From contig JBFMGU010000141.1 in assembly GCA_040752415.1 (NCBI GenBank), forward strand, positions 1 through 27,735: 27,735 nt of DNA, read 5' to 3'. This document shows, in pieces, positions 1 to 27,735 of this stretch. This DNA is from Myxococcota bacterium (GTDB taxonomy: Bacteria; Myxococcota; JACRCW01). Position 1 is the first letter of the stretch; the number at the start of each line of letters is the position of its first letter. Below the pieces are notes generated by a model, which was given only the letters and a program-made list of their open reading frames with translations, did no database searches and had not been told where the DNA came from. A program made the translations under genes and the position numbers.

Positions 1-141
1 CCCATCCCCATCCCAATCAATCCCGGGAGTCCGCGGGCGAGGACGCGGTTCCACGTAGCGTCCACGACCGTGACATCGAGTGGCATCACCCACCCACGGT
101 CCAACGCGGCCCTCCGGGAGGGGGAGGGGGAGGGGGAGGGG
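1..141. repeat. Hexamer-unit imperfect inverted repeat: (CCCATC)n at the window edge and (GGGGGA)n at 116-141, downstream of ssb
   Basis: cccatccccatcccaatc at 1-18 and GGGAGGGGGAGGGGGAGGGGGAGGGG at 116-141. The left arm is probably cut by the window edge. Confidence 0.5.
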
Positions 142-246
142 AAAAGGCAGCACTGACGGCGGACCCCGGGGCGCCACGCTCGGGCAATGGAAAAGCGGTG
201 AGCCCGACAGCGCGAGCCCACCGCCCGAATCACGCTTGCCTCGACG

Positions 247-669
247 TCAGAACGGGATGTCCATCATCTGCGCGTCCTTGGCCGCTTCCGCGTCGCCGTC
301 GAACGGCTTGGCCATGCCCACGCCCGGCGCATCCGGGGCCCGACCCAGGAACAACACCTGGCTCGCAATCACCTCGGTGGTGGTGCGCTTGTTGTTGTCC
401 TTGTCCTTCCACTCGCGCGTCTGCAGGCGGCCCTCGGCGTAGATCTGACGGCCCTTCTGCAGGTACTGCCCCACCTGCTCGGCCATCTTCCCAAAACACA
501 CCAGGTTGACCCACTCGGTGCGGTCTCCCCAGTTGCCGTCCTTGTCCTTGGCGCGCTCCGTACAGGCCACGCGCATGTTCGCCACCGCCGTCCCGCCCTG
601 GGTCACCCGCACCTCGGGGTCATTGCCCAGGTTGCCAATCAACTGCACCTTCACAAGACCTGCTGCCAT
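247..669 (-). CDS. ssb: Single-stranded DNA-binding protein
   Basis: OB-fold SSB motifs KVQLIGNLGNDPEVR, TEWVNLVCFGKMAE and YLQKGRQIYAEGRLQTREW, plus a C-terminal DIPF tip. Confidence 0.97.
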   Translation of the reverse strand: MAAGLVKVQLIGNLGNDPEVRVTQGGTAVANMRVACTERAKDKDGNWGDRTEWVNLVCFGKMAEQVGQYLQKGRQIYAEGRLQTREWKDKDNNKRTTTEVIASQVLFLGRAPDAPGVGMAKPFDGDAEAAKDAQMMDIPF

Positions 670-874
670 CGCTCACTCCGTATCACTGGCCGGCGACACC
701 GCCGGACCCTCCGTTGCTGCCTTCACCTGGCATGCGCCGCGGTGGGCCGCAACGGCATCCGCCCCGGAATGCGGCGCGGTTGACGACGTGGGCGACGGCA
801 CAGGCGTGAGGGCGGGCTTGGGCGTGGCCAGGAACTCGCGGCGCGCCGGCGGGCTTGGGTAGCATGCCGGACGC

Positions 875-1801
875 GTGGTGAACTCTTCTTCGCCTGGTCG
901 TGCCGTCGTTGCGCTCGCGCGGGTTGCGGTGGTGCTCGGCGGTCTCGTCGTGGGGCTGCTGCCGGCGCGTGCGTCCGCGGCGCCCTCGCTGGCGGTGTTG
1001 GAGCTGGGAGCGGACGGTCGCGACCAGCCCATGGCGGAGCTGGTGACGCAGGACCTGGTGGCGCAGGCGCGCAAGCTGGGGCTCTTCGAGAAGGTGCTGA
1101 GCCCGCAGGACATCACGCTGCGCCTGGGCGACACGCAACACCAACAGCTCACCCGCTGCGCCGCCGACCGCTGCACCCTCGTCGACGAGGAGCTGACCGC
1201 CATGCTCGGGGTGACGCACCTCGTGGTGGGGAACCTGTGGGTCACCGACGGCGTGTACTCGGTGAGCGCGCGGCTGCTGGAGCTCCGTCGCGCCCTGGAG
1301 GTGTCCAGCGCCTCGGCGCACCGCGTGGGACTGGACCCCGCCGCAGTTTCCGAGCTCACCCGGCCCATGCTCGCCGAGCTCATCACCCGCGCGGAGCTGC
1401 TCAAGGACGCTTCACCCGCCTCGCGCGCGGCGGTGCTGGGGTTGACCGCGCCGGTGCGCAAGGCGTCAGGGAAGGGTGGCGGCGGGCTCTCGCGCGTGGT
1501 GGGTGGGATTGGTGCGGGCGTGGGGGTGTTGGGCGTGGTGGGCGCGCTGGCCATGGTGGCCGGGATGGTGGCGGCGCTCGGGCTCTGGGCGCCCATTGTT
1601 CCCAACTTCCTGATCGCCTTCGGTGGCGACGCACCGCTGCTGGTCAAGAGCGGCACCTCCACCTACCGGTTCCTCCTGCTGGGCGGCTTGGGCCTGGGCG
1701 CGGCGGCGGGCGTGGGTATCATCCCGTGCCTGGTGCTGGTGCTTGCCGGTGCGGTGTGGGCCGGGTTGGGATTCGCGCTGGGTCGGGGAGGTGGTGAGTG
1801 A
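875..1801 (+). CDS. Exported/membrane protein with an N-terminal TolB-N/CsgG/FlgO-like alpha/beta domain and C-terminal Gly-rich hydrophobic helices
   Basis: Signal peptide ending ARASA-A; LAVLEL...CAADRC...LGVTHLVVGNL...YSVSARLL pattern; hydrophobic C-terminus; the stop overlaps the next ATG (TGATG). Start uncertain. Confidence 0.7.
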   Translation: MVNSSSPGRAVVALARVAVVLGGLVVGLLPARASAAPSLAVLELGADGRDQPMAELVTQDLVAQARKLGLFEKVLSPQDITLRLGDTQHQQLTRCAADRCTLVDEELTAMLGVTHLVVGNLWVTDGVYSVSARLLELRRALEVSSASAHRVGLDPAAVSELTRPMLAELITRAELLKDASPASRAAVLGLTAPVRKASGKGGGGLSRVVGGIGAGVGVLGVVGALAMVAGMVAALGLWAPIVPNFLIAFGGDAPLLVKSGTSTYRFLLLGGLGLGAAAGVGIIPCLVLVLAGAVWAGLGFALGRGGGE

Positions 1802-3879
1802 TGCACAGAGCCTGGTCCGGTCGCGTTGTGGCGCTGTGCACGCTGTGTGCCGCGCTGGGCTGTGAGCGCATCCTGGAAGGCGCCTGCAACTCCGACGACG
1901 ACTGCGGCGCCGGCTACCGCTGCAACGCCGAGGGCTACTGCGAGGTACCCGCCTCCACCGTCGAGGATGGCGGGGTCCTCCAGGCCAACGGCAGCAGCAG
2001 CTCCGCTTCGTCGCACACCAGCGGGTCCTCCTCCTCGTCGTCATCCGGGGGCACCACCTCCTCCTCGTCCGGCGGCGAGGCTTCCAGCACCAGCACGGGC
2101 GGAACCTCGGCGTCCTCCACCAGCACGGCGTCGTCATCCACGGCAACGAGCACGGGCGGAGCAAGCTCGTCCGGCGCCTCGGTTTCGTCGAGCACGGCCG
2201 CTTCGTCGTCGGGGGATGTCACGACGTCGTCGAGCAGTGGGGCCGCCAGCTCCACCAGCTCCGCGACCTCCTCCGCGGTGGCGTCGTCGTCATCCGCTTC
2301 TGCCGCGTCCTCGACGTCGTCCTCGTCCAGTTCTTCGTCCTCGTCCAGCTCATCGTCGTCGAGCTCGTCGTCATCCAGCTCATCATCGTCGTCGTCCTCC
2401 TCCAGCTCGTCGTCCAGCTCATCCTCGTCCTCCAGCAGCGGGGCGCCGGCTGTCACGTTGCACGTCGAGATGGTGGGGACCGGGACGGGCACGGTGTCGG
2501 TGTCCCCCCTCGGGCAGGAGTGCGCCGTGACCTGCGACCTCCAGGTGCCACAGGGCACGGGGGTGACGTTGAACGCATCACCCGCCGGAAACAGCGCGCT
2601 GGAAGGCTGGCTGGCCGGGTGCGGCACCACCGGCGATCCCTGCACGCTGACCGTCGACGCCAACCACTCCGTGACCGTGGGCTTCTACCTGAAGAACTGG
2701 CTGGTCCCGCTGGGCACCGCCTCCACGGAAGATCCGGTCCAGATTGCCGTCGACGACAATGCGGGTGCCATCTACGTGGTGGGCTCCACCTACGGCGCGC
2801 CCGCGAACGAGACGCCCTCCTTGGGGAGTGACATCTTCCTGGCCAAGCTGGACCGCGTGGAGCGTCTCCTGTGGTTCAAGCGCATCATCTTGACTGGCGA
2901 CCAGCGCGCCACCGGTGTGGCGGTGGGCCCCGAGGGGCAGATCTACGTCACCGGCTATTCCCCCGGCGGTGACTACGCCGCCCAGCTTGCCCGCTTCGAG
3001 GCGGATGGGACGGAAACCTGGGTGGAATCCGTGGTGCAGCCCAACAGCTACTTGCGGGCCAAGGGTGTTGGCGTGCTCAGCAACGGCGAGATCGTGATGG
3101 CCGGCGAGGGTGACGCGAACCTCGAGGGGTGTCTCTACGGGACCAGCCAGCGCGTGCTGGTGAAGGTCTTCAACCCCCAGACCCGTGCCGTGACGCGGGA
3201 GAAGTGCGTGCAGGGAACCACCGCGCAGTATGTCTTCGGCGTCAACGTGGTGGCCGACAAGATCCTCGTGTCCGGATACACCCAGGGAAGCGTGGTGGGC
3301 AGTGTGGGCAACTTCCAGGGGTACGCGGATGCACTCCTGGTGCGCCTGGACTCCCAGCTCAACACCACGCGGGCGGTGATCCACAGCGAGCCCGTCTATG
3401 GCGCGGACGTGTTTCACGGCGCCACCGAGGATGGGTCTGGCAACCTGTACGCGGTGGGCACGGTGGTGGTGCCGGATGGGCAGGAGTACCGTGATGCCTT
3501 TGCGGTGGTGAAGTTCAGCAGTGCGGGAGCCGTGCTGGGACGTTATGCGCTTCCCTCCGGCACCGGCGGGCCGCAGGGGCGGAGCGTGGGCATCACCAGC
3601 ACGGGACGAATCCTGGCCTCCGGGACCGCCAGCAGCGTCAACGGCATGGCGGGGCAGTTCCAGGACGTGGTGCTGCTGAGCCTGGCATCCGACCTGACCG
3701 ACCCGCAGTTCGTGGTGTTCGACTCCACCAGCGTGGACCAGCCCGGCGCCATGGCGCTGTCCAGTGACGACGAGGTGTTCATCCTGGGCACGTTCCACTC
3801 CTCCGTGGAGGGCTTCTCCACCCTGGGACAGAACGACGCCTACGTGATCCGCTACACCGCCGACCTCCAGCGACGCTGA
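1801..3879 (+). CDS. Surface lipoprotein: Cys-rich motif, Ser-rich linker, divergent InlB B-repeat-like domain and SBBP-type beta-propeller
   Basis: Lipobox AALG-C; CNSDDDCGAGYRCNAEGYC; about 150-aa Ser/Thr/Gly linker; GTGTGTVSVSP..C...C...VTLNASP....GW..GC...CTLTVDAN.SVTVGF; repeats such as IAVDDNAGAIYVVGST and VAVGPEGQIYVTGYS. ATG 1801 is preferred to GTG 1798. Confidence 0.85.
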   Translation: MHRAWSGRVVALCTLCAALGCERILEGACNSDDDCGAGYRCNAEGYCEVPASTVEDGGVLQANGSSSSASSHTSGSSSSSSSGGTTSSSSGGEASSTSTGGTSASSTSTASSSTATSTGGASSSGASVSSSTAASSSGDVTTSSSSGAASSTSSATSSAVASSSSASAASSTSSSSSSSSSSSSSSSSSSSSSSSSSSSSSSSSSSSSSSSSSGAPAVTLHVEMVGTGTGTVSVSPLGQECAVTCDLQVPQGTGVTLNASPAGNSALEGWLAGCGTTGDPCTLTVDANHSVTVGFYLKNWLVPLGTASTEDPVQIAVDDNAGAIYVVGSTYGAPANETPSLGSDIFLAKLDRVERLLWFKRIILTGDQRATGVAVGPEGQIYVTGYSPGGDYAAQLARFEADGTETWVESVVQPNSYLRAKGVGVLSNGEIVMAGEGDANLEGCLYGTSQRVLVKVFNPQTRAVTREKCVQGTTAQYVFGVNVVADKILVSGYTQGSVVGSVGNFQGYADALLVRLDSQLNTTRAVIHSEPVYGADVFHGATEDGSGNLYAVGTVVVPDGQEYRDAFAVVKFSSAGAVLGRYALPSGTGGPQGRSVGITSTGRILASGTASSVNGMAGQFQDVVLLSLASDLTDPQFVVFDSTSVDQPGAMALSSDDEVFILGTFHSSVEGFSTLGQNDAYVIRYTADLQRR
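2317..2439 (+). repeat. 41 consecutive serine codons within the lipoprotein linker
   Basis: Counted directly in frame; all six Ser codons (TCG, TCC, TCA, TCT, AGC, AGT) are used. Confidence 0.95.
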
Positions 3880-3955
3880 GCGCACGCGCGCAGGTGCGTC
3901 CGTGCGAGGTCTCCGGCTATAGAGGCGCCCTCCCGTCGTGAATGGAGGTGTCCTC

Positions 3956-5176
3956 GTGAGTGTCCTGGAGCCCTTTGCCGGAGTCCGACCCCCCACCGAG
4001 CTGGTGCTGAAGGTTGCCGCGCCGCCCTATGACGTGGTGAACGCGCAGGAGGCGCGCGCCTACGCCGCGGGCAACGCCTACAGCTTCTTCCACATCAGCC
4101 GCCCGGAGATCGACTTCCCGCCCGGCACCGACGAGCACGCCGAGGAGGTCTACCACAAGGGCCTGGAGAACCTGCGCCGCTTCATGACCCAGGGCTGGCT
4201 CCGCGCCGACGACGGCGCGCATTTCTACCTCTACCAGCAGCGCATGGGCTCGCACGTGCAGGTGGGGCTGGTGGCCGGGGCTTCCGTCGACGAATACAAC
4301 CGCGGGCTCATCAAGAAGCACGAGCTCACGCGGCAGGACAAGGAGGATGACCGCACCCGCCACGTGGACGTGCTCAACGGCAATGATGAGCCGGTGTTCC
4401 TCACCTACCGCGCGCGCGCGGAGATCGACGCGCTGGTGCGCGAGCTCTGTGACGCGCAGCCGCACTACGACTTCACCACCGAGGACGGCATTGGCCACAC
4501 CTTCTGGGTGGTGCCGCCGGCGGCGGGCGCGCGGCTCAAGGAGCTGTTCCTCTCGGTGCCGCACCTCTACATTGCCGACGGGCACCACCGCAGCGCGGCC
4601 GCGGCGCGGGTGGCGCGCATCCGTCGGGACCGCGGTCACGGCAGCGGCGAGCATGACCGCTTCCTGGCGGTGATCTTCCCGCACAACCAGATGCAGATCA
4701 TGGACTACAACCGCGTGGTGAAGGACCTGCGCGGGCACACGCCGCAGAGCTTCCGGCTGGCGTTGGAGAACAGCTTCGAGGTGAGCCCCACCTGGCAGAA
4801 GAAGCCGCGGCGGGTGCACGAGTTCGGGATGTACCTCTCGGGGCGGTGGTGGCGCCTGCGCGCGCGCCCCGGCACCTACGACGACACGCCGCTGGGAGTG
4901 CTGGACGTGAACGTGCTGCAGAACAACGTGCTGCGGCCGCTGTTGGGTATTGAGGATCCGCGCACCGACAAGCGCATCCACTTCGTGGGTGGCATCCGCG
5001 GCATGCGGGAGCTGGAGAAGTTGGTGGACAGCGGGGAGTACGCGGTGGCGTTTGCCATGTTCCCCACGACGATGGACCAGCTCATGGCCATTGCCGACGC
5101 GGGTGAGATCATGCCGCCCAAGAGCACCTGGTTCGAGCCCAAGCTGCGCAGCGGGCTGGTGTTGCATCTGTTCTGA
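3956..5176 (+). CDS. DUF1015 family protein (ParB/Srx-like DGHHR motif)
   Basis: APPYDVV, IKKHELTR, YIADGHHR and MPPKSTWFEPKLRSGL signatures. GTG 3956 follows GGAGG at 3944-3948. Confidence 0.93.
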   Translation: MSVLEPFAGVRPPTELVLKVAAPPYDVVNAQEARAYAAGNAYSFFHISRPEIDFPPGTDEHAEEVYHKGLENLRRFMTQGWLRADDGAHFYLYQQRMGSHVQVGLVAGASVDEYNRGLIKKHELTRQDKEDDRTRHVDVLNGNDEPVFLTYRARAEIDALVRELCDAQPHYDFTTEDGIGHTFWVVPPAAGARLKELFLSVPHLYIADGHHRSAAAARVARIRRDRGHGSGEHDRFLAVIFPHNQMQIMDYNRVVKDLRGHTPQSFRLALENSFEVSPTWQKKPRRVHEFGMYLSGRWWRLRARPGTYDDTPLGVLDVNVLQNNVLRPLLGIEDPRTDKRIHFVGGIRGMRELEKLVDSGEYAVAFAMFPTTMDQLMAIADAGEIMPPKSTWFEPKLRSGLVLHLF

Positions 5177-5202
5177 AGGCGTGTCGACGGAATCCGAGAA
5201 AC

Positions 5203-5322
5203 CCGTGCCCTGCCCGTGCCCGTGCCCGGCTTGAGGGCCGAGGGCGCGACGAGGTTTCCCGCCGACAACCCCCTCGCCTGGGAGTTCCTACAAGCCGGGC
5301 ACGGGCACGGGCAGGGGCACGG
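5203..5322. repeat. Intergenic palindromic element with (GTGCCC)n / (GGGCAC)n arms (REP-like or MITE-like)
   Basis: 5208-5233 ccctgcccgtgcccgtgcccggcttg is the exact reverse complement of 5291-5316. The stem extends to about 31 bp with a 1-nt bulge; the spacer is 57 nt. Confidence 0.9.
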
Positions 5323-5475
5323 TACGTTGAGCAGCCGGGCGATGACCTACCGAAGCTGACGGGACCTGCGCTGCCGCGGTGATGCCGGCGCGAGCGCGCC
5401 CACACCGTTACCACGTGCACTGGCCTGGTCCAGGCGTTCCATCAACGTGCCACGTGACAAGGTTGGGAGTGTGCC

Positions 5476-6054
5476 ATGGCTGATCCCGTCAGCATGCTGA
5501 AGTCGGACCACGTTCGGATTCGCGCGATCCTCCACGAGCTGCTGGAGACCACCGAACGCGGAGGCAAGATCCGCGAGAAGCTGGTGGCGCAGCTGGAAAT
5601 GGAGCTGATGATCCACACCAAGGTGGAGGAGGAGACGTTCTACCCGGCATTCAAGGCGCTGGCGTTGGACCGGGATGACCGGATGCTGTTCTTCCGCGCG
5701 GCGGAGGAGCACCACAACGCCGACGTGAATCTCGTCGAGCTCAAGCGGCTGGAGACCAGGAGCGAGCAGTTCACCGCCAAGTGCGAGGTCATCTACAACC
5801 TGCTCGAAGCGCACCTGAAGATGGAAGAGAAGGAGATGTTCATCCGGTACAAGGAGCTCACGGATCCCGAGCACAACGTGAAGCTGTATGACCGGATGGT
5901 GCGGCGTCGGGAGACGCTGGAGGCTCAGTGGAAGAGCAGGTTGATGCGCCCCATCAAGCGCGCGCAGACCACGATGGAGGCGTTCGTTCCCGCGAAGATG
6001 AAGGCGCTCAGGGCGGACGTCCTCGGCGGTCGCGCCACGCGCGGAAGAGCGTAA
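5476..6054 (+). CDS. Hemerythrin (HHE cation-binding) domain protein
   Basis: LKSDH, IHTKVEEETFYP, EEHH and HLKMEEKEMF motifs; GGGAG upstream of the ATG. Confidence 0.9.
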   Translation: MADPVSMLKSDHVRIRAILHELLETTERGGKIREKLVAQLEMELMIHTKVEEETFYPAFKALALDRDDRMLFFRAAEEHHNADVNLVELKRLETRSEQFTAKCEVIYNLLEAHLKMEEKEMFIRYKELTDPEHNVKLYDRMVRRRETLEAQWKSRLMRPIKRAQTTMEAFVPAKMKALRADVLGGRATRGRA

Positions 6055-6158
6055 GGAGAATCAGCCCCGCCGCGCGCATCTGCCTCCGTCTCGGGTTCCA
6101 GGATCTGTCGGAGTCGATGACGCACGTGCAGATGAGACGCGCGCCCTCCCGGTGAGCC

Positions 6159-7535
6159 TCACGCCACCTGCAGCGTTTCCTCGGCCAGCACGCTGCCGTC
6201 GTCGCCGACGTAGCGGACCAGGACCTTCCCCGTTGCCGGGTCCGCCTCGAAGTACGTGTAGTTCCACGTCTTCACCACCACGAGGAAGCGGTCATCCGGG
6301 TTGAAGAAGCCGGCGAACTGGTTGATGGGGCTGCCGCCCGGGCCCGCCAGCACCTCGAAGGTGTTCTCCGCCGGACCACCCACCGGGTCCACCGTGCCAA
6401 TGCCCGCGATGTGGAAGTCGCCCGCCACCCAGAGCACGCCGGTGATGTTGTTGTCCTTGATGTGCTGCAGGAGCTCCTCGCGCTGCTGCGGGTAACCCTG
6501 CCAGCGGTCCTCCTGGCGCGCGGTGCCCACGACGGTCCCGGTGAAGTCCGCAATGGGCACGCTGTTCACCATGATCTTGAACTTGGCGCGCGACGCCGAC
6601 AGCTCCTGCTTCAACCACGCCAGCTGCTCCGGGGAGACGTAGTTCCCGTCCAGGCGCTCCCCGCGACAGTCGAGCACGAACACATCCATGGCCCCGCCCC
6701 AGGAGAGCTTGCGCCACAGCACGCCGTCGGGACCACCGCGCTGCGGGATGGCCCGCCGGAACGACGTCATGGCCTCCGCGGCGCGCGCCGTCATGCCGGG
6801 CGTCTCGTGCGACCAGTTGTCGCTGACCTCGTGGTCATCCCAGGTGGCAATCACGCTGGTGGACGCGGTGACGTCGTTGAGGCCGAACACCTTCAGCGCG
6901 CTGCTCCACTTCCCCTCGAAGTCGTACTGGTTCGGCGGGTCGTCGGCGTAGATGGTGTCGCCGAGGAGCACGAAGAAGTCCAGGCGCTCGTCGGAAGCGA
7001 AGGTCAGCGTGTCCCAGGGACGGTTCCCGCCCAGGCAGCTGGTGGCGCCAAACCGGATCACGCGGGTGAAGTCCGCCGGCGGCGCGGTCCGGAAACGCGC
7101 CACGCGGGAGCGCCGCTCTCCGTCCTCACCGTGGAACACCACCGCGTAGCTCGTGTCCGGCAGCAGCTCGGTCAGCTCCAGTTGCACCACGTCGTCGGAG
7201 GGCGTGAAGGCTTGCCCGGTGGACACCTGTTCCCAGCCGCCCGCGGTCCCGCGCATCACCGTCAGCGTCACCGTGGACTCGAGCGTGCGCACGCTCAGCA
7301 ACGCGCTGGTGGCCGTCACATCCCCGGTCTGCACGCCCCACGCAAAGGCCACGTCATCCTGCGTCCCCGGCGCGGTCCACGGGGAGGGCTCGGGGCCGGG
7401 CTGGAAGGTGGTGCCGTTGTTGCCGGCGTCGGGATTGCCGCCCTCGCCGTTGTTGCCGGTGCTGCCGGTGGTGACGCCGCAGGCCGGCAGCAGCGCCGAC
7501 GCCAGGGCCACGAATTCTCGACGGGTGACCTTCAT
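6159..7535 (-). CDS. phoD: Alkaline phosphatase D (PhoD) family metallophosphoesterase, Tat-exported lipoprotein
   Basis: The refined start MKVTRREFVALASALLPAC gives a twin-Arg motif plus lipobox. Motifs: GVQTGD, LLGDTIYAD, TWDDHEV, LDCR, DRWQGY, AGDFH. Confidence 0.88.
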   Translation of the reverse strand: MKVTRREFVALASALLPACGVTTGSTGNNGEGGNPDAGNNGTTFQPGPEPSPWTAPGTQDDVAFAWGVQTGDVTATSALLSVRTLESTVTLTVMRGTAGGWEQVSTGQAFTPSDDVVQLELTELLPDTSYAVVFHGEDGERRSRVARFRTAPPADFTRVIRFGATSCLGGNRPWDTLTFASDERLDFFVLLGDTIYADDPPNQYDFEGKWSSALKVFGLNDVTASTSVIATWDDHEVSDNWSHETPGMTARAAEAMTSFRRAIPQRGGPDGVLWRKLSWGGAMDVFVLDCRGERLDGNYVSPEQLAWLKQELSASRAKFKIMVNSVPIADFTGTVVGTARQEDRWQGYPQQREELLQHIKDNNITGVLWVAGDFHIAGIGTVDPVGGPAENTFEVLAGPGGSPINQFAGFFNPDDRFLVVVKTWNYTYFEADPATGKVLVRYVGDDGSVLAEETLQVA

Positions 7536-7563
7536 GGCGGCGCACGCTAGACCGCGTGCAGCA

Positions 7564-9363
7564 TCAGGACAACGCCAGGAGACGCTCGCTGGGCAGGTGC
7601 ACCGGCCAGGGCGCGGGACGCTCGCGCAAGGTTTGCCAGCGGTCATGCGTGAGCTCCACCTGGAGATGGTAGCGGCCATCCCCCGACGGCGGCGCGTGCA
7701 GGTGCAGGAACACCGTGACGCGGTGGGGCGCTTCCGTCACCAGCACCGGCCACGCGCGGAAGGCCCCGTCTCCGTCGTCACCCAGGCGGATGTGGTTGGC
7801 GCGGACGCCCACGTGGCTGGCCGGCTCGCGCAGCGGCAGCTCACAGTTCCAGTCCACCGCGCGCACGCGTCCGTCGGGGAGCGGCTCCGCGCGGGAGATG
7901 TTCTTGCATCCCGTCACCCGTGCCACGTCGACCGTCCGCGGATGATGCAGCACCTCCGCGCGCGGACCCTGCGCGGCAACCTGCCCCCGCACCATCACCG
8001 CCAGCGCGGGGCACAGCCGGTAGGCCTCGTCCACGTCGTGGGTCACCAGCACCGTGACGCCGTGGTAGCTGGCCAGCGTGGAGAGCAGCGCGGTCTGCAT
8101 CTGGTGCCGCAGGTGCCAATCCAGCGCGGCAAAGGGCTCATCCAACAGCAGCGCGTCGGGGCGGGGCGCCAGCGCGCGGGCCAGCGCCACCCGTTGTCTT
8201 TGACCACCGGAGAGCTCGTCGGGGCGACGCTCCGCGAGCTCCTCGAGCTGCACCTCCCGCAACAGCTCCAGCACGCGCGCCTCGACGACACTGGCGGGCT
8301 GGCCGTGCAGACCGAAGGCCACGTTCTGACGCACGGTTAGGTGCGGGAACAACGCGTAGTCCTGGAACACCACCCCCACGCGACGCTCGCGCGCCGGCAC
8401 GTTGATGCCCGCCGCCGTGTCCAACAGCGTGCGCCCCCCGACGACAATCCGCCCCTCATCCACCGGCTCGATCCCCGCGAGGCAGCGCAGCGTCATGCTC
8501 TTGCCCGCGCCGGAAGGACCCAACAGTCCCAACCCGGAGCCCGCGTGCTGCAGCGCCACGTCGAGGCGGAAGGTTCCGCGTCGTCGCAGCACGCGCAGGT
8601 CCAGGGTGGCGCCCGGGGCCGGCGGGGCGGCGGGATGGAGGTGCACGCGCATGGGCACGTCGACGTCGAGCGGCGCGGGATGCGGTTTGGGTTGGGCATG
8701 CGTGGCCACCACCAGTCGCGCGGTGCCGAGATGATTGGCCAGCAGCATCATGACCACGGAGATGAGCACCATGATGCCCACCCAGGTGGCGGCGAGGGTG
8801 GTGTCGCCGGCCTCGGAGAAGAAGAAGATGGCCACCGGGATGGTCTGCGTCTTCCCCGGGATGTTCCCCGCCAGCATCAACGTGGCGCCGAACTCGCCCA
8901 GCGCGCGGGCAAACGCGAGCACCACGCCGGCGAGGATTCCCGGCCACGCCAGCGGGATGCTGATGCGACGGAACACGCGCCACTCGGAGGCGCCCAGCGT
9001 GCGCGCGGCATGCAGCAGCGACTCATCCACCTGCTCCAACGCGCCCAGCGCCGTCTTGTACATGAGCGGGAAGGCCACCACCGCCGCGGCAATGATCGCT
9101 CCACCGACGGAGAACACCGGGGACGCGTCCAGCTCATACAGCACCCGCCCCACCGCGCTCTGGCGACCCAGCAGCCACAAGAGCAGGAAACCCACCACGG
9201 TGGGCGGCAGCACCAGGGGCAACATCAGCACGCTGTCCAACACACCGCGCCACACGCTCCGCACCCGCTGCATGCGCCACGCCGCCGCCAATCCCACCAC
9301 CAGCGTCACGACGGTGGCGGCCACCGAGGTCTGCAGCGAGATGATGAGCGGGGAGAAGTCCAT
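7564..9363 (-). CDS. modBC: Fused molybdate ABC transporter permease/ATPase (ModB-ModC)
   Basis: The N-half is ModB (LPLVLPPTVVGF, AARTLGAS, FARALGEFGAT, NIPGKTQTIP). The C-half is an ABC ATPase (GPSGAGKS, VFQDYALFPHL, LSGGQRQRVALARAL, LLLDEPF, VTHD). One reading frame; start refined to MDFSPLIISL. Confidence 0.93.
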   Translation of the reverse strand: MDFSPLIISLQTSVAATVVTLVVGLAAAWRMQRVRSVWRGVLDSVLMLPLVLPPTVVGFLLLWLLGRQSAVGRVLYELDASPVFSVGGAIIAAAVVAFPLMYKTALGALEQVDESLLHAARTLGASEWRVFRRISIPLAWPGILAGVVLAFARALGEFGATLMLAGNIPGKTQTIPVAIFFFSEAGDTTLAATWVGIMVLISVVMMLLANHLGTARLVVATHAQPKPHPAPLDVDVPMRVHLHPAAPPAPGATLDLRVLRRRGTFRLDVALQHAGSGLGLLGPSGAGKSMTLRCLAGIEPVDEGRIVVGGRTLLDTAAGINVPARERRVGVVFQDYALFPHLTVRQNVAFGLHGQPASVVEARVLELLREVQLEELAERRPDELSGGQRQRVALARALAPRPDALLLDEPFAALDWHLRHQMQTALLSTLASYHGVTVLVTHDVDEAYRLCPALAVMVRGQVAAQGPRAEVLHHPRTVDVARVTGCKNISRAEPLPDGRVRAVDWNCELPLREPASHVGVRANHIRLGDDGDGAFRAWPVLVTEAPHRVTVFLHLHAPPSGDGRYHLQVELTHDRWQTLRERPAPWPVHLPSERLLALS

Positions 9364-9367
9364 GGCG

Positions 9368-10135
9368 TCAGGGTGTGGGCGGCAGGAAGCCGTGGTGCAC
9401 CAGGATTCCGCGCGTGGCGGGACCCTGCAGGAACTGGATGAAACGCCGTGCCTCGTCGGGATTCCGCGTGGCGCGCACCGCGGCCACCGGGTAGACGATG
9501 GGCGCATGCGAGCCGGCGGGCAGCGTGGTGACAACGCGAACGCGTGCGGAGCTGCGCGCATCCGTGGCGTACACCAGGCCCGCTTCCACGTTGCCGCTCT
9601 CCACGTAGGTCAGCACCTGCCGCACGTCCTTGGCGTAGACCAGCTTCGTCCGCAGCGCGTCCCACATCCCCAACGACGTCAACGCCTCGCGCGCGTAGGT
9701 GCCGGCGGGAACGCTGCCCGGCTCACCCAGCGCGACCCTCCGCACCTCCGTGGTGACGAGGTCGCTCAGCTGCAGGGCGGAGTCCTTGGCGGAAATCACC
9801 ACGAGCTCATTGCGGGCCAGCACCGCGCGTGTTCCCTGGAGGAGCAGGCCGCGGTCTTCCAAGGCATCCAGCTGCTGCTTCGCCGCGGAGATGAACACGT
9901 CCACCGGCGCGCCCTGTTCCACCTGGTGCTGCAACGCGCCGGACGCGCCGAAGTTGAAGGTGAGCACCACGTCCGGCGCCTGCGCCTGGTAGGCGCGCGC
10001 CACCTCGGTCAGTACGTCGCGGAGGCTGGCGGCGGCGGAGACGGTGAGCTCCACCCGTCGGGGCGCGGCGGCCGCCAGCACCAGGCACGGCACCACACCA
10101 AGCGCGAGAGCGCGGAGCCACCGGGGAATGCGCAT
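9368..10135 (-). CDS. modA: Molybdate ABC transporter periplasmic binding protein
   Basis: VSAAASL, FNFGASGAL, GAPVDVFISA, SVPAGTYA, DVRQVLTYVESG and GLVYATDA. Signal peptide present; GAGGA before ATG 10135. Confidence 0.95.
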   Translation of the reverse strand: MRIPRWLRALALGVVPCLVLAAAAPRRVELTVSAAASLRDVLTEVARAYQAQAPDVVLTFNFGASGALQHQVEQGAPVDVFISAAKQQLDALEDRGLLLQGTRAVLARNELVVISAKDSALQLSDLVTTEVRRVALGEPGSVPAGTYAREALTSLGMWDALRTKLVYAKDVRQVLTYVESGNVEAGLVYATDARSSARVRVVTTLPAGSHAPIVYPVAAVRATRNPDEARRFIQFLQGPATRGILVHHGFLPPTP

Positions 10136-10157
10136 GGGTTCCTCGAGATTCACGAGC

Positions 10158-10337
10158 CTACTCCAGCGCCACCAGCGTGACCCGCACCTCGCGCGCGGCG
10201 CCGTCGCGCACCACCTCCAGCGTGACGGTGGCGCCCACCCCCGCGGCCTCGAACGCGTAGAACAGGTCGTCGGTGGTGGTGACGGGCTCCCGTCGACGGC
10301 AACGGAACAACAGCGGCACGAGCACGCGGGAGCGCAT
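10158..10337 (-). pseudogene. Remnant of an HtrA/DegP-like PDZ protease gene (internal deletion plus frameshift)
   Basis: The 59-codon ORF starts like a signal peptide (MRSRVLVPLLF) and ends with a PDZ C-terminus (EPVTTTDDLFYAFEAAGVGATVTLEVVRDGAAREVRVTL). The expected preceding VAVDG is present but 1 nt out of frame (gtt gcc gtc gac gg gag ccc). Confidence 0.65.
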
Positions 10338-10489
10338 CAGGGAGACCTGGGACAGAGCCGGTGCGTTCCATAGCACCTCGCGCCAGTGCCCGCCTCGTCG
10401 TGATGTCCTTGAAGGGAGGCGTCGTCGCTCAACCAGGAGACGCCCGAAAACCACGAACCCCTGAAACCACCGCGGAGATGCCGCGCGAT

Positions 10490-11005
10490 CTACTGCGCAC
10501 CCTCGACGATTTCGGTGAGCGCGGCCTCACAGCGGCCCGCCGTCGCCTCCGGTTGGCCGGAGGAGGAACTGACACTCTCGGTCGTGGGTCCGTCGGTCGC
10601 GTCGCAGGTCAGCAGCAGGTGCGCTTCGTCCACGCGTGAGGCCTGGCAGCGGCGGCTGCTCAGACGGGTGCCAGCATCCACCGCGCCTGGCATGCCCCCG
10701 TCCGAGGACCGGTTGGGAATGAAGCCATGCAATGCCCAATCACCGTGCCGGATGTCGAAATCCGCCCCCAGCTCACCTTCAACCGGCAGCCGTGGATCAC
10801 CGGAAATCACGTTCATGAAGACACCGCAGAGATTCTCACCACTGAAGATTTCGATCACCGCGTCCGAGCCGCAGCTGCCTGTCACTGCGTAAGGCACGGT
10901 CTGATCGGCGTGGTTGCAGCGACGATTGCTGACCGGAGTGGCCAACAACACCAACGCGGTGGCGAGCAACACGGTCATCCGCAGCGCCTGTTGACACCGT
11001 GTCAT
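10490..11005 (-). CDS. Hypothetical Cys-rich exported protein
   Basis: ATG 11005 overlaps the upstream stop (ATGA). Hydrophobic N-terminal segment and several spaced Cys. Confidence 0.65.
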   Translation of the reverse strand: MTRCQQALRMTVLLATALVLLATPVSNRRCNHADQTVPYAVTGSCGSDAVIEIFSGENLCGVFMNVISGDPRLPVEGELGADFDIRHGDWALHGFIPNRSSDGGMPGAVDAGTRLSSRRCQASRVDEAHLLLTCDATDGPTTESVSSSSGQPEATAGRCEAALTEIVEGAQ

Positions 11006-11427
11006 GCTCGCTCCGTCTGGGTGCGCTTCAGGCCATAGGCGTAGGCGAGGGCGACGAATGGCAAGGCCATGAGGTCCGTGGGATCCGCGGCAATGCGATA
11101 ACCGTGCAGACCGAGCGGCGCCCCGAGCACGGCCAGGAGGCGGCACAACGCGTCCGCGGCATCCCGGCTCAGGGACACCGGCACAAAGATCCCGAGCGTG
11201 ACGAGCACACCCAACCCGAGGCGGTGGCGCGGGCGGAGAGGCACCACCGCGCCCATCAGCGCCGAGACATAGAGCGGCAGGAAGAAACAACCGGCAAAAT
11301 CCGAGAGCTTGCCGGTGAGCGCGTTGTGGAAGTCCGCCTTGAGCCAGTGGTCATTCACCGCCATCACCAGGACGGCAATGAGCGTCGCCGGCGCAAAGAA
11401 TTCCCGCATTGCCGGTCGCTCAACCAT
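11002..11427 (-). CDS. Small integral membrane protein of the uncharacterised NDHxLK/TGKLSD family
   Basis: NDHWLK, LTGKLSDFAG and DPTDL motifs; 3-4 hydrophobic segments; start/stop overlaps on both sides. Confidence 0.8.
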   Translation of the reverse strand: MVERPAMREFFAPATLIAVLVMAVNDHWLKADFHNALTGKLSDFAGCFFLPLYVSALMGAVVPLRPRHRLGLGVLVTLGIFVPVSLSRDAADALCRLLAVLGAPLGLHGYRIAADPTDLMALPFVALAYAYGLKRTQTERA

Positions 11428-12449
11428 CAGCGCATCCTGCGAAATCGGAGGAACAAGAACGCGACGAACGGCAACACGTGTGCATCACCCGTCCCGTTGC
11501 ATCCGGTCCGTTCCGTCGGCGGAGAATACTCCGAGGTGTGGTACAGCAGCACCGCGCTTGCCGCGCCGTAATGGACCGCGGTGGTGTGCGGATACCTGCC
11601 GCTCCCCCACACGACGATACCGGGCTCGGTGAGACGGGCACGGTAACCGTCGGAGCTCAGGGACACCCGCACGCCGTTCACTTCCCTGCCGTCCTGGTCG
11701 AACGTGCGGGGCCACGCCGTTCCCTGCCCGCCGTCGCGCGGGTCGCGCACCTCGAGCTCGATGCGGGCAACATCCCGCGCAACCGTGATGTCCATGAGGA
11801 AACCGGCGTCGCCAACGGATACGTCCAGTGAGCCCGCCTCGGCGCATCTCACGACGATGCCGTCCATGGGCTCCTCGGTCGATGATGGACGCGTTTGGCA
11901 GCTGGAGGCCAGCTGGGGAACCGCACGGCCGTGCAATGCAACTCCGTCATTTCGATAGCGGAACCATAGTGTCGTTTCGTATTCACCAAGCAAATGGAGC
12001 GTCGTCAGCGGCTCCGCGTCGGTTTCGCCGAGAAAGGCCACGCTCTGAGGCGAGAAAACGAGCAGCTCATCCGGCTGCCGAATGGCAAGCGTTGTCTGAC
12101 CGATCACCGCGCCAGCGGAGTTCTTTGCAACCAGGACCGCCTCGCCGGTTGCCCGCGCCTGGATGCGCGCGTCCACACCCACACCCTCCGAGCGTCCAAC
12201 ACTGCTGACGTCCACGACGGCAACGACGTCCGGCGACGAGGACTCCACCGTGGCCGGGATGTCTTCCTCTTCCAGGGTACTGGCTGTGGCGTAGACGAAG
12301 ATCGTGGGCTCGGCGCTCAGGACGAGCGGCTGCTCAAGTGGGGTGATGACCCGACCGGCGAATCCAAAGTGGACCGGCACGGGAGCACGCTCCTGCTGCC
12401 CCGAACACGCGGGCCACAGCAGGACCAGGAGAACGCCGGCGGTGCGCAC
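11427..12449 (-). CDS. Putative lipoprotein with Ig-like beta-rich region and a MYXO-CTERM-like C-terminal tail
   Basis: The GTG start gives MRTAGVLLVLLWPA-C (lipobox-like). ATVESSSPDVVAV and ARATGEAVLVA resemble Ig-like (Big_2) strands. The C-terminus is TGCNGTGDAHVLPFVAFLFLRFRRMR. Start is inferred. Confidence 0.65.
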   Translation of the reverse strand: MRTAGVLLVLLWPACSGQQERAPVPVHFGFAGRVITPLEQPLVLSAEPTIFVYATASTLEEEDIPATVESSSPDVVAVVDVSSVGRSEGVGVDARIQARATGEAVLVAKNSAGAVIGQTTLAIRQPDELLVFSPQSVAFLGETDAEPLTTLHLLGEYETTLWFRYRNDGVALHGRAVPQLASSCQTRPSSTEEPMDGIVVRCAEAGSLDVSVGDAGFLMDITVARDVARIELEVRDPRDGGQGTAWPRTFDQDGREVNGVRVSLSSDGYRARLTEPGIVVWGSGRYPHTTAVHYGAASAVLLYHTSEYSPPTERTGCNGTGDAHVLPFVAFLFLRFRRMR

Positions 12450-12602
12450 GGGAGAAACATAGCATGCGGCGAATCGACGGGGAGAAACGGCTCCCGCCCG
12501 CGGCACCTTCCGCCTCGTCGTGATGTCCGCGCCAACGCCTGGCTTGAGGGGCCGCGTCTCGTCGGTAGAACGACGCAGGTGCAGCACAGGTGGAGGCAAG
12601 CC

Positions 12603-13262
12603 ATGAGATTGCACGCGCTTTTCTACGGGTTGCTGATGGCAGCCCTTGGCGTCGGGATGGCAATGGACTCCCGCGCCCAGGATGAGAAGTCCGGAGCCGC
12701 GGCCGGTGCCGAGATGAAGGACACCGACCAGCGCGGGCTGGGAGACAAGCTGGATGAGCAGAAGCCCCTGGACACCGGCGTGGACACCGGCACCACCATG
12801 GGTGACGTGGACACCGGGACCAAGAAGGACGAGGCGGCGCCCATGGGCGCTCAGCCCGGCGTCGACACCGAGGCTCCGGTGGGTGAGCAGGCACCACCGG
12901 CGCAGCCCGGCGCGGGCGGCGACACCATGCCGCAGCCCGGCGCGCAGCAGGGCATGGCCGCGCCCGTCGACCACGTGAACATGGTGCTCTCCAGGCTGGA
13001 CCGGTTGGAGAAGCTGGTGAATGACCTGGACCAGGTCAGCAAGTCCGGCGGCGAGAACAAGTACGCCAACAAGATCAACCGCAACATCAAGGACATGCGC
13101 GAGAAGATCGCCGACCTGCGCAAGAAGGTGCAGGACGACAAGGACTTCACCGAGAAGGACTACGACAAGGTGGAGAAGGACCTCGGCAAGCTGAAGGTGA
13201 AGTTCGCCGACACCGCCTGGTACCTGCCCGCGGATCAGCAGGAGCGGCTCGGCAAGCCGTGA
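12603..13262 (+). CDS. Hypothetical secreted protein (acidic low-complexity region plus Lys/Asp-rich helical domain)
   Basis: GGAGG at 12592-12596 before ATG 12603; signal peptide MRLHALFYGLLMAALGVGMAMDSRA-Q; strong G/C third-position bias. Confidence 0.8.
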   Translation: MRLHALFYGLLMAALGVGMAMDSRAQDEKSGAAAGAEMKDTDQRGLGDKLDEQKPLDTGVDTGTTMGDVDTGTKKDEAAPMGAQPGVDTEAPVGEQAPPAQPGAGGDTMPQPGAQQGMAAPVDHVNMVLSRLDRLEKLVNDLDQVSKSGGENKYANKINRNIKDMREKIADLRKKVQDDKDFTEKDYDKVEKDLGKLKVKFADTAWYLPADQQERLGKP

Positions 13263-13343
13263 TGCCGCACAAGCAGGGCGCGGAACGGATTGGCCTGCGC
13301 AGCGGAGGGGTGACCTGCGCTGCGTGGGCCTGTTTCCGTGGGC

Positions 13344-14204
13344 TCATCCCTCCGCGCAGCCCCCGGTCTCCGGCGGAGTGGCCAGCACGGTCAGTCCCGG
13401 GGCGGGGGCCGTGGCACGTCGTGAGCTCTCCCCGCCCGCCTGCTCCCACGCGCGCAGCACGTCGCGGTCCAGCAGGTGCGTGGGACGGACGTTCTTCAAC
13501 GCGCGCGCCATGACGTGACGCACCTGCGGATGCCGCGCCGCCAGGCCGTTGAGCAGCTCACGCATCTGGTCGCGCTGCAGGCCCTCCTGGGAGCCGCACA
13601 GGTTGCAGGGCAGGATGGGGAAGGCCTGCAGCCGCGCGAACTCCGCGAGCTGCTCCTCCCCCACGTCGATGAGCGGGCGGATGACCTCGAAGCGCCCGTC
13701 GTCGGTGGTGTAGCGCGCCGGCATGGCCTGCAGCTTCCCGGTGAAGAACATGTTCATCAGGAAGGTCTCCAGCGCGTCGTCACGGTGGTGGCCCAGCGCG
13801 ATCTTGTTGCACCCCAGCCGCGCCGCCGCGCTGTACAGGATCCCGCGCCGCAGCCGGCTGCACACCGCGCAGTACGTCCCGCCCTGGGGCGTGCGCTCCA
13901 CCACCGTGGTGTAGGTGTCCTCGTGGATGATCTCGTGCGGGATGCCGCTTTCGCGCAGCCAGTCGGCCAGCGGCGCGCCGTGGTAGCCGGGCTGGCCCTG
14001 GTCCACGTGAACCGCCGTGAGCTGGAACGCAAACGGTGCGCGCGCGCGGGCCCGCCACAACAGGTGCAAGAGCGCGTAGCTGTCCTTGCCGCCGCTGATG
14101 GCCACCAGGATGTGGTCGCCGGCGCGGATGAGCCCGTGCTCCTCCACGGTGCGCATCATGCTGCGGGCCAGGCTCTTCTCCAGGTTGTGCGCGGGGTGGG
14201 ACAT
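13344..14204 (-). CDS. ttcA: tRNA 2-thiocytidine(32) synthetase TtcA
   Basis: PP-loop VAISGGKDS, CAVCSRLRRGILY, IALGHHRDD, VIRPL and PCNLCGSQ. Start refined to MSHPAH. Confidence 0.95.
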   Translation of the reverse strand: MSHPAHNLEKSLARSMMRTVEEHGLIRAGDHILVAISGGKDSYALLHLLWRARARAPFAFQLTAVHVDQGQPGYHGAPLADWLRESGIPHEIIHEDTYTTVVERTPQGGTYCAVCSRLRRGILYSAAARLGCNKIALGHHRDDALETFLMNMFFTGKLQAMPARYTTDDGRFEVIRPLIDVGEEQLAEFARLQAFPILPCNLCGSQEGLQRDQMRELLNGLAARHPQVRHVMARALKNVRPTHLLDRDVLRAWEQAGGESSRRATAPAPGLTVLATPPETGGCAEG

Positions 14205-14476
14205 GCCCCCCGGATAACCATGCGGCGGGTGGGATGGCAACCCGCATGACGTGAGGAGGGCGCACAGCCACCACGTCCCGCGCGACGGCAGATTCCCATG
14301 CAAGGTGCGTTGGCACCCGTTACCCTCCCCTCAGCGCTCACGGGCCCGCCATAGCTTTTCGGGCATTTTCTCGTCGGACGGAGCCAGCGGCACCGGCCGG
14401 AGGGAACAGAACGGAAGGCCAGGTGGTCTTGGTGAGCAGGTCTGCATGCACGCGCCGCGCGCCCCGACGAGGTCCC

Positions 14477-15307
14477 ATGATCCGCAATCCCCTCCGCGCC
14501 TTGTTTGTGTTGCCCCTGCTCTTGTGGGGGCGTGAGGTCCTGGCCTGCCCGCCCATGGCCCTGGGTGAGTCCGGCGGCGTCCTGGACGTCCTCTTCCCGC
14601 TGCTGCTGCTGGTGGGCGTTCACACCCTGGTGTTCCGGCTGCTGGCCCCGCCTCCGCTCGCGTTCTCCGAGGAGCGTCGCTTGTGGGGCCTGCGCGCGTG
14701 GAGCGCCGTGCTGAGCGCGTTCCTCATGGCCACGTTCTCGGTGCGGGAATGGTGGGGCTACGCGCGCAAGCTCACGGAGACCATGCGCCAGAAGATCATG
14801 CTGGAGGGCATCAGTGAGGCCTTCAAGCGCCTGGCCAAGGAGGAGCCACGCACCTTCACGCGCATCAGCGGCATGGCGGCGGTGACCGCGGGCCTGGCCA
14901 CCGCGGGCATGTGGACCTGGACCGGCCTGGATCCCGACGTCACCTGGGGTCAGGGCCTGGAGATCCCCATCCTGTTCGCCGTGGACACCGTGTTGACCTG
15001 GACGGTGGTGCGTTTCCTGGCCATGCGCATGGGCTTGCACCTGGCCAAGGACATGGTGGGCCAGCCCGGCTTCTTCCAGCTGTTCCACACCCTGGTGCGC
15101 GGTGGCCTGCTCGGCGGTGCCGCGGGCTGGGTTTTTGGCGCGCTGTTCGGCCTGAGCAGCGGCATCCAGACCTGGGCGTGCATCACCTACGCCACGGTGG
15201 ACGTGATGCCCATGCTGGCCGGCTGGTACGGCCTCAACAGCGTCATCACCGGCGGCGCGGCGGGCGTGATGATGGCGGGCTACCTGATGTGGCGTCGCGG
15301 GAAGTGA
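14477..15307 (+). CDS. Hypothetical multi-pass membrane protein
   Basis: GAGG before ATG 14477; signal-like N-terminus; several hydrophobic/Gly-rich helices; typical codon bias. Confidence 0.72.
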   Translation: MIRNPLRALFVLPLLLWGREVLACPPMALGESGGVLDVLFPLLLLVGVHTLVFRLLAPPPLAFSEERRLWGLRAWSAVLSAFLMATFSVREWWGYARKLTETMRQKIMLEGISEAFKRLAKEEPRTFTRISGMAAVTAGLATAGMWTWTGLDPDVTWGQGLEIPILFAVDTVLTWTVVRFLAMRMGLHLAKDMVGQPGFFQLFHTLVRGGLLGGAAGWVFGALFGLSSGIQTWACITYATVDVMPMLAGWYGLNSVITGGAAGVMMAGYLMWRRGK

Positions 15308-15310
15308 GCC

Positions 15311-16438
15311 TCACGCGCCCTTGTAGCTGAGCAGCGGTGTGAGCCTGCGTTCCACCGCCACCAGCTCCGCCTGCGCCCGCATCACCGCGCGCACGTCCTT
15401 GTAGGCCTCCGGCGCCTCATCCCTGAGCTGTTCCGCCAGGCGCCCGTCAAAGAAGACCCCTTCCATCTGACGCAACAGCTTCCGCGCGCTCACCCGTCGA
15501 CGCGCCTCGCTCCGGCTCAACCTGCGTCCGGCGCCGTGGGCACTGCTGCACAACGCCCGCGCACAGCCGCGTCCGCGCACGTGGTGGCTCACGCTCCCCA
15601 TGGAACCGGGGACGATGCCGCGCTCGCCCTCGGCGGCGGGGATCGCGCCCTTGCGGTGCACCAGCAGGTCCCGTCCCTCGTGCTCTTCGAGGCGGACGTG
15701 GTTGTGGCCGCATTGGAACAGCGTGTCCTCGTCGATGTCCACGCGGAAGAGCGCGCGCATCAGCTCCGCCACCTGCAGCGCCATGGCTCGGCGACTCTCC
15801 TCGGCGAAGCGCAGGGCCCACGCGAGATCAGCCAGGTAGGCGGCACCGGTGACGTCGTGGAGCTCCAAGGCGTGCAGGGGTCCGGAGTGGACGGTGGCCT
15901 GCTGCAGGTGATGGGCGCGGATGGCGGGACCGAGGGCACGGGAACCGCTGTGAACCATGAGCCACAGCGCATCCTGCTCGTCGGACTGCAGCTCCAGGAA
16001 GTGGTTTCCCCGCCCCAGCGTGGCGAACTCCCGCGTGCCCTCCCAGCGCTTCATGCGCTCAAGGCGCGGATGGCTGAGCTCCTGGTCGACGAGGCCGCGC
16101 GGCAGCTCACGGGGACCCGGGTGCATCAGCGCCGGAATGGTCTCCGAGAGATGGTGCAGCAGGGTGGCGGCGCGACGCGGGTGGCGGAGGAGGTCCGCCC
16201 CGACGTCAAACCGCACCGCCAACATGCCGCAGCCAATGTCCCCGCCCACCGCCTGCGGGTAGAGGAGATGCGTGGTGGCCAGCACCGTGCCCACGCACAC
16301 GTCCTCCGCCAGGTGCACGTCTGGCATCACCGCCACCTGCACCACGTCGTCGGCGCGACGCAGGCGCTCCAGCGCGCGCTGCACGTCCTCCGGGAGCGGC
16401 GCGGTGAGCCAGCAGTGCATGGGTGCTGTGGCGCTCAT
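15311..16438 (-). CDS. rtcB: RtcB-family RNA ligase (3'-phosphate/2',3'-cyclic phosphate to 5'-OH)
   Basis: All hallmark motifs are present: MPDVH, GGDIGCG, TLGRGNHF, VHSGSR, HNH, HRKGA, PGSMG, SSAHGAGR (guanylylated His), DEAPEAYK and terminal YKG. RBS GAGGAGG. Confidence 0.95.
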   Translation of the reverse strand: MSATAPMHCWLTAPLPEDVQRALERLRRADDVVQVAVMPDVHLAEDVCVGTVLATTHLLYPQAVGGDIGCGMLAVRFDVGADLLRHPRRAATLLHHLSETIPALMHPGPRELPRGLVDQELSHPRLERMKRWEGTREFATLGRGNHFLELQSDEQDALWLMVHSGSRALGPAIRAHHLQQATVHSGPLHALELHDVTGAAYLADLAWALRFAEESRRAMALQVAELMRALFRVDIDEDTLFQCGHNHVRLEEHEGRDLLVHRKGAIPAAEGERGIVPGSMGSVSHHVRGRGCARALCSSAHGAGRRLSRSEARRRVSARKLLRQMEGVFFDGRLAEQLRDEAPEAYKDVRAVMRAQAELVAVERRLTPLLSYKGA

Positions 16439-16854
16439 GGTTCCTCCTCGAGGTCCAGCGGCGCGGGGCCGGGCGGGACCACGGTGAAGGTGAGCTCGGG
16501 AACCCGCTTGCGGTGCAGGCTGGTGGCGAGCACGTGTCGCAAGGGTCCCCGGATGCGCTCCAACGCCGCGCGGACCGCGTCGACGTCGACGTGGGAAGGG
16601 GCCGCAAGGACCAGCTCCAGGCGTGAAGCGTCGGGAGCGGGATGGGTGTGGAGGACCATCACGTCCTGCAGCACCTCCTCGCGCACTTCCCCGGCGAGGA
16701 ACAGTGCGCTCAAACGCTGGACCTCGTCGCAGAGCTGACGGAGCTTGCGCTCCCGCGCGCGGTCCGCGGAATGGGAAAAGAAATCCGCATCCACCTCGAC
16801 GAGGTGGTCGGTGATACGCCGCGAACGACGCCGCGGCTCTCTGGGCATGCCCAT
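16435..16854 (-). CDS. RbfA-like protein (divergent ribosome-binding factor A paralogue)
   Basis: RKLRQLCDEVQR helix, VLQDVMVLHTHPAPDASRL, ALERIRGPLRHVLA and RKRVPELTF match the RbfA layout. The stop overlaps the rtcB ATG (ATGA). Start is 16854 or 16848. Confidence 0.8.
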   Translation of the reverse strand: MGMPREPRRRSRRITDHLVEVDADFFSHSADRARERKLRQLCDEVQRLSALFLAGEVREEVLQDVMVLHTHPAPDASRLELVLAAPSHVDVDAVRAALERIRGPLRHVLATSLHRKRVPELTFTVVPPGPAPLDLEEEP

Positions 16855-16863
16855 GGACAAACC

Positions 16864-16928
16864 CGCACCGGCCCGCCGCTTCAGGGCAGGAATCCGGGCG
16901 TGATGAAGAGGAGTTTTCCCTCGGGCGG
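16864..16928 (-). promoter_or_regulatory. Putative attenuator: alternative GC-rich hairpins between the leader ORF and the rbfA-like start
   Basis: On the - strand, CGCCCGG-ATT-CCTGCC-CTGAAGC-GGCGGG-CCGG-T-GCG (16900-16864) forms a stem ending 9 nt before ATG 16854. A second hairpin is GAGG-GAAAACT-CCTC (16922-16908). CGCCCG occurs twice, allowing alternative pairing. Confidence 0.45.
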
Positions 16929-16930
16929 AG

Positions 16931-16990
16931 TCAGCGCGTGACGCCGCGGACGAGGGCCGGGACAACGCGGAAGGTCAGAGTGGCACGCAT
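16931..16990 (-). CDS. Putative 19-aa leader peptide (MRATLTFRVVPALVRGVTR)
   Basis: ATG at 16990 is preceded by the purine-rich GGAGGAGAAAGGGA; TGA at 16933-16931 sits directly before the hairpins. Too short for the ORF track. Confidence 0.55.
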   Translation of the reverse strand: MRATLTFRVVPALVRGVTR

Positions 16991-17119
16991 GGTCCGGTCC
17001 CTTTCTCCTCCCGCTGGGCGTGGCTGGGGAGGGTGTGTGAGCGCGCTTGGACGCCGCGGGTGGGCCGCACATTCAACGCGGGTCCGGATCACACCACCGG
17101 GGTCCGCTAGGATCCGCGC

Positions 17120-17629
17120 GTGAGCTCCGGCGTCATGGTGGCGGTCGACGTGGACTACCGCGAGGACGAGGCGGTGGCCGCGGCGATCTTGTTCCGCTCC
17201 TGGACTGACGCTTCGTCCTGCGGCCAGCACGTGGCGCGCGTGGCCGGTGTTGCTCCCTATGTGCCGGGCGAGCTGTACCGTCGTGAGCTGCCGGCGCTGC
17301 TTGCGGTACTGGCAAAGGTCCCGGACGTGCTGAGTTGCGTCGTGGTGGACGGCTTCGTGTGGCTGGATGAGCAGGGCCGCAAGGGCCTGGGCGCCCATCT
17401 CCACGACGCCCTGGGCGGGGCGGTCCCCGTGGTGGGCGTGGCCAAGAGCGGGTTCCGGGGCAGCCGGCATGCCGTCCCCGTGTTGCGCGGTGGCAGCCGC
17501 CGTCCGCTGTGGATCACCGCCGTGGGAATCCCAGTCGACGCTGCCGCCGACGGCGTTGCGCGCATGCACGGGAATCACCGGATCCCCACGCTGTTGCAGG
17601 CCACCGATGCGTTGTGTCGTCGCGCGTGA
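17120..17629 (+). CDS. nfi: Endonuclease V family protein (short form)
   Basis: AVDVDY, PYVPGELYRRELP (PYIP wedge), VVVDG, GLGAHL, GVAKS and RIPTLL. Start is GTG 17120 or ATG 17135. Confidence 0.9.
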   Translation: MSSGVMVAVDVDYREDEAVAAAILFRSWTDASSCGQHVARVAGVAPYVPGELYRRELPALLAVLAKVPDVLSCVVVDGFVWLDEQGRKGLGAHLHDALGGAVPVVGVAKSGFRGSRHAVPVLRGGSRRPLWITAVGIPVDAAADGVARMHGNHRIPTLLQATDALCRRA

Positions 17630-17650
17630 AACAGCGCCGGTCTGGCGACG

Positions 17651-18904
17651 GTGGTAGGGTTCCGGCGTTCCGACGTGGGGGCGCGCATGGTCTGGGTGTT
17701 GGCGCTGTTGGGGGTGGTGGGGCTCTTTTTCCTCGACGTGCGCTACGTGCAAGCGTGGCAGACGGGTCTGGCCGCGCTGGCGGCGGATGGGCGCTTTGAC
17801 CTCGTGGTCCGGGAGTGCGAGCGCGGGCTGGCCTCCCGTCGTCCCTTCCTGCTCGTGCTCCGCCACTTCGTCATGCCGGGCGTCATGGAAACCGTCGCGG
17901 CGCTCTACTGCCACCAGGCCGGAGAGAACGAGCGCTCCCTGGAGCTGGCGACGGAGGCGGAGCGTCGTGCGCGACCGGGACCCCTGCGGAACGCGGCCAC
18001 ATCCACCCGCGCCATGGCGCAGTACGGTCTGGGGCGCCTGGCGGAGGCGCGCGCGGCGTTCGAGGAGCTGCATGCCCTTCCCGACGTGCAGGCCGGCCTG
18101 CTCTGCCCCGGCGCGCTGGTGGCTCTCTCGGAATGCCGTTTCGAGGACGCCATTGCGCTGTGCAGCGAGATCCTGGAACGGGAGCCCGCCGACGAGAGCG
18201 CCCACCTCCTCAAGTCCACCGCGCTGACGGCGCTGGGAAGATTCGGTGAGGCGTTCAAGGCGCTGGACTACGAGCCGCGAGGGTCCCGCGCGTTCTACGC
18301 GCCGCGCGATCTCAAGCTCATGGATTCCGACTCCGGGTCCATTGCACTGCTCAACGAGCAGGAGCGCGAGCGCGCCGGAATCGTCCGCCCCTCGCCGCTG
18401 CTGCAGTCCGCGGAGATCGCCTCGCTCTCGGGGGACTGGCAGGCGACGCGCGTGTACCTGGAGTGGTCGCGGGACCGCCTGGGACGGAATCCCACGATCC
18501 TGTTCAACTTCCACGTGTTGATGGCCCGTTGCCTGGCGCACGAGGGAGATGCGCGTGGTGCGGAGGCCCAGCTCCGTCTCGCCGACACCGCGGCGCTCTC
18601 GCTCCCGAAGAACCAGAGCCTGCAGTGGGAGCGTGAGGTTGCGCACGCGCGGGTCGCCCTCGAGCTTTCGCGGCTCGACGACGCGTTGGCCGCGCTCTCG
18701 CGCGCGGAGCCGCTCGCGCGTTCACCCGCGCAGCGACGATGGTCGGCATTCTGGACCGCGCGCAGCCTCGAGGCCGCACAGCGCTTCCCGGAGGCCATCA
18801 CCCGCTACCGCGCCTTGACCGAGGCCAACCTCGCCGACTGGCCCCACGCGGAAGCCCGCCAGGCCTTGGCGCGTCTTACGTCGATGACGTCGAGTGCGAG
18901 CTGA
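17651..18904 (+). CDS. Membrane-anchored tetratricopeptide-repeat protein
   Basis: N-terminal TM segment (MVWVLALLGVVGLFFL) and TPR-like units (AQYGLGRLAEARAAFE, ALTALGRFGEAFKAL, EAAQRFPEAITRY). Start may be ATG 17687. Confidence 0.75.
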   Translation: MVGFRRSDVGARMVWVLALLGVVGLFFLDVRYVQAWQTGLAALAADGRFDLVVRECERGLASRRPFLLVLRHFVMPGVMETVAALYCHQAGENERSLELATEAERRARPGPLRNAATSTRAMAQYGLGRLAEARAAFEELHALPDVQAGLLCPGALVALSECRFEDAIALCSEILEREPADESAHLLKSTALTALGRFGEAFKALDYEPRGSRAFYAPRDLKLMDSDSGSIALLNEQERERAGIVRPSPLLQSAEIASLSGDWQATRVYLEWSRDRLGRNPTILFNFHVLMARCLAHEGDARGAEAQLRLADTAALSLPKNQSLQWEREVAHARVALELSRLDDALAALSRAEPLARSPAQRRWSAFWTARSLEAAQRFPEAITRYRALTEANLADWPHAEARQALARLTSMTSSAS

Positions 18905-18907
18905 CCT

Positions 18908-20083
18908 TCAACGCGCGGAGCTCATCACCGCCACCGGTCCGTCGGCGTTCAAGCGCACCACCACCGTCCCGTCCCAAGCCGTGGCGTAGACGGCGCGGTC
19001 CACCTGCACGCTGCTGAAGCGTCGCGGTCCGGAGGCCACCTGCGCGTCCACCGGGTTGCGCGAGGTGAGGATGGCATCCTGCAGCAGCTCCACCACCCGA
19101 CGACGGGGATGCCCGTGTGCGTGCGCGGTGAACGCATGACGACGGTCCGGTGGGCCGCAGCTGATCACGGCCACGCGTGGCGTGGTGGCCTGCAGCAGGG
19201 AGGGCGTGGTGCCATTGGCCGAGCCGTGATGCCCCACCACCAGCAGGTCCACGTCGAGTGCGCCGGTGCCCTCGTAGCGACGCACCAGGTCCTCGATGGC
19301 GGGCGTCTCGAGGTCCCCGGTGATGAGCAGCGACGCCGCGCCAAAGTCCACGCGCAGCACCACGCTGTGGTTGTTCTCGTCGGAGAAATGCGGCGTGCCG
19401 GATTCCTCCTCGCCCCAGCCCGGGTCGCCGGCGACGCTGCCGGAGAGCACGCGGATGCGCGGGTCCACCGTGGCGCACGCTAGCGGGTCCACCACCGCGT
19501 CGCTGAGGCCGCCGGCGGGAATCTCGTCGGAGCGCACCGCGCGCTCGCCGATGTCGCCGCGTTGCAGCCGCGATCGCAGCACGTCCATCTGCTCCCGCAC
19601 CACCTCTCCGCCGGGCTGGCCGTTGTGCACCACGTTGCGAACCACGTAGCGCTGCAACACCGCGGGAACGCCTCGCACATGGTCGAGATGCGGGTGGGTG
19701 AGCACCAACAAGGCCAGCGTGTGATTCAGGTCGCTCCGACGGGCGAAGAACGCGTCCAACTGCGTGAGCAGCGCCTGTTCGCCGTCAAAGTCGCCGTTGC
19801 GCTCGCCACCGGTGTCCACCAGCACCGCGCCGCACGGTGTCTCCAGCAGCGTGGCCGAGCCCTGGCCCACGTCGAGGACGTGCACGGTGAGCGTGCGCTC
19901 GGGGTTCCACGCGAACGCACCGCTGCTGACGCGCGGGGCAGGCGGCGGGGTTGCCTCCGCTTCCACCGTCGACGGAGCGGCCGGCTCGGGCGTGGGCTCC
20001 CGTTGCGCGGGGGACTGCGAGGCGCAGGCCGCAAGCAGAAGCGTGAGCAGGTGTGCTGGCAGGAGCAGGTGTTGGCGAGGCAT
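18908..20083 (-). CDS. ComEC/Rec2-like metallo-beta-lactamase-fold hydrolase, lipoprotein
   Basis: LDVGQG, LVDTGG, LTHPHLDHVRG, ENNHSVVL, LITGDL, VGHHGS and HGHP motifs; lipobox LLLAA-C. No ComEC membrane domain. Confidence 0.88.
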   Translation of the reverse strand: MPRQHLLLPAHLLTLLLAACASQSPAQREPTPEPAAPSTVEAEATPPPAPRVSSGAFAWNPERTLTVHVLDVGQGSATLLETPCGAVLVDTGGERNGDFDGEQALLTQLDAFFARRSDLNHTLALLVLTHPHLDHVRGVPAVLQRYVVRNVVHNGQPGGEVVREQMDVLRSRLQRGDIGERAVRSDEIPAGGLSDAVVDPLACATVDPRIRVLSGSVAGDPGWGEEESGTPHFSDENNHSVVLRVDFGAASLLITGDLETPAIEDLVRRYEGTGALDVDLLVVGHHGSANGTTPSLLQATTPRVAVISCGPPDRRHAFTAHAHGHPRRRVVELLQDAILTSRNPVDAQVASGPRRFSSVQVDRAVYATAWDGTVVVRLNADGPVAVMSSAR

Positions 20084-20092
20084 CGTCCGGCC

Positions 20093-20968
20093 ATGGGTGA
20101 TCTCATTCTCGTGGCGGGTTGTACAGGCGTGCTGGGACGGCACGTGGTGAAGCTGCTGCAGGCGCGTGGACATCGCGTGCGGGCGCTGACGCGCGACAAG
20201 TCACGGTTGGGCAGCCTGGGCTTCACTCCCGACGAGGTGCACGAGGCGGACGCGCTGGATCCCGCTCGCCTCACGGGTGCGTGCGACGGTGTGACGCGCG
20301 TGTTCTCGTGCCTGGGCGCCAGTGTGCAGCCGTTGCCGCGCTTGGGTCGCGCGACGTTCAGCCAGGTGGATTGGCCGGCGAACCGCAATCTCGTCGACGA
20401 GGCCAAGCGCGCGGGGGTGTCCCGCATGGTCTACGTCTCGGTGCACGGCGGGCAGCAGGCGCGTGGGCTGGACTACATGGATGCGCACGAGCGGGTGGTG
20501 GAGCACCTGCAGGCCAGCGGTCTCGACCACGGCGTGGTGCGCCCCACCGGCTTCTTCTCCGCGCTCGAGTCCTTGCTGGAGATGGCGCAGGGCGGGACGG
20601 CGCCGTTGATGGGCGGGGGAACCACCCGCAGCAACCCCATCCACGACGAGGAGCTCGCCGCGGCGTGCGTGGAGATGGTGGAGGGGCGGGAGCGTGAGGT
20701 GGAGGTGGGCGGCCCGGAGGTGCTGACGCGCAAGCAGATGGTGGAGCTGGCGTTTGCCGCGCTGGGCAAGCCGCCGAAGTTCCGCCACGTGCCGCTGGGC
20801 GTGGCGCGCATGGGCTCCACGCTGATGAAGCCGTTCCATCCGCGCCTGGCTGACCTGGGTCTCTTCTACGCATACCTGCACGCCCACGACGGAGTGGCGC
20901 CGCTGCGCGGTCAGAAGACGTTGGGAAACCACCTGAAGGAGCGGGCCCGGGCGCGCGGCCTGGCCTGA
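20093..20968 (+). CDS. Atypical SDR / NAD(P)H-binding oxidoreductase (NmrA/Ycf39-like)
   Basis: ILVAGCTGVLGR Rossmann motif, VRALTR, VYVS, VRPTGFF, NPIH and VGGPEVLT. Confidence 0.9.
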   Translation: MGDLILVAGCTGVLGRHVVKLLQARGHRVRALTRDKSRLGSLGFTPDEVHEADALDPARLTGACDGVTRVFSCLGASVQPLPRLGRATFSQVDWPANRNLVDEAKRAGVSRMVYVSVHGGQQARGLDYMDAHERVVEHLQASGLDHGVVRPTGFFSALESLLEMAQGGTAPLMGGGTTRSNPIHDEELAAACVEMVEGREREVEVGGPEVLTRKQMVELAFAALGKPPKFRHVPLGVARMGSTLMKPFHPRLADLGLFYAYLHAHDGVAPLRGQKTLGNHLKERARARGLA

Positions 20969-20974
20969 CCCGCA

Positions 20975-21388
20975 TCACATCACCAGCTCGACCCAGCGCT
21001 CCTCTCCCACGGACGCGTCGCGCATGGCGTTGGCGGTGGCTTCGGGGAGCGCGTGACGGACCTTCTCGTCGAGCTCCGGGCCGTGTCCTTCTCCGCGGCT
21101 GATGGCCACGTGACGCACCAGCACCGCCTCCGCGCCCTCCCGACGACACAACGCGCTCACCACGGTGCGCTCCGCGTCGGCAATCCGTGTTGCGGTGACC
21201 TCGGGTGTGCGAGGTTCGCCGCCAACACGCACGCAGTACACGCCGGGATCCTGGAGGGAGTCCTCCGTCGCGGACAGCGCGCGCTCGACGAGGAGGCGGG
21301 CCATCTCGGGCAGCTCCTGGTCCTGCACCTGCACCACCTGCCACGTGCGGTCCCGACGGAAACGCACCACCGCCACCACGTCCTTCAC
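20975..21388 (-). CDS. Hypothetical protein
   Basis: 137-aa ORF with typical codon bias; its GTG overlaps the upstream stop (GTGA). Confidence 0.65.
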   Translation of the reverse strand: MKDVVAVVRFRRDRTWQVVQVQDQELPEMARLLVERALSATEDSLQDPGVYCVRVGGEPRTPEVTATRIADAERTVVSALCRREGAEAVLVRHVAISRGEGHGPELDEKVRHALPEATANAMRDASVGEERWVELVM

Positions 21389-22305
21389 GCGCCACCCGTC
21401 GTCGGGGAGAGGACCTTGTCCAGGAACTCACGCGTGAAGGCGCGGAAGCGCTCACGGTCATGCAGCGGCTCAGGGATGTCCTGGCCGAAGTGGTGGTCCG
21501 CAATGGTGCGACCGCCCCGGTTGAGCAGCGGCTGTCCGTCGGGACCCAGCATGATGCCGTGGATGCGCTTGTCCAGCAGCTCCACCCCCGGCTCCGGCGA
21601 GAGACCGAAGTGCACGTCGAGACGGGCCTGCAACGCGGCGTCGGTGCGCTCGGAGCCCTCGAGGTCAAACCGCACCATCATGCGCTCAGGGTTGCGCAGC
21701 TCCACCCCCTCGTCGGCCAGGTTGTACATCTTGAGACGCGCCTGGCCCGCGGTGCCGCCGTCCTCGCGCACCATGACGCGCACCACGTCGTGGGAGGTGG
21801 TGGTGATGTCATAGGCGCGCGTGCCCGGCTCCAGGCCCTGCGTCACCACCGTGGCCTGGCACTGCCCGCGCTCCACGGCGACGAGCGCGTCCAACATGTC
21901 GGAGAGGTTCTCCGTGGTGCGCTCCGCCTCCGTCACGCTGATGCGACCCTCCTGAAACGCCGTCCACACCCGGTCCGCGCTGATGCGCAAGGCGCGCTCC
22001 AACGGCGCCTCGGCGAGGTCGGGCAGGGCCTGCACGCTCACCGTCAGCCGGTTCTTGATGGCCTCCAGCGCCAGCCGCACACCTTCCGCGCCGCCCGCCA
22101 GCTGCGCGCTTTGCAACGCTCCCGGGCGCACGCTCCCCGACGGAGTCCCGCCCGCGGAAGGCAGCGGTCCCGACGTGCCGGCGCGCTGGTAGGAGTCCGC
22201 GCGGGGCGTGGGGTCCGTCGACGGGCCCGGAGTCACCGACGACGCCACGGGACCGGGCGCGCCGGGGCGCGTCTGCAACCGGTTCTGGGACGGAATCCGC
22301 GTCAT
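21385..22305 (-). CDS. Hypothetical protein with a Pro/Ser/Thr-rich disordered N-terminus
   Basis: Fills the gap with G/C-biased codons; AAGGGG before ATG 22305; globular C-terminus (RLDVHFG, IADHHFG). Confidence 0.72.
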   Translation of the reverse strand: MTRIPSQNRLQTRPGAPGPVASSVTPGPSTDPTPRADSYQRAGTSGPLPSAGGTPSGSVRPGALQSAQLAGGAEGVRLALEAIKNRLTVSVQALPDLAEAPLERALRISADRVWTAFQEGRISVTEAERTTENLSDMLDALVAVERGQCQATVVTQGLEPGTRAYDITTTSHDVVRVMVREDGGTAGQARLKMYNLADEGVELRNPERMMVRFDLEGSERTDAALQARLDVHFGLSPEPGVELLDKRIHGIMLGPDGQPLLNRGGRTIADHHFGQDIPEPLHDRERFRAFTREFLDKVLSPTTGGA

Positions 22306-22396
22306 GCCCACCCCTTGCACGCACTATGGCGCACCTCCACGGTCTCGTCACCAGGGGTATGCTGCGGATTCGTCCACGGCCCAAGTGGAGGGAGCC

Positions 22397-23212
22397 ATGC
22401 GCAGGGGTTGGAGCTTTGGTCTGCCGCCCACCGTCGGTAACACCATGGGTCCCGCGTCGCAGGCAAGCCTGGCGCTCAATCCCATCGGGTGTCGCATCGT
22501 GCGGCAGGCGCTCACGTACGGCGCACTCATCAAGGACCTCGAGGACGGACGCGTGCACGTGGCCTGGGCTCCGCCGCTGGTGTGCGCGCACGTGGAGTCC
22601 CGCGGCGGCCGCGTGCTCTTGCGCGCCCGTCGTCACGGCACCACGCAGTACCGCGCGGTGATCTTCGGCCGGAAGGAGCGCAAGCTGGAGATGGAGTTCC
22701 TGCGCGGCCAGCGCGCGGCGTGGCCGGATGCACAGTCCATGAGCGGCTTCATCCTGCCGCGCGCCATGATGCGTGTGGTGGGGCTCAACCCGGAGGCGCA
22801 CCTGGCGCAGCAGCGCTTCCTGGGCTCGTTCAAGGCGTGCGTGGAGGCGGTCCTCGACGGGAAGGCGGATTTCTCGTCGATCTATGCTTCGTCGTCGGAC
22901 GCGGCGGTGGAGAAGCTGGGCTACGCGGCGCACGCCGGGCCGCGCGCGGGAGAGCTGGCGCCGGTGGCGGTGTCACCGGATTGTCCCAATGACGGCATCG
23001 TGCTCAGCCCGCGGGTCACCGGCAAGGAGGTGGAGGAGTTCGCGCGCGCGTTCGAGATCGTGGCGAAGGACCCGGTAGGCGGTGTGTCGTTGGCGCGCGC
23101 GGTGGACGTCGAGGGATTCGAGGTTCCTCCCGCGGGAGTGTACGAGCGGCTCACCGTGTATCTCTCGAATCCGACGGCGGCGCTGGCGGACCTGCTGGGG
23201 CGAACGGTTTGA
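22397..23212 (+). CDS. PhnD/SsuA-like (phosphate/phosphonate) substrate-binding-fold protein, no signal peptide
   Basis: GRVHVAWAPPL, YRAVIF, AWPDAQSMSGFILP, EAVLDGKADF and CPNDGIV motifs; GGAGGGAG before ATG 22397. Confidence 0.85.
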   Translation: MRRGWSFGLPPTVGNTMGPASQASLALNPIGCRIVRQALTYGALIKDLEDGRVHVAWAPPLVCAHVESRGGRVLLRARRHGTTQYRAVIFGRKERKLEMEFLRGQRAAWPDAQSMSGFILPRAMMRVVGLNPEAHLAQQRFLGSFKACVEAVLDGKADFSSIYASSSDAAVEKLGYAAHAGPRAGELAPVAVSPDCPNDGIVLSPRVTGKEVEEFARAFEIVAKDPVGGVSLARAVDVEGFEVPPAGVYERLTVYLSNPTAALADLLGRTV

Positions 23213-23312
23213 CGATCCAGGGCGGTGCTTCACGTCGTGGCGCGCTCACGCGGCTCGCACCGCACTCCAGGGCGCCCCGTGTTCCGCTGACCCGCTTCGT
23301 GAACGTGCTTGC

Positions 23313-23873
23313 CTAGCGTCCCATCAAGCCGTTCTTCAGGTCGCTCGTCGGCGGGTCGGCGCCCAGGAACACCAGCAGGTACGCGTCCGCGAAGTCCTTC
23401 CCCGCGAACGTCTCCTTCTTGCCGTTGGGCATGGTGACCGTGGAGCCCTTGCCCGGCTCATACGTGAAGACGATGCGCTGGTCCTCCTTGACGTCGCTGA
23501 CCATGGCCAGGAAGCGCGCAATCTCGCTCTTCAGCTTGGGAACCTTGTCCTTGGCGTTGTTGTTGAAACCGTCCTGGTAGGCCTCCACCATCTTCCCGCG
23601 GCCCACGTCCCGCACGAAGTGCATCACCAGCGCCTTGGGCACGTCCGGCGTGATGATGTCCGCCTCCTTCTTCGACGGCGTGGGCACGTACAGGCCACCC
23701 ACGTAGACCTTGAAGATGGCCTTCTTGCGCAGCCCCATGCCGTTGAGCTTCAGCGTGGCGCCGCCGAGCGCCATGGTGTCGTCCATGGTGACGCTGCTGT
23801 AGGTCCGCGCGGGCGCGCTGGAGGTCAGCAGGACGGAGAGCAGGGCGGCGGGAAGGGTGAGGCGGTAGCGCAT
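23313..23873 (-). CDS. Chalcone isomerase-like (CHI-fold) exported protein
   Basis: Signal peptide; LKLNGMGLRKKAIFKVYVGGLY and FLGADPPTSDLKNGLMG motifs; GAGGGA before ATG 23873. Confidence 0.9.
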   Translation of the reverse strand: MRYRLTLPAALLSVLLTSSAPARTYSSVTMDDTMALGGATLKLNGMGLRKKAIFKVYVGGLYVPTPSKKEADIITPDVPKALVMHFVRDVGRGKMVEAYQDGFNNNAKDKVPKLKSEIARFLAMVSDVKEDQRIVFTYEPGKGSTVTMPNGKKETFAGKDFADAYLLVFLGADPPTSDLKNGLMGR

Positions 23874-23938
23874 GGGAGGTCCCTCGTGCGTCGGGAATAT
23901 CACCCGTCGGACGCGCGGGGTGTCAACCGTGCGCGGGT

Positions 23939-24541
23939 CTACTCGTCGGTGACCGGCTTGGCGCGTTGAACGTCGGCGTCGCGCTGCGCGCGGATCTGCA
24001 CGGTGGACACCACCATGGACACCGCGCCCATGGTCACCACCATGGCCACGATCATCCCGAGCACGCACTTGATGGCGCGGTCCGCCGGCAGCGAATAGAC
24101 CTCCTGCACCACGGTGGCCAGGATCACGAAGCCCCAGAGGGTCACCAGCAACGCCAGGAACACGCCCACGCGCGGGATGATCCCAATGGCGTACGCCGCG
24201 CTCAGCAGCGCGTAGCAGTGCAACAGCGTCTGCAGTCGGGGCTTGCCGCCCTGCGTCTGCGCCACGCGGTCCATCACCCACACCGACGCGTACAGGCTCA
24301 GCGGCGCCATGATGATTCCCACCAGCCCGAACGCGCCAAGCCCCATGGCCACGCTGGAAACACCGAAGATGATCCACGCCGCGCGCGAGGGTTTCTCCGC
24401 TTGCGCCTCCTGCGCAATGACGTCGCGGTCCATGGTGTACATCTGCACCGCGGTGCGCAGCGCCGGGATCACTTCCGTCTTCAGCACGTCCATGACTTGC
24501 GTCTTGGCGGAGGCCGCCCCCGTCGGAACCTGTGAGCTCAT
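23939..24541 (-). CDS. Yip1-family membrane protein
   Basis: About five hydrophobic helices, with VAQTQGGK, IIPRVG and QEVYSLPADRA patterns typical of Yip1 domains. Confidence 0.72.
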   Translation of the reverse strand: MSSQVPTGAASAKTQVMDVLKTEVIPALRTAVQMYTMDRDVIAQEAQAEKPSRAAWIIFGVSSVAMGLGAFGLVGIIMAPLSLYASVWVMDRVAQTQGGKPRLQTLLHCYALLSAAYAIGIIPRVGVFLALLVTLWGFVILATVVQEVYSLPADRAIKCVLGMIVAMVVTMGAVSMVVSTVQIRAQRDADVQRAKPVTDE

Positions 24542-24599
24542 GACGGAAAAGAAACTTGGCGCGCTTTGTCGCGGATGACAAGGCGAGCCACAACCACCT

Positions 24600-25571
24600 T
24601 CAGCGCGCCAACACCCGTCCCAGCCCGAGGTACTGGTGGGCCAGCGGCTCCCTGCTGACGTCGGAGCCAAAGGCCTGCAGCGCCAGTCCGATGAGGCGGG
24701 TCCGTGCTTCAACCGATGGGATACCCGTCTCCGGCTCGAGCAGTGGCAGCTCCTCCGCCGTGGGCACCGCGCCCTGGCGCAGCAGCTCCAACGAGATGGC
24801 CACGCGCGGACCCGCGGCGCGTCCCGTGCTGTGACCGCCCCAGTGCACCAGGTCAAAGCCCCAGCCCACCACCGTCCCCGCCGTCACCGGCAAAGCCTGC
24901 GCGGCGTGCAGCAGCGTGATGGCCTCCTCCATGCGCAGCGTGTTCTCGTCGTGGAAGCGGCGGGACAGCTCCGGCGCGCGGTGGCGCGGGATCACGTACA
25001 GGCAGCCGTTGTCCGTGGTGGCGTCGGTGAGTGCCACCCACAGCGTGAGCCGCTCCGGCACCTCCTCCTCCGACGACGGTCGCACCACGTAATCCACGTG
25101 CGGCGGCCATCCGCGCGCGCCCTCCCGCACCGGCACCACGTGCGTCCAGATGCGCGGCAGCTGCCGGTAACGCGGGCCGAGCAGACCCTGCAGCAGGCCG
25201 TGGAACGCGGGTTGCCGCAGCGCGTGCCACATCTCGTCGTACATGAACGCGAACACGCCGGGCCAGCCGCGCTCGGTCACCACCTGGATGCAGCGGTGGA
25301 GGGTGTGCAGCGTGCTGGTGTCGAGGATGTTGGGAAGCTGGAAGAACCCGTCGCGCAGCAGGTCGGCGCGTGCGCCGGAGGTGTCCACGTTGTCACCGCG
25401 CACCGGCGGATTGTCCACGCCCACGTGCAGTGTGGCATCCAGCTCGCGCCAGTACCCGGGGTCGCGCGCGAGCGCGAGGCGTTCCTCGTCGTCACCCGGC
25501 TTCCGCAGCAGCGCGGCGAAGGACCTGGGGGAACCGCGGCTCACCGCCACCTCCACGCGCCGCGCGGGCAC
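24600..25571 (-). CDS. Phytanoyl-CoA dioxygenase (PhyH)-family Fe(II)/2-oxoglutarate dioxygenase
   Basis: RDGFFQLP, WPPHVD (HxD), TLWVALTDATTDNGCLYVIP, distal His in LVHWGG, and PRVA. Start uncertain (several GTGs). Confidence 0.88.
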   Translation of the reverse strand: MPARRVEVAVSRGSPRSFAALLRKPGDDEERLALARDPGYWRELDATLHVGVDNPPVRGDNVDTSGARADLLRDGFFQLPNILDTSTLHTLHRCIQVVTERGWPGVFAFMYDEMWHALRQPAFHGLLQGLLGPRYRQLPRIWTHVVPVREGARGWPPHVDYVVRPSSEEEVPERLTLWVALTDATTDNGCLYVIPRHRAPELSRRFHDENTLRMEEAITLLHAAQALPVTAGTVVGWGFDLVHWGGHSTGRAAGPRVAISLELLRQGAVPTAEELPLLEPETGIPSVEARTRLIGLALQAFGSDVSREPLAHQYLGLGRVLAR

Positions 25572-25700
25572 CCCGGGAGCTTGTGCCTGGCCGGCCGCTG
25601 CATGGCGCCAGCATGCGGAGGGGAGGGCGGCGGTGCAAGGGGCTTGCGCGGCGCGCGGCGGCGGTCACATCCTGCGCGCTCGTCGGAGCGGAGGCAGGAC

Positions 25701-26915
25701 ATGGGCGGAACCGAGAGGCTGTACTGGCAGGACCCCTACGCGCGCGCGTTCGAGGCCACGGTGACGGAGGTGACTCCCGGCGAGAACGGCGAGCACGTGG
25801 TCACGCTGGAGCAGACGCTGTTCTACCCGGAGGCCGGCGGCCAGCGCTGCGACGTGGGGACGCTGGGCGGCGCCGAGGTGCTGCACGTTGACGACGACAA
25901 TGGCGTGTTGCGCCACCGCATCCGCGGGCCGGCGCCGGAGCGGGGTCAGAAGGTGACGGGGCAGGTGGACTGGGCGCGTCGGTTCGACATGATGCAGCAG
26001 CACACCGCGCAGCACATCCTCTCCGCCGGTTTCCACGAGGTGCTCAAGGCCGCCACGGTGAGCGCGCGTCTCGGGGAACGCGGCTGCACCATTGACCTGG
26101 GAGACCTCAAGGAGATCCCGCTCGACGTGGTGTTCCAGGTGGAGGACCGCATCAACCAGGTCATCTGGGATGATCGTGCGGTGCGCGCGCACTTCCCCAG
26201 CCCGGAGGAGCTCGCGCGCATGCCGCTGCGTCGCACGCCCAAGGTGGATGAGGGCATCCGCGTCATCGAGGTGGAGGAGTTCGACTTCTCTCCCTGCGGC
26301 GGCACCCACGTCCGACGCACCGGCGAGCTGGGCGCCATCCGCGTGCTGAAGACGGAGCGCTACAAGGGCGGCATCCGCGCGGAGTTCTGCGCGGGCTCCC
26401 GTGCGCTGCGCGAGGCGCGGGAGAAGGCCGGCATCCTGGAGAAGCTGGGCGCCATGCTCTCCTCCGGTGCGCCCGAGGTGGCCGTGGCCGTCGAGAAGCT
26501 GCAGGGCGCGTTGCGCCAGGAGACCCGCGCGCGCAGCGAGTTGTGGGGTGAGCTGGTGCAGCATCTCGCGGGTCGGTACGCGGCGCAGGCGGTGATGCTG
26601 GGTTCTCGTCGGGCGGTGGTGGCCGCGCTGGAGCGCAGGAGTCGCGCGGAGGCACGCACCCTGGCCATGCGTCTCACCGCCGACGATCCCACGTGTGCCT
26701 GCGCGCTCGTCGTGGAGGAGGACGGCCGGCCGCAGCTGGTGGTGTCCGCGGGCGCGCAGAGCGGCGTCAACGCGGGCGCGGTGGTGAAGCGTGCCACGAC
26801 GGAAGTGGGCGGGCGCGGCGGTGGCAAGCCGGAGCTGGCGGAAGGAGCGGGTCCCGCCGGCGGGTCCACCGACGCGCTGCTGGACGCCGTACGCAAGGCC
26901 GTCAGCGAGATGTGA
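25701..26915 (+). CDS. alaX: Alanyl-tRNA editing protein (AlaX-L type, with DHHA1/C-Ala domain)
   Basis: TLFYPEAGGQ, MQQHTAQH (HxxxH), PCGGTHV (CxxxH) and C-terminal GGRGGGKPELAEG; GGAGG/AGGA before ATG 25701. Confidence 0.93.
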   Translation: MGGTERLYWQDPYARAFEATVTEVTPGENGEHVVTLEQTLFYPEAGGQRCDVGTLGGAEVLHVDDDNGVLRHRIRGPAPERGQKVTGQVDWARRFDMMQQHTAQHILSAGFHEVLKAATVSARLGERGCTIDLGDLKEIPLDVVFQVEDRINQVIWDDRAVRAHFPSPEELARMPLRRTPKVDEGIRVIEVEEFDFSPCGGTHVRRTGELGAIRVLKTERYKGGIRAEFCAGSRALREAREKAGILEKLGAMLSSGAPEVAVAVEKLQGALRQETRARSELWGELVQHLAGRYAAQAVMLGSRRAVVAALERRSRAEARTLAMRLTADDPTCACALVVEEDGRPQLVVSAGAQSGVNAGAVVKRATTEVGGRGGGKPELAEGAGPAGGSTDALLDAVRKAVSEM

Positions 26916-27161
26916 GGCGCACCGCCGCCGGCGGCCCGTACCCCCGGGCACACTCCGTGCAAGTCTGATCACCCCTGTATTTTCCAGGGGTTCCACAAAT
27001 TCTTTGTCCCGCCTTCCCGGTTGCTGCGTACGCCCGTTGGTACCCAGGGTTCTTGGTTCCAACCGCCCCGCGCGACCTCCCTGCCAAGGTCCGTTGGTCC
27101 GGCCCCCTGGTGACCGCACACATCGCGGCGCGCAGCTCCACGTGCGCCAACGAGGTCGCCC

Positions 27162-27735
27162 GTGTGGATCGCCGTGTTGTTGGTCACCGCAGCCCAAATC
27201 TCCTCCGACGGTGCCGCGTGCACGTCAGGCCAGTTCTACCAGGAGCCAGCGCCTGCAACCGTCGCCACGTCCGCTCCCACCACGCCGCCCACCGAGGAGG
27301 AGCTGGCGCGTCGGGAGCGGGTGCGGCAGTTCGAGGGTCGCGCGCTGGTGGCCACCCGTCGTCACAAGGAGCGCCAGGACGCGCTGGACAAGCTCTTCCC
27401 GGATCCCTCCGAGGAGGCGCTGGTGGTGCGCGGCGACAAGTGCGTGCTCACCGAGGCCGAGGTGCTGGAGAGCGCGGACGTGGCCGAGATCCGCAAGAAG
27501 CTCATTGCTCCGCCGTGGGAGACCTCCGCGGTGGCGCTGGGCGGCGTGGCCGGGCTGCTGGGCGCGGTGGTGTTCGCCACCACGGGAGCCTTCCTGGGCG
27601 CCGGGGGTGGCTTCATCTACTCGGTGACCGAGGGCGTGCTGACCTTCAGTCTTCCGTCGGTGACGGCGCTGCTGGGCCGCTTCATCACCGGCGCGGTGAT
27701 CGGCGCGATGTTGACGTTGCTGCTGGCGGCGGCGG
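27162..27735 (+). CDS. Hypothetical exported/membrane protein, truncated by the window end
   Basis: GAGG at 27152-27155, then GTG 27162. The frame (MWIAVLLVTAAQISSDG...ALGGVAGLLGAVVFATTGAFLGAGGG...) stays open to the window end. Not in the ORF track because it has no stop codon. Confidence 0.7.
   Translation, partial: MWIAVLLVTAAQISSDGAACTSGQFYQEPAPATVATSAPTTPPTEEELARRERVRQFEGRALVATRRHKERQDALDKLFPDPSEEALVVRGDKCVLTEAEVLESADVAEIRKKLIAPPWETSAVALGGVAGLLGAVVFATTGAFLGAGGGFIYSVTEGVLTFSLPSVTALLGRFITGAVIGAMLTLLLAAA

Follow-up and report, generated by a model that had tools for sequence, protein, structure and literature searches.

Gene organization of the locus

Within the window (the whole 27,735-nucleotide stretch of DNA that we analyzed), a small gene encoding an RbfA-like protein lies immediately upstream of a gene for an RNA ligase, RtcB (Table 1). 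The original prediction had started from an RbfA-like open reading frame (ORF) that overlaps rtcB by ATGA and carries a GAGGAGG ribosome-binding site, and this arrangement is seen both in the ORF coordinates and at the junction itself. Since the stop codon of the first gene and the start codon of the second share the ATGA, the layout implies translational coupling of the two. The GAGGAGG motif also codes for the C-terminal Glu-Glu of the RbfA-like protein. A second ATG at 16848 is an equally possible start for the RbfA-like ORF, and the longest frame, from a TTG at 16965, would yield 176 aa.

Table 1. Features of the RbfA-like/rtcB locus, in window coordinates
Feature	Position	Strand	Description
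rtcB	15311..16438	minus	ATG start; 375 aa, intact; short-form 3′-phosphate/5′-OH RNA ligase of the RbfA-linked clade
RbfA-like gene	16435..16854	minus	139 aa from the ATG at 16854; Pfam RBFA match and AF2/Foldseek fold
ATGA stop/start overlap	16435..16438	minus	rtcB ATG (16438-16436) over the TGA of the RbfA-like gene (16437-16435)
GAGGAGG Shine-Dalgarno motif of rtcB	16443..16449	minus	4 nt before the ATG, within the 3′ end of the RbfA-like ORF
Divergent intergenic region	16855..17119		265 bp; separates the RbfA-like gene from an endonuclease V-like gene

The divergent intergenic region is presumably the site of the operon promoter; a promoter and terminator scan found neither a sigma-70 consensus nor a terminator in it. 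Rfam gave no match anywhere in the whole window, and the Pfam search covered the ORFs between 11994 and 20173. The neighboring endonuclease V and TPR genes were considered as further parts of a module and rejected, since neither recurs in the other loci searched. A myxobacterial copy of the pair appears in RNA libraries only as long contigs of ~91% identity, which may represent DNA carry-over, and one 945-nt RNA library contig (run X23) spans the point at which the RbfA-like gene meets rtcB, which is not proof of a transcript.

Predicted fold and conserved residues of the RbfA-like protein

The sole family match of the 139-aa protein is Pfam RBFA (E value of 2e-5), in which residues 41 to 124 align with profile positions 5 to 90 of 105 at 25.3 bits, below the gathering score of 34.7. 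No NCBIfam model scored above its cutoff for either this protein or the linked RtcB; on the former, TIGR00082 reached 13.6 bits against a cutoff of 51.15, and the best NCBIfam RbfA model reached 19.4 bits against 142. Among 76 members of the RbfA-like family, 75 match RBFA at an E value of ≤0.01. A profile built from six members and searched against the PDB returned nine sequences at an E value of ≤1, all of them RbfA, the best being 2dyj from Thermus thermophilus (4.4e-6). An AF2 model computed from a 76-row alignment has a mean pLDDT of 87.6 and the element order a1-b1-b2-a2-a3-b3 (helix 23-55, strands 66-72 and 78-84, helices 91-100 and 102-112, and strand 120-126). When this model was compared to the PDB with Foldseek, ranks 1 to 20 were all RbfA chains, bacterial and mitochondrial, with the best matches at target-normalized TM scores of 0.77 to 0.84 and rmsd values of 1.6 to 2.4 Å. 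The model and the Foldseek ranks bear out the RbfA fold that had been proposed for this ORF, and we conclude that the protein is, as judged from profile matches and its predicted structure, a divergent RbfA with a type II KH fold.

A word-index search with the single RbfA-like protein recovered the query alone, the members having diverged too far for such an approach. In a library of 1.84 billion proteins, the family comprises 2,877 cluster representatives at an E value of ≤1e-3 and 1,434 at ≤1e-10. Database labels for its members are "ribosome-binding factor A" or "hypothetical," while the linked ligases are labeled "RtcB family protein." No fused RbfA-like/RtcB form was found among proteins of 323 to 2,000 aa, which is weak evidence.

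Canonical RbfA (PF02033) is a 30S assembly factor encoded in an infB-rbfA-truB context. It has in common with the RbfA-like protein the fold, the order of elements, and the motifs G-x-[LI]-R and R-x-R-x-x-P-E-L-x-F. The RbfA-like protein differs from it in an additional Arg-rich N-terminal tail of ~35 aa, a near-invariant Cys42, a PAPDASRL loop, and a variable equivalent of Phe78, as well as in its scores below the Pfam and NCBIfam cutoffs and its genomic context. The family consensus reads RK..QLC.QV.R.L ... PAPDASRL ... G.LR..VA.AI.RKRAPEL.F, and its G.LR and R-K-R-x-P-E-L-x-F segments align with the RbfA motifs A-x-G...R and R-x-R-x-x-P-E. Residues R106, R115, and P119 are invariant (76/76), and K37, Q40, C42 (70/76), P72, P74, R78, and L105 nearly so. 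Column 116 is K in 67 and column 117 is R in 62 of the 76 sequences, the remainder being R or K apart from one L at column 117; G103 is kept in 58. The N-terminal tail is a family-specific extension that is rich in Arg and Lys at its beginning (a median of five K/R among the first 15 residues) and often runs on with a motif like D-D-G-x-D-P-x-x-F-F. AF2 confidence is lower across this tail (pLDDT of 62 to 77). According to the available text of a study of Escherichia coli RbfA (PMC8177701), Phe78, the conserved aromatic residue of the A-x-G helix-kink-helix motif, stacks on A1534-C1535 of 16S rRNA. The equivalent column of the RbfA-like family contains R in 17, F in 14, L in 9, W in 8, and Y in 5 of the 76 sequences and is Pro in the window protein.

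Canonical rbfA and other repair genes in the genome

We searched the whole genome (11.0 Mb in 520 contigs) for canonical rbfA and for known RNA repair genes. Canonical rbfA, at 108 bits, lies on another contig (C66) in the order infB, DUF503, rbfA, DHH; a separate canonical gene beside infB is thus present, and the RbfA-like gene, which is outside this housekeeping locus and adjoins rtcB instead, is not the only rbfA of the genome. The two proteins have 23% identity over 83 residues (BLASTP E value of 0.23), so low that the target of the RbfA-like protein could have changed. All five of the other pair-bearing genomes tested likewise contain a canonical RbfA (90 to 109 bits) together with a copy that scores below threshold (26 to 34 bits). 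The RbfA-like gene is therefore an extra copy rather than a replacement for canonical rbfA.

The genome encodes four RtcB paralogs: one with archease (contig C118), one with rtcR and rtcA (C102), one alone (C243), and the copy in the window. A weak TROVE match lies on C102, with rtcR, rtcB, and rtcA. No PrfH (TIGR03072) was found at cutoff in the whole genome, the best score being 125 bits against 166.65, on yet another contig. The window had been described as lacking infB, rtcA, rtcR, prfH, and TROVE genes, and these genome-wide searches agree, placing the matches on other contigs and finding no PrfH at or above cutoff. Operons of the archease-RtcB and RtcR-RtcB-RtcA types, both present in this genome, similarly place a dedicated partner gene beside an RtcB paralog. 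Archease and RtcA act on enzyme guanylylation or on RNA ends. Their folds are unrelated to that of the RbfA-like protein, which has an RNA- or ribosome-binding fold and no predicted catalytic site.

The linked ligase belongs to a distinct RtcB clade

The 375-aa ligase matches Pfam RtcB (PF01139) at 256.3 bits against a cutoff of 27, and its motifs GGDIGCGM, GNHFLE, HSGSR, HNH, and SSAHGAGR align with the RtcB proteins of T. thermophilus and Pyrococcus horikoshii. Residues D67, C70, N145, H146, H163, H245, and H301, which we take to be the metal ligands and the GMP-accepting histidine, are invariant across 41 linked RtcBs. This alignment and this invariance support the earlier description of the ligase as intact, with its catalytic motifs kept. 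It scores below cutoff for TIGR03073, the model for PrfH-coupled RtcB2 (144.1 bits versus 271.8), and for PRK09588 (180 versus 407).

We placed the ligase in a quick maximum likelihood tree (LG+G4, with SH-aLRT support only) of the 41 linked RtcBs together with 9 unlinked paralogs encoded in these genomes and 4 ligases positive for TIGR03073. A single branch separates the linked RtcBs from all the others (SH-aLRT of 96 to 97). Their nearest neighbors are RtcA-linked, E. coli-type ligases and a solo paralog (support of 91), and RtcB2-type ligases sit in another clade (support of 99). The deeper branching order is uncertain owing to long branches and the quick tree method. Phyla are mixed within the linked clade, with, for example, a Limnocylindrales sequence among Acidobacteriaceae, which suggests transfer or binning error.

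RtcB2-type ligases above cutoff occur in 89 of 401 Myxococcota genomes and in 72 of the 98 that bear the RbfA-like/RtcB pair. Four pair-bearing genomes have an RtcB2-type ligase and no PrfH at an E value of ≤1e-40; one of them has the RtcB2-type gene after rsfS and rlmH.

The pair is inherited as a unit across phyla

We asked how often homologs of the RbfA-like gene lie next to rtcB. In the sample of 401 Myxococcota genomes, the RbfA-like profile has matches in 191, canonical RbfA included (the canonical copy of the window's own genome scores 37.7 bits). A search of the same genomes with the window RtcB gave 150 listed places, of which the 103 scoring at least 215 bits were taken as clade members and the other 47 as lower-scoring paralogs. 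Among these listed matches, an RbfA-like gene lies directly upstream on the same strand in 97 of the 103 clade members and in 1 of the 47 other paralogs; 75 RbfA-like and 27 RtcB matches fall outside this count, and the six unpaired clade members may have their partners there. In one Myxococcota genome, an IS630-type transposase separates the RbfA-like gene from rtcB.

A cross-phylum scan with one genome per species yielded 56 RbfA-like loci, titled Planctomycetota, Acidobacteriota, Gemmatimonadales (Gemmatimonadota), Limnocylindrales (Chloroflexota), Polyangiaceae, and Plesiocystis (both Myxococcota). At 49 of these, an RtcB 42 to 66% identical to that of the window follows directly downstream on the same strand, intact and full length in 41 cases and either truncated at the edge of a contig, split, or fragmentary in 8. 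The expectation that homologs would adjoin rtcB was therefore confirmed, both among the listed Myxococcota matches and across five phyla. Both genes were detected in 64 loci, and in 63 of them rtcB begins within the end of the upstream ORF, with overlaps of 4 nt in 29 loci, 8 nt in 32, and other lengths in 2. In 55 of the 64, the 15 nt before the rtcB start contain a Shine-Dalgarno-like motif. Given this recurrence, the junction seen in the window is more than chance. When all ORFs of 57 loci were clustered, the two genes and reading frames overlapping them were all that recurred; no third conserved gene emerged, and the next real cluster was found in three loci.

The linkage is not absolute. 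RtcB was missing from 9 of the 30 best Myxococcota loci and 7 of the 56 cross-phylum loci, and all eight RtcB-less Myxococcota loci that were extended still lacked RtcB within 4 to 6 kb on each side, amid varying neighbors. These copies are an orphan RbfA-like subfamily, whose existence means that the RbfA-like protein can persist without a ligase. Together with the homology to RbfA, the orphans fit an alternative in which the RbfA-like protein is a factor for stress-time 30S assembly, hibernation, or quality control that is simply co-expressed with RtcB, such that 30S subunits would be parked or rematured while the ligase repairs RNA independently, with no physical hand-over. The RtcB2-type gene behind rsfS-rlmH in one myxobacterial genome lends this alternative some further support, as it means that ligase genes can simply ride in ribosome operons. 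However, the overlaps in 63 of 64 loci and the single, co-inherited RtcB clade in five phyla fit subunits of a single machine better than loose co-regulation, and no other ribosome gene is conserved nearby, so that we regard simple co-expression as improbable.

A role for the RbfA-like protein in restraining or gating RtcB, as an antitoxin-like inhibitor or a specificity filter against off-target ligation or DNA/RNA capping, seems to us more improbable still. Its upstream position and tight translational coupling, its small size and disordered charged tail, and the few loci (L102, L104, and L105) in which the small gene is retained and RtcB has decayed are all compatible with such a role. Yet there is no sign of RtcB toxicity, PADLOC found no match among the four proteins searched (RbfA-like, RtcB, and the two neighbors), and orphans without an adjacent RtcB argue for a function of the small protein's own.

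These comparisons show that the RbfA-like gene and rtcB have been passed on together in no fewer than five bacterial phyla. Genomic evidence gives good support to the two proteins being partners: the ligases form a clade of their own, translational coupling is nearly universal, and the genes are co-inherited across phyla. The locus is best explained as a self-contained two-gene RNA repair operon. A prediction of the complex from each protein's own alignment scored 0.07 against a mark of 0.32, which counts neither for nor against binding. We take the pair to be a repair module in which RtcB has a partner of its own.

A candidate route of ribosome repair

The fold of the partner offers a clue to what the pair might repair. 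According to the available text on canonical RbfA, its KH face binds G1530-A1536 of 16S rRNA, and the protein sits in the mRNA exit channel, on the 16S 3′ tail, and not at the decoding site (PMC8177701). The original prediction had RbfA bind near the decoding region; this high-resolution work, as far as its available text goes, moves the contact to the 3′ tail. RtcB ligases acting on 16S rRNA also have precedents in the published sections open to us: cut 30S subunits are mended by RtcB2 (PMC9304027), E. coli RtcB rejoins the 16S 3′ end after MazF cleavage (PMC5416887), and PMC13166195 likewise describes the resealing of 16S rRNA.

By analogy, we tentatively propose that the RbfA-like protein may hold the 16S 3′ region of the 30S subunit while its partner RtcB reseals the RNA, which would constitute a second, PrfH-independent route of ribosome repair. 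In this scheme, the RbfA-like protein would be the RNA-recognition or RNA-holding subunit, contacting RNA through the conserved KH helix-kink-helix face (G-x-L-R ... R-K-R-x-P-E-L-x-F) and the Arg-rich N-terminal tail. It would bind the 16S rRNA 3′ region on free or damaged 30S subunits, as RbfA does, and keep the broken ends, or a severed 3′ fragment, in position for the co-translated RtcB, which would close the 2′,3′-cyclic-phosphate/5′-OH break using GTP and Mn2+. The lesion handled by the pair would differ from that handled by RtcB2-type ligases. A narrower version, about which we are more doubtful, would make the RbfA-like protein a damage-specific docking factor at the RbfA site of the 30S subunit (16S 3′ tail and neck) that passes broken rRNA of the 3′ minor domain to its own RtcB. 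We favor the ribosome as target because all detectable relatives of the RbfA-like protein are ribosome-binding RbfA, because the basic KH face is retained, and because RbfA binding to the 16S 3′ tail and RtcB activity on 16S rRNA both have precedent. On these grounds, 30S recognition and rRNA repair by the pair are plausible.

Several observations count against the ribosome as target, and most of them fit an alternative that we consider unlikely, in which the RbfA-like protein serves this RtcB clade as a dedicated cofactor or substrate adaptor for nonribosomal RNA, for instance, tRNA or mRNA cleaved by a nuclease. In that case, the KH fold would have been reused as a general clamp for single-stranded RNA, functionally comparable to archease or other RtcB helpers. 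Strict linkage and coupling indicate partnership alone and not a target, and the stacking aromatic that reads the 16S 3′ tail in RbfA (the equivalent of Phe78) is not conserved. The linked RtcB clade is also nearer to the E. coli-type, RtcA-linked ligases than to RtcB2, and in the available portion of one report (PMC9304027) an E. coli-type RtcB repaired tRNA and not cut 30S subunits. Features absent from RbfA (Cys42 in 70/76, the PAPDASRL loop, and the basic N-terminal tail) may suggest a new specificity, and the orphan RbfA-like copies weigh against ribosome repair by the pair as well. Against the adaptor alternative stand the exclusively ribosome-binding relatives and the retained basic residues of the RbfA RNA face. 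Furthermore, the other RtcB paralogs of this genome have partners of their own, archease on C118 and RtcR/RtcA on C102, so that ligases for general repair are already there, a point that favors the ribosome as the target of the window pair.

The closest known parallel to the proposed ribosome repair by the pair is the RtcB2-PrfH operon of E. coli ATCC 25922, which the available text of its descriptions (Tian et al. 2022, PMC9304027; Maviza et al. 2022, 2026, PMC9223846, PMC13166195) also presents as two genes, a short-form RtcB and a small paralog of a translation apparatus protein. The RtcB2-PrfH module is marked by its specific religation of 16S rRNA cut at A1493/G1494 in the 30S subunit. 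Both systems are sporadic and spread over multiple phyla, and they may share a common logic, that of a ribosome-recognizing partner and a ligase. The partner here is a paralog of RbfA (KH), however, and that of RtcB2 is a paralog of release factors; hence, the RbfA-like partner would have no peptidyl-tRNA hydrolase activity. The linked RtcB is also not of the RtcB2 type, falling below the TIGR03073 cutoff and in a separate clade, and the gene order, partner then overlapping ligase, is unlike that of RtcB2-PrfH. The suggestion that the RbfA-like protein fills the role that PrfH has elsewhere is accordingly weakened: the ligase is of another type, most pair-bearing genomes (72/98) also encode an RtcB2-type ligase, RbfA lacks a peptidyl-tRNA hydrolase domain, and canonical RbfA, in the available text of PMC8177701, sits on the 16S 3′ tail.

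We found no description of the RbfA-like/RtcB pairing in the searchable full-text literature, which is in line with the initial impression that it had not been characterized, although the pairing may have been mentioned before. To our knowledge, most bacterial RtcB ligases have no known substrate. The distinct clade described here comes with a built-in clue to its substrate, since its partner is descended from an assembly factor that binds the 30S subunit. In the available portion of the work of Tian et al. (2022, PMC9304027), five of eight RtcB sequence clusters have no assignment, and, if the proposed ribosome repair by the pair is true, a substrate would be assigned to one of them. Enzymatic ribosome repair would then have a second example, and an RbfA paralog would for the first time have a role in repair. 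The pair is widespread in soil Acidobacteriota, Planctomycetota, and Myxococcota. Archangium and Paludibaculum fermentans both have database entries for proteins identical to linked RtcBs, and because the pair occurs in these cultured organisms, the proposal is directly testable.

Four RtcB paralogues are carried by the genome that holds the window (G000), each in a different context, with the non-window copies lying on three other contigs (table). Upstream of the copy flanked by rtcR and rtcA there is a weak TROVE-like match. Around the RbfA-like/rtcB pair itself, the RbfA-like gene and an endonuclease V-like gene are divergently transcribed; the latter is short, and its Pfam Endonuclease_5 match spans profile positions 20 to 144 of 198. 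Among the other loci searched, none had this gene or the TPR protein gene that follows it next to the pair.

Locations of RtcB copies, neighbors of the pair, and related features
Feature	Location	Strand	Remarks
Archease-RtcB	G000 C118
rtcR-rtcB-rtcA	G000 C102
Solo RtcB	G000 C243		Beside glycosyltransferase
RtcB of RbfA-like pair	G000, window contig
Endonuclease V-like gene	Window 17120-17629	+	169 aa; Endonuclease_5, 47.7 bits
TPR protein gene	Window 17651-18904
IS630-type transposase	L046:4875-5975 (G032:C5)		DDE_3 and HTH domains
RtcB2-type ligase	L131 (G344:C1:5869103-5873170)		TIGR03073, 467 bits

In the 76-row alignment of the RbfA-like family, the cysteine of helix 1 (QLC) is near-invariant (70/76), and the N-terminal tail, which is otherwise basic and of low confidence, carries a recurrent acidic-aromatic motif, D-D-G-x-D-P-x-x-F-F; both features fall within residues 1 to 42 of the window's RbfA-like protein. 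Canonical RbfA, in contrast, has neither the cysteine nor the motif.

In one myxobacterial genome, in which no PrfH was found at an E value of ≤1e-40, a ligase scoring above the TIGR03073 cutoff (RtcB2-type) immediately follows rsfS and rlmH. RtcB2-type ligases are present in 87 of 172 genomes of this family, and those lacking PrfH seem to be common there, PrfH having been looked up in 4 genomes only.

In a quick maximum-likelihood RtcB tree, the linked RtcBs of two loci (L091 and L086), from one Limnocylindrales (Chloroflexota) and one Gemmatimonadales MAG, nest within Acidobacteriota sequences. This placement points to either horizontal transfer of the pair or mis-binned contigs.

At one locus (L046) a transposase separates the RbfA-like gene from rtcB; the same two genes overlap elsewhere. 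At three others (L102, L104, and L105), an intact-looking RbfA-like gene is followed by RtcB fragments only, which suggests that the ligase is decaying while the small RbfA-like gene is retained. Some RbfA-like genes (L047 to L054, L099, L103, and L106, among others) form an orphan subfamily with no RtcB beside them, which includes loci titled Polyangiaceae and Plesiocystis. RtcB matches listed in the Myxococcota orphan genomes (G062, G067, G087, G097, G102, G111, and G208) are lower-scoring paralogues only, and neighbors of the orphan genes vary, among them kinase, TPR, and beta-helix proteins.

Follow-up and report, generated by a model that had tools for sequence, protein, structure and literature searches.

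The window, a 27,735-nucleotide stretch of DNA from a Myxococcota bacterium (contig JBFMGU010000141.1), carries on its minus strand a pair of genes, rbfA-like and rtcB. A short upstream ORF (uORF), with a purine-rich region in front of it, precedes the pair. The features discussed below are the following, in the direction of transcription.

16998..17012, minus strand: purine-rich ribosome-binding region of the uORF, GGGAGGAGAAAGGGA
16931..16990, minus strand: uORF (leader ORF), 19 sense codons plus TGA, MRATLTFRVVPALVRGVTR
16918..16956, minus strand: predicted hairpin enclosing the uORF stop, in which the last third of the uORF (CCCUCG..GCGG) pairs with the post-stop CCGC.CGAGGG in the minimum-free-energy fold
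16907..16913, minus strand: CUCCUCU tract resembling an anti-Shine-Dalgarno sequence, from predicted folds
16864..16900, minus strand: GC-rich stem-loop in minimum-free-energy folds, its 3' arm overlapping a weak Shine-Dalgarno-like GUGCGGG
16435..16854, minus strand: rbfA-like gene, 139 aa, distant RbfA relative, N-terminus fixed by alignment A1
15311..16438, minus strand: rtcB, 375 aa, short form (Pfam RtcB, E = 8.6e-76)

The operon and its leader in the window

The product of the first gene scores 25.2 bits against Pfam RBFA (PF02033; cut-off 34.7) and 19.4 against NCBIfam RbfA (cut-off 142). A profile of six orthologues matches solved RbfA structures with E = 4e-6 to 4e-3. Since the family thresholds are missed and the structures are matched, we treat the protein as a distant relative and name it RbfA-like only. 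The canonical rbfA of the same genome is located on contig C66 (108 bits), and the rbfA-like gene is its paralogue. The ATG of the second gene, rtcB, overlaps the rbfA-like stop codon (ATGA). Its product scores 180 bits against NCBIfam NF007153, below the cut-off, and 144.1 bits against the PrfH-coupled family TIGR03073 (cut-off 271.8). ArmZ is not among the PDB chains that match RtcB. No prfH gene adjoins the operon, and beyond rtcB lies an opposite-strand ORF with no Pfam match.

The operon is seen in 99 of 401 genomes sampled from the phylum of the window and, among 80 metagenome contigs from soil and peat, in the majority. Among the related genome loci, rtcB follows the rbfA-like gene in L012, L013, L015-L017, and L027-L040; in L014 the two are separated by an IS. 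Of the 80 metagenomic RtcB loci, 73 have the rbfA-like gene directly upstream, and six of the remaining seven have less than 260 nt of upstream sequence. The comparison of loci thus indicates that the pair is a conserved operon. The window RbfA-like protein as a query returned a single irrelevant partial match in the genome contigs and, as a single query, no match in the metagenome contigs. A literature search found no description of the operon or its leader.

The sequence elements listed by the earlier note (19-codon ORF, purine-rich site, hairpins, and GC stem) are all present. In the ORF list the uORF is hidden at the C-terminal end of a spurious 571-aa ORF. It starts at ATG 16990..16988 and stops at TGA 16933..16931. 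The GGAGGAG at 17011..17005 is 14 nt from the ATG and therefore too distant for a canonical Shine-Dalgarno (SD) sequence. A closer candidate, AAGGGA (17003..16998), is located 7 nt 5' of the ATG, in accordance with the proposal that the uORF has its own ribosome site. We infer that the uORF lies within the operon transcript and is translated in this bacterium.

In the full-leader fold, the stop codon is positioned at the tip of the predicted hairpin 16956..16918 (CCCUCG..CGAGGG). In a 78-nt segment, the fold of this hairpin has z = -1.61, and 17 pairs cross the stop where shuffles give 9.6; a count of 17 is attained by 30 of the 200 shuffles. By these models, the hairpin is modestly unusual only. 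The CUCCUCU tract (16913..16907) pairs with the GGAGGAG of the uORF in the full leader or with GAGGG (16922..16918) in a small hairpin. The small GAGG(G)/(U)CCUC hairpin of the earlier note forms when the uORF is omitted from the fold and is absent from the full-leader fold. The GC stem 16900..16864 belongs to the minimum-free-energy fold; as described, 9 nt separate its end from the rbfA-like ATG at 16854.

The hexamer CGCCCG is indeed duplicated (16927..16922 and 16900..16895). The suggestion that the two copies compete for CGGGC is not supported, resting on GC matches of 5-6 bp at chance frequency; CGCCCG itself occurs nine times in 3252 nt, where 10.7 are expected. Alternative pairings can be drawn in the window leader, but its fold energies are at chance (z = +0.61 for 183 nt and -0.30 for 101 nt). 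Folding with ribosome footprints masked, the check proposed earlier, gives no sign of a switch: in the thermodynamic model of the window, the rbfA-like ribosome site has an accessibility of 0.36-0.37 whichever of the four states is modelled. Rfam yields no family for the window leader (best E = 3.7), and for nine related loci it yields tRNAs only, plus one chance miRNA match. The features of the window leader alone are not beyond chance, and their significance rests on conservation in other loci.

A scan upstream of the operon for the sigma-70 consensus and for terminators returned none, and no site resembling an intrinsic terminator is present in 16300..17700. As promoter and terminator consensus are not found, transcription could in principle start downstream of 16990. 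The sigma-54 pattern TGGCAC-N5-TTGC, with up to two mismatches allowed, matches at 27 places in the window, fewer than the 38.4 expected, and the minus strand upstream of the operon has none of them, which agrees with the earlier note. In addition, no RtcR gene adjoins the operon. An RtcR gene does lie on contig C102 of the same genome, beside another RtcB. The view that the leader replaces sigma-54/RtcR control is thus tenable for the rbfA-like/rtcB operon and does not extend to the genome as a whole. A TGGCAC-like match with two mismatches overlaps the uORF start on the opposite strand (16981..16995) and also falls within an invariant block of the f11 clade. This motif was rejected as the cause of the conservation: the divergent neighbours vary among f11 subgroups with an identical block, the -12 GC is absent in the window, and the motif is absent in other clades.

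Conservation of the leader in related loci

To count as a uORF, an ORF had to start with ATG, be led by an SD, have 4-45 codons, and lie within about 310-330 nt upstream of the rbfA-like gene. Such an ORF is present in 27 of 29 loci from genomes and in 58 of 60 from metagenomes; DNA of about 70 further genomes of the phylum with a match stands outside this comparison. Elsewhere in the same loci, with both strands counted, the chance per equal stretch is 0.17 (genome) and 0.26 (metagenome). This background is mostly coding DNA and does not represent other intergenic leaders; it may therefore inflate the enrichment. The two genome loci that miss, L018 and L025, have SD-led GTG mini-ORFs. The search for a conserved short ORF before orthologous operons, which the earlier note had suggested, is thus clearly positive. 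In most lineages the peptide has 5-20 residues, with outliers of 32 and 40. The peptides differ by clade (MRAT.., MSVITHS.., MGRV.., and MSPIA..), and homology among them therefore cannot be shown. The comparison nevertheless indicates that many lineages keep the uORF and its ribosome site in the same place.

Seven of nine rbfA-like loci without rtcB retain an SD-led mini-ORF of at most 20 codons. Of the other two, L021 offers a single candidate, an ORF of 40 codons that overlaps the start of the rbfA-like gene, and the sequence of L020 extends 12 nt upstream. An RtcB paralogue on contig C243 of the window genome has neither an rbfA-like gene nor a uORF. In these loci, the uORF tracks the rbfA-like gene and not rtcB.

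The closest relatives share little of the leader sequence. The block GAAAGGG(G)ACCG.(A/T)C-ATGCGTGCC is common to the window and L013, the only other genus of the family. ATGCGTGCC (Met-Arg-Ala), which opens the window uORF, is found in L013, L015, and L022. The window-type (MRA..) leaders of five genomes are alignable only at SD-ATG-CGT-GCC, the rest being too divergent.

Stable hairpins immediately in front of the rbfA-like ribosome site are likewise predicted for L012, L013, L014, L017, L018, and L024. The f11 clade, L012/L014, and L022-L025 lack the stop-enclosing hairpin. In L012 and L014, codons 3-5 of the uORF (GUCAUCACA) are complementary to the rbfA-like start region (UGUGAUGAC), and in the thermodynamic model ribosome-site accessibility rises from 0.06-0.11 to 0.16-0.24 with a ribosome early in the uORF. 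In the same model an early ribosome likewise opens the rbfA-like ribosome-binding site in L035. Footprint modelling predicts no effect in the window, L013, L017, and L024, and a terminating ribosome produces small decreases (0.02-0.18) in six of six MSPIA-type leaders. As evidence on a switch, we regard these modelling results as weak. The idea that damaged ribosomes lacking the anti-SD skip the uORF and read an SD-less rbfA-like gene was rejected as a model of general validity, since most clades have a clear GGGAG SD before that gene.

In the MSPIA clade the uORF has 17 codons in 50 of 53 loci, and codons were counted in 43 distinct sequences drawn from these 50. The ATG is invariant. The position of the stop is fixed, while its identity changes (TAA 34, TAG 6, and TGA 3). 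Codons 2-5 (Ser-Pro-Ile-Ala) are kept at the amino-acid level, with synonymous change at codon 2 (TCG 20, TCC 17, and TCA 1) and codon 3 (CCT 19, CCG 16, and CCC 8). In the 3' half, third positions are near-invariant and Leu/Pro, Leu/Ser, and Thr/Pro swaps are frequent, which suggests constraint on the RNA and not on the protein. Peptide positions 6-7 are His, Arg, Gln, or Asn codons, and several other clades have a His codon at positions 4-6. The tRNAs for these four kinds of codon are targets of anticodon nucleases.

Three mutually exclusive helices, each about 90-94% paired and with some compensatory changes, are predicted in the MSPIA leaders; the counted structure derives from the same sequences and thus leans towards them. 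RNAalifold with default settings gives six pairs only (alignment A2), and the fuller structure was taken from a RIBOSUM-scored run and then counted. In the 5'UTR:uORF helix and the stop-enclosing hairpin, 87.4% of cells are paired, compared with 27-38% when the partners are slid. The same helices have 54 double-change cells, compared with 22.6 in column shuffles, which related sequences can exceed without any structure. A local hairpin inside the 3' arm is 92% paired. The long-range helix GCUC(C/U)C : G(G/A)GAGC, which would sequester the rbfA-like SD, is 90% paired; one of its pairs is CG in 39, UA in 6, and UG in 1. The CUCCC/CUCUC tract that pairs with this SD has the same position as the CUCCUCU of the window. 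A GCGCGC..GCGCGC hairpin before the rbfA-like ribosome site is 92% paired. The covariation rests on few independent events; the six UA pairs may represent one or two. The stop-enclosing hairpin is homologous to that of the window and much better supported. Covarying alternative stems, which the earlier note proposed to look for, are found in the MSPIA clade, and the hairpin scheme drawn for the window itself stays at chance.

A probable ribosome-sensing leader and its alternatives

Comparison of about 85 related loci suggests that the uORF leader is very probably a ribosome-sensing control leader of the armZ kind. For the window, we consider the following model probable: the approximately 160 nt before the operon are an mRNA 5' leader with a translated mini-gene, the position of the ribosome sets the fold, and impaired translation raises expression. 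Ribosomes would enter at the purine-rich site to translate the 19 codons, and their location on the uORF would determine which fold the leader RNA adopts. The 3' part of the uORF is predicted to pair with the sequence right after its stop. A ribosome reaching the stop would melt this hairpin and free the downstream strand for other pairings. With a ribosome stalled early in the uORF, or with none, the hairpin would stay intact. Impairment of translation by damaged ribosomes, cleaved or uncharged tRNAs, or inhibitors would then raise expression of the rbfA-like gene and also of rtcB, which is coupled to it through the ATGA overlap. We infer the direction of the switch and its signal in the window. 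For its output we prefer translation, given that the scan shows no terminator and that relatives have a covarying helix over the SD.

The same leader peptide could instead act on transcription, with stalling preventing termination, as proposed for armZ; we judge this unlikely, though worth serious consideration. Full translation of the uORF would let a terminator form (the GC stem 16900..16864 plus GGUUUGU) or, alternatively, would expose a C-rich, G-poor tract after the uORF (ACUCCUCUUCAUCAC) to Rho. The strong GC hairpin just before the rbfA-like gene fits such a scheme, as do the C-rich, G-poor stretches seen by eye (uncounted) after the uORF in many lineages. The published armZ model is itself one of transcription attenuation (PMC13041342 and PMC12057347). 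However, the scan of 16300..17700 points the other way, and the U run after the stem is merely UUUGU, inside an SD-start spacer that is conserved in relatives. In particular, the covarying long-range helix of the MSPIA leaders engages the rbfA-like SD, which argues for control of translation.

The uORF and hairpins could also be constitutive and sense nothing, serving as a ribosome-loading or standby site or as a 5' stabiliser, with expression held at a fixed level or the mRNA protected. The thermodynamic model of the window, which has no switch, is consistent with this, and so is the recurrence of the hairpin before the rbfA-like ribosome site in many lineages regardless of uORF sequence. We nevertheless find it improbable. 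The exclusive MSPIA helices, at 90-94% pairing, are hard to explain without alternation, and the stop position is kept in that clade through changes of stop codon. In addition, the closest relatives of the system respond to stalling, according to published reports (PMC12057347 and PMC13041342).

Synonymous change at MSPIA codons 2 and 3, within four codons conserved as amino acids, is what one would expect of a functional micro-protein, such as one that partners the RbfA-like protein or RtcB; however, peptides of mostly 5-20 residues, unrelated between clades, and the RNA-type constraint on the MSPIA 3' half make it very doubtful that the short ORF is such a protein and not a regulatory leader. 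RbfA proteins bind structured 16S rRNA, and the leader accompanies the rbfA-like gene and not rtcB, so that its hairpins might be an autogenous RbfA-like binding site, as in ribosomal-protein operons, with a secondary uORF; this has very little probability, as the leader has no similarity to rRNA or any Rfam family and this reading does not account for a uORF that keeps its SD, ATG, length, and stop position.

Comparison with known control systems

RtcB ligases are the main bacterial RNA-repair enzymes. To our knowledge, control of RtcB expression is known in only two cases, RtcR/sigma-54 and the Pseudomonas armZ leader peptide. In the E. coli type, RtcR/sigma-54 controls rtcBA upon RNA damage. 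There, as here, an RtcB gene is under control, and C102 of the window genome holds such a pair. The operon described here lacks both an RtcR neighbour and a -24/-12 promoter on its own strand; control would be exerted in cis by the leader.

Classical ribosome-mediated attenuators comprise transcription attenuation of the trp type and translational attenuation of the ermC/cat type. The proposed leader resembles them in that the translation status of a leader would select among exclusive helices and, in the MSPIA clade and L012/L014, in a helix masking the downstream ribosome site. Unlike them, it has no run of codons for a single amino acid and no cognate resistance gene downstream; the controlled genes are those of RNA and ribosome repair, and the geometry of the switch varies by clade.

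The closest precedent is the leader peptide PA5471.1 of P. aeruginosa, which controls the RtcB-like armZ (PA5471) by ribosome stalling (Morita et al. 2009, J Bacteriol 191:4966, as cited in PMC12057347 and PMC13041342). The operon downstream comprises armZ and PA5470 (prfH). Expression of armZ rises when ribosomes stall on account of antibiotics or of suhB or cca defects, the latter giving defective tRNA 3' ends (PMC12057347 and PMC13041342). The two systems share a short leader ORF before an RtcB-family operon and, on the model proposed here, also a second protein that acts on ribosomes and the order of promoter, mini-ORF, alternative hairpins, and operon. The earlier proposal that stalled ribosomes switch on repair genes thus has a published precedent in PA5471.1/armZ, and in the footprint model of the window no such switch appears. 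The differences are considerable. Here, an RbfA-like gene comes first with no prfH adjacent, RtcB is below the cut-off of the PrfH-coupled family, no terminator is detectable, and a covarying helix in relatives masks the SD. There is no connection to MexZ or efflux.

At the level of the operon and not of the leader, RtcB2-PrfH of E. coli ATCC 25922, which is reported to repair 16S rRNA cut by colicin E3 (PMC9304027, PMC9223846, and PMC13166195), likewise joins a short-form RtcB to a small protein that binds ribosomes. In the present operon that partner is RbfA-like and not a release-factor homologue. By this analogy, a 30S-directed role for the RbfA-like/RtcB pair is plausible, and the operon points to a new ribosome-directed partner of RtcB. 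More tentatively, the leader might be a cross-phylum sensor of translation integrity for a new 30S-repair module, in which the RbfA-like protein would dock RtcB on damaged small subunits and the uORF would report damage to ribosomes or to particular tRNAs; we put this forward as speculation.

What is new is a leader-peptide arrangement before a different, widespread RtcB operon whose first gene is a divergent copy of that for the 30S maturation factor RbfA. If the speculative sensor reading is true, a repair operon would be made only when translation is sabotaged and without a protein regulator. Sensing of ribosome trouble in cis may be a general mode of control for RNA-repair genes. The dozens of natural leader variants, including covarying helices, should make the switch dissectable in harmless, cultivable relatives. 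Of five PrfH-coupled RtcB loci compared, three have SD-led mini-ORFs of 12-14 codons, located 250-340 nt upstream.

The operon, its neighbours and its distribution

The short leader ORF (uORF) and the two genes that follow it lie on the minus strand in this order:

17012..16998, minus: purine-rich tract GGGAGGAGAAAGGGA, upstream of the uORF
Between the tract and the uORF ATG, minus: 7-nt spacer
ATG at 16990 to TGA at 16933..16931, minus: uORF, 19 sense codons MRATLTFRVVPALVRGVTR
Between the uORF stop and the rbfA-like ATG, minus: GC-rich leader, 76 nt
16435..16854, minus: rbfA-like gene, 139 aa, ATG at 16854 (Pfam RbfA 25.2 bits, cut-off 34.7)
15311..16438, minus: rtcB (Pfam RtcB, E = 8.6e-76), its ATG overlapping the rbfA-like stop codon (ATGA overlap)

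The leader, its hairpins and its CGCCCG copies lie, in the sequence and in the folds, exactly where an earlier sequence-only note had placed them. GGAGGAG sits 14 nt from the uORF ATG and AAGGGA closer; AAGGGA, not GGAGGAG, is the plausible Shine-Dalgarno (SD) sequence of the uORF. The rbfA-like gene scores below the Pfam cut-off, a profile of six orthologues matches solved RbfA structures at E = 4e-6, and a canonical rbfA is retained elsewhere in the genome (contig C66, 108 bits). Therefore, the first gene of the operon is a divergent RbfA paralogue. The window RtcB, a short form, is related to the two curated short-form families but falls outside each of them (NF007153, 180 of 407 bits; TIGR03073, 144 of 271.8 bits).

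The rbfA-like protein, and then the six-sequence profile, were searched against 401 genomes sampled from the phylum, 99 of which contain matches. Of the 30 loci examined, the window, L012, L013, L015-L017, and L027-L040 have rtcB after the rbfA-like gene, and L018-L026 have the rbfA-like gene but no rtcB. Used as a query on metagenomes, the window RtcB yields 80 loci (51-60% identity). The rbfA-like gene is directly upstream of rtcB in 73 of them, and six of the other seven had <260 nt of upstream sequence. The divergent RbfA paralogue and short-form RtcB thus form a widespread conserved operon, present in 73/80 metagenomic RtcB loci and in many genomes of the phylum.

The genome of the window encodes four RtcB proteins: one beside RtcR in the classical arrangement (contig C102), a full-length paralogue (C118), a short form with neither rbfA-like gene nor leader ORF (C243), and the window copy. 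The proposal that the leader replaces RtcR control therefore holds for the window operon only, and not genome-wide, because RtcR adjoins the RtcB gene on C102.

Several neighbouring features were observed. An endonuclease-V-like gene (17120..17629, plus, 169 aa; Pfam Endonuclease_5 E = 1.8e-12, profile positions 20-144 of 198) diverges from the operon and shares a 265-nt intergenic region with it. In L014, an IS element (294..1394, minus; DDE_3 transposase with HTH domains, 366 aa) lies between the rbfA-like gene and rtcB, splitting the operon and leaving the leader and rbfA-like gene intact. In the metagenome contig L049, tRNA gene arrays (1..700 and 2970..3570; 14 Rfam tRNA matches) flank the operon and its leader on both sides, recalling the long tRNA arrays of Anabaena, which, according to PMC8421152, share their regulation with rtcB under translational stress.

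Conservation and probable translation of the leader ORF

Upstream of the rbfA-like match, 27 of 29 genome loci (window included) and 58 of 60 metagenome loci have, within 310 nt, an ATG ORF of 4-45 codons preceded by an SD-like motif; related genomes among them are not independent. The background probability per 310 nt is 0.17 and 0.26 (remainder of the same loci, both strands), and the enrichment may be overstated because this background is mostly coding DNA rather than other intergenic leaders. The two genome loci that lack it, L018 and L025, carry SD-led mini-ORFs starting with GTG instead. The conserved short ORF that the earlier note proposed to look for upstream of orthologous operons is thus present. 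The leader accompanies the rbfA-like gene: an SD-led mini-ORF of <=20 codons is kept in 7/9 rbfA-like loci without rtcB. L021 has only a 40-codon ORF, overlapping the rbfA-like start, and L020 has just 12 nt of upstream sequence. The peptides encoded by the uORFs are of at least six unrelated types.

Peptide types of the uORFs
MRAT/MRAA/MRAY: window, L013, L015, L022
MSVITHS / MCVSRHS / MSASHRT and similar: L012, L014, L016, L017, L019, L023, L024
MGRV..: 13 loci of family f11
MSPIA..: 53 metagenome loci
MR(L/I)..ILPL..: L054, L064, L084, L094
MRALI..: L061, L109

The window shares ACCATGCGTGCCAC with L015, and GAAAGGG(G)ACCG.. ATGCGTGCC with L013, the sole other genus of its family.

Translation is best supported in the MSPIA clade, where a 17-codon ORF occurs in 50/53 loci, giving 43 distinct sequences. 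All of them keep the ATG, and the stop is fixed in position and variable in identity (TAA 34, TAG 6, TGA 3). Ser2 (TCG 20, TCC 17, TCA 1) and Pro3 (CCT 19, CCG 16, CCC 8) are retained by synonymous change. In codons 8-16, third positions are nearly fixed, and Leu/Pro, Leu/Ser, and Thr/Pro swaps are common, a pattern suggesting that the 3' half is constrained at the RNA level. The 13 loci of family f11 (L028-L040) share, without a single difference, a 31-nt block GCGCGGCGGGAGGTGTGCCATGGGACGTGTC that covers the SD, the ATG, and codons 2-4, and the uORF has 17 codons in 12/13. This block belongs to the rbfA-like operon, because f11 subgroups that share it have different divergent neighbour genes. 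The short ORF is a conserved leader and is almost certainly translated.

Among the 43 distinct MSPIA sequences, residue 6 is His in 23, Arg in 10, Gln in 5, and Asn in 3, and residue 7 is Arg, Ser, or Asn. L012, L014, L015, L016, L018, L023, L024, and L025 likewise have a His codon within uORF positions 4-6; the window peptide has no His and four Arg codons. The rbfA-like start is TTG or GTG, not ATG, in essentially all MSPIA loci (L041-L120 start regions; GGGAGC-TTTGTC-TTG-AAA or ..TTTG-GTG-AAA). In L015, in-frame ATG, GTG, and TTG are all absent near the expected start, and only CTG is present. A second identical f11 block, ~10 nt CCCGCGCGTC, lies in the first rbfA-like codons of 13/13 otherwise quite different loci, and the 8 nt preceding it differ in at most two. 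GGA and CGT codons in the f11 blocks appear unusual for GC-rich DNA, and part of one block is complementary to part of the other (CGCG..GGGA with UCCC..CGCG).

RNA structure of the leaders

RIBOSUM-scored alifold of the 43 distinct MSPIA leaders gives a structure in which 87.4% of cells are standard pairs, counted on the same sequences from which it was derived, versus 27-38% with partners slid 1-3 columns; default alifold on this alignment gives 6 pairs only. Double-change cells number 54 versus 22.6 in shuffles (0/500 reach 54). A helix between 5'UTR and uORF (CUCRACG : CGUYGAG) includes one pair that is GC 19, AU 15, and GU 8. A long hairpin forms between uORF codons 12-17 and the 40 nt that follow the stop (92-94% paired). 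Its 3' arm nucleotides are reused by two further pairings: a local hairpin (92%) and a long-range helix, GCUC(C/U)C with the rbfA-like SD G(G/A)GAGC (90%), one pair of which is CG 39, UA 6, and UG 1, the six UA possibly being only one or two events. These predicted alternative helices are the ingredients of an attenuator.

Folding predictions indicate that the leader design is not uniform across clades. A 78-nt segment around the stop gives a mean z of -1.42 against shuffles over 36 loci (21 below -1), mainly from the MSPIA clade, the MRALI clade, L017, and L018; the signal is absent from the segments of f11, L012/L014, and L022-L025. The predicted fold of L012 has base pairs between uORF codons 3-5 (GUCAUCACA) and the start region of the rbfA-like gene (UGUGAUGAC). 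With a ribosome placed early in the uORF, modelled accessibility of the rbfA-like ribosome site rises from 0.06-0.11 to 0.16-0.35 (L012, L014, L035).

The window fold contains three elements:

16956..16918, minus: predicted hairpin with the stop codon at its tip
16913..16907, minus: CUCCUCU, anti-SD-like, able to pair with the uORF SD or GAGGG
16900..16864, minus: GC stem abutting a weak SD-like GUGCGGG, where relatives have a hairpin and then GGGAG-N7-start

The window stop segment has z = -1.61, with 17 pairs across the stop versus 9.6 in shuffles (30/200 reach 17). Covarying stems are borne out in the MSPIA clade, but the window leader folds at shuffle level: the 183-nt leader (-75.7 kcal/mol) is not better than dinucleotide shuffles (z = +0.61), and neither is the 101-nt section 3' of the uORF (z = -0.30). 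When ribosome footprints are modelled, accessibility of the window rbfA-like ribosome site is 0.36-0.37 in every state. For the window, the analysis therefore shows the parts of a switch but not a working switch. The CGCCCG motif, whose two copies are proposed to compete, occurs 9 times in 3252 nt versus 10.7 expected. The reported absence of a sigma-54 site is confirmed upstream on the operon strand (matches to the sigma-54 pattern in the whole window are not enriched, 27 versus 38.4 expected), and Rfam detects no family in the window leader. None of the window leader features by itself stands out from chance.

Probable function and known counterparts

The leader ORF ahead of the operon is real, and its most likely function, which we favour with some reserve, is ribosome-status-dependent control of the RbfA-like/RtcB operon; the mechanism in the window itself we infer. 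The window leader belongs with the armZ-type leader peptides, a kind already known, rather than in a category of its own. According to PMC12057347 and PMC13041342, the RtcB-like ArmZ (PA5471) of Pseudomonas aeruginosa is co-located with the release-factor homologue PA5470/prfH and has PA5471.1 as its controlling leader peptide. When PA5471.1 is translated to the end, a terminator is proposed to form; ribosome stalling (by ribosome-targeting antibiotics, SuhB loss, or loss of the CCA-adding enzyme via codons 3-4) is proposed to prevent this. The main rival, that the same leader acts on transcription rather than translation, is rather unlikely. A consensus scan detects neither a sigma-70 promoter nor a terminator at the window leader.

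In the literature on RtcB with RbfA and on leader or attenuation control of RtcB, we found no description of this operon or leader, and in that on RtcB with RbfA and RtcB2 with PrfH none of the RbfA-like/RtcB pairing. What is new is an armZ-type leader ahead of an RbfA-like/RtcB operon. A 30S-directed role for the two proteins is plausible because, by analogy, RtcB2-PrfH is reported (PMC9304027, PMC9223846, PMC13166195) to repair colicin-E3-cut 16S rRNA, and the operon may encode a module for 30S-directed repair, parallel to RtcB2-PrfH. Among five PrfH-coupled RtcB loci (TIGR03073 above cut-off), 3 have an SD-led mini-ORF, 12-14 codons long, at 250-340 nt upstream.
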